Below are positions 1 to 64,000 of a stretch of 64,000 nt of DNA, in pieces. The DNA is from Eubacteriales bacterium. Lineage in GTDB: Bacteria; Bacillota; Clostridia; Oscillospirales; JAAYOS01. The DNA lies in contig JBMNIG010000025.1 in the NCBI GenBank assembly GCA_050950785.1, positions 31,775-95,774 of the forward strand, given 5' to 3'. A program made the translations under genes and the position numbers. How positions within the stretch are numbered: position 1 is the stretch's first letter; each line of letters starts with the position of its first letter. The notes under the pieces are model-generated. The model was not told the origin of the DNA. It worked only from the letters and a program-made list of their open reading frames with translations, and searched no databases.

Positions 1-135
1 CAAATGAAATTGCTTTTGGGATTAAGTCTTATGTTTCTACTTGCAGCTCCGGTTTCCGGTTTTTTGGATAAATATATTTCAGTACTGTTTTCCAGCTTCG
101 ATTCCGCTCTTAAGTCGATTGCATCTTCCGGATAA
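1..135 (+). CDS. C-terminal fragment of a membrane protein, probably flagellar export component FliR (5' end lies outside the window)
   Basis: Frame 1 is open from the window edge to TAA at 133-135 (..KLLLGLSLMFLLAAPVSGFLDKYISVLF..) and is hydrophobic. Its position just upstream of flhB-flhA fits the usual fliPQR-flhBA order. Confidence 0.4.
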   Translation, partial: QMKLLLGLSLMFLLAAPVSGFLDKYISVLFSSFDSALKSIASSG

Positions 136-209
136 GATCAACGAGCTTGAAACTCTATAGCAGCGACTTAAGACAAGCTACTATAAAATAAAGGATTCCT
201 ATTCGCAAC

Positions 210-1295
210 ATGGCTTTAGAGGGGGGATTTGCTTTGCCGGGCGAGAGAACCGAGAAAGCTACGCCTAAACGAAGACAGGACGAGCGAGAGAAAGGCAATA
301 TCTTCCAAAGTCGTGAAATCGTTATCATCGCCTCACTTTTTATTTTGTTCTACTCGCTAAAAGCACTTTCACCCCATATCCTAAATGCCCTAATGGAGAG
401 TGCCCGTGAGATAATACTTCTGACCGGAGAGATAGATATTCTGACAATGTCCGATGTTAGAAAACTATTTTTGGACATTTGTATTCTATATGCAACATGC
501 GTACTACCGCTTCTGATTATTGGCGGTGTGGTTGCCGTTGTCTTTACCATGGCTCAGACAAGGCTTCTTGTTACAACGAAACCTCTCGGGTTCAAAATGA
601 GCAGGCTAAATCCCCTTCAGGGGTTTCGTAAAATGTTTTCGATGCGTTCTTTGGTTGAGATCACTAAGTCGATCTTAAAAATAGCTGTACTCAGCTACAT
701 AATTTATATCAGTCTATTTGATAACATCCTGTTGCTGCCCAGATTGATGGATATGTCGGTTGAAAGCGCATTGTCATATGCAGGACAGCTTGTTATGTCA
801 TTGGTTACAACTTCTGCCGCTATCTTCGCTGCCATTGCAGCCCTCGACTATTTCTACCAGTGGTGGGACTATGAGAGAAATATTCGAATGACAAAGCAGG
901 AGATAAAGGAAGAATATAAGGAGACCGAAGGGGATCCCCAGATCAAAGGACAGATCAAGGAACGTCAGCGGGCGATGTCTCAGATGCGAATGATGCAGAA
1001 TGTACCAAATGCTGATGTTATCATTAGAAACCCTACTCATTACGCTGTTGCGCTCCAATATGATCCTGACAAGAGCAACGCCCCTGTTGTGATTGCTAAG
1101 GGAGCCGACAAGCTTGCCCTTAGGATCATAAAGGAAGCAGAAAAGCACGATATAGTTATTACTGAAAACAAACTTCTTGCGCGAGGCCTATATGAGGCTG
1201 TAGATGTAGATCAAGAAATTCCTGCTGAATTTTATCAGGCTGTAGCCGAAGTGCTAGTCTTTGTATACAATCTCAGGAAAAACAAGAAAAACTAG
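210..1295 (+). CDS. flhB: Flagellar type III export apparatus protein FlhB
   Basis: 361 aa. N-terminal EKTEKATPKRRQDEREKGNI-like motif, four TM segments and the NPTH autocleavage motif (IIRNPTHYAVAL). Confidence 0.93.
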   Translation: MALEGGFALPGERTEKATPKRRQDEREKGNIFQSREIVIIASLFILFYSLKALSPHILNALMESAREIILLTGEIDILTMSDVRKLFLDICILYATCVLPLLIIGGVVAVVFTMAQTRLLVTTKPLGFKMSRLNPLQGFRKMFSMRSLVEITKSILKIAVLSYIIYISLFDNILLLPRLMDMSVESALSYAGQLVMSLVTTSAAIFAAIAALDYFYQWWDYERNIRMTKQEIKEEYKETEGDPQIKGQIKERQRAMSQMRMMQNVPNADVIIRNPTHYAVALQYDPDKSNAPVVIAKGADKLALRIIKEAEKHDIVITENKLLARGLYEAVDVDQEIPAEFYQAVAEVLVFVYNLRKNKKN

Positions 1296-1316
1296 TTAGT
1301 GGGAGGAGGCGAGAGC

Positions 1317-3374
1317 ATGAAGATAATGAAAAATATTGTGTCTTTATTTGTTATTATCATCATCATGATGATAGTCATCCCGCTAACTCCACAGCTTTTA
1401 GACTTCATGTTTATACTCAACCTTGCCCTCTCTTTGACGATATTGCTTTCTACCATGTATGTAAAAGAGGCACTCGAGTTTTCAATTTTTCCATCCCTCT
1501 TGCTTATAACGACACTGTTTCGTTTGGCATTGAATGTATCCTCGACTCGCCTTATACTGTTAGAAAACGGCAATGCAGGACAGGTTATAAAAACATTTGG
1601 TCAGTTTGTTATTAGAAACAACCCTGTAGTGGGATTTATAATATTTTTTATAATCGTTATAGTCCAATTTATTGTTATAACAAAGGGATCAGAGCGCGTA
1701 GCTGAGGTTTCTGCGCGTTTTACCCTCGATGCGATGCCGGGAAAGCAGATGGCCATCGATGCCGATCTCAACTCAGGACTTATTGATGAAGATCAGGCCA
1801 GGGAACGGCGCTCCAAAATCCAGAGGGAAGCTGACTTTTTTGGTTCTATGGACGGTGCGTCTAAGTTTGTCAAGGGAGACGCAATCGTGGCGATAATCAT
1901 TACGCTAATCAACCTAATTGGCGGCACGATAATGGGATTTATCAACAATGTTGGAACCTTTAGCGAGATCATGGGGATCTACCTCACAGCAACTGTAGGA
2001 AACGGGCTTATTTCGCAAATGCCAGCTCTGCTTATTTCTGTTTCAACCGGTATGATGGTTACCCGATCAGCATCCGAGTCGGACCTAAACACCGACGTTA
2101 TAAAACAGTTCTTTTCTCAGCCTATCGTTCTGATCATTGGGGGAATCGGCATTGGTTCCATGGTGTTGATTCCGGGTTTTCCTGTGATGCAGCTTCTGAT
2201 CGTCTCTGTAACCCTCACCACCGTTGGACTTGTAATGCACAGGAGAATGAAGCTGGCACTAGCCTCGCTACCTGCACCGGAAACTGAAGTCAGAGAAATC
2301 TCTAGTGAAGCAGAATACTATAGGGATATAAATAATGTTTATTCACTGCTCTCGGTAGAGCAAATAGAAATGGAATTTGGATATAGCCTCTTGCCGTTGG
2401 TGGACGAGCATATGGGAGGCAGCTTTATTGACAGGGTGGTAATGCTGCGGAAACAGTTTGCTTCGGAAATGGGTTTTGTTATTCCCTCGGTCAAGCTCAG
2501 AGACTCAAGCAAACTCAATCCAAATCAGTATGCCATCAAGTTTAAAGGGGAGGAGATCGCAAAAGGGGACGTGCTAGTAGATCACTATTTAGCACTGGCT
2601 CCGGAGGGCATCACCGAGGAGATCGATGGCATCGAAACAACAGAGCCTGCCTTCGGTATACCTGCAAAATGGTTTAGTGAGGATAAGCGCATAAAGGCAG
2701 AGCTTGCCGGATATACGCTTATCGATCCGACCTCTGTCATAATCACTCATCTCTCCGAGATAATCAAGAGCCACGCCCATGAGTTGCTCACACGTCAAGA
2801 AGTAAATACTCTTCTTGAAAACCTTAAGAAGACCAATGAAGTGCTTGTAAATGACTTGATTCCATCCATCGTACAAACAGCAGATCTTCAGAAGGTGCTC
2901 TCAAACCTTTTGCGTGAAGGTGTACCGATACGAGATCTTGAAACGATACTTGAGACAATGGGGGACTATATGCCCTCTGTTAAGGATACAGACCTTGTTA
3001 CCGAATATGTGCGCCAATCTCTAAAACGCTCTATAACTCGTAGATTTGCTGACGCAGGTAGGGTCAAGGTGATTACCCTTGATGCCCAAATTGAAAATCA
3101 GATCATGGGCTCGGTAAAAAAGATGGATACAGGTTCATATCTGGCATTGGATCCTCAAATGATCCAGAATATCGTACAGGCCACAGCCAATGAACTAAAT
3201 AAAGTTCGGGATTTGGTGGAGCATTCTATAGTACTGACCTCCCCCATAGTGCGAGTTTATTTCAAAAAGCTGATCGATCAGTTTTATCCCAACGTTGTGG
3301 TGCTGTCATTTAATGAAATAGACTCTAATGTCCAGATTCAAGCACTGGGTAACATATCCACCGCTTTAGAGTAA
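1317..3374 (+). CDS. flhA: Flagellar export apparatus protein FlhA
   Basis: About 685 aa with FlhA hallmarks (FPSLLLITTLFRLALNVSSTRLIL, GSERVAEVSARFTLDAMPGKQMAIDADL). ATG at 1317 follows GGGAGGAGG. The track start at 1299 is an upstream GTG. Confidence 0.93.
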   Translation: MKIMKNIVSLFVIIIIMMIVIPLTPQLLDFMFILNLALSLTILLSTMYVKEALEFSIFPSLLLITTLFRLALNVSSTRLILLENGNAGQVIKTFGQFVIRNNPVVGFIIFFIIVIVQFIVITKGSERVAEVSARFTLDAMPGKQMAIDADLNSGLIDEDQARERRSKIQREADFFGSMDGASKFVKGDAIVAIIITLINLIGGTIMGFINNVGTFSEIMGIYLTATVGNGLISQMPALLISVSTGMMVTRSASESDLNTDVIKQFFSQPIVLIIGGIGIGSMVLIPGFPVMQLLIVSVTLTTVGLVMHRRMKLALASLPAPETEVREISSEAEYYRDINNVYSLLSVEQIEMEFGYSLLPLVDEHMGGSFIDRVVMLRKQFASEMGFVIPSVKLRDSSKLNPNQYAIKFKGEEIAKGDVLVDHYLALAPEGITEEIDGIETTEPAFGIPAKWFSEDKRIKAELAGYTLIDPTSVIITHLSEIIKSHAHELLTRQEVNTLLENLKKTNEVLVNDLIPSIVQTADLQKVLSNLLREGVPIRDLETILETMGDYMPSVKDTDLVTEYVRQSLKRSITRRFADAGRVKVITLDAQIENQIMGSVKKMDTGSYLALDPQMIQNIVQATANELNKVRDLVEHSIVLTSPIVRVYFKKLIDQFYPNVVVLSFNEIDSNVQIQALGNISTALE

Positions 3375-3392
3375 TGAAAGGGGTGATGTCTT

Positions 3393-4172
3393 GTGGCAGA
3401 AAGTGCTAGTGCCGTCAGCACTGTGCAAAACCCAACTGAATTGCTTAAAAAATACCGGGATACCGGTGAGATCGAGTTGCGAAACGAGATCGTGCTACAC
3501 TACAGCTACATAGCAAAGACGGTGGCTGCACAGATGCGCGGTATCACCTCCGGATATGCTGATGTTGAAGACATTGTAAATCAGGGGATCATTGCTCTAA
3601 TCGACTGCGTAGAGCGATTTGAACCTGACAAGGAAGTCAAATTTGAGACATACGCATTCCTTCGTGTGCGGGGTGCAGTAATTGACTTTGTGCGAAAGCA
3701 GGACTGGCGCCCCCGACGGGTCAGGAAAACAGCAAAGGAAGTTGCTGCGGCGTACGACGAATTGTCAAACACTTTCATGCGCGAACCGTCGGACAAAGAG
3801 TTATCAGAACATCTCAATATTTCCGAGGATGAGCTTCATAAGCACTATATGGAGTTTTCAAGATCCCTGGTATTATCATTTGAAGCTTTACTTGAAAATG
3901 CAGCTCAGACGGATTTTCTGGCTTCTGATGAAAAGGATGTGAATCTACCGGAACAGAATCTGTTTAAGCAGGAGCTTGAAAATGAGCTTGCTAAAGCAAT
4001 AGACTCGCTAACTGAGCGTGAAAGATTGGTTATTTCACTTTACTACTATGAAAACTTAAAACTTGCTGAGATATCAAAGGTGCTTGGGGTCAGTGAGTCA
4101 AGGGTGTGCCAAATTCACGCAAAGACAATTGAAAAGTTGAAGAAAACCATGGAACACTACATGAAAGGGTGA
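3393..4172 (+). CDS. fliA: Flagellar sigma-28 factor (FliA/SigD/WhiG family)
   Basis: 259 aa with sigma-70 regions 2-4 (region 4 HTH LKLAEISKVLGVSESRVCQIHAKTIEKL). GTG start 9 nt after AAAGGGG. Sits in a flagellar operon. Confidence 0.88.
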   Translation: MAESASAVSTVQNPTELLKKYRDTGEIELRNEIVLHYSYIAKTVAAQMRGITSGYADVEDIVNQGIIALIDCVERFEPDKEVKFETYAFLRVRGAVIDFVRKQDWRPRRVRKTAKEVAAAYDELSNTFMREPSDKELSEHLNISEDELHKHYMEFSRSLVLSFEALLENAAQTDFLASDEKDVNLPEQNLFKQELENELAKAIDSLTERERLVISLYYYENLKLAEISKVLGVSESRVCQIHAKTIEKLKKTMEHYMKG

Positions 4173-4178
4173 GTTATC

Positions 4179-4937
4179 ATGTCTATAGGCTTCTACACTG
4201 CAGCAGCAGGTATGTTGACCCAGCAGAGGACCATAAATGTACTTGCCAATAACCTGCTAAATCATGACACCCCCGGATTCCGCTCAGAGCGCGTTGTGAC
4301 AACGACTTTTGAGCAGGAAATGCTTACAAGGATCGAAAATGGCAATACCGCCGTCATAGGAAGGGGTTCACCACTTCGCATTATGGATCAGGTCGTCTCG
4401 GATTTCGGGAGTGGAATCCTTGAGCAGACTGACCGTCCCTTTGACTTTGCAATCAATGGTGAAGGTTATTTTGCAATTCAGGGAACAGACAATGTATACC
4501 TCACAAGGAATGGTAATTTCAAACTTGACGGAGAAGGCTACCTTGAACTTGAGGGGATAGGTAGAGTGTTGGGGGAAAATGGCGAGATTTATATAGGAAG
4601 TTCAGATTTTGATGTTACTTCAGACGGATATATCTATGATGGATACGGAAACCGCGTAAACAGGTTATTCATAGTCTCAGCCCAGCAAGCAGAAGGGCTG
4701 CAAAGAACAGAAAACGGACTATATATCGCAGAAGAGGCACTTGATTTTGGGGAGGCTAATATGCCTGAGGGCACAGAGATCATGCAGTACTTCCTTGAAA
4801 AGTCCAACGTCAACATAAACAGAGAGCTTTCATTGATAATGGAAGCACAGCGAAACTTTCAGGCATTAAGCAAGATACTTCAGGGGATGGATGAAATAAA
4901 CCGCAAATCCGCAACGCAGATTGCCTCACTAGGATAG
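4179..4937 (+). CDS. Flagellar basal-body rod protein (FlgF/FlgG family)
   Basis: 252 aa with the N-terminal rod motif (LANNLLNHDTPGFRSE) and the conserved C-terminal LEKSNVN..EAQRNFQA motif. Confidence 0.85.
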   Translation: MSIGFYTAAAGMLTQQRTINVLANNLLNHDTPGFRSERVVTTTFEQEMLTRIENGNTAVIGRGSPLRIMDQVVSDFGSGILEQTDRPFDFAINGEGYFAIQGTDNVYLTRNGNFKLDGEGYLELEGIGRVLGENGEIYIGSSDFDVTSDGYIYDGYGNRVNRLFIVSAQQAEGLQRTENGLYIAEEALDFGEANMPEGTEIMQYFLEKSNVNINRELSLIMEAQRNFQALSKILQGMDEINRKSATQIASLG

Positions 4938-5052
4938 CTTATCAGTAGGAATATAATGAATACTATATATGCCTATAAAGGGCACATATAAAGGTTATTG
5001 CGAGTTCTATAAGAAGAATAGCTGAATAAAATGAAGCTGGAGATGAGGAATC

Positions 5053-5793
5053 ATGAATAAAATATTTCGCACCGGCGTAACCGGAATGATGGCATATCAA
5101 AATAAGCTTAATACAACTGCCAACAACCTTGCCAACATAAATACGCCAGGATATAAACCGGAGCATACGCGCTTTGAGAATTTACTGTACTCGCCGATGG
5201 ATGTCAACACTCAGGAAGAAGTGTTAAGTGGAAACGGAGTTAAGCAGTCCGGCTCTGTTTTGAAGCTAGATCAGGGTTCATTGGTAAGTACCGGTAATCC
5301 TCTTGACTTCGCAATTGCAGGAGAAGGATTCTTCGCAGTTGACAAAGAGGGCGTAACGGAATACACTAGAAATGGCGCATTTCGTGTCGATTTGCAGGGA
5401 TACTACGCACGCATTGTGACAAATGACGGGTACGATGTTCTTGATCGCAACGGTTATCCCGTTACCTTGGACATTAGGTCCGATTCAGGACAGCCGGACT
5501 ACGAATCTCTAAAAGATAAGATAGGCATTTACAGCTTTGAAAATCCATACGGCTTAGAGCGCACTGTAAACGGGAGATTTATAGCAACGGTGGAGTCAGG
5601 ACAGGCCTTTCTTTCAGATTATCAGGGCGTAGAAAATGAAGATGTATTGTACTCGGGATTTCTTGAAGCGTCTTCCGTCTCCCTTGGGGATGAAATGGTG
5701 GATGTCATTAAGTCGCAAAGGGCGTTTCAGATGAGTGCGCGCATAGTCCAGACAGCTGATGAATTAGAGGAGATAGTAAATAACCTTCGTTGA
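5053..5793 (+). CDS. flgG: Flagellar basal-body rod protein FlgG-like
   Basis: 246 aa with ANNLANINTPGYKP at the N-terminus and LEASSVSLGDEMVDVIKSQRAFQMSARIV at the C-terminus. Confidence 0.85.
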   Translation: MNKIFRTGVTGMMAYQNKLNTTANNLANINTPGYKPEHTRFENLLYSPMDVNTQEEVLSGNGVKQSGSVLKLDQGSLVSTGNPLDFAIAGEGFFAVDKEGVTEYTRNGAFRVDLQGYYARIVTNDGYDVLDRNGYPVTLDIRSDSGQPDYESLKDKIGIYSFENPYGLERTVNGRFIATVESGQAFLSDYQGVENEDVLYSGFLEASSVSLGDEMVDVIKSQRAFQMSARIVQTADELEEIVNNLR

Positions 5794-5825
5794 CATCGTA
5801 TGATACATAAAGAGAGGTAGATCGG

Positions 5826-6449
5826 GTGGCTATCAGAGATTACAGTGAATTAAATGACCTACAGATCGATGTTCTGAAGGAGCTGGGTAATATCGGGGCA
5901 GGTAATGCAGCAACTTCTCTTTCATCAATGCTTAATTGTCCTGTAAATATTACTGTTCCGGTTGTAAAAATAGTTAGCTTCCAGGAAGTGACCGACGCCC
6001 TGGGAGGACCGGAACATATGGTTATAGGCTTGCTTTTGACGCTTGATGGCGACGTGACAGGCATGATGATGTTTCTAATGCAGGAGGATTTTGCAAAAAT
6101 GATCTTGCGAAACCTTCTAGGCATAAGCATTAACAATTTTGCGGATTTAGACGATATGGGCAATTCGGCTCTCCGCGAAATGTCCAACATAATGGCTGCA
6201 TCATATGTCAATGCTGTTTCACAGATGACAAACCTCAGAATCAATGTATCGGTTCCCGATATGAGTGTGGATATGGCCGGTGCTATTTTGAGTGTTCCGG
6301 CTATATACTTTGCAAACATTAGCGACAAGATCATATTTATTGAAGATCAGTTTGAAAGTGGGGACGAACACGCTATCAGCCATGTGTTGTTGATTCCTGA
6401 GGTGGAATCACTGAAAAAAATACTTACGAACCTGGGAATTGATCTATGA
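5826..6449 (+). CDS. cheC: Chemotaxis CheY-P phosphatase CheC
   Basis: 207 aa. Duplicated CheC motif (DVLKELGNIGAGNAATSLS and SALREMSNIMAASYVNAVS). Confidence 0.88.
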   Translation: MAIRDYSELNDLQIDVLKELGNIGAGNAATSLSSMLNCPVNITVPVVKIVSFQEVTDALGGPEHMVIGLLLTLDGDVTGMMMFLMQEDFAKMILRNLLGISINNFADLDDMGNSALREMSNIMAASYVNAVSQMTNLRINVSVPDMSVDMAGAILSVPAIYFANISDKIIFIEDQFESGDEHAISHVLLIPEVESLKKILTNLGIDL

Positions 6450-6931
6450 GTAAAACGGTTACTGTTGGAATATCGGATCTCAATGTAACAAAGGCACCTG
6501 ACGTGCTTGTCACGTATGCCCTCGGGTCCTGCGTTGGGATATGTCTATATGACAAAGTAACCCGTGTTGGCGGACTTGCGCATATCATGCTTCCCTCGAG
6601 CAAGGATGCGGTAAGGAGCGGAGACATATATAAATTTGCTGATACAGCCATTCCTGAGCTTGTAAGGAGAATGGAGGAGCTTGGTGCTATTCGTTCGCGG
6701 ATCGTGGCGAAAATTGCCGGAGGCGCTCAAATGTTTGCCGCAATTTCATCCTCTTCAATTGCTAATATTGGGCAGCGCAATATAACCGCTGTTAGAGATA
6801 ACTTGGCCATGTTGCGCATACCGATAACCGGAGAGGACGTAGGTGCTGATTACGGCAGGACGCTATACTTTTATACACAGGACGGGAGTGTTCGCATAAG
6901 GTCGGCTAATCGCGGAGAATGGGTGTGGTAG
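6446..6931 (+). CDS. cheD: Chemoreceptor glutamine deamidase CheD
   Basis: 161 aa. Has the YALGSCVGICLYD catalytic-Cys motif and GLAHIMLP. Its ATG overlaps the cheC stop. Confidence 0.9.
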   Translation: MSKTVTVGISDLNVTKAPDVLVTYALGSCVGICLYDKVTRVGGLAHIMLPSSKDAVRSGDIYKFADTAIPELVRRMEELGAIRSRIVAKIAGGAQMFAAISSSSIANIGQRNITAVRDNLAMLRIPITGEDVGADYGRTLYFYTQDGSVRIRSANRGEWVW

Positions 6932-6955
6932 TTAAGAGTATTGGAGGGCTCTGAT

Positions 6956-8602
6956 ATGAATTGGATAAAAAAACTATTCAAAAACCAGAAAACAGACAAT
7001 TCAAATCTAGCAACATCTCAATCAGAAAGTGTTAACAGCCAACTATCCGAAAATAGCGTGGAGCCGAATCAGGACATACCTGACACTGCTGATTCTGCTC
7101 TGGAGAAAACCAAGGATTACTCGCAAGAAGAGATGTCGATGGATCAACAAGAGTTGAAAGTGTCAGATGAGGATAATATAGCCACTGAAGTGGGTGTAGA
7201 GTCGCCGGAATCAATAGTCGAAAAGGAGCCTATTGATGCCTGGGCAGAGGTGGATGTTGCGGCAGATAATATGTCTGCTAGCATTGTTTTACATGGGCCT
7301 GAGAACGGAGGAAAAGATATTACCGCAGATGATGTAATTGAGTTATTGAAATCTCAAAAAATCGTCTATGGCATAAAAGACAGCCTCATTTCCCAAATGG
7401 TCAGCGAAAGAAGATATGAAGAGAGATTTGTAGGTGTGTCCGGACTTCCGGTGAAAAATGGAGTTGACGGGCGCATCATTGAGCTTTTGCCCAGGACAAA
7501 AACGATTTCCTTTGTTGAAAATGACAGAGGGGATGTGGATTTTAAAAATCTTGACATTGTAAATCAGGTAAATGAAGGAACGGTGATTTGTGAAATAGTC
7601 CAACCGGAAGATCCTGTGCCCGGTAAGGATATATTCGGAAACGAAATCAACGGCAGGCCGGGTGTTATGCCAGCCGTTCCCAGTGGGGAAAATACATATA
7701 TTTCTGAGGATGGCACAAAGCTTATTGCGGGAAAAGACGGTAATCTAGTGTACTCCAACAACCGTTTTTCTGTACGTCTGCAGTTTGAAGTTTCCAATAA
7801 TGTGGACGCTTCCACCGGTAATATCGACTTCATAGGTGACGTGATCATTCGGGGCTCTGTTCTGGAGGGCTATGAAGTAAAGGCCGGCGGCAATGTGGTC
7901 GTATATGGAGTGGTTGAGGGTGCTCACATAGTAGCTGGTGGAAATGTCCAGTTAAAACAGGGGATCAATGGAATGGGTAAAGGCCTAATCGAGGCAAAGG
8001 GTGACATAACCAGCCGATTTTTTGAAAACTGTACAGCCAAGGCGGGTGGATCCATTTCTACTGAGTATATACTTCATTCAAATATTTATAGCGGCAACAG
8101 TATTAATGCCACCGGTTCGCGAAGCTCAATTATCGGAGGGGTCTGTTCTGCACTCCAAACCATTACCGTTGCAAATATCGGCAACAGAATGAACACCATG
8201 ACAACAATAATGTTGGGCGCAACTACGGAGATGATTGAGGAGCGCAAAAGACTTTTGGTTGAAGTTAGTGAGCTTGAGAGGAAACATCACAACTTGACCC
8301 TGGATTCTAGGTATATTGAGTCACGTATACAGGAAAATACATTAACTGCCAAGCACTGTGAGATACTTCTTAGACTTCAAAATGAGTACCCTGAGGTAAG
8401 TCAAAGGCTTGAAGAGTGTAGAAGTCAGCTCATGGTGCTTGATGAGTTGATATCAAACAATACCAACACGCGACTTACATGTCGTCAAATGTACCCACCT
8501 ACGAGAATAAGCATTGGCAGAGAAGTGATCATCGTTCAAGAGGAGCGCTATCGTTGTGAGGTATATTATAGCGAAGGTGAAATCAAATTTGCTTATAGAT
8601 GA
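6956..8602 (+). CDS. FapA-family (DUF342) flagellar-assembly-associated protein with an acidic N-terminal extension
   Basis: Beta-helix-like repeats (GNIDFIGDVIIRGSVLEGYEVKAGGNVVVYGVVEGAHIVAGGNVQL) followed by a C-terminal coiled coil. ATG at 6956 follows GGAGGG. Confidence 0.75.
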   Translation: MNWIKKLFKNQKTDNSNLATSQSESVNSQLSENSVEPNQDIPDTADSALEKTKDYSQEEMSMDQQELKVSDEDNIATEVGVESPESIVEKEPIDAWAEVDVAADNMSASIVLHGPENGGKDITADDVIELLKSQKIVYGIKDSLISQMVSERRYEERFVGVSGLPVKNGVDGRIIELLPRTKTISFVENDRGDVDFKNLDIVNQVNEGTVICEIVQPEDPVPGKDIFGNEINGRPGVMPAVPSGENTYISEDGTKLIAGKDGNLVYSNNRFSVRLQFEVSNNVDASTGNIDFIGDVIIRGSVLEGYEVKAGGNVVVYGVVEGAHIVAGGNVQLKQGINGMGKGLIEAKGDITSRFFENCTAKAGGSISTEYILHSNIYSGNSINATGSRSSIIGGVCSALQTITVANIGNRMNTMTTIMLGATTEMIEERKRLLVEVSELERKHHNLTLDSRYIESRIQENTLTAKHCEILLRLQNEYPEVSQRLEECRSQLMVLDELISNNTNTRLTCRQMYPPTRISIGREVIIVQEERYRCEVYYSEGEIKFAYR

Positions 8603-8660
8603 TTAGTAGAATGCAGTTGATCATCATGCAGTAACAGCTGGCTATTTTAAAAACGATCGA

Positions 8661-8696
8661 CCCCGTGATTGCAGGCGATAGCCAGCATTCACGGGG
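8661..8696. terminator. Hairpin between convergent genes (candidate bidirectional terminator)
   Basis: CCCCGTGA (8661-8668) pairs with TCACGGGG (8689-8696). On the minus strand a T-run follows after 6 nt. Confidence 0.5.
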
Positions 8697-8721
8697 AATT
8701 ATTAGAGTTATATTGAATCAT

Positions 8722-9993
8722 TTATTCATCAGTTGTGTCGGTTATTTCATCTTCATCAGATTCTAGTCGATATGGAACCATGAGCTGATTCCATATTTCA
8801 TTTACATAATCTACACATTCAATATATTTCTGTGATACCAGGTTATAGGGAAGTCGTAGTTGTCCTGCGCAATTCATCACGCCCTGCCAGTCAGCTTTTT
8901 CATAGCTGCGAACAAGGTTCATCAATATTCCGGTTTTTCCGGTTCCATAAAGGAGACCTTGTTTGATTTCATCGGAAATGGAAAGCTCTTCAAGAGATTT
9001 TTCCAAAGGGACATCCAATAGGACTCCAAGTGTTGAGAACATACCTAATAGATAGGCTTCAGATCTTGAGATAGGTGATTGAGGGACAAACTGGTTGAGC
9101 TCGGCACAAAAACTTGCCCTCAAGAATGATATCCTGATAAGTTCGTTTGGAGTACGGCCTAAGTTCTGGCGAAAGCTCAGCAGGTAAACCCACTGCTTTA
9201 ATTGCCCAAGCCCCAGTACGATCAGCGCTTGCTTTACAGACTTGACCCTGTTTCGGAGGGCAAAATACGCCGAGTTTACAAGCTTGATGAGGGAAAATGC
9301 AAGTGTAACATCTCGCGAAATGATTTCTGTAATTGCATCTATGTTTGGATCATCCTTCGTAATTTCTACAACAAGCTGAAAAAAGTTACTCTGTAGGTGA
9401 TCCAAACGGCTTACGTTCGATGCTTGCGCTTCTGCAATGTAGGTGCCCTGTTTGTATCGACAGCCAAACTCCTTTGTATTTTCATATGCCTTACGGGAAT
9501 TAACATTGTAGGCAATGACAGTCTTGTTTAAGTTTTTGGCTACATCAATGATGTTTTTTAATCTGTTTTTGTCAGAAACATCAGAAAAATCGAGCTTTAT
9601 AGTATCCACTACATCCATGATCGTAAAATAGCGGGAGTTGAATTCGAAGCCCTTTACTGCTATTTGGTAGCCCATTTTCTTAAAATGGTATATTGCTTTG
9701 TGGGCAAGGGGATGGATGATTGAATTCTCCTCAACCTGTATGACAAGCTTTTTTGCATTAAAGATTCTGGGAATGTCCTTCAAAAGCAAATTTGGAGTAA
9801 AGGTAAAATAGGCGGTTTTTCCGCTGAGAAACTTCTCGCTGTCAATTGAAGTCAGGAAGTTTTCGATGGCATTAGCCGCTACAGTATCGGTACGATTAAA
9901 AAGGCTGCCATCGTCCTCCTTATATATGATTTCATAACCTATCACATTGTCCTGCTCATCCAAAATAGCCTGTCTGACAACACTTGTGTCCAA
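8722..9993 (-). CDS. EAL-like plus HDOD domain signalling protein (YuxH-like)
   Basis: N-terminal EAL-type fold (VVRQAILDEQDNVIGYEIIYK .. LVIQVEEN) and a C-terminal HDOD region (ITEIISRDVTLAFSLIKLVNSAYF). The likely start is TTG at 9993, 7 nt after GGAGG. The track ORF extends to 10032. Confidence 0.7.
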   Translation of the reverse strand: MDTSVVRQAILDEQDNVIGYEIIYKEDDGSLFNRTDTVAANAIENFLTSIDSEKFLSGKTAYFTFTPNLLLKDIPRIFNAKKLVIQVEENSIIHPLAHKAIYHFKKMGYQIAVKGFEFNSRYFTIMDVVDTIKLDFSDVSDKNRLKNIIDVAKNLNKTVIAYNVNSRKAYENTKEFGCRYKQGTYIAEAQASNVSRLDHLQSNFFQLVVEITKDDPNIDAITEIISRDVTLAFSLIKLVNSAYFALRNRVKSVKQALIVLGLGQLKQWVYLLSFRQNLGRTPNELIRISFLRASFCAELNQFVPQSPISRSEAYLLGMFSTLGVLLDVPLEKSLEELSISDEIKQGLLYGTGKTGILMNLVRSYEKADWQGVMNCAGQLRLPYNLVSQKYIECVDYVNEIWNQLMVPYRLESDEDEITDTTDE

Positions 9994-10111
9994 AGGAACA
10001 CCTCCAAATTGCTGAAAATTCAGCGCCTTCAACTAATTTTATGTTAAATATACCATATATAGACATAATCGTCAATGAAAGGACAATATTTTCAAGGGAA
10101 AACGATTATTA

Positions 10112-11011
10112 TTACTCAGCAGGCAACGTGGGGAGTACGATTTTCATAAAGCGTTCAGCTGCAAGAGAAATCGGGACGTTGTTCATGTGAACAAGACCGA
10201 TTGCTCTTTGAGGGAGTTGCTCGTCAAGCTCAACTTTGCGAAGAACGCCATTCTTAAGTTCTTCTAAGATAAACTGCTCTGTGATACATGCAATACCAAG
10301 TCCGATTCGAGAAAATTCAATCAACAAATCAAGACTCCCAAGCTCAACAGCCGGCTTTAGCAATATATTTCTACTCTTAAAATATTCGTCAAGTTTTTGC
10401 CGGGTATTACTGGCCTTCTCTAATAAAAGCAGAGGATAATTTGTGAGAGTTTCAAGGTTTTTTATTTTGGAAACATGGTCAAAATATTTAGGCCCGGCGA
10501 CAAAACAATCGTTTATCGTCATACATGGTATGATAGTAAGTTGGGGATCATTCTCAATGGGCAGGTTAACAAACCCAATATCTACTTCGCCGTTTTTTAA
10601 TAGCTGGATGGTTTCTCTAGTTGTCCTGTTTGTTACATGTATTTCGAGATTTGGATAAGCCTCATGAAAAACATCAAGATAGTAAAGAAGATAATATTTG
10701 CAGATACTGTCGCTTGCCCCTATGTTGATTTGACCACGATCGAGATTGAGCATCTCCGAAAAACGCCTTTCGCCGCTTTTGAGTTGATCGAGTGCTCGCT
10801 CTACGTATTTAACTAATAACTCGCCCTCTTGTGTGAGTGTTATACCACGGGATCCACGGATAAACAGTCTGCCACCAAGCTCTTTTTCAAGTTGCTTGAT
10901 AGATTGAGTTACCGCAGGCTGGGAAATAAAGAGCTCCCGCGATGCCTGCGTCATACTGCCTGCACGGGCAACCGAATAGAAGATGCGATATAATTCAAGA
11001 TTTACGGCCAT
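10112..11011 (-). CDS. LysR-family transcriptional regulator
   Basis: 299 aa. N-terminal wHTH (LELYRIFYSVARAGSMTQASRELFISQPAVTQSIKQLE) plus a LysR substrate-binding domain. Confidence 0.9.
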   Translation of the reverse strand: MAVNLELYRIFYSVARAGSMTQASRELFISQPAVTQSIKQLEKELGGRLFIRGSRGITLTQEGELLVKYVERALDQLKSGERRFSEMLNLDRGQINIGASDSICKYYLLYYLDVFHEAYPNLEIHVTNRTTRETIQLLKNGEVDIGFVNLPIENDPQLTIIPCMTINDCFVAGPKYFDHVSKIKNLETLTNYPLLLLEKASNTRQKLDEYFKSRNILLKPAVELGSLDLLIEFSRIGLGIACITEQFILEELKNGVLRKVELDEQLPQRAIGLVHMNNVPISLAAERFMKIVLPTLPAE

Positions 11012-11037
11012 AAGTTCTCCTTATATCAAACATAATA

Positions 11038-11055
11038 ATTAGAAATTTTACTAAT
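11038..11055. promoter_or_regulatory. Candidate LysR-type operator (T-N11-A-like dyad)
   Basis: ATTAG-N8-CTAAT dyad in the divergent intergenic region between the LysR gene and the CofE-like gene. Confidence 0.35.
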
Positions 11056-11202
11056 CGGTCAGTTTCAAGTATAATAGATGCCGTAAGGGCAGTCAATTAT
11101 TTTTGAGCAAGAAATTTTCGAGAGATCGATTCAAGAAATCAAAAAGAAAATAGCGATATTAAAAAGTTTGAAGTTTTAATTACCGGGATTTGGAGGAAAG
11201 AC

Positions 11203-12378
11203 ATGAGGGCTACAGGAACGCTGGCAAGGGGTATACGAACACCAATTATAAGGCAAGGCGACGACTTGGTGGAAATCGTTGTTGACTCTTTACTTAAAGC
11301 GGCAAAGGACGAAGGCTTTGCCTTTAATGATAGGGACGTAGTGGGGATCACAGAGGCTGTAGTTGCAAGAGCACAGGGCAACTATGCAACTGTTGATCAG
11401 ATCGCCGGTGACGTGCGTAAACAGACCAAGGGCGGAACGATCGGTGTTGTTTTTCCCATACTTAGCCGCAACCGGTTTTCGCTTATTTTACAGGGTATTG
11501 CCAAGGCCGCAGAAAATGTAGTGCTTGTGCTTAGCTATCCGTCGGATGAGGTGGGAAACCCTCTTGTTGACATGGATGCGCTGGATGAAAAGGGAGTAAA
11601 TCCATATACCGACAGCTTTACTGAGGAGCAATGGAGCAAGCTGTTCGGTGGTTATAAACACCCATTTACAGGAATCGATTATGTTGAGTTTTACAAACGA
11701 TTTGGTAATAATATTACAGTTGTTTTTTCAAACGACCCTAAACATGTCCTGCATTACACAGATAAAGTAATCGCATGTGACATACACACCAGAAACCGGA
11801 CGAAGAGGATCCTGAAAGCCGCAGGAGCATCCATTGTACTTGGATTGGATGATATTTTGGCAGAACCTTTTGAGGGCAGCGGTTATAACGAGCACTACGG
11901 GCTGTTGGGATCCAATAAAGCTACTGAAGATTCGGTCAAGCTTTTTCCGCGGGATTGTTACGCATTCGTACAACAAGTAGCAAAGCGACTAAAGGATGCC
12001 ACATCAAAAAATATTGAAGTTATGGTCTATGGAGACGGAGCATTCAAAGATCCTGCAGGAGGGATTTGGGAACTTGCTGATCCGACTGTATCTCCAGCTT
12101 ATACCGATGGGCTTTCCGGAACACCCAATGAGATAAAGTTGAAATATTTGGCGGACAACCGCTTTGCAAACTTGCAAGGTCAGGAGTTGGAGAGTGCCCT
12201 AAAAGATGAAATCCTTAAAAAGGATAGAAATCCGGGGGGAAGTGTAGATTCGGAAGGAACGACACCCCGAAAAATTACAGACCTCCTGGGCAGCTTGTGC
12301 GATTTAGTAAGCGGAAGCGGAGATAAGGGAACTCCTGTGGTTTTGGTTCAAGGGTATTTTAACAATTTCGCTATGTAG
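11203..12378 (+). CDS. CofE-like (F420-0:gamma-glutamyl ligase family) protein of unknown role
   Basis: 391 aa. The N-terminus (GTLARGIRTPIIRQGDDLVEIV .. VVGITEAVVARAQGN) resembles the CofE fold. This rests on remembered motifs only. Confidence 0.5.
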   Translation: MRATGTLARGIRTPIIRQGDDLVEIVVDSLLKAAKDEGFAFNDRDVVGITEAVVARAQGNYATVDQIAGDVRKQTKGGTIGVVFPILSRNRFSLILQGIAKAAENVVLVLSYPSDEVGNPLVDMDALDEKGVNPYTDSFTEEQWSKLFGGYKHPFTGIDYVEFYKRFGNNITVVFSNDPKHVLHYTDKVIACDIHTRNRTKRILKAAGASIVLGLDDILAEPFEGSGYNEHYGLLGSNKATEDSVKLFPRDCYAFVQQVAKRLKDATSKNIEVMVYGDGAFKDPAGGIWELADPTVSPAYTDGLSGTPNEIKLKYLADNRFANLQGQELESALKDEILKKDRNPGGSVDSEGTTPRKITDLLGSLCDLVSGSGDKGTPVVLVQGYFNNFAM

Positions 12379-12448
12379 CGATCAAATATATGCAAAAATT
12401 TCAGATTGACGACTAATGACAACTTTTAGTGAAGCGGTGGGTGAAGAA

Positions 12449-15400
12449 ATGTCGGTATTCAGATGTTATACAGAGAAGAAACCTGGCTTTGAAGTTGAGG
12501 CCAACAGGCTGCGAAGTGATCTTGTTGATCTATTTGGTCTGAAGACTGATTACATCAGACTTTTCAACCGATATGATCTCGAAGGAATCGATACCCGGTC
12601 ATATAATGAGGCAAAGCACTCAATACTGTCAGAACCGCAAACTGATTTTTTCTACGATGAGAAACTTCCCCAGCTACATGGGGAGCACTTTATAGTGGCT
12701 GTTGAAGTCCTTCCGGGACAGTATGATCAGCGTGCAGACTCATGTGCACAATGTATTCAGATCATGACCCGGGGTGAGCGCCCGGTGGTCAAGACCGCCA
12801 AAATATATGTTTTTGGTGGGAGTTTCTCAAAGGAAGAGACGGATCTGATTGAAAAATATATCATCAATCCGGTTGATTCAAGGAAGGCCTGCATGTCCAA
12901 GCCAGATACTCTCGCCATGGAATTGGAACCACCCAAGCAGGTTGAAATCATAAACGGATTTATAGATTTTGACGCAGCGGAACTTGTTTCTGTACAGCAG
13001 CGTTATGGTCTTGCCATGGATATTGAAGACTTACTGTTTTTGCAGAAGTATTTTATTTCTGAAAACAGAAACCCAACACTGACAGAGCTCCGTGTTGTTG
13101 ATACATATTGGTCCGATCATTGTCGTCACACAACGTTTTCCACCCATATCATAAACACTGAAATCCAGGACGAAAGAGTCAACAGAGCATTCACAGAATA
13201 CCTCAATGCACGTCGTGAAGTTTATGGCGACGCCGCTGAAAGCAGACCCGTAACTCTGATGGATATTGCCACAATGGGCATGAAGTTGCTTAAAAAGCGC
13301 GGTTTGCTTCCACATCTTGATGAGTCTGATGAAATCAATGCCTGCAGTGTAAAGGTAACAGCAAGTATTGATGGGAAACCTGAGCAGTGGCTTTTGATGT
13401 TCAAAAACGAGACTCACAACCATCCAACCGAAATCGAACCCTATGGCGGTGCGGCAACTTGTCTTGGTGGTGCCATACGCGACCCTCTCTCGGGTAGAGC
13501 GTATGTGTATCAAGCTATGAGGGTGACGGGATCTGGTGATCCCACTGTTCCCATATCCGAAACTTTGGAAGGAAAGCTCCCTCAAAGACAAATCACAACT
13601 ACCGCAGCATTGGGATACTCATCTTACGGAAACCAGATCGGTGTTGCTACCGGGCTTGTGCAGGAAATCTATCACCCGGGATATATAGCAAAGAGAATGG
13701 AAATAGGTGCAGTAGTGGGGGCGGCACCTGCAAGTAATGTGGTTCGCTCCCGTCCCGAGCCTGGAGACCTAATTGTGCTATTGGGCGGACGTACAGGCCG
13801 CGACGGCTGCGGAGGAGCTACAGGCTCATCAAAGTCGCAGACACTTTCGTCTATAGAGGAGTGTGCTGCTGAGGTTCAAAAGGGCAATCCTCCCGAGGAA
13901 CGGAAAATACAACGCCTCTTCCGAAATCCTGAGGTGACTCGTCTGATAAAGAAGTGCAATGATTTCGGAGCAGGCGGTGTGTCCGTTGCGATAGGAGAGC
14001 TTGCGGATGGACTGTGGATCGACCTCGACTGTGTGCCTAAGAAATATGAAGGACTGGACGGAACGGAGCTTGCCATATCGGAGTCACAGGAACGAATGGC
14101 TGTCGTTGTCGCTGAAGGTGACGTTGATAAATTAATACATCAAGCAGGTAAAGAGAACTTAGAAGCTACTGTAGTAGCACGTGTTACTGAAGAACCCCGG
14201 CTCCGGATGTCCTGGAACGGTCAGGTTATAGTAGATATAGACAGAGAGTTTTTAAATACCAACGGTGCGACAAAGCGTATGGATGTGCATGTGGTGTCAA
14301 AATCACATACGCAGGGAAATGAGAAGGGTTGCGCCCAGATCAACTTTGGAGTTGATAATGATTCAGTAGAAAAGGAAGGGGAGAAGGCTCTTACTTCTGA
14401 GAAATTTGAAAAGATTCCAGAGACAAAGTCTGGTTCAGTTGAGGAGCGTCTACTCAAACTAGTTTCCGATTTGAATACAGCTTCACAGCGGGGACTTGTA
14501 GAACAATTCGACTCTACGGTGGGTTCTGCATCCGTCCTTGTCCCCTTTGGCGGGCAAACACAAAGAACCCCTACACAGGTAATGGCAGCACTACTTCCTG
14601 CACATAGTGGCGATTGCACGACATGCTCGGTAATGTCATTTGGTTTTGATCCATATCTCTTAGAGCATGATCCTTTTGAGGGAGCAGCTACAGCGGTTGT
14701 GCAATCGGTATCAAGACTTGTGGCTTCCGGTTGTGATCATAAAAATGCTTATCTGAGTTTTCAAGAGTACTTTGAGCGCCTTGGGACCGATCCAAAGCGG
14801 TGGGGGAAGCCTTTTTCAGCTCTACTGGGCGCATTTACGGCACAGGCCGGCCTGAAAATAGCCTCAATAGGAGGCAAGGACTCGATGTCAGGGTCTTTTA
14901 TGGATATGGATGTACCACCTACTTTGGTCTCATTCTCGATAGCAACGGAGGATGCTGCGACCATTATTTCACCCGAGTTCAAGTCGGCGGGCAACCCGGT
15001 CTATGTTTTTTGTGCGGCTTCTGCCTTTGATTTTGAAGGCTTGAAAAATATATGGGATCATGTGTACCATTTGATAAAGTCCGGTAAAGTGATTTCAGCA
15101 TGGGCAGCTGGTCGAAACGGTATTGCTGAAGGCCTTGTGAAGATGTCTTTCGGAAATCAAATTGGATTTAGGGCGAATAGCAATATATCGGCGGACCACT
15201 TCTTTGAAAAAGCATATACATCCATAGTCGTTGAGGCTACGGAACCCCTCGAGACCGGGTTCCATATCGGCCATACGACTGCTGAACCGGCAATTGAAAT
15301 CGAATCAAAGAAGGTTTCACTGAACAAGCTCCTTAGAACTTGGGAAGCACCTTTGGAAAAGGTCTTTCCAACCCGAGTTCCTAATAGTGGCAAGGTAGAA

Positions 15401-16249
15401 GTTGTATCTTGCTATGACCGCAGTCCGCTTTTGCTAGCTAGCAATATTCCACAACCGCTTGCGCTTATTCCGGTATTTCCCGGGACTAACTGTGAATATG
15501 ACACAGCAAAGGCAGTTGAGGCTGCGGGAGGCAGGGCAGAGATATTGGTTATCCGAAACCTTAGTTCACAAGCTTTGGAGCAGTCGGCTGAATACTTTGC
15601 CAAACGCATTGCCGAAGCTCAGATGATCATACTGCCGGGGGGATTCTCGGGCGGAGATGAGCCCGACGGGTCTGCTAAGTTCATCGTCTCCTTCTTCAGA
15701 AACCCTTCAATAGCTGAGGCAACACATGATCTATTGTATAAAAACGACGGCCTGATGCTTGGTATTTGTAATGGATTTCAAGCCCTGGTCAAGCTTGGTC
15801 TTCTGCCATTCGGCTATATAAGACAGATGGATGAGAGCTGTCCAACCCTAACATTCAATACAATTGGCCGTCACCAATCAAGGTATGTTCTCACTCGTGT
15901 AGCTTCAGTCAAATCACCATGGCTTTCACAGTGCTCGGTGGGGGATGTACATGCTGTTCCGGTTTCCCATGGTGAGGGACGTTTTGTAGCTCCCGAGAGT
16001 GTTCTTAAGTCGCTTATTGACAACGGGCAGATCGCATTTCAATATACTGATTCCATGGGTGATCCTTCGATGGATATCAAATATAATCCCAACGGATCGC
16101 TATATGCCATTGAGGGTGTTATCAGTCCCGACGGGCGCATTTTAGGCAAAATGGGACACACCGAACGTGCGGGAAAATATATCGCCAAGAATATTCCGTT
16201 CAATAAATCCCAACGGTTGTTCGAGGCAGGAGTCGACTACTTTAAGTAA
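12449..16249 (+). CDS. purL: Phosphoribosylformylglycinamidine (FGAM) synthase, large single-chain form
   Basis: About 1266 aa. Has ETHNHPTEIEPYGGAATCLGGAIRD, GRDGCGGATGSS and a C-terminal glutaminase domain (LGICNGFQAL .. HGEGRF). ATG at 12449 follows GGTGGGTGAAG. Confidence 0.93.
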   Translation: MSVFRCYTEKKPGFEVEANRLRSDLVDLFGLKTDYIRLFNRYDLEGIDTRSYNEAKHSILSEPQTDFFYDEKLPQLHGEHFIVAVEVLPGQYDQRADSCAQCIQIMTRGERPVVKTAKIYVFGGSFSKEETDLIEKYIINPVDSRKACMSKPDTLAMELEPPKQVEIINGFIDFDAAELVSVQQRYGLAMDIEDLLFLQKYFISENRNPTLTELRVVDTYWSDHCRHTTFSTHIINTEIQDERVNRAFTEYLNARREVYGDAAESRPVTLMDIATMGMKLLKKRGLLPHLDESDEINACSVKVTASIDGKPEQWLLMFKNETHNHPTEIEPYGGAATCLGGAIRDPLSGRAYVYQAMRVTGSGDPTVPISETLEGKLPQRQITTTAALGYSSYGNQIGVATGLVQEIYHPGYIAKRMEIGAVVGAAPASNVVRSRPEPGDLIVLLGGRTGRDGCGGATGSSKSQTLSSIEECAAEVQKGNPPEERKIQRLFRNPEVTRLIKKCNDFGAGGVSVAIGELADGLWIDLDCVPKKYEGLDGTELAISESQERMAVVVAEGDVDKLIHQAGKENLEATVVARVTEEPRLRMSWNGQVIVDIDREFLNTNGATKRMDVHVVSKSHTQGNEKGCAQINFGVDNDSVEKEGEKALTSEKFEKIPETKSGSVEERLLKLVSDLNTASQRGLVEQFDSTVGSASVLVPFGGQTQRTPTQVMAALLPAHSGDCTTCSVMSFGFDPYLLEHDPFEGAATAVVQSVSRLVASGCDHKNAYLSFQEYFERLGTDPKRWGKPFSALLGAFTAQAGLKIASIGGKDSMSGSFMDMDVPPTLVSFSIATEDAATIISPEFKSAGNPVYVFCAASAFDFEGLKNIWDHVYHLIKSGKVISAWAAGRNGIAEGLVKMSFGNQIGFRANSNISADHFFEKAYTSIVVEATEPLETGFHIGHTTAEPAIEIESKKVSLNKLLRTWEAPLEKVFPTRVPNSGKVEVVSCYDRSPLLLASNIPQPLALIPVFPGTNCEYDTAKAVEAAGGRAEILVIRNLSSQALEQSAEYFAKRIAEAQMIILPGGFSGGDEPDGSAKFIVSFFRNPSIAEATHDLLYKNDGLMLGICNGFQALVKLGLLPFGYIRQMDESCPTLTFNTIGRHQSRYVLTRVASVKSPWLSQCSVGDVHAVPVSHGEGRFVAPESVLKSLIDNGQIAFQYTDSMGDPSMDIKYNPNGSLYAIEGVISPDGRILGKMGHTERAGKYIAKNIPFNKSQRLFEAGVDYFK

Positions 16250-16270
16250 GAAATCGTAGCATAAAAATTG

Positions 16271-16318
16271 GACGTGTCATTAAGGGTTATATAACCCATA
16301 TGACACGTCAAAAATTTT
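16271..16318. terminator. Long perfect hairpin between convergent purL and the ABC permease gene (bidirectional terminator)
   Basis: GACGTGTCAT..GGGTTATATAACCC..ATGACACGTC, followed by AAAAATTTT. Confidence 0.75.
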
Positions 16319-16443
16319 GTTTTGTATGATTGTGGAGAGCGATACTTCGCACAGTTATTGACGTAAGCTCAGGTCTTTGACTCGAACTTATATTCGTATG
16401 TGATATGCTTACCATTAGGCAGACAGTTTTAATATCTGCATAT

Positions 16444-17799
16444 TCAATTTTTGTTGCTGCGTAGCATGCCAATCACCTTAGCAATGCTTGGTGGATTACC
16501 TTTGTAAAGTGACAACATACTATAAATTTTCCCTGCCAAAAGCACAAACGCAAATGAGCACATCAAAACAATAGCGAGGGAACCAAGGGCAGCGGCTATG
16601 GAAATATCACCAAGGAGAACTCTACTGGGAGTAACTAAGATTGCTGTCAGAGGGAACCAGTTAAGCCATTGCTCAGATGAGGACAATACATTGACCATGC
16701 CTCCGGCATATATGGAGCAGAAAAAGCTTATCACGAGTGCAAGCGTAAACAGCATATTTGTTGAGGACAGGTCTTCCGGTTTGCTTGCCATAGATCCGCC
16801 GATGGCAGCCAGGGAACAATACAGGAGAAATCCGGCAATGACGATCAGAAGGGCTATGAAAATAGTTGGCAAGCTAAACATTCCTGAGAAAATACTAAGG
16901 GATCCAAATAACTTGATCAGTCCCATTTCTGTATTTGGGTCGATCAGTTTAACGATATGTGTGCCGGCAGCAAAACCGCCGATCAAACCTGCTATCCAAA
17001 TTGCCAATTGCATGAGGCCTGAAAGGGCGATTGCAAGCACCTTTCCCATAACCATTGCAGCAGGCTTTACAGCAACTAAAAAAGTATCCATCAAGTTTGA
17101 TGTTTTTTCCATAATAACGCTATTTGCAACACCCTGGCCATACAGCAAAATCATAAAGTAAAGCACCATAATGTTGAGATATGGTATTGCTATGGCCATG
17201 ATTTCCTTGGCGACGTCCGATCCACTTGCCGGTTGAGCGTTTTCGGCCCTTGCTGCGACTTCAATTTCTACAGGTACCGCTAATTCCGTGACTTGGCTAA
17301 GGTCTACACCTGATTTCTTGATCAAGACGAATTGAAAGTTTGAGTATATGAATCTTCGATAAGCCTCAGCGTCGTCTATATTCAAAGCTGTCTTTTCAGG
17401 GAGGATCACATTTATACTGTACCCCCAGTCTGACCTATCAATAATCAGAAGAAGTGTCAGATCTCCGGCTTGCTGAAGTGCCTTATCTTCATTGCTGCCA
17501 AAATTCACATATGAAAAATGACTATAACCCTCAATGCCCAAATCATTTAAAAAGCTTAGGTCTTCAACAGGTTCAGAAGATCTATCAATAACAAAGATTT
17601 CATTTGCATTACATGAAATACTAGGGGACACATCACTCTTATCACTGCCGATCACTTCAACCAATGACATAACTATTATGGGAATAAGCAAACACAGGAG
17701 GGCTACTATAATTGTGGCATTCCTGTAGCCTTTTTTTCTGACTTGCTGTGAAAAAGTAAAGGAGAAGATTCTTGGAAAGCCTTTAAGTCCGGTGTTCAT
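16444..17799 (-). CDS. ABC-2 type transporter permease (NatB/YhaP-like)
   Basis: 451 aa. N-terminal TM, a large extracytoplasmic domain and a C-terminal cluster of 5-6 TM segments. Lies downstream of a NatA-like ATPase. Confidence 0.75.
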   Translation of the reverse strand: MNTGLKGFPRIFSFTFSQQVRKKGYRNATIIVALLCLLIPIIVMSLVEVIGSDKSDVSPSISCNANEIFVIDRSSEPVEDLSFLNDLGIEGYSHFSYVNFGSNEDKALQQAGDLTLLLIIDRSDWGYSINVILPEKTALNIDDAEAYRRFIYSNFQFVLIKKSGVDLSQVTELAVPVEIEVAARAENAQPASGSDVAKEIMAIAIPYLNIMVLYFMILLYGQGVANSVIMEKTSNLMDTFLVAVKPAAMVMGKVLAIALSGLMQLAIWIAGLIGGFAAGTHIVKLIDPNTEMGLIKLFGSLSIFSGMFSLPTIFIALLIVIAGFLLYCSLAAIGGSMASKPEDLSSTNMLFTLALVISFFCSIYAGGMVNVLSSSEQWLNWFPLTAILVTPSRVLLGDISIAAALGSLAIVLMCSFAFVLLAGKIYSMLSLYKGNPPSIAKVIGMLRSNKN

Positions 17800-17801
17800 A
17801 A

Positions 17802-19157
17802 CTAATAAGCCTCCTTTTCTTTACCTTTTCTTGACATGGATATCAGCTCTTTGAATTTGATACGGTTGCCCATATGGATGATCAAGTCGGCATATACCTT
17901 TGAACAGAACCAGGAAAGATAAATAATGACCAAGATCTGAATGACCCATGACAGCATGAGTATGCCTAAACCAATGTCACCAAAAACATATTTGATCGGC
18001 GCAGTAAAAATTGAAATGATCGGGAACAGAGATAGAAAAACAGAAACTCCGGGGCTACCAATAAACGCAGTAAAGCTGGACACTATGTAACCAAACAATA
18101 CAATAAGAACTACGGACATATAAGCGCTGTCCATATCCTCCATGCTTGCACAGCAGGAGCCCGAAAGTCCGCTGATGATTGAAACTGTGAGATAGGCCAA
18201 TGCAAGCGATACAAGTATAATAACAATTGTCATTGGACTAATATTCAAAGCACCTGAAGTAATGCCGGATTGCTGTAACAAGTGCCCGATGGATGAGACA
18301 TCCAGGAATTTGCTGCTTGTAAACCAGGACAGAGCAAAACCGCCCAATAGCGTGACAAGCAGCAGGAAAATATAAGTCATTACGGCCAGTATTTTGCCGG
18401 CGATCAACGCCAGCGGCTTTACACTGACCATCAACACCTCTACCAATTTTGAGTCTTTTTCTTCGATGATTGCCCGGATGATATAGCTCGAAGAGAACAT
18501 ACAAAGTATAAGAACGAGTATGGAGTAGGCGTACTGTATAGCAAACTTAGATTCACTGTTTGCGCTGTTGTCAAAGTCCTTGAGCTCGTCCATAGTCATA
18601 GAAGCTGCATAATACTCCGACATGATTATCGCCATCTGCTTTTCCGAAATGCCAAGGCTTTGTAGCCGTGATTGGTCAAACAACTTTGATATATAAGAAG
18701 CCAAATAATACAGATCCGAATCTTCAAGTATAGTATTATCAGCTACATAGGATTTGACTAGATACGAATTTTTCGAGATGTCAAAGCTTATCTCAACAAA
18801 AACTTCATCAGCAGTTAGATGCTCTTTATATGTATCTGTATCAAAATCCGTATTGTAAAACTCGATACTACTCCAAACATCATCTGATTCCACATTGTCT
18901 TTTGCGATTTCATAACTTGTATAGTTACGTATCCATACAGCTGAAATGCCAGTATCGTTAAGAGCAGTATCAACTGTAGTTGTAGTGCTGCTATCGCCCA
19001 TAACAAGCGACATGACCGGAACACTTACTAGTACTGCAATAAGTAATATAGCAGTAACAATAATATTGGATTTACTTTTAGAATACTGCTTTAGTGTAAA
19101 TCTATAAACCTTGCCTGTTCCGGTAAAATCGTTTTTACTCAGATACATGGTTTTCAC
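17802..19157 (-). CDS. ABC-2 type transporter permease (second paralog)
   Basis: 451 aa with the same architecture as the neighbouring permease. Overlaps the 3' end of the ATPase gene. Confidence 0.75.
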   Translation of the reverse strand: MKTMYLSKNDFTGTGKVYRFTLKQYSKSKSNIIVTAILLIAVLVSVPVMSLVMGDSSTTTTVDTALNDTGISAVWIRNYTSYEIAKDNVESDDVWSSIEFYNTDFDTDTYKEHLTADEVFVEISFDISKNSYLVKSYVADNTILEDSDLYYLASYISKLFDQSRLQSLGISEKQMAIIMSEYYAASMTMDELKDFDNSANSESKFAIQYAYSILVLILCMFSSSYIIRAIIEEKDSKLVEVLMVSVKPLALIAGKILAVMTYIFLLLVTLLGGFALSWFTSSKFLDVSSIGHLLQQSGITSGALNISPMTIVIILVSLALAYLTVSIISGLSGSCCASMEDMDSAYMSVVLIVLFGYIVSSFTAFIGSPGVSVFLSLFPIISIFTAPIKYVFGDIGLGILMLSWVIQILVIIYLSWFCSKVYADLIIHMGNRIKFKELISMSRKGKEKEAY

Positions 19158-20130
19158 CGCCGGCTATTTCAACAAAAATCTCGTGAAGTGATGGCTCGCG
19201 CAGTTCGAAGGTTATGACTGTAATTTGATCTGCAATCAATCTAGCAAGCAGACTGTTTGCCTGATGTTCACCTGAAACCTTCAAGCGGTACTCATACTCC
19301 TTCTCCGAGACGATGTCAATATTTGACTGTTTTATGTAATCGGTAATGTCCTGCTCAGTTTTGAGTGTCAAATTCACTCTTCCATAGCTTTTCTTTATAT
19401 CATTTAAATTGCCCTGCAAAACAGCCTTGGATCGGTCGAGGATGGTGATATCGGTACAGAATTCTTCGACTGCCGCCATTTGGTGACTTGACATTATTAT
19501 ATATTTTCCTTTTGCGATTTCTTCACGGATGATCGATTTAAAGAGGTCTGTATTTAGAGGATCCAACCCGGAAAATGGTTCATCGAGTATTATCAAATCG
19601 GGGTCCGAAATCATAGCGATCATAAGTTGGATTTTCTGCTGATTACCTTTTGACAGCTGATCCGCTTTTTTTGGCTTCTGCGACTTTGCCTTTGCGAAAC
19701 GGCCCATTCTTATTGATTTTTGATCGGTATGGGAGAAGTCTGCCGAGGCTGTACCCGGATATAGATATTCCTCCGCATCAAGGCGCTGTGCAAGTTCCTT
19801 GATTCGTATTTTTGCTTGAGATTTCGACAAGCCACGAAGAGCGGCAAAATAAAAAAGTTGGTCCATGAGATCATATTTTGGATAAAGACCTCTCTCTTCT
19901 GCGAGATATCCCACGTTGCATGTGGCAGTATTCAGAGGCGAGTTGTTCCACAAAACTTTACCGCTGTCTCTAGCCAACATACCAAGCATCATACGTATCG
20001 TAGTTGTTTTTCCGGCGCCGTTTGTCCCTAAAAGCGCATAGACACCGGGCTTATGCAGCTCGAAGCTAAGATCATCTACGACTGTTTTGCTACCGTATTT
20101 TTTTGTAAGTCCGCTTACAACAAGGCTCAT
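19135..20130 (-). CDS. ABC transporter ATP-binding protein (NatA-like) with an insertion before the signature motif
   Basis: Walker A GTNGAGKTT, signature LSKGNQQK, Walker B LIILDEPFSGLD. There is an extra basic segment of about 30 aa (YPGTASADFSHTDQKSIRMGRFAKAKSQKPKK). Confidence 0.88.
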   Translation of the reverse strand: MSLVVSGLTKKYGSKTVVDDLSFELHKPGVYALLGTNGAGKTTTIRMMLGMLARDSGKVLWNNSPLNTATCNVGYLAEERGLYPKYDLMDQLFYFAALRGLSKSQAKIRIKELAQRLDAEEYLYPGTASADFSHTDQKSIRMGRFAKAKSQKPKKADQLSKGNQQKIQLMIAMISDPDLIILDEPFSGLDPLNTDLFKSIIREEIAKGKYIIMSSHQMAAVEEFCTDITILDRSKAVLQGNLNDIKKSYGRVNLTLKTEQDITDYIKQSNIDIVSEKEYEYRLKVSGEHQANSLLARLIADQITVITFELREPSLHEIFVEIAGGENHVSE

Positions 20131-20196
20131 AACATAAACTCCTTTGAAGTGTCAATCATTGAAAATAGCGGTGCCTGTACAGCTTTAGCCATATCA

Positions 20197-22278
20197 CTAA
20201 ACTTTGAAAAGCAGCTCACCATATGTAGGAAATGGCCATAACGAAGTATCGGTGATGCGTTCAAGGTTGTCGGCGGTTCCGCGAAGCTTCTCCATGATCG
20301 GGAGAACTGTATCATGCCAGTAGTGGGCAATGTTTTCAAGCTTATCTTCGGGAACATCGTCAATGGATCTTTCGAGATCATCCATCGAGTCCTGCAGATT
20401 GGCACAAAGCAGGTTAAGCTTTCTTAATATTCGATACTCCGGAATTGGACCGATACCAAGGTTCTTCTTTTTTTCAACAACATTGAGAATGCGGTCCTGA
20501 TACTTCAGGGCAGCAGGCATGATCTGACGATTCGCTATCTCAAGCATCGTTTCGGCTTCCACTTTCGCCGTTTTTATATAGTTCTCAAAGGCAATATCGC
20601 AGCGGGAGCGTAATTCAACACAGTCAAATACGTTATGCTTGCCGAAGAGATCGACACTTTTTTTATCTGTGTAATATCTGATTGCATCTACAGCGGAGTG
20701 GAGTATAGGGAGTCCCCGCTTTCTTGCTTCACTTTCCCATTCAGAGGAGTAGTTGTTGCCATCAAAGAGGATTCGCCTGTGCTCAAGTATAGTATTACGC
20801 AGTAAATCATAAAGCGCCGTCTTAAAGTCGTCAGCATTTTCCAAAATATCGGCAAACTGTCTCAGGGACTCAGCCACAGCTGTGTTGAGTACAATATTGG
20901 GATCGGCCATTGCCAGGGAGGAACCCGGCATACGAAACTCGAATTTGTTTCCCGTAAAGGCAAAGGGTGACGTGCGGTTTCTGTCGGTGTTGTCAGTCTT
21001 GATTTTCGGAATCGATGCAACACCCAACGCAAGCCAGGAAGAGCCGACAGTCTCCACCGGTGCACCTTCGGCAATGGAGCCCAATAGAGAATTAAGCTGC
21101 TCGCCAAGGAAAATAGAAATTATGGCAGGAGGGGCTTCATCGCCACCAAGGCGGAAGTCATTTGAGTAGGTGGCCACACTCATCCTGAGTAATTCCGAAT
21201 ACTCATCTACGGCTTTTATTACCGCAAGCAGAAACAGGAGAAAACGAGTGTTTTCCTCTGCTGTTTTACCTGGTTTGAGAAGGTTGATCCCGTCGTCTGT
21301 GGAAATGCTCCAGTTGTTGTGTTTTCCCGAACCGTTTACGCCGGCAAAGGGCTTTTCGTGAAGCAGGCAGACAAGACCATGTTCCTCGGCAACCTGTTTG
21401 AGTATTTCCATTACAAGCTGGTTGTGATCTATTGCAATATTGCAGGTACTATATATGCATGCAAGCTCATGTTGGGCAGGAGCGGCCTCGTTATGACGGG
21501 TCTTGGCGTAAACACCAAGCTGCCACAGCTCTTGGTCCACCTGCTGCATAAAGCGCGCAATGCGCGGTTTTATATGTCCATAATAATGGTAATCCATCTC
21601 TTGCCCCTTGGGGGGAGGGGAACCAAAAAGCGTACGTCCCGAGTAGATCAAGTCCGGTCGCTTTTGATAGAGTTCCCGGTCGACAATAAAGTACTCCTGC
21701 TCAAGCCCAAGAGTGCTGATAACCTGACAAGTCGAAGTATTACCCAAAAGACGTAATATTCGAATTGCCTGTTTGTTGAGAGCATTTAAAGATCTGAGCA
21801 GTGGTGTTTTCTTATCCAAAGCAACACCCGAGTAGGAACAGAAAGCTGTGGGGATATAAAGAGTTTTGTTTAAAACAAAGGCATTGGATGTAGGATCCCA
21901 GGCAGTGTATCCCCGGGCTTCAAAAGTAGCACGGAGGCCACCTGAAGGGAAGGAGGATGCATCCGATTCGCCCTTGATAAGCTCTTTCCCCGAAAACTCC
22001 ATTATAACTTTTCCACCCGGAATCGGTGATATAAAGCTGTTATGCTTTTCGGCCGTAACACCTGTCATCGGCTGGAACCAGTGGCAATAATGTGTTGCGC
22101 CCTTTTCTACCGCCCATTCTTTCATACATGCTGCTACTGTCATAGCGGTAGAATAGTCCAGCTCATCGCCCTTTCTGATGGTTTCCATGAGGTCAACGTA
22201 TGTTTCCTTTGGCAAACGCTCTCGCATAACGCTTTCGCTAAAAACATTGGAGCCAAACATTTCTGTCAGCTTAGTCAT
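20197..22278 (-). CDS. glnA: Glutamine synthetase, type III
   Basis: About 693 aa, the type III length class, with NGSGKHNNWS and HEKPFAGVNGSG motifs. ATG at 22278 follows GGGGAG. The track ORF starts 84 nt further upstream. Confidence 0.88.
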   Translation of the reverse strand: MTKLTEMFGSNVFSESVMRERLPKETYVDLMETIRKGDELDYSTAMTVAACMKEWAVEKGATHYCHWFQPMTGVTAEKHNSFISPIPGGKVIMEFSGKELIKGESDASSFPSGGLRATFEARGYTAWDPTSNAFVLNKTLYIPTAFCSYSGVALDKKTPLLRSLNALNKQAIRILRLLGNTSTCQVISTLGLEQEYFIVDRELYQKRPDLIYSGRTLFGSPPPKGQEMDYHYYGHIKPRIARFMQQVDQELWQLGVYAKTRHNEAAPAQHELACIYSTCNIAIDHNQLVMEILKQVAEEHGLVCLLHEKPFAGVNGSGKHNNWSISTDDGINLLKPGKTAEENTRFLLFLLAVIKAVDEYSELLRMSVATYSNDFRLGGDEAPPAIISIFLGEQLNSLLGSIAEGAPVETVGSSWLALGVASIPKIKTDNTDRNRTSPFAFTGNKFEFRMPGSSLAMADPNIVLNTAVAESLRQFADILENADDFKTALYDLLRNTILEHRRILFDGNNYSSEWESEARKRGLPILHSAVDAIRYYTDKKSVDLFGKHNVFDCVELRSRCDIAFENYIKTAKVEAETMLEIANRQIMPAALKYQDRILNVVEKKKNLGIGPIPEYRILRKLNLLCANLQDSMDDLERSIDDVPEDKLENIAHYWHDTVLPIMEKLRGTADNLERITDTSLWPFPTYGELLFKV

Positions 22279-22811
22279 ACAATCTCCCCGTTTCTCAGGT
22301 AGTATAATGGACAAAAAACTGTCCGATAGATTATTCAAAACGGTCAGTGCCTGTTGATCCATAAAATAAAGAAAGAAATATTTATTTCAAAATGTTATCA
22401 TTAATCCTTGCAGTGGTCAACCACTTTTTACCGTGATACACTCCCGCCGCTTATTATGTGCGATATGAAGCAGGGGCTTCCTGGAACTCCACCACCAAAC
22501 CGACAGCATCACCAAAAGGGTAGATATTGAATAATATGAGTAACCGCAACGGATAAGCAATATATATTATAGTGTATAAACCTGCTAATTGCGAGTTTTT
22601 AGCAATATTTATTACCCGAAGTCGAATAAAAAACAAACTTATGAAAAAATATCACATAAAATTGCATATGAGAACTTGAAATGAATCGTTAAATATTATA
22701 TACTTTGTAAAGTGACTATCGTGATCCCATAACGCGGCGGTCCGGTTTAGACAGAGCATTCGCCATGGCAATGGGAAGAGCGTCATTTAAATAATTACAG
22801 GAGGAAGTCAA

Positions 22812-24818
22812 ATGGCGACATCTCAAAATATCCGCAACATCTGCCTGCTGGGACACGGAGGAGACGGCAAGACCAGTTTGGCCGAGAGCATTTTATATCT
22901 CACAAAGGGAACAGACCGACTGGGCAAAGTGACCGACGGAACAACCGTATGCGATTACGATCCCGAAGAGATCAAGCGTCATATTTCAATCTCGGCTACT
23001 CCGGTACCGGTTTCATATGGTAAGGTAAAGATCAACCTGCTGGATACACCCGGGTACTTCGATTTTGTCGGAGAGGTTTTGCAGTGCCTGCGTGTAGCCG
23101 ACAGCGGCCTTGTAGTTCTCAGCGCCAAAGGTGGCATTAACGTAGGTGCAGAAAAGGCCGTTAAAATGCTCGATGAGCACAATCTTCCAAAACTGTTCTA
23201 TATCTCTAAAATAGACGAAGAAAATGCTGATTTTGATAAAACCTATGAGGAGCTACGTACTCAGTTTGGTATCTCAGTTTGTGCTGTTACAATGCCGCTG
23301 GTTGAAGGCGGAAAGATTACTGGAGTAATTGACATAGTACGTAAAAAGGCTTACCGTATCAACGGAGCAAAAGAGGAAGAGATTCCGGTTCCGGCAGATG
23401 CAGTAGACCACATGGAAGAATTGCGTAACACACTTACAGAAAATGTTGCAGAGACCTCTGAAGAACTGATGGAGAAGTATTTTGAGGGCGAAGAGTTCAC
23501 CGAAGAGGAATTCTTCAACGGAATTCGTGAGGGTGTGAAGAACGGATCTGTTTGCCCTGTATTTTGCGGCAGCGGATTTACCGGTGCAGGTACATTGCCA
23601 TTGCTTGAAGGTATTTCAAATTATGCTCCGGCTCCTCAAGGCGATCCTGACGGCCCGGCCAGTGCCATTGTCTTCAAGACGATTTCCGACCAGTATGGTA
23701 AATTCTCTTTCTTCAGAGTTATGTCGGGCACTGTTACAACTGACATGACACTTGAAAATCCGCGCACAAGAACAAAAGAAAAGCTTGCACATATTTACTC
23801 GGTAAAAGGCAAGAAGAACACAGAGATCACCGAAGTGGCCTGTGGAGATATCGCTGCAGTGTCCAAATTGTCAGACACAAAAACCGGCGATACCCTCAGT
23901 GCAGTTGGATCGGGTATCGAGCTGGAAGGTATCAACTTCCCGAAGCCCTGCTATTCCTTGGCATTGTCTTCGACAGTCAAGGGTGGTGAGGAGAAAATAG
24001 CCACAGGTCTTGCACGACTTGCAGAAGAGGATCCTGTATTTACTCTTGAGCAAAACGCCGAGACAAAGCAGATGGTACTATCCGGAATGGGTGACATTCA
24101 CATCGATGTTCTCCGCTCCAAGCTGAAAAGCAAATTCGGTGCCGATACGACAGTAAGCACTCCTAAAGTAGCCTATCGTGAGAAGATCAAGAAAAAGGTC
24201 AGGGTCGAAGGAAAGCATAAAAAGCAATCCGGCGGACATGGACAATACGGTCACGTTTGGATTGAATTTGAGCCTGCCCCCGGTGCAGACGATCTTGTGT
24301 TTGAGGAGACGATCTTCGGCGGTAGCGTTCCGAAGAACTTCCATCCGGCGGTTGAGAAGGGAATTCGCGAAAGCATGACCCGCGGAGTCTTGGCAGGTTA
24401 TCCTGTTGTTGAGCTGAAGGCTACTCTTGTTGACGGCTCATACCACGATGTTGACTCTTCGGAAATGGCCTTTAAGACTGCAGCATCGCTGGCATACAAG
24501 GCAGGTTTGGCTCAGGCAAATCCTGTTCTGATGGAGCCCATCGGCAATTTGAAGGTAACCATACCTGACAATTACATGGGCGACGTAATGGGTGATCTTA
24601 ATAAGCGCCGTGGCCGCATCCTTGGTATGAACCCTGTTGATGGTCAGCAGGTGGTTGAGGCCGAAGTGCCCATGGCTGAAATGTCTTCATACGCTATTGA
24701 TCTTCGCTCAATGACTCAAGGTCGTGGATCATTTGTCCTCACATTTGAGCGCTATGAGGAGGCTCCACACCAGGTTCAGCAGAAGGTTATCGAAGAAAGA
24801 CAAGCTGAAGAAAACTAA
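22812..24818 (+). CDS. Elongation factor G paralog (EF-G2-like translational GTPase)
   Basis: 668 aa. The G1 motif is GHGGDGKTSL rather than the AHIDAGKTT of canonical EF-G. DTPGYFDF is present, and domains III-V are conserved (HGQYGHVWIEFEP). Confidence 0.85.
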   Translation: MATSQNIRNICLLGHGGDGKTSLAESILYLTKGTDRLGKVTDGTTVCDYDPEEIKRHISISATPVPVSYGKVKINLLDTPGYFDFVGEVLQCLRVADSGLVVLSAKGGINVGAEKAVKMLDEHNLPKLFYISKIDEENADFDKTYEELRTQFGISVCAVTMPLVEGGKITGVIDIVRKKAYRINGAKEEEIPVPADAVDHMEELRNTLTENVAETSEELMEKYFEGEEFTEEEFFNGIREGVKNGSVCPVFCGSGFTGAGTLPLLEGISNYAPAPQGDPDGPASAIVFKTISDQYGKFSFFRVMSGTVTTDMTLENPRTRTKEKLAHIYSVKGKKNTEITEVACGDIAAVSKLSDTKTGDTLSAVGSGIELEGINFPKPCYSLALSSTVKGGEEKIATGLARLAEEDPVFTLEQNAETKQMVLSGMGDIHIDVLRSKLKSKFGADTTVSTPKVAYREKIKKKVRVEGKHKKQSGGHGQYGHVWIEFEPAPGADDLVFEETIFGGSVPKNFHPAVEKGIRESMTRGVLAGYPVVELKATLVDGSYHDVDSSEMAFKTAASLAYKAGLAQANPVLMEPIGNLKVTIPDNYMGDVMGDLNKRRGRILGMNPVDGQQVVEAEVPMAEMSSYAIDLRSMTQGRGSFVLTFERYEEAPHQVQQKVIEERQAEEN

Positions 24819-24880
24819 GAATACTGTTACAACTTTATTAACAATCTATGTACTGATTATTAAGCGCAAGGATTAGCAGA

Positions 24881-24940
24881 CGACATGCCTCACTAATTAT
24901 GCAACCGTTGTATAAATATGCAGAGGCATGTCGCCTTTTG
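24881..24940 (+). terminator. Candidate intrinsic terminator after the EF-G2-like gene
   Basis: 11-bp stem CGACATGCCTC/GAGGCATGTCG (24881-24891 / 24923-24933) with a large loop, followed by CCTTTTG. Confidence 0.5.
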
Positions 24941-25263
24941 TCGTGATCAGCACATTGGAAACAACCGCTATTATACACATTTATTGTTTGTTACCGGAGA
25001 CTGTTGAATCAGCAGAAAATTTAACAACTTAAAAAATAAAGTTTTGTAGGTATTTCAGGAATATCTATAAAAAATACAACAAATCGACGTAAAGTATATT
25101 AAAATCCCAATTTTGTACAGTTAAAATATTTAACAATTAATTAACATAATCGGTCAGGTTGTACAAAATACGAATTTTACATTTGGTTATTAAGTTAATA
25201 TACGATTTAAAAATCCTGTGGTATAGTAAGAATACAATTTGGCTTTGATTTGGAGGTTTTTAC

Positions 25264-26376
25264 ATGTCAAGTGTAACACTGAAAAGTGTATACAAAAAGT
25301 ATGCAGGTGGCGTTGTAGCCGTCTCCGATTTCAACCTGGATGTAGAAGACAAGGAGTTTATCATCCTTGTTGGCCCTTCTGGATGCGGCAAGACTACAAC
25401 CCTGCGTATGATAGCCGGTCTTGAAGAGATCACCGATGGAGAGCTCTATATAGACGGAAAGCTCTGCAATGATGTTCCGCCTAAGGAAAGAGATATTGCA
25501 ATGGTTTTCCAGAACTATGCACTTTATCCTCATATGACAGTTTTTGACAACATGGCATTTGGACTGAAGCTCCGTCGTGTTCCTAAAGATGAAATCAAGC
25601 GTCGTGTCGATGAAGCTGCCCGTATTCTCGAAATCGAGCACCTTCTGGACCGTAAACCGGCTGCACTGTCCGGTGGACAGCGTCAGCGTGTTGCCCTTGG
25701 ACGCGCAATCGTTCGTAACCCAAAGGTTTTCCTGCTTGACGAGCCCCTTTCCAACCTTGACGCTAAGCTCCGTGCACAGATGCGTACCGAGCTGACAAAG
25801 CTTCATATCAGACTTAACACAACATTTATTTACGTAACTCACGACCAGACAGAGGCTATGACGATGGGTACCCGTATCGTAGTCATGAAGGATGGTTTTG
25901 TTCAACAGATCGCAGCACCTCAATATCTGTATGAGTATCCCGCAAATCTCTTTGTTGCTACATTTATCGGTTCTCCCCAGATGAACACCATCAATGCAAC
26001 GATCATAGATGAGGGCGGCGTTACTTACGTCCAGTTTGGAGATTCACGTATCGCACTTCCTGAAAGCAAGGGACGCAAGCCTGAAGTACTTGCTTACGCA
26101 GGTCAGGAAGTAATCATGGGAATCCGTCCTGAGAACATTCATGATGAAGAGATGTTCCTCAACATGTACCCAGATGCACTTGTTGATGCCGATGTTGAGG
26201 TTGTTGAGCAGATGGGTAACGAAAACTTCCTTTACCTCGTATGTGAAGGCAAACAGGTTACTGCACGTGTATCCAACCGTTCTACCGCTAAAAATGGCGA
26301 TAAGATCAAGGTTGCATTCGACGTTTCCAAGATTCATCTGTTCGACAAAGAGACAGAGAAGACAATAACTAACTAG
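25264..26376 (+). CDS. Sugar ABC transporter ATP-binding protein (MsmK/MsmX/UgpC type), with no permease genes nearby
   Basis: 370 aa. Has GPSGCGKTT, LSGGQRQRVALGRA and FLLDEPLSNLDA, plus a C-terminal MalK-like regulatory domain. Confidence 0.9.
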   Translation: MSSVTLKSVYKKYAGGVVAVSDFNLDVEDKEFIILVGPSGCGKTTTLRMIAGLEEITDGELYIDGKLCNDVPPKERDIAMVFQNYALYPHMTVFDNMAFGLKLRRVPKDEIKRRVDEAARILEIEHLLDRKPAALSGGQRQRVALGRAIVRNPKVFLLDEPLSNLDAKLRAQMRTELTKLHIRLNTTFIYVTHDQTEAMTMGTRIVVMKDGFVQQIAAPQYLYEYPANLFVATFIGSPQMNTINATIIDEGGVTYVQFGDSRIALPESKGRKPEVLAYAGQEVIMGIRPENIHDEEMFLNMYPDALVDADVEVVEQMGNENFLYLVCEGKQVTARVSNRSTAKNGDKIKVAFDVSKIHLFDKETEKTITN

Positions 26377-26408
26377 TTTATTTCTTAAATTTACTTGTTG
26401 TAATAAAT

Positions 26409-26447
26409 CCCCGACAGGGCATGATTTGCCTTTGTCGGGGGTTTTAT
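26409..26447 (+). terminator. Intrinsic terminator
   Basis: CCCCGACAGGGCA..TGCCTTTGTCGGGG followed by GTTTTATT. Confidence 0.8.
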
Positions 26448-26746
26448 TGCAGTTTGCCGGCGAGGGCAAGTTATAATAGGACGATTCTACTTGATCAAAC
26501 ATTATTAGTAATTCTGTATAGACTGGGAAATGCCAATAAAATTATGAAATAACCGATGAAATGATATATTTGATGCTCTAATTCGAAAAAATATGGCAGG
26601 ATTTAGCATTATACACCTCAAATTTTGATATTATGTAAAGTTTCACTTGAAAATTATATAAAAACAGGGTAATATAATAAGAGCTAAATAAAATGTGATG
26701 TGATTTTTCTTAATACATGTTTACATGACAGGAAAGAGGGGCAGCA

Positions 26747-27838
26747 ATGTCAAGTAGGATATTCCAGGGAATGATACTGCAGCTTAAAGAGGCGACCAAC
26801 CGAGTTATCGGTGTTTTGGACAATGCCGGAACAATAATAGCCTGCAGCGAACTGAGTATGATAGGGAAAAAGCGAGAAGCGGCTGCTTTGGAGCTGAACA
26901 ATCCCAATGAAGGTATAGTACGACTTGACGGTTATACCTATAAAATTTTGTCGACCTTTGGCAATCACTTTGATTATGCAATCTTTTTGCAGGGAGAGGA
27001 CGACTACGCCGAGAGCCTTGCAATAATGTCCGCTGTTGCTCTTAACGGCGCTAAGCAGTCACATGATGAGAAGCATGATAAGGCAACATTTATCAAAAAC
27101 ATCATCCTTGACAACATCCTTTCAGGAGATATCTATATTCGTGCTCGGGAACTTCACTTCCAGAGTAATGTTCCATATGTTGTACTGTTGATCAGGCAAG
27201 AGGACAAAACCGATCTTGCTGTGATCGACATCATTCAGAACATGTTTCCCGATCGTCAGCACGATTTTGTCATCAATGTCAGTGAGACTGATATCGCATT
27301 AGTAAAGCAAGTGCGGAAAGCTACAAGCACAAAAGAGTTGATCACTCTGGCTAAATCTGTCGAAGAAACGATCAATGCCGAACTGTACATAAAGACAGTT
27401 ATCGGCATAGGAACCATTGCTCAGCATTTGCGCGATTTGGCAGGTTCTTTTAAGGCTGCACAAGTCGCTATCGATGTGGGTAAAGTTTTTGACACAGAGA
27501 AGAGCATTATCGCTTATGACAATCTTGGTATTGCTCGGCTCATATATCAGCTACCTACCACACTATGCGAAATGTTCCTGACAGAAGTATTTAAAAAGAA
27601 CACAATCGACAGCCTTGACTCTGAGACTATCTTTACTATCAACAAGTTTTTTGAAAACAATCTCAACGTCTCAGAAACCTCAAGAAAGCTTTTCGTTCAT
27701 AGAAATACACTTGTTTATCGACTTGAAAAAATCAAAAAGCTGACTGGTCTCGACCTTCGAGAATTCGACCATGCCATCATCTTCAAAGTTGCATTGATGG
27801 TACGAAAATATCTTGCAAGTAGGGAGACAAGGTACTGA
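26747..27838 (+). CDS. PucR/CdaR-family transcriptional regulator
   Basis: 363 aa. C-terminal PucR-type HTH (NVSETSRKLFVHRNTLVYRLEKIKKLTGLD). Its stop overlaps the ftsE ATG by 1 nt. Confidence 0.75.
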   Translation: MSSRIFQGMILQLKEATNRVIGVLDNAGTIIACSELSMIGKKREAAALELNNPNEGIVRLDGYTYKILSTFGNHFDYAIFLQGEDDYAESLAIMSAVALNGAKQSHDEKHDKATFIKNIILDNILSGDIYIRARELHFQSNVPYVVLLIRQEDKTDLAVIDIIQNMFPDRQHDFVINVSETDIALVKQVRKATSTKELITLAKSVEETINAELYIKTVIGIGTIAQHLRDLAGSFKAAQVAIDVGKVFDTEKSIIAYDNLGIARLIYQLPTTLCEMFLTEVFKKNTIDSLDSETIFTINKFFENNLNVSETSRKLFVHRNTLVYRLEKIKKLTGLDLREFDHAIIFKVALMVRKYLASRETRY

Positions 27839-28518
27839 TGGTCCGATTCTCCGGAGTTCACATGACGTATGGCAACGGAACCAAGGCAATAAAGGGGATA
27901 GATCTGCGTATAAGCGACGGAGAGTTTGTCTTTCTTATCGGTCCTTCCGGTTCCGGCAAATCGACTATTGTGAAGATGATCACGGGTGAGCTCAGGCCTA
28001 CCCAAGGCAGGGTCATCGTCAACGGATTTAATGTTGGCACTATACGCCAGTCGGTGATACCCAGACTTCGACGGACGCTTGGAGTCATCTTTCAGGATTT
28101 CAGACTGATAGAGAAGAAGACTGTTTACGAGAATGTCGCATTCGCCATGCGTGTAATAGGAGCCGGGCGTAAAAACATTCAAGAAAGAGTACCCGTAATT
28201 CTTGATCTTGTAGGCCTTGCGCATAAGGCACACAGATATCCGCATGAATTATCGGGCGGGGAGCAACAGAGAGTAGCTATTGCGCGTGCGTTGATAAACA
28301 ATCCAAAAACTATTCTTGCGGACGAGCCAACGGGCAACTTAGATCCGGTACGCTCGCGAGAGATCATTTATCTCCTGGAAAAAATCAATAGTCTTGGAAC
28401 TACAGTTATAGCGGTCACTCATGAGCGTGACCTGGTAAACAGTATGTCCAAGCGCGTGGTAGCTATCGACGGGGGAAGGATAATCAGCGACCAGACAGGT
28501 GGGTACTACGCGATATGA
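27838..28518 (+). CDS. ftsE: Cell-division ABC ATPase FtsE
   Basis: 226 aa with [23 protein letters not shown] and [11 protein letters not shown]. Followed by ftsX. Confidence 0.92.
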
Positions 28519-29402
28519 AAGGATATGATTTTTTCTACTTTTTGCGCGAAGGCGTAAAGAGTATATTTTTACACGGCTTTATGAGTTTCGCGGCAGTTAG
28601 TGTTATACTAGCATGTCTTATAATAATCGGGAGCTTTATGCTGTTGACCATGAACGTAAGTATGATCATTTCGGAAGCGGAGACTTCAACTGAAATGGTC
28701 GCATTTGTTGACGATACACTTTCACTGTCTGAAGCTCGTAGTATTGGCTCAAAAATCAACAGAATCGAAAACGTATCAAAATCTACATTTGTCTCAAGCG
28801 AAAAGGCTTTTGAAGAGTATGCTCAGGAGTTGGGTGAAGACAGCTATCTGCTCGAGGGATTTGAAGGAGAATCGATCCTCAGACATCGTTATCGTGTTTA
28901 TATAGAGGATGTTTCGTTAACTTCGGAAACTGCCGAAAGGATTCGCAAAATACCGGGCATTGCCAAGGTCAATGCAAGCCTTGAAATATCCCAAAGCATT
29001 ATGAACATGAAAAATGTTGTAAGTGCTGTTACATACATACTAGCGGCGATTCTTGTGGGAGTTTCTATTTTTATTATTTCCAATACAGTCAAACTGACAA
29101 CATTTGACAGGCGCGAAGAGATCGCCATAATGAAAATGGTTGGTGCCACAAATGCGTTTATCCGCTGGCCCTTCGTGTTCGAGGGCTTTATTCTCGGCAC
29201 ATTAGGAGGAGCACTTGCCTTTGTTGGACAGTGGGCTATTTACAATTATGCTGTACAAAAAATATCTGAGTCATTATCGATCATCAACCTTATAAACTTT
29301 CAGACTATCGCTATACCAATGTTTATACTATTCCTTATATCCGGATTTCTTGTGGGGATAGGTGGCAGTGTACTTACAATTCGCAAGTTCATGCGTGTAT
29401 AA
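28515..29402 (+). CDS. ftsX: Cell-division permease-like protein FtsX
   Basis: 295 aa. N-terminal TM, an extracellular domain and three C-terminal TM segments, with the EIAIMKMVGAT motif. Confidence 0.9.
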   Translation: MKGYDFFYFLREGVKSIFLHGFMSFAAVSVILACLIIIGSFMLLTMNVSMIISEAETSTEMVAFVDDTLSLSEARSIGSKINRIENVSKSTFVSSEKAFEEYAQELGEDSYLLEGFEGESILRHRYRVYIEDVSLTSETAERIRKIPGIAKVNASLEISQSIMNMKNVVSAVTYILAAILVGVSIFIISNTVKLTTFDRREEIAIMKMVGATNAFIRWPFVFEGFILGTLGGALAFVGQWAIYNYAVQKISESLSIINLINFQTIAIPMFILFLISGFLVGIGGSVLTIRKFMRV

Positions 29403-29438
29403 GCCTAACAGATCTTATTTGCTACATATGGAGGTAAT

Positions 29439-30629
29439 ATGATGTCGGGTTCAAAGGTAAGGAAAATGGCCGGGATAATCGCGATTGTTTTAACCGCGCT
29501 CATTATACTTCCTTTCCTGGTTACGATCCTTAGCGGCAGTGCATCTGCCGCAGTAAGCGAAGCTGAGCTGAAGAAACTCAAAGAGCAGTCCTCTGCACTT
29601 TCAAAGGAAAGTAAGAAAATTGCCCAGGAACTAAAGAACGTTCGTGCCAGTAAGGCATCCGCAATCAAGGAAAAGAGCCTTATTGACAACCAGATATCAG
29701 TACTTGAACAGGAAATCGAGACCACTAACCTCATCATACAGAACTTAAGTGAGCAAATAGCAGCAAAAGAACAGGAAATCGCAGAGGCTGAACAAGAAGA
29801 AGCACGGGAATTCGAATTATTCAAAAAACGGATTCGTGCAATGGAGGAAAATGGTTCGGCGACATACATAGGTGTATTGCTAAAATGTGAGTCCTTTTCC
29901 GATTTGCTTTGTAAGACTGAAATGATAAGCGAGATAATTGAATATGACAAGCTTTTGATGGAGAGTTTAAAGGTTGCACGTGAGAGGATAGAGCAATCAA
30001 AAGCTGAGTTGGAAAGTGACAGGGCCGATCAGAGTGAGGCGCGCGAAGTCCTTCTATCACAAGTCGAAGCTCTTGAGGTAAAATACCAGGAGCAAAACGA
30101 CATTATTAAAAGTCTTGAAAAAGATGAGGAAACTTTTGCTTCAGAGTATGAAGAAGCAATGAAAGAGATGGAGCGTGTCAACAAGGAAATCGCCAAAATG
30201 GCGGCTGAGTTGGCAAAGCAAAAAAAGTATGTTGGAGGAAAATATCTCTGGCCTACTCCCGGCTACTATAAAATAACATCTCCATATGGTAACAGATATC
30301 ATCCCATCCTTAAGAAAAATAGTTTTCATAGCGGTATAGATATAGGTGCTCCAAAGGGAGCAAATATACTGGCATCCAATAGCGGCGAGATAATAGTTGC
30401 TGGTTGGAACAATGCCTATGGCAATTACGTTGTGATCAACCATGGAGGCGGACAGACCACCCTATATGCGCATATGTCCAAGATTTTGGTCAAGAAGGGA
30501 CAGAATGTAAAGCGCGGAGATAAAATCGGTCTTGTCGGATCTACCGGATGGTCCACAGGCCCCCATCTACACTTTGAGATCAGTATTGACGGTAAGACAA
30601 AGAACCCAAAGTCTTATTTTCCTGACTAG
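29439..30629 (+). CDS. Coiled-coil M23 (LytM) peptidase, EnvC/PcsB-like partner of FtsEX
   Basis: Signal anchor, a long coiled coil, and a C-terminal M23 domain (HSGIDIGAP .. HLHFEI). Confidence 0.88.
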   Translation: MMSGSKVRKMAGIIAIVLTALIILPFLVTILSGSASAAVSEAELKKLKEQSSALSKESKKIAQELKNVRASKASAIKEKSLIDNQISVLEQEIETTNLIIQNLSEQIAAKEQEIAEAEQEEAREFELFKKRIRAMEENGSATYIGVLLKCESFSDLLCKTEMISEIIEYDKLLMESLKVARERIEQSKAELESDRADQSEAREVLLSQVEALEVKYQEQNDIIKSLEKDEETFASEYEEAMKEMERVNKEIAKMAAELAKQKKYVGGKYLWPTPGYYKITSPYGNRYHPILKKNSFHSGIDIGAPKGANILASNSGEIIVAGWNNAYGNYVVINHGGGQTTLYAHMSKILVKKGQNVKRGDKIGLVGSTGWSTGPHLHFEISIDGKTKNPKSYFPD

Positions 30630-30769
30630 TCTGTAAAGTGAATTGGTGCATAAAATGTCGATAATGCTTTACAATATATGAAATTCAAAAATTGCGTCGC
30701 ATATTAGCGTAAGTTCAAAACTTATGACTTGGCAATGTCATAATTTCCATTATTTGATTCAATATTTTA

Positions 30770-30798
30770 TTGTATTTTCAATCAAAATTAGCTATAAT
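30770..30798 (+). promoter_or_regulatory. Sigma-A-type promoter in the M23-ctpA intergenic region
   Basis: TTGTAT (30770-30775), 17-nt spacer, TATAAT (30793-30798). Confidence 0.5.
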
Positions 30799-30902
30799 AT
30801 TGCATCGTTGGAATATGCTGCGGCATTGCAATGCCACATTTTATACAGAAAGGCCCATTTGTTAGGTAGGCTACTGCCTGAGCGATGCTGCCCAAACATA
30901 AG

Positions 30903-30946
30903 CTTGCCCAAGCTCCACCGCTCGAGTGAAGTTGGGGCAAGTTTTG
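30903..30946 (+). terminator. Intrinsic-terminator-like hairpin about 45 nt upstream of the ctpA start
   Basis: CTTGCCCAA (30903-30911) pairs with TTGGGGCAAG (30932-30941) with one bulged G. TTTT follows. Confidence 0.55.
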
Positions 30947-30988
30947 GTTACCACAGCTTGCTTTCGCATTTGAAAGGATTTGAACAAA

Positions 30989-32203
30989 ATGAAAAAGAGA
31001 TTTAATATTGCAACAATAATTGGATTGATGCTGTTGGTGGCAGCTGTTACCTTTACACTAACCTATTTGACAGTAGAGCGTCAGTTTCAAGAGCAATTGG
31101 CTGTGGAGGACTCAAGAGAGGACATCTTCAACAAACTCGGCAAGATCATAGATCTTATTGAAGAGATGTATGTCGGTGAATATGAGCTAGATGAGCTAAT
31201 AGATGGAGCTGCTCATGGAATAATCGCAGCAACGGGCGATCGTTGGTCTTATTATTTGGATGAAGAAGACTTTGCGCGATATAAAGAAAATTTGATGAAC
31301 CAGTATGTAGGTATCGGAGTTACAGTCAGCTTCGATATCGAAAAAAATGCCCTTGTTATTACCAAAGTGCATTCCGGTTCTCCTGCTGAGGCTGTTGGAT
31401 TAAAGCCCAAGGATCTTATCATCGGTGTGAACGGCGAAAAGGTGTCCGATTTGGGTTATGAGGAGACCGTAAATCGCGTACGGGGAGAGGAAAACACACC
31501 TGTAACGATCGAGATCCAGCGCGGTGAGACTTTCATGACTCGTGAGATCATACGAAAGAGCTATCTATATAATCCTGTAAGCTCAAAAATCATAGCCGGG
31601 AATATTGGATATATAAAAATCGATAATTTTGACAGTCGTGTAGACGTCAGCTTTGAAGATGCCGTTGGCAAGCTCCAGGAAGCAGGAGTTGATGGTCTGA
31701 TCTTTGATGTGCGGGGCAACCCCGGCGGTATGAAAAATGCTATGGTCAATATGCTGGACCTGCTCTGTCCCGAAGGTGTGCTTTTCACAATGCGGGACAA
31801 GAACGGAAACGTTTCAGTTGACTATTCTGCACCGGGCGAGGTTTCTCTACCTATGGTGGTGATCGTTGATCAAAACTCATATAGTGCTGCAGAATTTTTT
31901 GCAGCTGCCCTTCAGGAATACGGCAAAGCCGAAATTGTGGGTACAGGCACATTTGGAAAGGGATATTCTCAGATCACACTAGAATTAGGCGACGGCAGTG
32001 CTATCAATCTATCTACAAATGAATACTTTACTCCCAACGGGAAAAGTCTTATAGGCGTTGGCATTACCCCTGATCACTATGTAGAGCTCAACTTTGACGG
32101 AAACTTTATGCTTCTTGAAGAGGAGGAAGATAACCAGCTGCAGAAGGCTATTGAAGTAGTTGGCTTAGAAATCGCTCAAAGAGCTGAGCATGAACAACCA
32201 TAA
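30989..32203 (+). CDS. S41 carboxy-terminal processing peptidase (CtpA/CtpB-like) with a PDZ domain
   Basis: About 404 aa. N-terminal TM, PDZ (GSPAEAVGLKPKDLIIGVNG), the S41 motif (LIFDVRGNPGG) and SYSAAEFFAAAL. ATG at 30989. The track start is TTG at 30980. Confidence 0.88.
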   Translation: MKKRFNIATIIGLMLLVAAVTFTLTYLTVERQFQEQLAVEDSREDIFNKLGKIIDLIEEMYVGEYELDELIDGAAHGIIAATGDRWSYYLDEEDFARYKENLMNQYVGIGVTVSFDIEKNALVITKVHSGSPAEAVGLKPKDLIIGVNGEKVSDLGYEETVNRVRGEENTPVTIEIQRGETFMTREIIRKSYLYNPVSSKIIAGNIGYIKIDNFDSRVDVSFEDAVGKLQEAGVDGLIFDVRGNPGGMKNAMVNMLDLLCPEGVLFTMRDKNGNVSVDYSAPGEVSLPMVVIVDQNSYSAAEFFAAALQEYGKAEIVGTGTFGKGYSQITLELGDGSAINLSTNEYFTPNGKSLIGVGITPDHYVELNFDGNFMLLEEEEDNQLQKAIEVVGLEIAQRAEHEQP

Positions 32204-32468
32204 TTAAAAACTGGGCTAACAATGTATTTGTATTAGTTTTTGATAATCATTGTTTTCTGAATTTATAAAACCGTCATTAAGCAAATATATACTGAATATA
32301 CTTCAACGGGCATTGCGATTAAACAACCGAGGATATCGAGCATAAAAATATAGTGCAGGTATCAAGATATTGTGTTTTCTATATGCTCTTGAAAGTTGTC
32401 TAGTTGTACATTATCAAGAACTGGACAAAAGCCGGTGAAAGCTCAGACTACAGTGGGGTGAGATTTGG

Positions 32469-33305
32469 TTGTTTGCGCTAATAAGGACTCGACTCTGCGT
32501 AACGGCAAATCCCGTTGAACGTATACTGCGACACGTTTTTCTAACACGTGGCATTATTTTTGAAATAACGAACGCATTGGGAGTGCGCGCACTCGAATGC
32601 ACAGTCGATATATATAAAGGTGAGGATTCTAAGAAAACATTGGCAAGGTGTGATAAAGCATTAAGCCTGATAGTTTCAAACGGAATCAGGACTGTTGTTG
32701 CGGCTGAAGATTTTCCGGTTGCCGACCTTAACGGGAGTTATAAGCTATCCCTTCCCGATGTTCGAAAGCTGTGGAGAAAGACAGCCGGAAAAATTGCTCT
32801 TTCTATTTCCGGTGAGGATGCTAAGTCTCTGTCTGTTGCCTTGTATGCTAACAGGGTAAACGCCGAACTCGATGGGGCTGTTCGATATTTGTTGCCCCGA
32901 ACACGCCATCTTGCGATTTTCTGTGAAGGTCGGGGAGAGATATATGTTAAGGAGCTGTTGAGGGAATTCGGAATTGCAGTTCAGACTACTAACAGTGCTG
33001 CTGCAACAGCTGATATCCACCTATTATTCGATCCTCCCTCTGAACATTTAGAATTGAAGCAATCGGCTATAGCCGTAAAGTTATTCCTTGATGATAAATC
33101 AGAACCCTTCCCTTACCGCACTATATCTGATGTACAATATCGATGGCCCGACAACTTACCACGGATAAACGGGTATCCATGCAATCTTATACTTGCTGCT
33201 CTCAGTGAGACAGGTGCTATACGGGCCGATGAGTTAGATATTGAAAGGATATGGTTTGCAGAAAACAGGTCAAGCAAAGGTGCTTTAGAAACCGGAGATA
33301 TATAA
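32469..33305 (+). CDS. Hypothetical protein (no family recognised)
   Basis: 278-codon ORF with plausible composition. It has only a TTG/GTG-type start, no internal Met and no convincing RBS seen. Confidence 0.4.
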   Translation: MFALIRTRLCVTANPVERILRHVFLTRGIIFEITNALGVRALECTVDIYKGEDSKKTLARCDKALSLIVSNGIRTVVAAEDFPVADLNGSYKLSLPDVRKLWRKTAGKIALSISGEDAKSLSVALYANRVNAELDGAVRYLLPRTRHLAIFCEGRGEIYVKELLREFGIAVQTTNSAAATADIHLLFDPPSEHLELKQSAIAVKLFLDDKSEPFPYRTISDVQYRWPDNLPRINGYPCNLILAALSETGAIRADELDIERIWFAENRSSKGALETGDI

Positions 33306-33347
33306 AATAAACTACGCACTATTATGGGAAGTATTTCCACTGTCTTA

Positions 33348-33376
33348 TTGACAAAGCACTTTGTAGTCTTTATAAT
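33348..33376 (+). promoter_or_regulatory. Consensus sigma-A promoter upstream of greA
   Basis: TTGACA (33348-33353), exact 17-nt spacer, TATAAT (33371-33376). Confidence 0.7.
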
Positions 33377-33426
33377 ACTTTTTAATTAAAATATATAAGG
33401 CTTATCGCTTAGAAAGGAGCTTTACT

Positions 33427-33902
33427 ATGGCTCAAAAGGTCTACAAGCTCACAAGAGAACGCTTCAACGAATTAGAAAATGAACTGCATTATGCTAAGAC
33501 AGTCAGGGAGCGGGAGGTTGCCGAACAGATAAAGGAAGCCCGCTTCTTTGGCGACTTGTCTGAAAACAGCGAATATGATGAAGCAAAAAATGAACAGGGA
33601 AGCTCTATTCGCGTATTGCTGAAATTGAAGATGTGCTTGCCCATGCCGTCATAATCGACGATGCTTCAGATGACATCGAAACAGTGGGTACTGGATGTAA
33701 AGTGCTCATTGTAGATGAAGTAAGCGGTAAACAATACGAATATCAAATTGTCGGATCACAGGAAGCTAACCCGATTCAAGGCCGGATCTCTGATGAGTCA
33801 CCCCTTGGCAAGGCATTGGTAGGCTCAAGGGTCGATGACATTGTAGAGTTTGAGGCCCCGGTCGGCATAATGCGTTATAAAATAGAGTCGATCTCAAGAT
33901 GA
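33427..33902 (+). pseudogene. greA: Transcription elongation factor GreA, split by a 1-nt deletion-type frameshift near 33598-33601
   Basis: ORF 33427-33654 encodes the GreA N-terminus up to ..[15 protein letters not shown]. The -1 frame continues [20 protein letters not shown].. to the GreA C-terminus (33633-33902 ORF). Confidence 0.85.
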
Positions 33903-33952
33903 GGTCATAAAAATTTTAGTTAAAGCCAGTGGCCTATGATGAAATGAGGTAA

Positions 33953-35455
33953 ATGAAATTGCAGGAAGATACCAGGACAGAAATAACCGAAAATGAGGAA
34001 AAGGAGCTTTCTGAACTTTTGCAGATCAGAAGGGACAAGTTGTCACAGCTCCGCAAAGAAGGACTTGATCCATTCCTTGAAACTGTTTTTGATCAGACAC
34101 ACTGGTCTACAGACATAAAAGAAAACTTTTCACAGCTTGAAGGCACACAAGTGCGTGTCGCAGGGCGTTTGATGTCGAAGCGAGGTATGGGTAAAGTTTT
34201 GTTCTGCGACCTGGCAGACAAGAAAGGCACGATCCAACTTTACGCACGGGCGGACGATATGGACGCGGATGAATATGAACGCTTTAAGAAATTCGATATT
34301 GCGGATATAGTTGGAGTTGAGGGGGAAGTTTTCCGCACAAAACGCGGTGAGATATCTGTAAAGGTACAGACAATAAAGCTTCTCTCAAAGTCACTTCGTC
34401 CCCTGCCTGAGAAGTATCACGGCCTTAAGGACACCGATCTGCGCTATCGCATGAGATACCTCGATTTGATTGCAAATCCGGATGTTCGCAATACTTTTTA
34501 TACACGCACAAAGATCATAAATACTCTACGAAACTCCATGATCCGTCAGGGCTATATCGAGGTTGAAACCCCTGTCTTGCATAACCACGCTACAAACGCA
34601 GCCGCCCGACCATTTAGAACACACCATAACACACTTGACATAGATATGGTATTGCGGGTAGAGCTTGAGCTCCACCTAAAACGTTTGATAGTTGGCGGAT
34701 TTGAGCGGGTGTTTGAAATCGGTCGAATATTCCGAAACGAAGGTATGTCCCCAAAACATAATCCGGAATTTACCATGATGGAGATGTACGCAGCGTACAC
34801 TGACTATCATGGTATGATGGAGCTGTGCGAAAATTTGTTTAACGACGTTGCGCAGGAAGTGCTGGGGGGCAATAAACTAGTATATCAAGGCGTTGAAATC
34901 GATCTCACAACACCATGGCGTAGAATGACCATGATTGAGGCGGTGCGCGAGTACGCAGGTGTTGACTTCGACCAGATCCAGACAGATGAAGAAGCAAAAG
35001 CGATCGCAGATGAACGTGGCATTCACTATGAGGATGAACACAAGCGAGGGGATATAATCAACCTGTTCTTTGAGGAGTATGCGGAGGACAAGCTGATCCA
35101 GCCCACTTTTATTTGCGATTATCCGATTGAAATATCGCCGCTAGCCAAAAAAACAAAGTATGACCCACGCCTGACTGAACGCTTTGAGGTATTTATTTAC
35201 GGTAGAGAAATGGGCAATGCATTTACTGAGCTAAATGACCCCATCGATCAAAGGGAGCGCTTTATCGAACAGGCAAAGAAGAAGTGCATTGAAGGCGAAT
35301 TTGAAATCGACGAGGACTTTGTGCTCGCTATGGAATATGGCATGCCTCCTACTGGGGGGATGGGACTGGGTATCGACAGGATGATCATGCTCTTTACTGA
35401 CAGTCCTTCAATTCGCGATGTCTTGCTGTTCCCGACAATGAAGCCAATCGTCTGA
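33953..35455 (+). CDS. lysS: Lysyl-tRNA synthetase, class II
   Basis: 500 aa. Has an OB anticodon-binding domain, class II motifs (FRNEGMSPKHNPEFTMMEMY, GMGLGIDRMIML) and the typical greA-lysS order. Confidence 0.95.
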   Translation: MKLQEDTRTEITENEEKELSELLQIRRDKLSQLRKEGLDPFLETVFDQTHWSTDIKENFSQLEGTQVRVAGRLMSKRGMGKVLFCDLADKKGTIQLYARADDMDADEYERFKKFDIADIVGVEGEVFRTKRGEISVKVQTIKLLSKSLRPLPEKYHGLKDTDLRYRMRYLDLIANPDVRNTFYTRTKIINTLRNSMIRQGYIEVETPVLHNHATNAAARPFRTHHNTLDIDMVLRVELELHLKRLIVGGFERVFEIGRIFRNEGMSPKHNPEFTMMEMYAAYTDYHGMMELCENLFNDVAQEVLGGNKLVYQGVEIDLTTPWRRMTMIEAVREYAGVDFDQIQTDEEAKAIADERGIHYEDEHKRGDIINLFFEEYAEDKLIQPTFICDYPIEISPLAKKTKYDPRLTERFEVFIYGREMGNAFTELNDPIDQRERFIEQAKKKCIEGEFEIDEDFVLAMEYGMPPTGGMGLGIDRMIMLFTDSPSIRDVLLFPTMKPIV

Positions 35456-35565
35456 TTTCAAAAGTATTTAGGCTCAATAGTTTGCGTCTCAAGGTAACAT
35501 TTATCTGATTTCAGCTACAATTAGTCAGCTGAAGTTGTGAGCGGGATTTGAAAGGGGGTCGGCAA

Positions 35566-36216
35566 ATGGAAAGCAAGAAGGTGAACCCAAAAGAGAACCC
35601 AAAGGCTCGTAGGGGATTTGGATACTGGTTTAAAAATGTTTTCATTTACCACTATCTAAAACCAACCATTTTAGGAGCTATAGTCCTACTCATTGCTGCT
35701 TATATCATTTACGACATTAAAAATGTTGTAATACCGGATTTAACGGTCGTTGTCGGCGGAATAGACATATTGCGTGAAGAAGATATGAGTGAAATCAAAG
35801 CAGTAATTGAGGATGAGATAGGAGACGCAAACGGGGATGGGACCGTCGTTGTAAATTTTGACATATATACAGTTACTCTGGATAAAGCTGACGAATACGG
35901 GAAGCAAAATCTAGAAGCTCTGGACTTGTCGATATTGGCAGATCCCGACAGGATATTCTTTATCCTTGATGAGGAACTAACTTCCCGTTACGAGGCTGAT
36001 TTCTTTGAAAAACTTGCAGATTATGATATCTCTACAGATGAAGATCCCTTTTACAGGGTAAACGACTTGCCGATATTTCAACGCATGCTTGTTGTGGACA
36101 CAAACTACTATATGTGTCTGAAAGGGATGAGGATCTCCGATAAAGACGACCCTGAATATGTCCAGAAATATGACTTAGCTGCCCGTGTAATGAAGCGATT
36201 GATCAACGAAGAGTAG
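35566..36216 (+). CDS. Hypothetical membrane-anchored protein
   Basis: About 216 aa with one N-terminal TM (LKPTILGAIVLLIAAYIIY) and an acidic extracytoplasmic domain. ATG at 35566 follows AAGGGGG. Confidence 0.55.
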   Translation: MESKKVNPKENPKARRGFGYWFKNVFIYHYLKPTILGAIVLLIAAYIIYDIKNVVIPDLTVVVGGIDILREEDMSEIKAVIEDEIGDANGDGTVVVNFDIYTVTLDKADEYGKQNLEALDLSILADPDRIFFILDEELTSRYEADFFEKLADYDISTDEDPFYRVNDLPIFQRMLVVDTNYYMCLKGMRISDKDDPEYVQKYDLAARVMKRLINEE

Positions 36217-36321
36217 TTAATATGCACTGACTGTGAGCAGGCCTCAGTTCCGGCTTTCCGGGAGAGGGCCTGCTTCATTTGAAACTTAAAATAATACCAA
36301 TTAGTGGAAATGAGTGATGGT

Positions 36322-37135
36322 ATGGAGATTTATCGAGTAACAAGCAGACGTAACCCCTTGATCGTTGAAACTGTTAAGCTGCTTTCCAATACAATATACC
36401 GTAAACAATCAAAATTGATTGCAGCCGAGGGCACAAAGCTCCTTGATGATGCCTTGACCAGTGGGGTGGAGGTTGAGTTGGCAGTAGCTTCTGAGAATAT
36501 TGAGCTAAATCTAAAGGAATCCCGGATAAAAAAGCTTATTGTTGTACCCGAGCAACTTTTCAAATCTATCTCAACTCAAAAAACACCCCAGGGAGTTATT
36601 TTTTTCTGCAGACGTCCCGAGATGCCACAAAAGCTTGAATACGGGAGTTATATCGTATTAGATGGCGTACAGGATCCGGGAAATGTTGGCACTGTTATCA
36701 GGACTGCAGCGGCATTTGGTTTATGTGGTGTGATGATTTGTGGTTCATCGGCTGATCCATTTGGACCTAAAGCAGTGCGAGCATCTATGGGTGCAATATT
36801 CCGTGAGGCTGTATATGTAATGGAACACAAGCAACTTTTTGCTACCTTTAGTAAAATGGGCATACCACTTGTTGCAGCTATGCCTGCAGGGAATGCTTTG
36901 GACATACGGGAGTTAGGAACAGATCCCGTAGCCATTGTTATAGGTAGTGAAGGACAGTGGTGTGAGCTCAGAGGTATTAGAGAAATGCTCAGCTTCCGTT
37001 ACAATACCAATGGCACAAGGAACCGAGTCTCTAAACGCTGCTGTGGCAGCTGCCATCTTGCTTTGGGAAATATCTAGGAAAAAAAATATAGGTAAAGCTT
37101 TTTACCGAGTTAGTGTGTCTACAAATAAAATATAA
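36322..37135 (+). pseudogene. TrmH/SpoU-family RNA 2'-O-methyltransferase, interrupted by a 1-nt insertion-type frameshift near 36958
   Basis: The first frame carries LDGVQDPGNVGTVIRTAAAFG and IVIGSEGQ. SpoU motif 3 (GVSSEVLEKCSASVTIPMAQGTESLNAAVAAAILLWE) lies in the +1 frame (ORF 36947-37135). The N-terminal start is uncertain (36304, 36310 or 36322). Confidence 0.8.
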
Positions 37136-37214
37136 TTATTTAAAAAGCATATTCCGGAATCATACCTGTCATCTCCGGAAAACGATATAAATTTGAGGAA
37201 GAGAGAAAAATAAG

Positions 37215-38457
37215 ATGAATCTGCATTGGATATGGCTGTCTTCTTTGAAGTTAGGTACTGCGAAGAAAATCCGGCTCTTGCGTCATTTTAAGTCGATAGA
37301 CTTACTGTACCATGCTTCATGCGAAGACTACATGGCATCAGGCATTGTAAGGGAATCTAACTTAAAGTCGCTAAATGATAAAAATCTGGATGGCGCTGAA
37401 AAAATCAAGGAAAAATGTATTAAAGCCGGTGTTCAAGTACTTACCATTGAAGACAATGCTTACCCCGAAAGACTTGCAAATATTGACGATGCACCGGTTG
37501 TGTTGTATTATAAGGGGACACTGCCATCCTTTGACAAAGAACCTGCTATAGCAGTGGTAGGTTCACGAAATCACACAATTTACGGACAGATGACAGCAGA
37601 ACGCCTTGCATATGAAATGTCCATATGTGGTGCACATATTGTCTCAGGTATGGCAAAAGGTATTGATGCCGCTGCACATCGTGGCGCACTGCTTGCTGAT
37701 AAGCCCACCACTGCAGTGTTCGGGTTGCGGACCCGACAACATATACCCTAAGGTCAATAAAAACATTTATGAAGAAATATGCGTAAGGGGATGCATATTG
37801 TCCGAGTATCCGCCGGGCACTCCTCCGCTTTCGTATCATTTCCCGGAACGAAACCGAATTGTCAGCGGACTGAGTGTAGGTGTTTTGGTGATCGAGGCGG
37901 GGCTAAAAAGCGGAGCACTTATCACGGCACGTCTTGCTGCAGATCAGGGACGCGATGTTTTTGCGGTTCCAGGCAATATAGATGCTCCCGAAAGTGCGGG
38001 GGGAAACAGTCTTATTCAGAGTGGAGCAAAGCTCGTGACGCGAGGCTGGGATGTATTATCTGAGTTCACTGAGTTATTTCCTGACAGTCTCGTTGAAAGC
38101 ATAAACAGTCTGGAATTAGCATATACGAAAACAACGGGCAACCCAAAGCCTGATAGATTTGAACCTATCTTGGCTGACCGTTCCGGCACGAGAGAAGGAA
38201 GTGAGGGTGCTGTCACAGACTCTCTGAATAATTTGGATAAAATACCAAAAAGTTTAGAATATTTGAAAAAAGACTTTACAGAACAGCAGATGCAGATTAT
38301 ATTGTCATTAGCAAAAAGGCCAATGCATCTTGATCAAATCATCGAGGAATGTAATTTGACAGCTGCACAGGCACTTGCGCAATTGACGATTCTTGAAATA
38401 AAAGGCGCTGTTACTCAGCTGCCGGGTAAGAGGTTTTCAGCTAATAGTACGATTTAA
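37215..38457 (+). pseudogene. dprA: DNA-processing protein DprA (Smf), interrupted by a 1-nt insertion-type frameshift in GGG at 37722-37724
   Basis: The N-terminal ORF ends ..AAHRGALLADKPTTAVF. The +1 frame continues GCGPDNIYPKVNKNIYEEI..FPERNRIVSGLS..EAGLKSGALITA. Removing one G restores AVFGCGPDNIYP. Confidence 0.85.
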
Positions 38458-38476
38458 CCAGGAAGGATTTGAATAA

Positions 38477-40753
38477 ATGGCAGATTTGGTTATTGTTGAA
38501 TCTCCAGCAAAAGCAAAAACGATTGAAAAATATTTGGGACGTGGATACAAAGTAGAAGCGTCCATGGGTCATCTTAGAGATTTGCCCAAATCAAAACTTG
38601 GTGTGGATATTGAAGCAGGATTCGAGCCTAATTACATTCCAATAAAGGGCAAGGAAGACAGGATACGCCTGCTCAAGGAAGCGGTCAAAAACAGCGATAA
38701 AGTCTACCTTGCAACAGACCCCGACCGCGAAGGAGAGGCAATATCCTGGCACTTAAAGGAACTGCTTGAAATACCGGACGAAAAGGCATACCGTGTTACA
38801 TTTCATGAAATCACAAAAAACGTTGTGGTGGAGGCAATCAAAAATCCAAGACCAATAAACACCGACCTTGTGGACGCACAGCAAGCCCGTCGTATTCTTG
38901 ATAGGATAGTAGGTTATAAGTTAAGCCCTCTGCTTTGGCGGAAAGTACGAAGAGGGCTTTCAGCCGGTCGTGTACAATCAGTGGCTACACGCATAGTTGT
39001 TGACCGCGAAAATGAAATTCGTGCATTCGTTCCAAAGGAATATTGGAGTCTTGAGGCTGAGCTTTCCTTTGAAAAATCACATAACTTTACCGCTAAATTC
39101 GTCGGTGATAAAAACGGTAAGATCGAACTCAAAGACGAAGAGCAGACACGCAATATTATGGACACTGTCTCCGGTGCTGCATTTGTCGTACATTCCGTAA
39201 AAAATGGACAAAAGAAGCGCCAACCGTCTCCGCCCTTTATAACATCTACATTGCAGCAGGAAGCGTTCCGGAAGCTAAATATGCAGTCGCGTCGTACGAT
39301 GTCAGTTGCGCAACAATTATATGAGGGAATCGATCTAGAAGAACATGGAACGGTGGGTCTGATAACATACATGAGAACCGATTCATTGCGCCTGTCTGAT
39401 GAAGCCGTCGCTGCTGTAAGAGAATTGATAGCAAGCCGATACGGTAAAGAATATCTACCTAAAGCACCAAGAAAATACAAAGGAAAAAACAACTCCCAGG
39501 ACGCCCATGAAGCAATCAGACCAGCTGATGTCACCATTACGCCGGAGAGCATTCAAAAGGATCTTACACCCGACCAATTTAAGTTATACAAATTGATTTG
39601 GAGTCGCTTCGTGGCTTGTCAGATGGAAAATGCACTTTTTGATACCCAGTCTGTCGATATTGAAGCTGCCAATTACATCTTCCGTGCTAACAGTCAACGT
39701 ATGCGTTTTTCCGGATTTATTTCGGTGTACGAGGAAGGCAAAGATGATCCTGAAGAGGAGAAGGTGGCAACGCTGCCTGCTCTATCTGAGGGGAACAAAC
39801 TTGATCTTATAAACTTGAAACCTGAACAGCATTTCACGCAGCCTCCCCCGCGGTTTACAGAAGCTACTCTGATAAAGGCGTTGGAGGAAAACGGAATTGG
39901 TAGGCCATCCACCTATGCACCGATCCTTTCCACCATACAGGAGCGTGAATATGTTCGCAAGGAAAAAAGAAACCTGCAGCCAACACCCCTTGGAGAAGTA
40001 GTTACCGACTTAATGAAAAACAACTTCAGCGATATAGTAGATGTAGCCTTCACTGCAAAAATGGAGGAGAGTCTAGACCAGGTAGGCATGGGTAAAGAGG
40101 CTTGGAGAGATATCCTTGCACGCTTCTACAAACCTTTCGCCGAAGATTTAGATCATGCCGAGCAAAATCTCGAACGTATCAAGGTTCCGGACGAAGAAAC
40201 AGATGTGATTTGCGAAAACTGTGGAAGTAATATGGTGATTAAGAGCGGTAGATATGGGAGATTTCTCGCATGCCCTAAATACCCTGATTGTAAAAATACA
40301 AAACCTATCACTGAACCGACTCCCGGTTTATGCCCCAAATGCGGGGGAACAATACTCAAGCGGAAGTCTAAGAGAAATTACACTTACTATGGTTGTGAGA
40401 AAAATCCGACCTGTGATTTTATGACGTGGGATGTTCCGGTTGCTGACAACTGTCCGGAATGTGGTAAAACAATGTACAAAAAATCCGGACGAGGGATGCG
40501 GAAGCCATTTTGCGCAAACTCCGAGTGTGTCAACTTCCTACCGGAGGATCAGCGGGGATACAGAAAGAAGACTTCCGAAAGTGAAGATGGGGATAGCGAG
40601 AATAAAGAAGAAAAGACTAAGAAAAGCAATAAGAAGTCAAAGTCTGACTCGGATACTGTTTCCAATAAAGAGAAATCAGAGGACAACGGGACAGAGTCAA
40701 AGGGGAAAACCGCAAAAGCAAAAAAGGAGAAGTCAGCCAAGAAGGCGAAGTAA
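38477..40753 (+). CDS. topA: DNA topoisomerase I with zinc ribbons and a Lys/Ser/Glu-rich C-terminal tail
   Basis: 758 aa. TOPRIM start (LVIVESPAKAKTIEKYLG), the active-site region (GLITYMRTDS), four CxxC zinc-ribbon repeats and a basic tail. Confidence 0.95.
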   Translation: MADLVIVESPAKAKTIEKYLGRGYKVEASMGHLRDLPKSKLGVDIEAGFEPNYIPIKGKEDRIRLLKEAVKNSDKVYLATDPDREGEAISWHLKELLEIPDEKAYRVTFHEITKNVVVEAIKNPRPINTDLVDAQQARRILDRIVGYKLSPLLWRKVRRGLSAGRVQSVATRIVVDRENEIRAFVPKEYWSLEAELSFEKSHNFTAKFVGDKNGKIELKDEEQTRNIMDTVSGAAFVVHSVKNGQKKRQPSPPFITSTLQQEAFRKLNMQSRRTMSVAQQLYEGIDLEEHGTVGLITYMRTDSLRLSDEAVAAVRELIASRYGKEYLPKAPRKYKGKNNSQDAHEAIRPADVTITPESIQKDLTPDQFKLYKLIWSRFVACQMENALFDTQSVDIEAANYIFRANSQRMRFSGFISVYEEGKDDPEEEKVATLPALSEGNKLDLINLKPEQHFTQPPPRFTEATLIKALEENGIGRPSTYAPILSTIQEREYVRKEKRNLQPTPLGEVVTDLMKNNFSDIVDVAFTAKMEESLDQVGMGKEAWRDILARFYKPFAEDLDHAEQNLERIKVPDEETDVICENCGSNMVIKSGRYGRFLACPKYPDCKNTKPITEPTPGLCPKCGGTILKRKSKRNYTYYGCEKNPTCDFMTWDVPVADNCPECGKTMYKKSGRGMRKPFCANSECVNFLPEDQRGYRKKTSESEDGDSENKEEKTKKSNKKSKSDSDTVSNKEKSEDNGTESKGKTAKAKKEKSAKKAK

Positions 40754-40768
40754 AAGAGGTGGGACTAA

Positions 40769-42103
40769 ATGTCATCAAATGTGCCGACTGTCACAGTTAT
40801 AGGCGCCGGCCTTGCAGGCAGTGAAGCAGCATGGCAGCTTGCAGAGGCCGGGATCGACGTTGAGCTATGGGAAATGAAGCCATCAAAGATGACTCCGGCA
40901 CATAGCTATGAGGGGTTCGGTGAACTTGTCTGCTCTAACTCGCTCCGAGGTGCCGGCCTTGAAACAGCGCCGGGACTACTTAAGGAGGAGCTGCGTCGTT
41001 TTGGATCGTTGATCATAAAGTGTGCGGATGAAAATAGGGTCGATGCTGGAGGAGCGTTGGCAGTTGACCGCATAGCTTTTTCGGATGCCATTACCAAACG
41101 TATTTTAGCTCATCCCAAAATTCGTATCGTCAGTGAAGAAGTTAAAAAAATTCCAACGGCTCGACCGGTCATCATTGCAACAGGACCATTGACAGCCGAC
41201 TCACTTGCCTCATCGATACTTGACTTTTTTGACGGTGAGGATGCACTCAGCTTCTATGATGCTGCAGCTCCCATAGTGAGATTTGATTCGATCGACATGT
41301 CAAAGGCATTCTTCGCGTCACGATATGGAAAGGGGTCGGCTGATTATATAAATTGTCCAATGACTTCTGATGAGTATATGGCTTTTCATAGTGAGCTTGT
41401 CAACGGTAGACAGGCGCCCATGCAGGGCTTTGAAGACGACAAAGTATTTGAAGGCTGTATGCCCATTGAGGTGATGGCAAGACGTGGCCTTGACACCTTG
41501 CGCTATGGTCCATTAAAGCCGGTGGGACTTGTTGATCCAAAGACCGGTCAAAGGCCATATGCAGTAGTTCAACTACGCCGGGATAACCGCGAAGGAACCC
41601 TTTATAATTTAGTTGGATTCCAAACCCATCTCGCTTTTGGTGAGCAGAAACGTATTTTCTCGATGATACCTGCCCTCGAAAAAGCTGAGTTTGAGCGATA
41701 CGGTGTAATGCACCGCAACACATTCATTAACTCCCCAAAACTCCTGACCAGATTCTTCGAGTCGCGCATAGACAAGGACGTTCTTTTTGCCGGTCAAATT
41801 ACCGGTGTAGAAGGATATATCGAGTCGACAGCGTCCGGCTTATACGCAGCCATCAACCTGGCCAGAAGGCTGAAGGGCGAGCCTCTGATCGAGCTGGAGG
41901 AAGACACGGCTATTGGAGCACTGTCACTTTACATCAGTGGGGGCTCCGAGTCGGATTTTCAGCCAATGAATATCAATTTTGGTCTAATGAGGCCATTGGA
42001 GGTCAAAATAAAAAAGAAACGCGAACGCAACCTGGAGATAAGCCGGCGTTCGCTAAAGACAATTGAAAGGCTAAGGAGTGTTACAAATGAAGATCATCGT
42101 TGA
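40769..42103 (+). CDS. trmFO: Methylenetetrahydrofolate-tRNA-(uracil-5-)-methyltransferase TrmFO (Gid)
   Basis: 444 aa. FAD-binding VIGAGLAGSEAAWQLA and the typical dprA-topA-trmFO order. Confidence 0.92.
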   Translation: MSSNVPTVTVIGAGLAGSEAAWQLAEAGIDVELWEMKPSKMTPAHSYEGFGELVCSNSLRGAGLETAPGLLKEELRRFGSLIIKCADENRVDAGGALAVDRIAFSDAITKRILAHPKIRIVSEEVKKIPTARPVIIATGPLTADSLASSILDFFDGEDALSFYDAAAPIVRFDSIDMSKAFFASRYGKGSADYINCPMTSDEYMAFHSELVNGRQAPMQGFEDDKVFEGCMPIEVMARRGLDTLRYGPLKPVGLVDPKTGQRPYAVVQLRRDNREGTLYNLVGFQTHLAFGEQKRIFSMIPALEKAEFERYGVMHRNTFINSPKLLTRFFESRIDKDVLFAGQITGVEGYIESTASGLYAAINLARRLKGEPLIELEEDTAIGALSLYISGGSESDFQPMNINFGLMRPLEVKIKKKRERNLEISRRSLKTIERLRSVTNEDHR

Positions 42104-43142
42104 CGTTATGGGAGGGGACAACGGATCTAGCGCCTTCGTTAAAGGGGCATTAATGGCTGCTGAGGAATTCAATGTAGGGATCTGCCTTGTAGGCAGGGGG
42201 GACGAAATCCTTGAAGCCCTCCGCGATGAGGGACACGATGACATTCCGCAAGGTATTGAGATCTCACATGCCTCCGAGGTTATAGAGATGGAGGATGACC
42301 CGTCGACAGTGGTGAGGATGAAGAAGGATTCTTCAATGATTACAGGACTGAAATTGCTTGCCGAGGGTTATGGCGATGCATTTGTTTCAGCAGGAAATAC
42401 CGGAGCTCTGCTGTCAGGGTCAACACTTACAGCGAAAAGGATCCGAGGGATTCGCAGGGCTGCTCTCGCGCCAATAATACCTACACTTAAGGGTAAATCG
42501 ATCCTTATAGATTGCGGAGCGAATATTGAATGCACATCGGAATATCTATTGCAATTTGCTTATATGGGTTCCGGCTATGCGGAACATATTCTTGAAATTC
42601 CCAAACCGCGGGTAGGTCTATTGAATATCGGAGTTGAAAAAAACAAGGGGACACAGCTACAGCGGGAAACTTACATGCTTTTGACAGATGCTTCCGAAAG
42701 CGGACGTATAAACTTTGTCGGCAATGTTGAGAGCCGGGATATAATGCTTGGTGTATGTGATGTGGTAGTTACAGATGGATATTCCGGGAACATATTCCTG
42801 AAAACCATGGAAGGTATGGGGATCATGTTCATAGATATGCTTAGGAATCTCTTTGGCAAAAGCACGAAGACCAAGCTTGCTGCTCTGATGGTTCAGGACG
42901 GGATAAGGGACATGAGGAAGCTTATGGACTACAACGAGACCGGTGGAGCTCCACTTCTTGGAATTTCAAAACCGATTATCAAGGCACACGGGTCTGCAAA
43001 AGCTTATACCCTTCGATCTGCAATAAAACAGGCGATAATGTATGTCAATTCAGGGATCATAGAAGATATAAAATCGAATATTGACTATATGCGTGTAGAT
43101 AACCCAGCAAAGTCGTCTGAATCTGAAAATATATCGAAATAG
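42087..43142 (+). CDS. plsX: Phosphate acyltransferase PlsX
   Basis: MKIIVDVMGGDNG N-terminus and the VVTDGYSGNIFLKT motif. The track start at 42078 is an upstream GTG. Confidence 0.92.
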   Translation: MKIIVDVMGGDNGSSAFVKGALMAAEEFNVGICLVGRGDEILEALRDEGHDDIPQGIEISHASEVIEMEDDPSTVVRMKKDSSMITGLKLLAEGYGDAFVSAGNTGALLSGSTLTAKRIRGIRRAALAPIIPTLKGKSILIDCGANIECTSEYLLQFAYMGSGYAEHILEIPKPRVGLLNIGVEKNKGTQLQRETYMLLTDASESGRINFVGNVESRDIMLGVCDVVVTDGYSGNIFLKTMEGMGIMFIDMLRNLFGKSTKTKLAALMVQDGIRDMRKLMDYNETGGAPLLGISKPIIKAHGSAKAYTLRSAIKQAIMYVNSGIIEDIKSNIDYMRVDNPAKSSESENISK

Positions 43143-43280
43143 TCAAATCTACTTGACAAGGAATATAAATCTGCATATTATTCTTTTTAGAGGTCTGCAG
43201 CTTTTAGAACACTGCCTAATATCGGTACTTGTACGGACCTCACAACATAGAAGTGAATCGAATTTGGGGAGGTGACATAC

Positions 43281-43520
43281 ATGGTATTTGAAAAGGTAGC
43301 AAAGATGCTTGCCGAACAGTTTGGTGTCGATGAGAGCACAATAACGATGAAAACTAGCTTTGAAGAAGATCTGGGTGCTGACTCGTTGGATATTGTAGAA
43401 CTTACAATGATGATTGAGGAAGAGTTCGATCTGGGTGAGATCGAAGATGGGGATCTGGAGGTCTTGAAGACTGTCGGTGACGTCGTTGAATTGATTACAT
43501 CAAGAAACCAAGAGGATTGA
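43281..43520 (+). CDS. acpP: Acyl carrier protein
   Basis: About 79 aa with the [11 protein letters not shown] phosphopantetheine-attachment motif. ATG at 43281 follows GGGGAGG. Confidence 0.92.
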
Positions 43521-43532
43521 CAAGTATAGAAA

Positions 43533-43565
43533 GCGTCTCCGGTTTGAAACCGGAGACGCATTTAC
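43533..43565 (+). terminator. Intrinsic terminator after acpP
   Basis: GCGTCTCCGGTTT/AAACCGGAGACGC, a perfect 13-bp stem, followed by ATTT. Confidence 0.7.
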
Positions 43566-43608
43566 AAATTAAGTGACTATATTTATAGAAAACAAACGGG
43601 GTGTCAAC

Positions 43609-44298
43609 GTGATCGAATTTGAGGAGATCATTGGTTACAAGTTTAAGGACAAATCCCTTATCAGGACATCAATGACACACAGCTCATATGCAAACGAGAA
43701 TAAGGGCTCGGGAGTTCGCAGTTATGAACGACTGGAGTTCTTGGGGGATGCTATTCTGGGTTTTATCACTGCAGAATTTCTATTCCGCAACAGGAGAAAT
43801 GCAGAGGGCGATCTGACTAAAATGCGCGCAGGTATAGTTTGTGAGGCTAACTTGGTGCGGGTAGCTGAGAAACTAAGTATAGGGAAATTTTTGTTGCTTG
43901 GTAAAGGTGAAGAGCAATCCCAAGGCAGAAAAAGGCAGTCTATTCTTGCGGATGTTGTGGAGGCCATAATTGGAGCAATATATATCGACAGCGGGATCGA
44001 CGAAGCAAGAAAATTCATAGAAAGGTTCATTCTGTCCGATGCGGCGGATGTAAGCCCAGCTTCGAGCAGGGACTATAAAACAGAACTCCAGGAATTGATC
44101 CAGCGTGTAAGAGACAACTCGCTAGGCTACCAACTAGTGGCTGAAAGCGGTCCCGACCACAACAAGACATTTGAAATTGAGGCCTTAGTCAATGGAAAGC
44201 CGGTGGGGAGAGGTAAAGGACGATCAAAAAAAGAGGCGGAACAGGCAGCGGCAAGGGATGCATTGAAACGTATCGGTAAGAGAGGTATAAAAGGATGA
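43609..44298 (+). CDS. rnc: Ribonuclease III
   Basis: Signature ERLEFLGDAIL plus a C-terminal dsRBD (GPDHNKTFEIEALVNG..GRGKGRSKKEAEQAAA). The likely start is GTG at 43609 after GGGGTG. The track ORF starts at 43573. Confidence 0.9.
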   Translation: MIEFEEIIGYKFKDKSLIRTSMTHSSYANENKGSGVRSYERLEFLGDAILGFITAEFLFRNRRNAEGDLTKMRAGIVCEANLVRVAEKLSIGKFLLLGKGEEQSQGRKRQSILADVVEAIIGAIYIDSGIDEARKFIERFILSDAADVSPASSRDYKTELQELIQRVRDNSLGYQLVAESGPDHNKTFEIEALVNGKPVGRGKGRSKKEAEQAAARDALKRIGKRGIKG

Positions 44299-45551
44299 AA
44301 CCACGACGATCGATAATACCCATTTTTATTCCGCACCTGGGTTGCCCCTGTAGGTGCGTATTTTGTAATCAACATTCAATAACGTCTGTGGACGACCACA
44401 ATACTCTCAATGATACTGCTCTCACAGCTCAAATATGCACCGATAAATCACATAACATAGACAGGCCAGCTTCTAAAGTTAGGACACAGAATATTATGCC
44501 GGATCCCTCTGAGATTGGAATGTTGATAGAAGAGGGTATTAAAAAGTCGGGCAAGGGAGCTGAGCTGGCATTTTACGGTGGAAGCTTTACAGCTATATGT
44601 CCGGATTTAAGAAGGTCATATCTGGAAGCTGCCCATCCTTATGTCTCCCGGGAACTGATCAAGGGCATAAGGATTTCTACGCGTCCTGACGCAATAGACG
44701 ATGACATTCTTCATCAGCTATGGTATTTCGGCGTTCGCACAATCGAACTTGGAGCTCAGTCTATGGACGATCAGGTTCTACAGTTGTCCAAACGCGGGCA
44801 TACCGCTGCCGATACTGTAAATGCAGCACGGCTGGTGCGTCAAATGGGATTTTCACTTATACTTCAGATGATGGTGGGTCTACCCGGTGAAACAGCCGAC
44901 TCTCCAATGTCAACTGCACGACAGCTTGCAGCCCTTCAACCGGATGGAGTAAGAATATATCCAACAGCCGTTCTCGGGGGAACAGAGCTTGAGCTGATGT
45001 GGAAAAAAGGAGGATATTCTCCACTTTCATTTGAGCAAGCGGTCGATATCTGCGCCGATCTTATCAGTTTTTTTGATTCAAGAGGGATTTCGATATTGAG
45101 GGTTGGATTGAACCCCTCGGAGGACCTTTCCGGTGAGATACTCGCAGGCATATATCATCCCGCTTTTGGAGACTACTGCAGATCAAGACTTGTTTATCGA
45201 GCTACACGGCAACTACTTTCCGATATAATGGAGGATGGATACATCAGGGCCGGGGCAATTGCGGTATTTAGGATCGATCGTAAGCATTTATCTTTATTCG
45301 TGGGGCAGCATCGTTATAATATAAAGAAGCTTATGGATGATTTTGAACTCGATGGAATCAGTGTACTAGATGAAGACTCTGTATCCGTCACTAACTATAG
45401 AAAAAGGATGAATGGGGCTGACAAAATATACTCCTTTGCTTCTACCTTTAATGCTGATGAGATGTTGTCTGTTGACGGCTGGACACCAGTAAACAATAAA
45501 GAATTGGTAGTCGGCTCTCAAGTTGTGGTTGAATTCCTTGGCATTTATTGA
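44295..45551 (+). CDS. Radical SAM protein (ELP3-like family commonly found between rnc and smc in Clostridia)
   Basis: 418 aa. Cys cluster HLGCPCRCVFCNQ near the N-terminus with a TIM-barrel-like continuation. Function unknown. Confidence 0.65.
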   Translation: MKPRRSIIPIFIPHLGCPCRCVFCNQHSITSVDDHNTLNDTALTAQICTDKSHNIDRPASKVRTQNIMPDPSEIGMLIEEGIKKSGKGAELAFYGGSFTAICPDLRRSYLEAAHPYVSRELIKGIRISTRPDAIDDDILHQLWYFGVRTIELGAQSMDDQVLQLSKRGHTAADTVNAARLVRQMGFSLILQMMVGLPGETADSPMSTARQLAALQPDGVRIYPTAVLGGTELELMWKKGGYSPLSFEQAVDICADLISFFDSRGISILRVGLNPSEDLSGEILAGIYHPAFGDYCRSRLVYRATRQLLSDIMEDGYIRAGAIAVFRIDRKHLSLFVGQHRYNIKKLMDDFELDGISVLDEDSVSVTNYRKRMNGADKIYSFASTFNADEMLSVDGWTPVNNKELVVGSQVVVEFLGIY

Positions 45552-45560
45552 TAAAATTAT

Positions 45561-48500
45561 ATGTCCGAAAAAATACGTGGGGTGTATACTTTGTATTTAA
45601 AATCGTTGGAGATGAGGGGTTTTAAGTCATTTCCGGATAAGACCGTTCTTACATTCGGCGAGGGAATCGCTGCAATCGTTGGTCCTAACGGAAGCGGAAA
45701 ATCGAATATAGCTGATGCCATCCGTTGGGTTCTCGGTGAACAATCCACGAAGACGCTCCGCGGAGCAAGAATGGAAGACGTCATCTTTGGAGGTACTCAA
45801 AGCCGGGGGCCTGTTGGATATGCTGAGGTTTCACTAATACTAGACAACAGCGACCACGCTCTCCCCATAGACGCAGTAGAAGTCATGGTCACGCGAAGGT
45901 ATTATCGCTCGGGAGAGAGCGAATACTACATAAACAAGTCCTCAGTCAGGCTTAGGGACATTCACGAGCTGTTTATGGATACCGGTCTTGGCAGGGATGG
46001 CTATTCAATAATTGGGCAGGGCAGGATTGACGAGATCCTGTCCGTTAAAAGTACGGACAGGCGTGAGATATTCGAGGAAGCTGCTGGCATATCTAAGTTT
46101 CGTTACCGAAAAGAGGAAGCTGAGAGAAAACTCACTGCCACAGAATCAAATCTCGTAAGAATAAATGATAAGATAAGTGAACTTGAGCTGAGCGTAGGGC
46201 CTCTTAAAGAGCAGGCGGAAAAGGCTGAAAAATATTTGGAGTTCAGAGACGAGCTACGGGTTCTTGAAGTGTCTGTGTGGCTTGCCAACCTTGAAAAGAT
46301 CAAGACTAACGCTGAAGAAGTCCGACAGAACTATGCTGACGTGACAAAACAGCTTGAACAGGAGAAGTTGCAGCTTGAAGACCTTTACCGCAGGTCTGAA
46401 GAGCTATCCGAAAAAATGCGGCTCAAAGACACCGAAATTGAATCAAGTAGAAATGAGCGAAGTCGGTTGGAAGAGGAACTAGCCGACATAGAAAGCGATA
46501 TTGCAGTCCTTGATTCCACTAAGAAAAACATACATGAAAATATCAGTCGTCTTGAGGAAGAGATTGCCGAGCAAACAGGACGTGCAAATAATCTGGATAT
46601 ACAGATCGAGAACAGTGAACAACGAATTGAGCTCATAGAGCAGAAGTTGATCGATATTGACCAGGAAATTCAGAAACTTGAACAGGAAAGTCAACGAATT
46701 TCCGGCTCTGCATATGAAATGAGTCACCGCATTGATGCTCTCGGCGTTAGAGCAATTGCGGAAGAAAACGCTGCAAACAGCTTACGAATGGAGCTAAAAG
46801 CGCTGGAGTCCACCTCAACTGAACTAGAGCATCGCAGGGAGGGTCTAAATCAGGATCTTACTACCAGAGAGGAAATAACTCAGACTCTTGTCAAGCAGCG
46901 TGCTGAGGCGGAAGCGATCCTATCACAAGAAAAGGAAAAAGCACAATCCCTTAATAATGTCATCTCCGGTTATGAGATCAGACTGCAGAACCGACAGAAG
47001 AAGCTTGAATCTGTAAGCAAAGAGTACAACAGACTAAGTATGGAATTGCGTGCAAAACAAGACCGTATAAAGCTCTTGACAGACATGGAGCGCGACTACG
47101 GCGGATTTTCGCGTGCTGTCAAACTTGTGATGCAAGCCAGTGAAAGGGGAATGCTAACGGGTGTCCGCGGTCCACTTTCCAAGCTTATCAAGGTAAGGGA
47201 CGAACACGCCATTGCTATCGAAACAGCTCTTGGAGCCGGCCTTCAAAATATAGTTGTAAACAGTGAGCAAGACGCGAAGGCAGCAATAAATATGCTAAAA
47301 CGCAGTGACGGTGGACGTTCTACTTTTCTCCCAATATCAGCAATACGTGGACGGAAATTAGATTTTAGGCTTGAAGGTCAAAAGGGCTTTATAGGTATCG
47401 CTAGTGATCTTGTCCTCTCTGACGATGAATTTCGTGATATTGTTGAGAATGCCCTCGGACGCACAGCTATTGTGGACAACCTTGATAGCGCCATTGCTAT
47501 TGCAAAAAAGCATGGGTATAGATTTAGGATAGTCACACTTGATGGTCAGGTTGTCAACGCCGGTGGATCGATGACTGGTGGCAGCAGTTCCAATAATACC
47601 GGTATCCTTGTACGGGCTAATGAGCTTGAGAGGCTGAAAAATGAAATCGGCGTTACAAGAGAACAACTTGGACAGGCTGAAAGTGACTTGAATGAAATCA
47701 AGCGGGAAGTCACAGCCGCAGAATATGAGGTTGAAGTCGCAAGAAATGAGCGTCGTCTTGCCGAGGACAGCGTTCTGAAGGCAGAAGGGCAGTTGTCAGT
47801 TCTGACAAGTAGAATAGACAACAGCCGACAGATAGAAGAGAATATAAAGCAGGAACTTAGCATCATCGAAAACAGGCTGTCAGGAAACGCAAACACTTTA
47901 AGTGAGCTAAGTGATAAAATTCAGCTGCACGAAGAGAATAGAAAAGAACTCCTTGCCGAAATAGACAAAATACGCAGCGGGCATGAGGAGCTGGAAAACG
48001 CCAAGGGAGAGCTGACTGAGAAGGCATCGCAACTTCGTGAGGAGAGAAGCGGATACATCGGCGAACAGCAAACACTTCTCAAAAGCATACAGGAGCTGCA
48101 GCAGCTCAAAGAACACTTTTCGGCGGACAGCGAGAAGCGTCAATCATTTATTGACAACTATAAGGAAAGAATAAACGCAATTGAAGCTGAGCTTGCTCAA
48201 AAAGCCTCGGAGGCTGAAAGCTTGAAAGAGGAATGCAACAGTGTACGCAACCGTATAGTGGTGTTGACAAACGCCAAACTGGAAATCGAGGCTGAACGAG
48301 TTGAGGCTGACAGGAAGGGTAAGGAAAGTAACGAAGTTATTTTACGCCTTCAGCATGAGCAGGGCCGTTTAGAGCAAAAAAAGAACGAGGCGGACATTTA
48401 CGAACAGCAGATAATCGACAAACTATGGGACACCTATAGTCTTACAGGGTCTACAGCAAAAGCAATAGCTGTAGAGATAGAATCTATGAGCTCATCAAAC

Positions 48501-49163
48501 AGGCGGATTTCTGAACTGAAGCGGGAAATGTCAAAGTTGGGTGATGTGAATATAGGTGCCATTGAGGAATACAAGCGCATATATGAGCGATATGATTATC
48601 TCACAACACAACGGGACGATGTGGAAAAGGCAAAGAGTGAATTGGTAGGTATTATAACCGACATAACTACCCAGATGAAGGAGATTTTCGGTGCCAAGTT
48701 CAAGGAGATCAACGAAAGTTTTTCTGAGACCTTTTTGGAAATCTTCGGAGGCGGACGTGCCTGCCTGGAACTCGAAGACGAAGATGACATACTCAACTGT
48801 GGCATAGATATTCGTGTACAGCTCCCGGGCAAATCGCTAAAAACCATCACACTGCTTTCAGGTGGTGAGAAGTCGTTTATTGCAATTGCTTTGTACTTTG
48901 CCATCCTCAAAATAAGACCTACACCTTTTTGTGTACTTGATGAGATCGACGCTGCCCTGGATGATGTCAATGTCCTCCGGTTTGCAAAATATTTGCATAA
49001 GCTCGTGGATAATACACAGTTCATTTTAATAACCCATCGCCGCGGGACGATGGAGGAGTGTGACATCCTTTACGGTGTTACAATGGAGGTGTCCGGCGAA
49101 TCGAAGATATTGGCACTCAATATACAGGATGCTGAAAGGGAATTGGGTATAAAAGCGATATGA
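45561..49163 (+). CDS. smc: Chromosome partition protein SMC
   Basis: About 1190-1200 aa. Has Walker A GPNGSGKSNI, long coiled coils, a hinge, LSGGEKSFIAIAL and Walker B FCVLDEIDAALD. The start may be TTG at 45591 (MYLKSLEMRGFKSF) rather than ATG at 45561. Confidence 0.93.
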   Translation: MSEKIRGVYTLYLKSLEMRGFKSFPDKTVLTFGEGIAAIVGPNGSGKSNIADAIRWVLGEQSTKTLRGARMEDVIFGGTQSRGPVGYAEVSLILDNSDHALPIDAVEVMVTRRYYRSGESEYYINKSSVRLRDIHELFMDTGLGRDGYSIIGQGRIDEILSVKSTDRREIFEEAAGISKFRYRKEEAERKLTATESNLVRINDKISELELSVGPLKEQAEKAEKYLEFRDELRVLEVSVWLANLEKIKTNAEEVRQNYADVTKQLEQEKLQLEDLYRRSEELSEKMRLKDTEIESSRNERSRLEEELADIESDIAVLDSTKKNIHENISRLEEEIAEQTGRANNLDIQIENSEQRIELIEQKLIDIDQEIQKLEQESQRISGSAYEMSHRIDALGVRAIAEENAANSLRMELKALESTSTELEHRREGLNQDLTTREEITQTLVKQRAEAEAILSQEKEKAQSLNNVISGYEIRLQNRQKKLESVSKEYNRLSMELRAKQDRIKLLTDMERDYGGFSRAVKLVMQASERGMLTGVRGPLSKLIKVRDEHAIAIETALGAGLQNIVVNSEQDAKAAINMLKRSDGGRSTFLPISAIRGRKLDFRLEGQKGFIGIASDLVLSDDEFRDIVENALGRTAIVDNLDSAIAIAKKHGYRFRIVTLDGQVVNAGGSMTGGSSSNNTGILVRANELERLKNEIGVTREQLGQAESDLNEIKREVTAAEYEVEVARNERRLAEDSVLKAEGQLSVLTSRIDNSRQIEENIKQELSIIENRLSGNANTLSELSDKIQLHEENRKELLAEIDKIRSGHEELENAKGELTEKASQLREERSGYIGEQQTLLKSIQELQQLKEHFSADSEKRQSFIDNYKERINAIEAELAQKASEAESLKEECNSVRNRIVVLTNAKLEIEAERVEADRKGKESNEVILRLQHEQGRLEQKKNEADIYEQQIIDKLWDTYSLTGSTAKAIAVEIESMSSSNRRISELKREMSKLGDVNIGAIEEYKRIYERYDYLTTQRDDVEKAKSELVGIITDITTQMKEIFGAKFKEINESFSETFLEIFGGGRACLELEDEDDILNCGIDIRVQLPGKSLKTITLLSGGEKSFIAIALYFAILKIRPTPFCVLDEIDAALDDVNVLRFAKYLHKLVDNTQFILITHRRGTMEECDILYGVTMEVSGESKILALNIQDAERELGIKAI

Positions 49164-49282
49164 TCCATATAAGCCATGCAATCTAAACAGCTGACCTAAA
49201 TGACCCAACTGATCCAACCACCTCATAATCACAAACAACTGATCAAAAACCCGATCAAAACATAAAACCCAAATAACTCATA

Positions 49283-49312
49283 TTGCCATTTAGGTATTAA
49301 GATCCGTATAAT
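49283..49312 (+). promoter_or_regulatory. Candidate sigma-A promoter for ftsY
   Basis: TTGCCA (49283-49288), 18-nt spacer, TATAAT (49307-49312). A second TATAAT lies at 49315-49320. Confidence 0.5.
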
Positions 49313-49367
49313 GCTATAATACTTAAATAAGTTTTTACTATAACTATTAACTAAGGAGAAGGCTCAC

Positions 49368-50309
49368 ATGTCTTTCTTTGATAAAATAAAAAAAGGACTC
49401 ACAAAAACTAGGCAGGCGGTTACCGGACAACTCGAACAGATATTCAGTGATTTCCGAAGAGCCGACGAATCTTTCTTTGAAGAGTTAGAGGAGACTCTAA
49501 TATTAGGCGATATCGGTGTTGGTACTTCCCTTGAAGCTGTAAAAAGGCTTAGAGAAGTGACAAAGCAGAAAAAGCTCAATGATCCTTCCGATATCAAGGC
49601 GGCACTTGAAGATATTTTGACCGAGATTCTTTTGAATGATGGTAATAAGGACGAAGACATATTCAACATAGATATACAACGCAGGTCGGAAGAAAATCAA
49701 ATCAAAGTCGTACTTGTTATAGGCGTAAACGGAGTTGGAAAAACTACTACAATCGGTAAGTTGGCTGCTAAATTAACAGAACAAGGCAATAAGGTCCTCC
49801 TCTGTGCTGCCGATACATTCAGAGCTGCTGCTGCAGATCAGCTTGAAATATGGGCAAACCGTGCAGGCGCAGACTTGATACGTCAAAGTGAAGGGGCCAA
49901 TCCTGCCGCTGTTGTATTTGATGCCTGCGCAGCCGCAAAAGCCCGCGGTTGTGACTACCTGATATGTGATACTGCCGGGAGGCTGCACAACAAGCAGAAT
50001 CTAATGAATGAGCTGGCAAAGATCAGTCGCGTTATTGACAAGGAGTTGCCACAAGCTAAACGGGAAACGCTATTAGTGATCGATGCAACCACGGGACAAA
50101 ACGGTTTGATTCAAGCTAAACAGTTCAAAGATATAGTTGACGTAACTGGTATCGTTCTGACTAAGCTGGACGGCACTGCAAAAGGCGGCATAGTTATAGC
50201 TATAGCAGACGAACTTGGTATTCCGGTTCGCTATGTGGGAGTCGGAGAAAGCGTTGATGATTTGATGCCATTCGATGCACGTGAATTTGTTCATGCACTG
50301 CTTGCGTGA
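49368..50309 (+). CDS. ftsY: Signal recognition particle receptor FtsY
   Basis: 313 aa. NG domain with GVNGVGKTTTIGKLA, DTAGRL and TKLDGTAKGG. Confidence 0.95.
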   Translation: MSFFDKIKKGLTKTRQAVTGQLEQIFSDFRRADESFFEELEETLILGDIGVGTSLEAVKRLREVTKQKKLNDPSDIKAALEDILTEILLNDGNKDEDIFNIDIQRRSEENQIKVVLVIGVNGVGKTTTIGKLAAKLTEQGNKVLLCAADTFRAAAADQLEIWANRAGADLIRQSEGANPAAVVFDACAAAKARGCDYLICDTAGRLHNKQNLMNELAKISRVIDKELPQAKRETLLVIDATTGQNGLIQAKQFKDIVDVTGIVLTKLDGTAKGGIVIAIADELGIPVRYVGVGESVDDLMPFDAREFVHALLA

Positions 50310-50335
50310 ATGGAGTGTAAAAGGAAGTAAGTTTG

Positions 50336-50929
50336 ATGAAAATGGTAGCTGCTACAAATAATAAAGGCAAGCTCAATGAGTTGGTTTCTATACTTTCAAA
50401 GCTGGGTATCGAAGTGATAAGCCTTGAAGAGTCGGGCTATTATGAGGAAATCGAAGAAAACGGCAAGACTTTTGAGGAAAACGCGCTTATCAAGGCAGAG
50501 GCTGTAATGCGGGTAACCGGTCTTGCGGCAATCGGAGACGATTCCGGTCTTGAGATAGACGCATTGAACGGCGAGCCCGGGATATATTCTGCACGGTATG
50601 CCAAACCCGGCCTGCGGAAGAAAACCGTATTGGACAAGCTGCGCGGTGTACCGGAAGAAAAACGCACTGCTCGCTTTGTTTGTGCAATAGCATGTGTTTT
50701 GACTAACGGTGAGAAAATTATAACAAGGGGCATATGCGAGGGGAAAATACTCAACGAATGCCGCGGGGAAGGCGGATTTGGCTACGATCCTATTTTTTAT
50801 GTGCCGGAGTATCGTCAGACCTTTGCGGAAATGCCTACGGAACTTAAAAATCGGATATCCCACAGGGCGAGAGCGATCCAGCTCATGGCTGAAAAACTGA
50901 AAGGAAGACTAAAAGATGCTGTCATCTAA
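50336..50929 (+). CDS. rdgB: Non-canonical purine NTP pyrophosphatase (RdgB/HAM1 family)
   Basis: About 197 aa with ATNNKGKLNE, the DDSGLEIDALNGEPGIYSARY motif, GFGYDPIF and ISHRARA. Confidence 0.9.
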   Translation: MKMVAATNNKGKLNELVSILSKLGIEVISLEESGYYEEIEENGKTFEENALIKAEAVMRVTGLAAIGDDSGLEIDALNGEPGIYSARYAKPGLRKKTVLDKLRGVPEEKRTARFVCAIACVLTNGEKIITRGICEGKILNECRGEGGFGYDPIFYVPEYRQTFAEMPTELKNRISHRARAIQLMAEKLKGRLKDAVI

Positions 50930-51224
50930 AGATCGTGCAAAGCTTCGTGCTATGGCAAACAAAATTGATACAATCGTTATAATAGGAAAAGGCGGCATTA
51001 CTGAAAATATCGTAAAACAGGCTGACGACGCGCTAAAAGCCCGCCAGCTTATAAAGTGCAGGGTGCTTGAAACTGCGTTTATGTCCACAAGGGAAGCAAG
51101 CGACGAGCTGGCTGGGTTGACGGGAAGCGAGCCCGTCCAAGTAATTGGCAGCCGATTTGTTTTATATAGACCGGATCCTGAAAATCCACTTCTAAGCACC
51201 GGCATAGCTGTAAAAGGAAAATAA
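50916..51224 (+). CDS. yhbY: YhbY/CRS1-family RNA-binding protein
   Basis: 102 aa with LSSKDRAKLRAMANKIDTIVIIGKGGITENI. Its position upstream of nadD matches the Bacillus yqeI-nadD arrangement. Confidence 0.85.
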   Translation: MLSSKDRAKLRAMANKIDTIVIIGKGGITENIVKQADDALKARQLIKCRVLETAFMSTREASDELAGLTGSEPVQVIGSRFVLYRPDPENPLLSTGIAVKGK

Positions 51225-51289
51225 CTACGCAGCTTTAGAGTGACTGCGCATTGTTGTCTGCACTATAAGCGGAAGGCTTGATTTAACAC

Positions 51290-52552
51290 ATGAATAATGA
51301 AAAAAGACGTATCGGAATATTTGGAGGGTCATTTAATCCCCCACATAACGGTCATATTGCAGTAGCGGAGTCTGCTATCAAACGTTTGAAGCTGGACACA
51401 CTGCTCGTTATCCCAACAGGGATCCCCCCTCATAAGAACCTTGCAAAAGGTTCACCTTCATCTGTCGACAGATATAAAATGACTGAGCTTGCATTCAGCG
51501 AAATGGGAAATGTTGAAGTGCTGGACATTGAGCTCAGACGTAGCGGTCGCAGTTACACTGCGGATACTCTTAAAGAAATCATCAGATCGTATCCTCGATC
51601 GGATATTTTCCTGATCATGGGCGCAGACATGTTTCTGACCATTCAGGACTGGTATAAGCCGGAAGACATATTTGCCAATTGCACGGTCTGTGCCCTGTGC
51701 AGAGAAAGTGGGCAGTCAAAAAAGTTATTGGACCACAAGGATTACCTTGCGAAAAGGTTTGGTGCTGATTGCTTGATTCTCGACAATGAAGAGGTTGTAG
51801 TCTCATCGACTGAGGTTAGAAAAGCAATTAGGGAGAAGGGCAACACTGATTTGATTCCAAGTAAGGTAATGGAATATATTCGCGCAAATAAATTTTACAT
51901 CAGTAATAAATGTATTGGTTCTAAGAATTCAGACTTAAACACAAATTTTTGCCAAAATGATATGGGCGAAATAGGCCAATCAAAGCAATCGAATATATAC
52001 CACAGGGCAATGTCTTTTATCGATCCCGAGCGCAGGCCCCATGTAGATGGTTGCATCAATGAGGCAATCAGCTTATCGAATCATTGGGGAGAGGATTCGT
52101 CTAGAGCGGCAACTGCTGCCCTTCTTCACGATGTGACAAAATCACTGAGTCGCGAAGAGCAATTGAAACTATGTGAAAAGTATGGTATAATACCCCGAAC
52201 AGCGGACATTGCGGCTTTTGGGCCTCTGCATGCCATCACCGGAGCCGCAGTTGCACGGGATGAATTCGGCGCAGACAGTGCAATAGAGTCCGCTATTCGA
52301 TACCACACAACCGGCAGGGCAAAAATGACAAGGCTGGAAATAATAATATACCTTGCGGATTACATAGAACCGACTCGAAATTTTCCAGGAGTCCATCAGG
52401 TCAGGGATCTGGCCTACGACAATCTGGAACTGGCAATGTTGACTGCGTTGAGGAACACAATTGAAGAGATTTGCTCTAAAGGCAAACCCATTTCCCCGGA
52501 TACGATAGAAGCGTATAATTACTTTCTTATGAAGTCGTCAGACTCACGCTGA
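51290..52552 (+). CDS. nadD: Fusion protein: nicotinate-nucleotide adenylyltransferase NadD plus a YqeK-type HD-domain phosphohydrolase
   Basis: N-terminal GIFGGSFNPPHNGHI (the NadD HxGH motif) through residue about 205, then a linker of about 30 aa, then an HD domain (ALLHDVTKS .. RYHTTG .. IIYLADYIEPTR). Confidence 0.85.
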   Translation: MNNEKRRIGIFGGSFNPPHNGHIAVAESAIKRLKLDTLLVIPTGIPPHKNLAKGSPSSVDRYKMTELAFSEMGNVEVLDIELRRSGRSYTADTLKEIIRSYPRSDIFLIMGADMFLTIQDWYKPEDIFANCTVCALCRESGQSKKLLDHKDYLAKRFGADCLILDNEEVVVSSTEVRKAIREKGNTDLIPSKVMEYIRANKFYISNKCIGSKNSDLNTNFCQNDMGEIGQSKQSNIYHRAMSFIDPERRPHVDGCINEAISLSNHWGEDSSRAATAALLHDVTKSLSREEQLKLCEKYGIIPRTADIAAFGPLHAITGAAVARDEFGADSAIESAIRYHTTGRAKMTRLEIIIYLADYIEPTRNFPGVHQVRDLAYDNLELAMLTALRNTIEEICSKGKPISPDTIEAYNYFLMKSSDSR

Positions 52553-52648
52553 AATACAGTTGGTTGGAACGAATCCCTGGGTATTGAAGTCCGAATAATA
52601 AAGTATATGATTCGGACATTTATAGAAAAAGATGGGAATGGATAAGTA

Positions 52649-53830
52649 ATGCATGCAAATAAATCCGGGAAATCAGTCGTAAACGGCAGAAGGGCGGACG
52701 GGTCGGTTCGAATAGGAAATAGGAAAATCAGCGATAAAACCCCGAAGAAAGGTAGAGCTACATCAAAGACTACACCCAACGGGAACAAAGTGCCAAAGAA
52801 GGCACGGAATAAGGGACGGCGTGTAGCATTTGTTATCGTTTTTTGGGCAATCATAATACTTACGGCTTTTATTTATGTATCATATAAGCTCACCGTAAAA
52901 CCTCCGGAGATAACACCGGATGAGTATTTGCCAACTCCAAGTGCTCATATTGGAGACGATGAATCAGAAAACAATAATTCTACTCCTAAGCCTGACAATA
53001 CAACTAAGCCCGATAATAGCAAGCCCAGGTTAGAACGCAAGAAGGATTTTTATACTTTTTTGATCATCGGAACAGACAAAGTTGGTGCCAATACAGATGT
53101 GCTGATGGTTGCATCATTTGACGCTGCAAACAAACAGGCACATGTTATAAATATTCCTAGAGACACAATTGTAAATGTATCGAGAAAGGTCAAAAAAATA
53201 AATGCTGCTTATGCCAACGGCGGAATTGACAACCTCAAAGAGGAGATCTCAACATTGATCGGATTCAAACCGGACTTCTACATGTTGGTTGACTTAAAAG
53301 GATTTGTCAATCTTGTTGACGCAGTTGGTGGAGTTGAATTTTACGTTCCTATTGACATGGATTACGATGACCCAAGCCAAAACCTAAGCATACACTACAA
53401 AAAGGGCCTTCAACCACTTGATGGTAAGTCGGCCTTAGAGGTGGTTCGTTTTCGCCACAATAACGACGGTTCCGGTTATCCCCGCGAGGATTTGGATAGA
53501 ATCCAGACAACCCAGAAGCTTTTAGCCGCAATAGCCAAGAAAATGGTGAACTTGAAGACTTTGCTCAAAATAAATGAGCTTGTCGATATTGCAGTAGACA
53601 ACTTGAAAACAGATCTTCAAACCGGTGAAATGCTTTGGTTTGCAAAAGAGGCTCTTGGAATAGATACAGAGACCGGTCTGCATTTTTACACATTTGCCGA
53701 GCAAAGCTGTATGTACAAGGGACTATCCTATGTATACGCTGAAGAGGAAGAAGCTCTTGCTTTAATAAACTCTTCAATCAACCCATATACTACCGATATT
53801 ACCGATCTGGATTTGATAAAGCCCAATTAA
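52649..53830 (+). CDS. LytR-CpsA-Psr (LCP) family cell-envelope phosphotransferase
   Basis: Basic cytoplasmic N-terminus, one TM, and an LCP domain (FLIIGTDKVGANTDVLMVASFD .. INIPRDT .. VRFRH). Confidence 0.85.
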   Translation: MHANKSGKSVVNGRRADGSVRIGNRKISDKTPKKGRATSKTTPNGNKVPKKARNKGRRVAFVIVFWAIIILTAFIYVSYKLTVKPPEITPDEYLPTPSAHIGDDESENNNSTPKPDNTTKPDNSKPRLERKKDFYTFLIIGTDKVGANTDVLMVASFDAANKQAHVINIPRDTIVNVSRKVKKINAAYANGGIDNLKEEISTLIGFKPDFYMLVDLKGFVNLVDAVGGVEFYVPIDMDYDDPSQNLSIHYKKGLQPLDGKSALEVVRFRHNNDGSGYPREDLDRIQTTQKLLAAIAKKMVNLKTLLKINELVDIAVDNLKTDLQTGEMLWFAKEALGIDTETGLHFYTFAEQSCMYKGLSYVYAEEEEALALINSSINPYTTDITDLDLIKPN

Positions 53831-53858
53831 TATTGTTTAAGATGGAGGTAATGCATTG

Positions 53859-54230
53859 ATGATGCAGTCCAGGGAACTAGCAAAGAATATTGCGCAGCTG
53901 CTGGACAACAAGAAGGGTCTCGACATTGAGGTAATGAAAATCGATGAACTGACAATTATTGCTGATTACTTTGTGTTGTGCACCGGTACTTCGATCACTC
54001 ATTTGCGCGCTTTGGCTGACGAGGTGGAGCAAAAGCTCAAGGAGAGTCAATCACAATTACCGCTCAAAGTCGAAGGCTATGATACGGGCGGCTGGATCCT
54101 AATGGATTACGGCTCAGTTATCGTTCACCTGTTTACCGACGAGACGAGAAAATACTACTCACTTGAAAGATTGTGGTCGGATGCACCCCGGGTAGCAGTA
54201 GGTGACGATAAAAAGCCTGAAGATATTTAA
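53859..54230 (+). CDS. rsfS: Ribosome silencing factor RsfS
   Basis: About 123 aa with ADYFVLCTGTS, WILMDYGSVIVHLF and YYSLERLW motifs. Confidence 0.9.
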   Translation: MMQSRELAKNIAQLLDNKKGLDIEVMKIDELTIIADYFVLCTGTSITHLRALADEVEQKLKESQSQLPLKVEGYDTGGWILMDYGSVIVHLFTDETRKYYSLERLWSDAPRVAVGDDKKPEDI

Positions 54231-54299
54231 TATACTCGAACAACCTAAACCAACTAACCTTAGATTTAGATTTTGATGTATAGATAAGAAGGTATCTCA

Positions 54300-56702
54300 A
54301 TGAAATATGATTATCTGAAAATCGAAAAAAAGTGGCAACAGAAGTGGGATGAAGAAGCGATATACCGATCTGAAAATGACAGCGACAGACCAAAGTTCTA
54401 TGCCCTGGTCGAATTCCCCTATCCTTCAGGGGATGGTCTACATGTGGGACACGCAAGACCATATACCGCCATGGATATCGTTGCCCGAAAGCGCCGCAGG
54501 GAGGGGTATAATGTCCTGTTCCCGATTGGGTGGGACGCCTTTGGCCTGCCTACAGAAAACTATGCCATAAAGAACAAGATCCATCCCGCAGAAGTGACCA
54601 GAAGAAATGTTGAAAGGTTCAAGGATCAGTGTAAGCTCCTTGGTTATTCCTTTGATTGGGATAGAGAGATCAACACCACAGATCCTGAGTATTACAAATG
54701 GACTCAGTGGATCTTTTTGCAGCTATTTAAGCACGGATTGGCTTATAAGGCTGAGATGCCTGTAAACTGGTGCACTTCGTGTAAATGTGTCCTGGCAAAT
54801 GAAGAAGTTGTAGACGGTGCCTGCGAACGCTGCGGAGCTGATGTAGTCCATCGTGAAAAGAGCCAATGGATGCTCAAGATCACAGATTATGCCCAGAAGC
54901 TGCTTGACGGTTTGGATGATGTAAACTATCCTGAGCGCGTAAAGGCGCAGCAGAGAAACTGGATCGGTCGTTCTGAGGGTGCGGAAGTCGATTTCAAAAC
55001 CGATGCAGGGGACATAATCAAAGTATTTACAACTCGTCCTGACACACTGTTTGGTGCAACTTATATGGTACTCTCTCCCGAGCATCCCCTTTTAGATAAG
55101 TGGACAGATAAGTTGACAAACCTGGACCAAGTCAGGCAATACGCTGAGCAAGCTGCGCTCAAATCGGAATTTGAACGTTCGGAACTTAATAAAGATAAGA
55201 CCGGGGTACGTCTTGAAGGTGTTATGGCGATAAACCCTGTTAATGGCAAATCAATACCGATATTTATATCTGATTATGTTCTGATGACATACGGTACCGG
55301 TGCTATCATGGCCGTTCCTGGGCATGATACCCGTGACTGGGAATTTGCTAAGAAATTTGATTTGCAGATCATAGAAGTTGTCGCAGGCGGGGATGTAACT
55401 AAGCAGCCTTATATAGACACAGAAACAGGTGTAATGGTCAATTCGGGCTTCTTGGATGGCATGGAGGTATCCCAAGCAAAGAAGGCGATAACTGAATGGC
55501 TTTCCGAACAAGGTCTGGGTACTCCCAAAATAAATTATAAGCTCAGAGACTGGGTGTTTTCACGCCAGCGCTACTGGGGCGAACCAATTCCAATAATAAA
55601 CTGTCCTAGCTGCGGACATGTGCCTCTTAAAGAAAGTGAATTGCCGCTTGTGCTCCCTGACGTGGAAAGCTACGAACCAACAGACTCAGGAGAAAGCCCC
55701 ATTTCAAAAATTCGTGATTGGGTAGAAGTAAAATGCCCTGTCTGCGGTGGCGATGCTGAAAGAGAAACAGATACAATGCCTCAGTGGGCAGGCTCAAGCT
55801 GGTATTTCTTGAGGTATACCGACCCATGCAACAGCAGCAAGCTCGCTTCACAAGAAGCTATGAAATACTGGACACCGGTAGACTGGTATAACGGTGGAAT
55901 GGAACATACTACATTACATCTACTCTATTCACGTTTTTGGCATCGCTTCCTTTTTGACATAGGTGTTGTACCGACTAAGGAGCCATATCTTAAACGCACA
56001 AGCCATGGAATGATCCTTGGCGATGGCGGTGAAAAGATGTCAAAATCACGTGGCAATGTCATAAACCCAAATGATATCGTAGCAGAGTATGGCGCTGATA
56101 CGATGCGTCTCTATATAATGTTCATAGGTGATTTTGAAAAGGCTGCGACCTGGTCATCAACAGCGGTAAAAGGCTGCAAACGCTTTCTTGACAGGGTATG
56201 GAATCTAATAGACACCGTATCACCGTCAACCGATGTATCACCTAAAAATGAAACTGCAATACACAAGACCATCAAGAAAGTGACGGGTGACATTGAGGAA
56301 CTTAAATTTAATACAGCGATTGCTGCATTAATGTCACTGCTCAATACTTTCCAAGAGAATGGAGCGACGAAGGGCGATCTTTTAGTCTTTTTGCATCTAC
56401 TCAATCCCTTTGCCCCACACATTACTGAAGAACTGTGGCAGATGCTTGGAAATGAGACCATGCTCTCAAATGCCCCATGGCCGTCCTATGACGAAAGTAA
56501 GACAAAGGATGAGCGTATCACCTTTGCAATCCAGGTAAATGGTAAGCTACGCTCCACAGTGGAACTGGATGCCGACAGCACCGATGATGAAATCATTGAA
56601 GCTGCAAAGAATGATGAAAAAGTTCGAAGGTTCACCGAGGGCAAGGAAATTGTCAAAACCATTCTCGTTAAAGGTAAGCTTGTAAATTTGATAGTCAAGT
56701 AA
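54300..56702 (+). CDS. leuS: Leucyl-tRNA synthetase
   Basis: 800 aa with the HVGH (HIGH-type) motif at [16 protein letters not shown] and KMSKS at [10 protein letters not shown]. Confidence 0.96.
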
Positions 56703-56708
56703 ATTTTC

Positions 56709-56737
56709 TTGACATTCAAATATGCCAATAGTATAAT
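56709..56737 (+). promoter_or_regulatory. Consensus sigma-A promoter for rpsU
   Basis: TTGACA (56709-56714), exact 17-nt spacer, TATAAT (56732-56737). Confidence 0.7.
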
Positions 56738-56776
56738 TAATGTTACCATTTCGTACTCGGAGGGAGGGAAAATTAA

Positions 56777-56959
56777 ATGGCGGAAGTCCATGTGAAGGAA
56801 AATGAGTCCCTTGACAGTGCCTTGAAGCGTTTTAAACGTAGTTGCGCAAAGGCCGGCGTTCTTTCCGAGATTCGAAAGAGGGAGCACTATGAGAGCCCAA
56901 GCGTAAAGAGACGCAAGAAGTCAGAGGCTGCCAGAGCTAAAAAGAGAAAGTTTAGGTAG
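56777..56959 (+). CDS. rpsU: 30S ribosomal protein S21
   Basis: 60 aa, [39 protein letters not shown].. Confidence 0.95.
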
Positions 56960-56966
56960 TATTCAT

Positions 56967-56997
56967 AGAGGCTACGCCACAAGCGTAGCCTCTTTTG
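56967..56997 (+). terminator. Intrinsic terminator after rpsU
   Basis: AGAGGCTACGC-CACAA-GCGTAGCCTCT followed by TTTG. Confidence 0.8.
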
Positions 56998-57068
56998 AAT
57001 ATCAGGGGCAGCACAAGCCTAGTACATTAATTTTTCCATAGTACTAATAAAGTTTGAAACATCGTTTG

Positions 57069-57857
57069 CTAGTTGTTTGCTATCTCATGCAATTGATTGA
57101 TGCAGTTATGCGCATCGTCATATAGCACAAATGCTTCTTTGAATCCAGCCTGCCTTGCGGCTCCGAGTTTTTTGAGCATACTTCTTTCATCGTCGAACAA
57201 GACAAAATGGCTTTGTCTATCATCATCACGATATGTAAAGTAATAGGAACACAGTTCATGTGAGTAGTAGGAAATAGAATTATACTTTCGTAGCAGTTCA
57301 GCAATCCTCGCCCTTGGTATTTTGTCCTTTTCCCCGGATGGAGACGGCATAATAAAGTCAATGCAGACAGGATCATAAAACAGTGCGACCCGATCGCAAC
57401 TATATTGTTCAACAGCGCGGTTTAGATGATTTGAAAAAGAGCCGCCGGTGACATCGGTAGCAATGAGGACTTTAGATTTTGGTGCAGACTGTGCATACAT
57501 CTCATGAACATATAACTCAATACCAAGTTGATTAAAATAATCGTCGGCTTCGAATAGAAACCTTTTTAGCATTTCGTTATCACCATTTTCGAAGTCGCAC
57601 ACTATTCCACTGTAGTTGCGTATATCACATTCTCGCTTCAGATCCCTTATCAGTACAGAGGAATAGACCTCCGAGCGGTCAAGGCCATAGTCTGAAAGCA
57701 GCATCAAACCATTTCTGACATTGATCCCAATTCCACTACGGTATAAGCGAAACTCACGACCTATTCGATATGCCATATGGCAGAGAGGAAACCCCGCTTG
57801 TGATGCCTGAGATGTCTCCGCTGGCGATATGCAAAGATAGACCTTTAATATTTCCAT
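57069..57857 (-). CDS. Hypothetical protein, possibly a degenerate GH18-like TIM-barrel fold
   Basis: 262 aa. GIVCDFENGD resembles the GH18 DGxDxDxE strand, and the C-terminal DDERSMLKKLGAARQAGFKEAFVL resembles the GH18 tail. This is a weak assignment from memory only. Confidence 0.35.
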   Translation of the reverse strand: MEILKVYLCISPAETSQASQAGFPLCHMAYRIGREFRLYRSGIGINVRNGLMLLSDYGLDRSEVYSSVLIRDLKRECDIRNYSGIVCDFENGDNEMLKRFLFEADDYFNQLGIELYVHEMYAQSAPKSKVLIATDVTGGSFSNHLNRAVEQYSCDRVALFYDPVCIDFIMPSPSGEKDKIPRARIAELLRKYNSISYYSHELCSYYFTYRDDDRQSHFVLFDDERSMLKKLGAARQAGFKEAFVLYDDAHNCINQLHEIANN

Positions 57858-58067
57858 GATTACCTCCGTCCTTTTTCCCGTTCATATTACTTTTGCGCGC
57901 TTTTGCATATGCTTATATACTTGTACGTTTTTTTGTTTGCTGATATACTTATTGATATATGAAATTGTAACTGATATTTATATAATATGAGTGCCTCAGT
58001 TATATCATGACATACAATGTAATAGCAAACCCTAATTATCAAGCATTTGTGAACGGAGGATGTTTCA

Positions 58068-58616
58068 TTGTCTACCTCAGTATTTTTATCGCCTATCACT
58101 TCGTTAAAGGCACATCTTTTGCCTGACGCGGTGTTTGATAGTGTTACAGATATAAAACCCGATTGGCTTATTAAGCAGGAAATTATAGGGATAGCCCTTG
58201 ATGTAGATAACACGATCGCAAAATATTCCGAACACCTGCCGGCGCCTGAAATCGTAAATTGGATGGAGAGCTTGCGTAATGCCGGTATCCGTTCGGTGAT
58301 CGTTTCAAACAGCCGAAAGGAGAAGAGAGTGCCTGATATAAGCAGGGCACTTGGATTGCCCTATATCGTCAAAGCTGGAAAGCCCAGCAGAAAAGGGTTT
58401 CTGCGAGCTGCGGAACTACTTGACACGGAGCCAAAACATATAGCTGTTATCGGCGATCAAATTTTTACCGATGTCCTGGGCGCTAAGAGAGCAGGCTGTA
58501 AAGCATATATCGTGTATCCGCGGGGTATCAATGAGAGCCCATGGTTTTCAATAAGACGATGGATCGAAACTCCCTTTATTCGCCTTGCTACAAAATCTTT
58601 GGAAGGGGAGAGTTAA
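58068..58616 (+). CDS. yqeG: YqeG-family HAD-IIIA phosphatase
   Basis: 182 aa with LDVDNTI (the DxD motif), SNS and GDQIFTDVLGAKRAG. TTG start 8 nt after GGAGG. Confidence 0.85.
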   Translation: MSTSVFLSPITSLKAHLLPDAVFDSVTDIKPDWLIKQEIIGIALDVDNTIAKYSEHLPAPEIVNWMESLRNAGIRSVIVSNSRKEKRVPDISRALGLPYIVKAGKPSRKGFLRAAELLDTEPKHIAVIGDQIFTDVLGAKRAGCKAYIVYPRGINESPWFSIRRWIETPFIRLATKSLEGES

Positions 58617-59494
58617 TGAGGGCTTTATTCGGTCCTGCGGGAAACCCTGATATTTTTACAGAAACTGTAGGCAAGTCTTCGATCAAAATGCCGGCCTGGC
58701 TCAGCGAGATCGGTTTGGACGCATACGAATATCAGTGTGGGAATGGAGTTCGAATTGGTCAAGCTACTTCAGAGAAAATTGGAGCTGAAGCAAGTAAGCA
58801 TGGTATAGCAATTTCGCTTCACGCTCCATACTACATCAGTCTTTCAAACCCGGTATATCTAGAAAAGAATATTGATTATGTACTTCAAAGCTGCAAGGCG
58901 ATAAGGCATATGGGTGGAAAAAGAATCGTTCTTCATTCAGGCTCAACCGCCGGGAGACCAAGAAAGGTAGCATTGGAACAGTCACAGAGGACATTGAAAA
59001 CCATTATCTACGAAATGGACAATGCAGGATTTGGTGATCTGATCCTTTGCCCCGAAACAATGGGAAAGATAAATCAACTAGGCGATTTGGAAGAAGTACT
59101 TCTACTTTGTTCAATCGATGAACGCCTTGTCCCTTGTATAGATTTCGGTCATCTCTATGCCAGAAGTCTCGGTGAACTGGATGGTTACGAAAAGACAGCA
59201 GCGCTATTTGACAAAATGGAGGATGCTCTTGGCTTTGCCCGCACAGCTGTTTTTCATTCGCATTTCTCTAAGATCGAATTTTCAAAGGGGGGCGAAAAAA
59301 GACATCTCACATTCGGTCAATCGGACTACGGACCCGATTTTCGACCGATAGCCAAACTCGTTACAGAACGCTGCTATACGCCTGTTTTCATTTGCGAGTC
59401 GGCCGGAACCCAATCGATCGACGCCCTCGAGATGAAAAGAACATATATGGAAGAACTGGATCGACTTTCTGAATTTGTGGATACTGAAAACTAA
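58616..59494 (+). CDS. Xylose-isomerase-like TIM-barrel protein (endonuclease IV/Nfo-like)
   Basis: About 292 aa with MRALFGPAGNP.., LHAPYYISLSNP, IVLHSG, CPETMGK and IDFGHLYA. ATG at 58616 follows GGAAGGGGAG and overlaps the yqeG stop. Confidence 0.6.
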   Translation: MRALFGPAGNPDIFTETVGKSSIKMPAWLSEIGLDAYEYQCGNGVRIGQATSEKIGAEASKHGIAISLHAPYYISLSNPVYLEKNIDYVLQSCKAIRHMGGKRIVLHSGSTAGRPRKVALEQSQRTLKTIIYEMDNAGFGDLILCPETMGKINQLGDLEEVLLLCSIDERLVPCIDFGHLYARSLGELDGYEKTAALFDKMEDALGFARTAVFHSHFSKIEFSKGGEKRHLTFGQSDYGPDFRPIAKLVTERCYTPVFICESAGTQSIDALEMKRTYMEELDRLSEFVDTEN

Positions 59495-59690
59495 TCTTTT
59501 GAAAAAGTTAAGGGTTCATAGATTTTTTTTGTAAAAGAAAGTCCGGCGGTAATATGTCAAGTAGTTAAAACAAAGAATTTCTAATAAGTTACACCTGGAA
59601 ACGCGTTAGTTTAGTTTTTAAAGGCGCACCTATCTAAGCCCTGCGCAAAATCTATTTTAACAGGGCCTTCTTAAGGGTGGTGGCAGTGTT

Positions 59691-64000: not shown

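What the first reader, a model, noticed from the sequence alone, without database searches (positions are those of the whole stretch)
59536..59550. Both insertion junctions are written into the transposase leader as 7-8-nt segments that meet at a shared CCGGA
The junctions below are read in transposase orientation (minus strand). Left junction: ..AGTCAA-CCGGA-TTAGCAATGCCC.. (61212-61187). Right junction: ..TATTACCG-CCGGA-CTTTCTTTT.. (59554-59533). On the plus strand the shared pentamer is TCCGG at 59542-59546 and 61202-61206, which implies an element of about 1,660 bp. Three leader segments match these junctions. (a) AGAAAGTC (61119-61112), with a second copy at 61177-61170 next to the -10, is the exact reverse complement of GACTTTCT (59543-59536), which spans the repeat plus the right flank. 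(b) AACCGGA (61101-61095) is identical to the left flank plus the repeat (61208-61202). (c) ACCGCCGG (61082-61075) is identical to the last 8 nt of the element's right end (59550-59543). On a reconstructed empty site, AACCG-GA-CTTTCT, segments (a) and (b) overlap by exactly two nucleotides. On the right junction, (a) and (c) abut on the same G. This geometry is what left/right target guides and a left donor guide would show when they meet at a dinucleotide core. Segments (a) and (b) are separated by 10 nt (TGTTCCCCTG). As I recall it, IS621 has a mini-hairpin spacer at the same place. There are three caveats. The 5'-to-3' order of (a) and (b) is the reverse of what I recall for IS621. The palindromic CCGG makes the exact crossover ambiguous. 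The right donor guide is unclear: it could be TTGCT-GGAT-AATC at 61070-61058 or the long segment 60974-60951. I could not compute a chance expectation. Roughly, a single 8-mer match in a search space this small is not very rare, but three matches that tile both junctions are.
Basis: partly seen in the sequence, partly recalled or inferred. Interest (0 to 1): 0.7.

Follow-up and report, generated by a model that had tools for sequence, protein, structure and literature searches.

The report
IS110 insertion sequence with bridge RNA

Summary
An empty site in a metagenome contig (L057) and four other full or right-end copies put the element at 59542-61267. That is 1,726 bp flanked by a CT dinucleotide (AG on the + strand at 59540-41 and 61266-67), not 1,660 bp flanked by CCGGA. 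Forty-four related elements share a conserved, covarying leader with the published IS621-type bridge RNA layout:
- LTG at 61152-61143.
- RDG at 61003-60994.

Segment (b) is the 5' arm of a structural helix that pairs with 60982-60977; it is not a guide. Guide-to-flank and guide-to-end matches beat all 10,000 permutations. The targets are reverse-complemented Shine-Dalgarno sequences just upstream of start codons. The transposase passes NCBIfam's 'IS110 family RNA-guided transposase' model, and its catalytic residues align with those of IS621. Verdict: a new member of a known kind.

The parts
59542..61267 (-). Complete IS110-family insertion sequence, 1,726 bp counting one copy of the core
   Evidence: Empty site L057 against the occupied window and L058. 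Copies L054, L055 and L059 are 99.8-100% identical over positions 1-1726 in other contexts.
61266..61267 (-). Core dinucleotide CT at the left junction (AG on the + strand)
   Evidence: Present once in the empty site and at both ends of the occupied site. CT precedes CGTATAAT in 39 related loci.
59540..59541 (-). Core dinucleotide CT at the right junction
   Evidence: All right ends read ...GGA|CT.
59691..60920 (-). Transposase/recombinase, 409 aa, DEDD (RuvC-like) domain plus Tnp domain
   Evidence: PF01548 and PF02371. NF033542 'IS110 family RNA-guided transposase', 245 bits against a cut-off of 140. D9, E63, D111, D114 and S327 align with IS621 D11, E60, D102, D105 and S241.
59555..59560 (-). 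-35 hexamer TTGACA in the right end, half of a junction promoter
   Evidence: Joining the ends through one core gives TTGACA-N17-TATAAT (sequence). The hexamer and its 13-nt distance to the core are conserved in relatives. Promoter activity is inferred.
61258..61263 (-). -10 hexamer TATAAT in the left end, the other half of the junction promoter; it also lies within the right donor (RD) sequence read by the RDG
   Evidence: CGTATAAT directly after the core is conserved in nearly all relatives.
61180..61188 (-). Internal extended -10 (TGATATAAT), candidate bridge RNA promoter in the integrated state
   Evidence: Conserved as (A/G)TGATATAAT across relatives, including positions outside any helix. 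No -35 was found. Function is inferred.
61143..61152 (-). Left target guide (LTG) ATTGTCTCCT, 5' side of the target-binding loop
   Evidence: Variable block between conserved AGTTCTT and GTTGAACC. It equals the left flank plus core in relatives, for example L035 CTCGCTCCT 9/9, L007 10/10, L026 9/10, L023 against L024. Permutation 0/10,000.
61127..61138 (-). Hairpin inside the target-binding loop (AACC/GGTT)
   Evidence: 100% of cells paired, 3 of 4 pairs with compensatory changes (helix 4).
61114..61119 (-).
   Evidence: RT+1 matches in 33/35 and RT+2 in 32/35 unique guide-flank pairs. Permutation 0/10,000.
61112..61113 (-).
   Evidence: TC/GA in 36 loci. L037 has CC with a right end ending GG. 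Defined for IS621 in PMC11208158.
61095..61100 (-).
   Evidence: Pairs with 60982-60977. Pair types in alignment columns 124-126: CG 18/AU 8, CG 16/AU 14, CG 23/UA 15.
60977..60982 (-). 3' arm of the same helix (TCCGGT)
61075..61082 (-).
   Evidence: Identical to 59550-59543 of the right end. The variable part tracks the right end in relatives: GACGG, CATTAG, ACCGG, ACCAG. Permutation 0/10,000 only in the register that skips the base next to the core.
60994..61003 (-). Right donor guide (RDG) GATATGCGAG, 3' side of the donor-binding loop, followed by GG at 60993-60992 (candidate handshake)
   Evidence: CGAG pairs with core + CG, and upstream AUA with TAT after a 2-nt skip. Compensatory change in L040, L045 and L049 (left end CT-TG with guide CAAG); partial in L010 and L021.
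61012..61068 (-). Stem (GCTGGA/TCCAGC, then CAGCC/GGTTG) and inner hairpin between LDG and RDG
   Evidence: Helices 6 and 7: 6 of 7 and 8 of 8 pairs with compensatory changes.
61185..61211 (-).
   Evidence: Pairs with 60976-60950. 95.5% and 98.7% of cells paired, 13 of 21 pairs with compensatory changes.
60950..60976 (-).

Best explanation
Window 59542-61267 (minus strand) is a complete IS110-family insertion sequence. Its roughly 220-nt leader RNA (about 61172-60950) is a canonical bridge RNA.

Target-binding loop:
- The LTG ATTGTCTCCT (61152-61143) has the same sequence as the left target plus core, so it pairs with the bottom strand.
- Two handshake bases, TC, follow. After strand exchange they pair with GA at the tip of the right end.

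Donor-binding loop:
- It is closed by the helix 61100-61095/60982-60977.
- It holds the LDG (ACC)GCCGG (61082-61075), which matches the right end.
- It holds the RDG GATA-TG-CGAG (61003-60994), which is complementary to core plus the left end CGTATA.

Recombination occurs at the CT core between a circular form of the element and a target. In the circular form the joined ends create a TTGACA-N17-TATAAT promoter. The target is the reverse complement of a Shine-Dalgarno sequence, so the element lands antisense, a few bases upstream of a start codon. Here that is 4 nt upstream of the first ATG of pepP.

Shown: the element ends, the core, the conserved structure, the guide-DNA covariation and the protein family. 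Inferred: transcription start sites, RNA-protein complex formation, the circular intermediate and the order of strand exchange.
For: - Ends and core: empty site L057 against the occupied window and L058. Four more copies of the same element sit in other contexts with the same ends.
- Protein: PF01548 + PF02371. NF033542, 245 bits. Similarity to the IS621 and ISCro4 structures with all five catalytic residues aligned.
- Leader: conserved at nucleotide level in 44 relatives whose proteins are only 55-83% identical.
- Structure: 92.4% of cells paired against 28-45% in slid controls. 36 of 57 pairs have compensatory changes, and 0 of 500 shuffles reach this.
- Guides: LTG-LT longest common run 6.68 against 5.04 in permutations. 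RTG-RT 3.06 of 4 against 1.65. LDG-LD 5.13 of 6 against 3.73. Each is 0 of 10,000.
- Single compensatory cases: L037 (HSG), L040/L045/L049 (RDG), L023 against L024 and L026 (LTG).
- Layout and strand rules match Durrant et al. 2024 and Hiraizumi et al. 2024.
- Other copies carrying the identical guide sit in related sites, x(T/C)C-CT-T(T/G).
Against: - No expression or activity data exist for this element.
- The window's own left flank matches the LTG in register at only 3 of 8 non-core positions. It matches 6 of 6 plus the core if 2 RNA bases are looped out.
- The LDG matches the right end only if the base next to the core is skipped, unlike the contiguous IS621 pairing. The core-pairing part of each guide is invariant, so it cannot be tested by covariation.
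- The single-sequence fold is no more stable than shuffles (z = 0.01).
- No Rfam family matches.
- LDG and LD lie in the same element, so shared descent inflates that particular permutation test.
Confidence: 0.9

Rival explanations
1. The element is about 1,660 bp, bounded by a shared CCGGA with a GA core. Segment (b) AACCGGA is the left target guide, (a) the right target guide and (c) the left donor guide, with (a) and (b) in reversed order relative to IS621.
For: All the strings exist. Three or more 7-mer matches occur in only 7.5% of shuffles.
Against: - The empty site places the left end at 61267, not 61206.
- Segment (b) sits in a helix with compensatory changes.
- In relatives, the sequence at the position of 61208-61202 does not follow (b).
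- The real empty site is CATTGTC-CT-TTCTTTT.
Confidence: 0.01
2. The conserved leader is only a 5'-UTR that regulates transposase expression. The matches to flanks and ends are by-products, and target choice (Shine-Dalgarno sites) is made by the protein.
For: - The long outer stem and the position next to the transposase ribosome-binding site would suit a regulatory UTR.
- UTR-based regulation is described for the IS110-family element ISPpu9 (abstract of PMC8450116).
- All targets share CTCCT, so much of the LTG match could reflect one fixed preference.
Against: - The variable LTG positions upstream of CTCCT follow the flank locus by locus. Examples are L026 CACGTAACCT against CATGTAACCT, and L023 CCACCTCCT against L024 CATCTCCT.
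- RT+1 and RT+2 follow the RTG in 33 and 32 of 35 pairs. Flanks are not inherited with the element, so descent cannot explain this.
- The two roles are not exclusive.
Confidence: 0.04
3. The element is a decayed, immobile relic, and the guide matches only record a past event.
For: The window's left flank matches the LTG poorly in register. L060 holds a truncated copy.
Against: - The reading frame is intact with all catalytic residues.
- The site is polymorphic: empty in L057, occupied in L058 and the window.
- At least four further copies, 99.8-100% identical, sit in different sites.
Confidence: 0.05

Closest known systems
IS621 / IS110-group bridge RNA recombinases (Durrant et al. 2024, PMC11208160; Hiraizumi et al. 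2024, PMC11208158)
   Same: - DEDD plus Tnp recombinase with aligned D, E, D, D and S residues.
- ncRNA in the left end, upstream of the gene.
- Target-binding loop first, donor-binding loop second.
[quoted passage not shown] The 3' side is complementary to core plus the right half-site.
- CT core and a 2-nt handshake guide after the RTG.
- An RDG that appears to pair discontiguously.
- A promoter formed by joining the ends.
   Different: - The protein is 409 aa against 326 aa, and pairwise similarity is only detectable (E about 1e-11).
- The target is a Shine-Dalgarno sequence rather than a REP-type repeat.
- The LDG match skips the base next to the core.
- An extra long outer stem (27 columns per arm) overlaps an internal extended -10 promoter.
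- Nothing has been tested experimentally.
CazIS110-1 of Caloranaerobacter azorensis (bioRxiv 10.1101/2025.10.25.684509)
   Same: An IS110 element with a bridge RNA in a Clostridia-class host. TBL-only and DBL-only RNA species are reported there. The window has a terminator-like hairpin (61068-61051) after the LDG that could give a short RNA.
   Different: No sequence of CazIS110-1 was available, so relatedness was not tested. The hairpin is not conserved in relatives and is at chance level in the scan.
IS900 / IS901 / IS902 / IS116 group of IS110-family elements (Doran et al. 1997; title seen in reference lists; content from my own knowledge)
   Same: Orientation-specific insertion next to translation initiation signals (ribosome-binding site and start codon) of host genes.
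   Different: Those are actinobacterial elements described before bridge RNAs were known. As I recall it, insertion is between the RBS and the ATG, whereas here the cut is at the 5' edge of the AGGAG. No sequence comparison was made.
IS1111-group seekRNA elements (Siddiquee et al. 2024, PMC11187229)
   Same: DEDD transposase and an RNA-guided choice of target.
   Different: There the non-coding region is downstream of the transposase, the order of the strand-matching segments is reversed, and subterminal inverted repeats are present. Here the RNA is upstream and follows the IS110-type order.

Membership tests
IS110 family, IS110 group (bridge RNA recombinases) | Recombinase with an N-terminal DEDD/RuvC-like domain and a C-terminal Tnp domain carrying the catalytic serine | tested here: met
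   PF01548 (E 5e-29) and PF02371 (E 1e-24). NF033542, 245 bits against a cut-off of 140. D9, E63, D111, D114 and S327 align with IS621 D11, E60, D102, D105 and S241.
IS110 family, IS110 group (bridge RNA recombinases) | Long non-coding left end upstream of the recombinase gene that encodes a structured RNA | tested here: met
   346-nt left end. The leader is conserved in 44 relatives. 36 of 57 pairs have compensatory changes and 92.4% of cells are paired.
IS110 family, IS110 group (bridge RNA recombinases) | No terminal inverted repeats; a short core (here a dinucleotide) present in both target and donor and flanking the inserted element | tested here: met
   CT is present once in the empty site and at both ends of the insertion. 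The same holds in relatives. The ends (CGTATAAT... and ...CCGCCGGA) are not inverted repeats.
IS110 family, IS110 group (bridge RNA recombinases) | Target-binding loop: the 5' segment has the sequence of the left target plus core, and the 3' segment is complementary to core plus the right target | tested here: met
   0 of 10,000 permutations for both segments. RT+1 matches in 33/35 pairs and RT+2 in 32/35.
IS110 family, IS110 group (bridge RNA recombinases) | Donor-binding loop: the 5' segment has the sequence of the right end (LD), and the 3' segment is complementary to core plus the left end (RD) | tested here: met
   The LDG follows LD (0 of 10,000, in the register that skips the base next to the core). 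RDG compensatory change in L040, L045 and L049. Pairing to the core itself cannot be tested because the core is invariant.
IS110 family, IS110 group (bridge RNA recombinases) | Handshake guide after the RTG that pairs with the last bases of LD | tested here: met
   TC/GA in 36 loci, and CC/GG in L037. L021 is TC/GG, which allows a wobble. There is only one clear covarying case.
IS110 family, IS110 group (bridge RNA recombinases) | Circular intermediate whose end-to-end junction forms a promoter | tested here: inconclusive
   The joined ends would read TTGACA-N17-TATAAT, and the spacing is conserved in relatives. No circle junction was observed. L044 has its right end joined to a sequence resembling its own left end.
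IS110 family, IS110 group (bridge RNA recombinases) | The RNA is expressed, binds the recombinase and is needed for recombination | not testable with these tools
   No expression or biochemical data are available.
IS1111 group (seekRNA) | Non-coding region downstream of the transposase; subterminal inverted repeats | tested here: not met
   The structured, covarying RNA is upstream of the gene. The right end is only 149 nt and diverges among relatives.
Rfam families | Match to a curated covariance model | tested here: not met
   No relevant match even at E <= 10 in 59300-61500.

The most novel reading that the evidence does not exclude
This clade of Bacillota IS110 elements carries a bridge RNA programmed for the Shine-Dalgarno consensus. 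Its LTG ...CTCCT resembles the anti-SD end of 16S rRNA. Nearly every gene start would then be a potential landing site, always antisense and with AGGAG left attached to the gene. Natural sites suggest tolerance of 1-2-nt bulges between LTG and target (window, L008, L018, L019, L020). A conserved outer stem spanning the internal promoter may separate transcripts made from the circular form from those made in the integrated state. The paper library held no paper combining IS110, bridge RNA and Shine-Dalgarno.
Probability: 0.35. Interest if true: 0.45.

Novelty: new member of a known kind. Interest (0 to 1): 0.3.

Why it matters
It shows that bridge RNA guides can be spotted from raw sequence. 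The corrected anatomy gives a fully annotated natural bridge RNA with 44 covarying relatives. Its target is a ubiquitous functional motif, the ribosome-binding site. That bears on how such elements spread without destroying coding sequence and on off-target rules (bulges, half matches) for bridge recombinase tools. None of this changes the known mechanism.

Tried and rejected
- Rfam scan of 59300-61500 at E <= 10 gave only two chance hits, a snoRNA and a lncRNA.
- A viral-contig scan with the true left end gave no matches.
- The single-sequence MFE of 61172-60950 is no better than shuffles (z = 0.01) and does not reproduce the covariation-supported helices.
- The RNAalifold consensus missed helices A and B of the donor domain and proposed GCUGUU/AGCAGU and UCGC/GCGA pairs that never vary or are inconsistently kept. 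I replaced them with manually defined helices and tested those.
- The sigma-70 scan did not report the internal extended -10, which has no -35. It cannot see the end-to-end junction.
- LDG-LD in a contiguous register (1.25 of 6) or shifted by 2 (1.73 of 6) is no better than permutations, so those registers were rejected.
- The second AGAAAGTC at 61177-61170 was considered as a second guide or decoy. In relatives only the conserved (A)GTC is shared with the RTG and the variable bases differ. I treat it as coincidence.
- Papers on IS900 in the library did not state the target consensus. That point rests on my own knowledge of Doran et al. 1997.

Full report
**1. The observation**

CCGGA is at 61206-61202 and 59546-59542. 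AGAAAGTC is at 61119-61112 and 61177-61170. AACCGGA is at 61101-61095 and 61208-61202. ACCGCCGG is at 61082-61075 and 59550-59543. The ORF at 59691-60920 (minus strand, 409 aa) carries PF01548 (DEDD_Tnp_IS110) and PF02371 (Transposase_20).

**2. The true ends**

A look-up of contigs encoding exactly this transposase returned three short contigs, L054-L056.
- Beyond that point L054 and the window differ.

A look-up of the neighbouring PepP protein returned two more contigs.
- L057 has the AP-endonuclease-like gene followed directly by pepP. It reads (+ strand) GTAAAAGAAAG|GACAATGGACATG.
- L058 is occupied like the window.

The occupied window reads GAAAG[TCCGGCGG ... TTATACGAG]GACAATGG. The element is therefore 59542-61267, 1,726 bp. 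The only duplicated sequence is AG on the + strand, which is CT in transposase orientation, at 59540-41 and 61266-67.

A metagenome scan with the right end added L059 (full copy) and L060 (truncated copy). All copies start CT|CGTATAAT and end CCGCCGGA|CT. The left junction was wrong by 61 nt, and the 'shared CCGGA' is not the core.

**3. Chance**

- At least one such match occurs in 60% of shuffles.
- At least three occur in 7.5%.
- Two or more 8-mers to the right junction occur in 0.64%; three were observed.

The left-junction match (b) is unremarkable. The right-junction matches (a) and (c) are not.

**4. Relatives and the conserved leader**

A genome-contig scan gave 53 loci encoding relatives that are 55-83% identical, all in Bacillota MAGs and isolates such as Oscillospiraceae, Lachnospiraceae and Anaerocolumna. 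The leader from about position 58 of the element to the start codon is alignable at nucleotide level in most of them, while the right end diverges. The alignment shows conserved blocks separated by four short variable blocks.

**5. What the variable blocks match**

For each locus I extracted the left flank, the core, the first bases of the element, the last 13 bases of the element and the right flank.
- **Block 1** (window 61152-61143, ATTGTCTCCT) has the sequence of the left flank plus core. Examples: L035 CTCGCTCCT 9/9, L007 TTATTCTCCT 10/10, L006 10/10, L031 10/10, L026 CACGTAACCT against CATGTAACCT, and L023 CCACCTCCT against L024 CATCTCCT, each equal to its own flank.
- **Block 2** (61119-61114, AGAAAG) is the reverse complement of core plus right flank. 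RT+1 matches in 33 of 35 unique pairs and RT+2 in 32 of 35.
- **The two bases after block 2** (TC, 61113-61112) complement GA at the tip of the right end. In L037 they are CC and the right end finishes GG, so AGGAAGCC is the exact reverse complement of GGCTTCCT.
- **Block 3** (61082-61075) equals the right end just inside the base next to the core. Examples: L001 GACGG, L008 group CATTAG, L031 ACCGG, L034 ACCAG.
- **Block 4** (61003-60994, GATATGCGAG) complements core plus the left end. L040, L045 and L049 have CT-TGTATAAT with CAAG in place of CGAG.

Permutation of guide-DNA pairings gave 0 of 10,000 for LTG-LT, RTG-RT and LDG-LD. For LDG-LD this holds only in the register that skips one base.

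**6. Comparison with the published layout**

Durrant et al. 2024 describe the first internal loop as target-binding and the second as donor-binding. The 5' side of each pairs with the bottom strand over 8-9 nt. The 3' side pairs with the top strand over 4-7 nt. The core is included in all four pairings, and the RDG pairs discontiguously. Hiraizumi et al. 2024 define two handshake bases after the RTG that pair with positions 6-7 of the donor after strand exchange.

The element here follows this layout point by point. The 'reversed order' caveat came from taking (b) as the LTG. The real LTG lies 5' of (a).

**7. What (b) is**

RNAalifold on 38 distinct leaders pairs 61100-61095 with 60982-60977. 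My structure keeps this helix and adds two manually defined helices. On that structure 92.4% of cells are paired (slid controls 28-45%), 36 of 57 pairs have compensatory changes, and 0 of 500 shuffles reach this. In the (b) helix the pair types are CG 18/AU 8, CG 16/AU 14 and CG 23/UA 15. Segment (b) is therefore a structural arm that closes the donor-binding domain.

The copy it was matched to (61208-61202) lies in the 5' arm of a long outer stem, 61211-61185 with 60976-60950, which also covaries. 'TTGCT-GGAT-AATC' is part of helix A.

**8. The target**

The left flank plus core is nearly always ...CTC-CT. In 28 of 33 loci with enough flank, an ORF of 60 codons or more starts 5-21 nt beyond the junction on the opposite strand. 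The element therefore inserts at the 5' edge of an AGGAG Shine-Dalgarno sequence, antisense to the gene.

In the window the site is AAAGAAAG|GACAATGGACATG, upstream of pepP. Other copies of the same element lie at GGAAAG|GAGTCTATGCGATG (L054) and ATAAAG|GGAGGCATTATTGTG (L059).

The window's own left flank matches its LTG poorly in register, at 3 of 8 non-core positions. ATTGTC-CT against ATTGTC[TC]CT fits if two RNA bases loop out. Several relatives show comparable 1-nt offsets.

**9. Protein membership**

- NF033542 'IS110 family RNA-guided transposase' scores 245 bits against a cut-off of 140.
- phmmer finds ISCro4 (9t56) and IS621 (8wt6) in the PDB.
- D9, E63, D111, D114 and S327 align with IS621 D11, E60, D102, D105 and S241, allowing for a +2 offset in the deposited chain.

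**10. Promoters**

Joining the ends through one core gives TTGACA (59560-59555), 17 nt, then TATAAT (61263-61258). The hexamer and its spacing to the core are conserved. An extended -10, TGATATAAT (61188-61180), is conserved just upstream of the bridge RNA body. Both promoters are inferred.

**11. Verdict**

This is a new member of a known kind. The core, the left end, the element size, the LTG and the RDG were wrong, and (b) is a helix arm. The Shine-Dalgarno targeting, the skipped base at the LDG, the bulged natural sites and the outer stem are modest points of interest. I found no paper in the library that links bridge RNAs to Shine-Dalgarno targets. Insertion next to translation signals is, from my own knowledge, long known for IS900-type IS110 elements (title seen).

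Noticed in passing
window 61185-61211 with 60950-60976 (minus strand): A long outer stem (27 alignment columns per arm, 21 pairs) encloses the whole bridge RNA and covaries in relatives. Its 5' arm covers the region just upstream of, and overlapping, the internal extended -10. It can therefore only be in RNA made from an upstream start, such as the junction promoter of the circular form. A near-repeat of the arm's first bases (GTCAATCAGG, 61172-61163) could pair with the same 3' arm in shorter transcripts.
   Followed up: partly
window 61143-61152 against 61266-61275; also L008, L018, L019, L020 left junctions: Natural insertion sites where LTG and left flank match well only if 1-2 bases are looped out. 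Window: ATTGTC[TC]CT against ATTGTCCT. L019: CAAATC-TCCT against CAAATCCTCCT. This suggests bulge-tolerant target recognition or slipped sites.
   Followed up: partly
window 59542 and 61073-61082; all relatives: The LDG equals the right end only if the base next to the core (A, rarely G) is skipped: LD xxxxxG-A-CT against LDG xxxxxG-CT. The skipped base is one of the two read by the handshake guide.
   Followed up: partly
L044:3838-3880: The right end of this relative is joined through CT to CGTATATAT, which resembles its own left end (CGTATAAT) and not its RTG-predicted target. It may be a remnant of an end-to-end junction or an insertion into a donor-like site.
   Followed up: no
L060 (reverse strand, about 1965-2247): A truncated copy of the same element. 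Only the last 282 bp (positions 1445-1726) are present, preceded by unrelated sequence.
   Followed up: no
window 61051-61068 (minus strand): A terminator-like hairpin, GCUGGAUAAUCAGCCAGC followed by CUCUUUU, lies just after the LDG. It competes with the family-conserved helices. It could give a short RNA holding mainly the target-binding loop, as reported for CazIS110-1. It is not conserved in relatives and is at chance level in the scan.
   Followed up: no
window 61268-61280 (+ strand): The insertion leaves GAGGA 3 nt upstream of the first ATG of pepP (61272) and 9 nt upstream of the second (61278). A Shine-Dalgarno-like sequence is therefore regenerated from the element's terminal CGAG plus the flank. 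The second ATG has the better spacing and may be the real start.
   Followed up: no
window 61217-61235 (minus strand): A hairpin GGTGA-N9-TCACC lies in the first 50 nt of the left end, between the junction -10 and the outer stem. It is also present in the closest relatives (L002, L003), and its role is unknown.
   Followed up: no
window 61170-61177 (minus strand): A second AGAAAGTC sits right after the internal -10. In relatives only (A)GTC is shared with the RTG, so the full 8-nt identity looks coincidental.
   Followed up: yes
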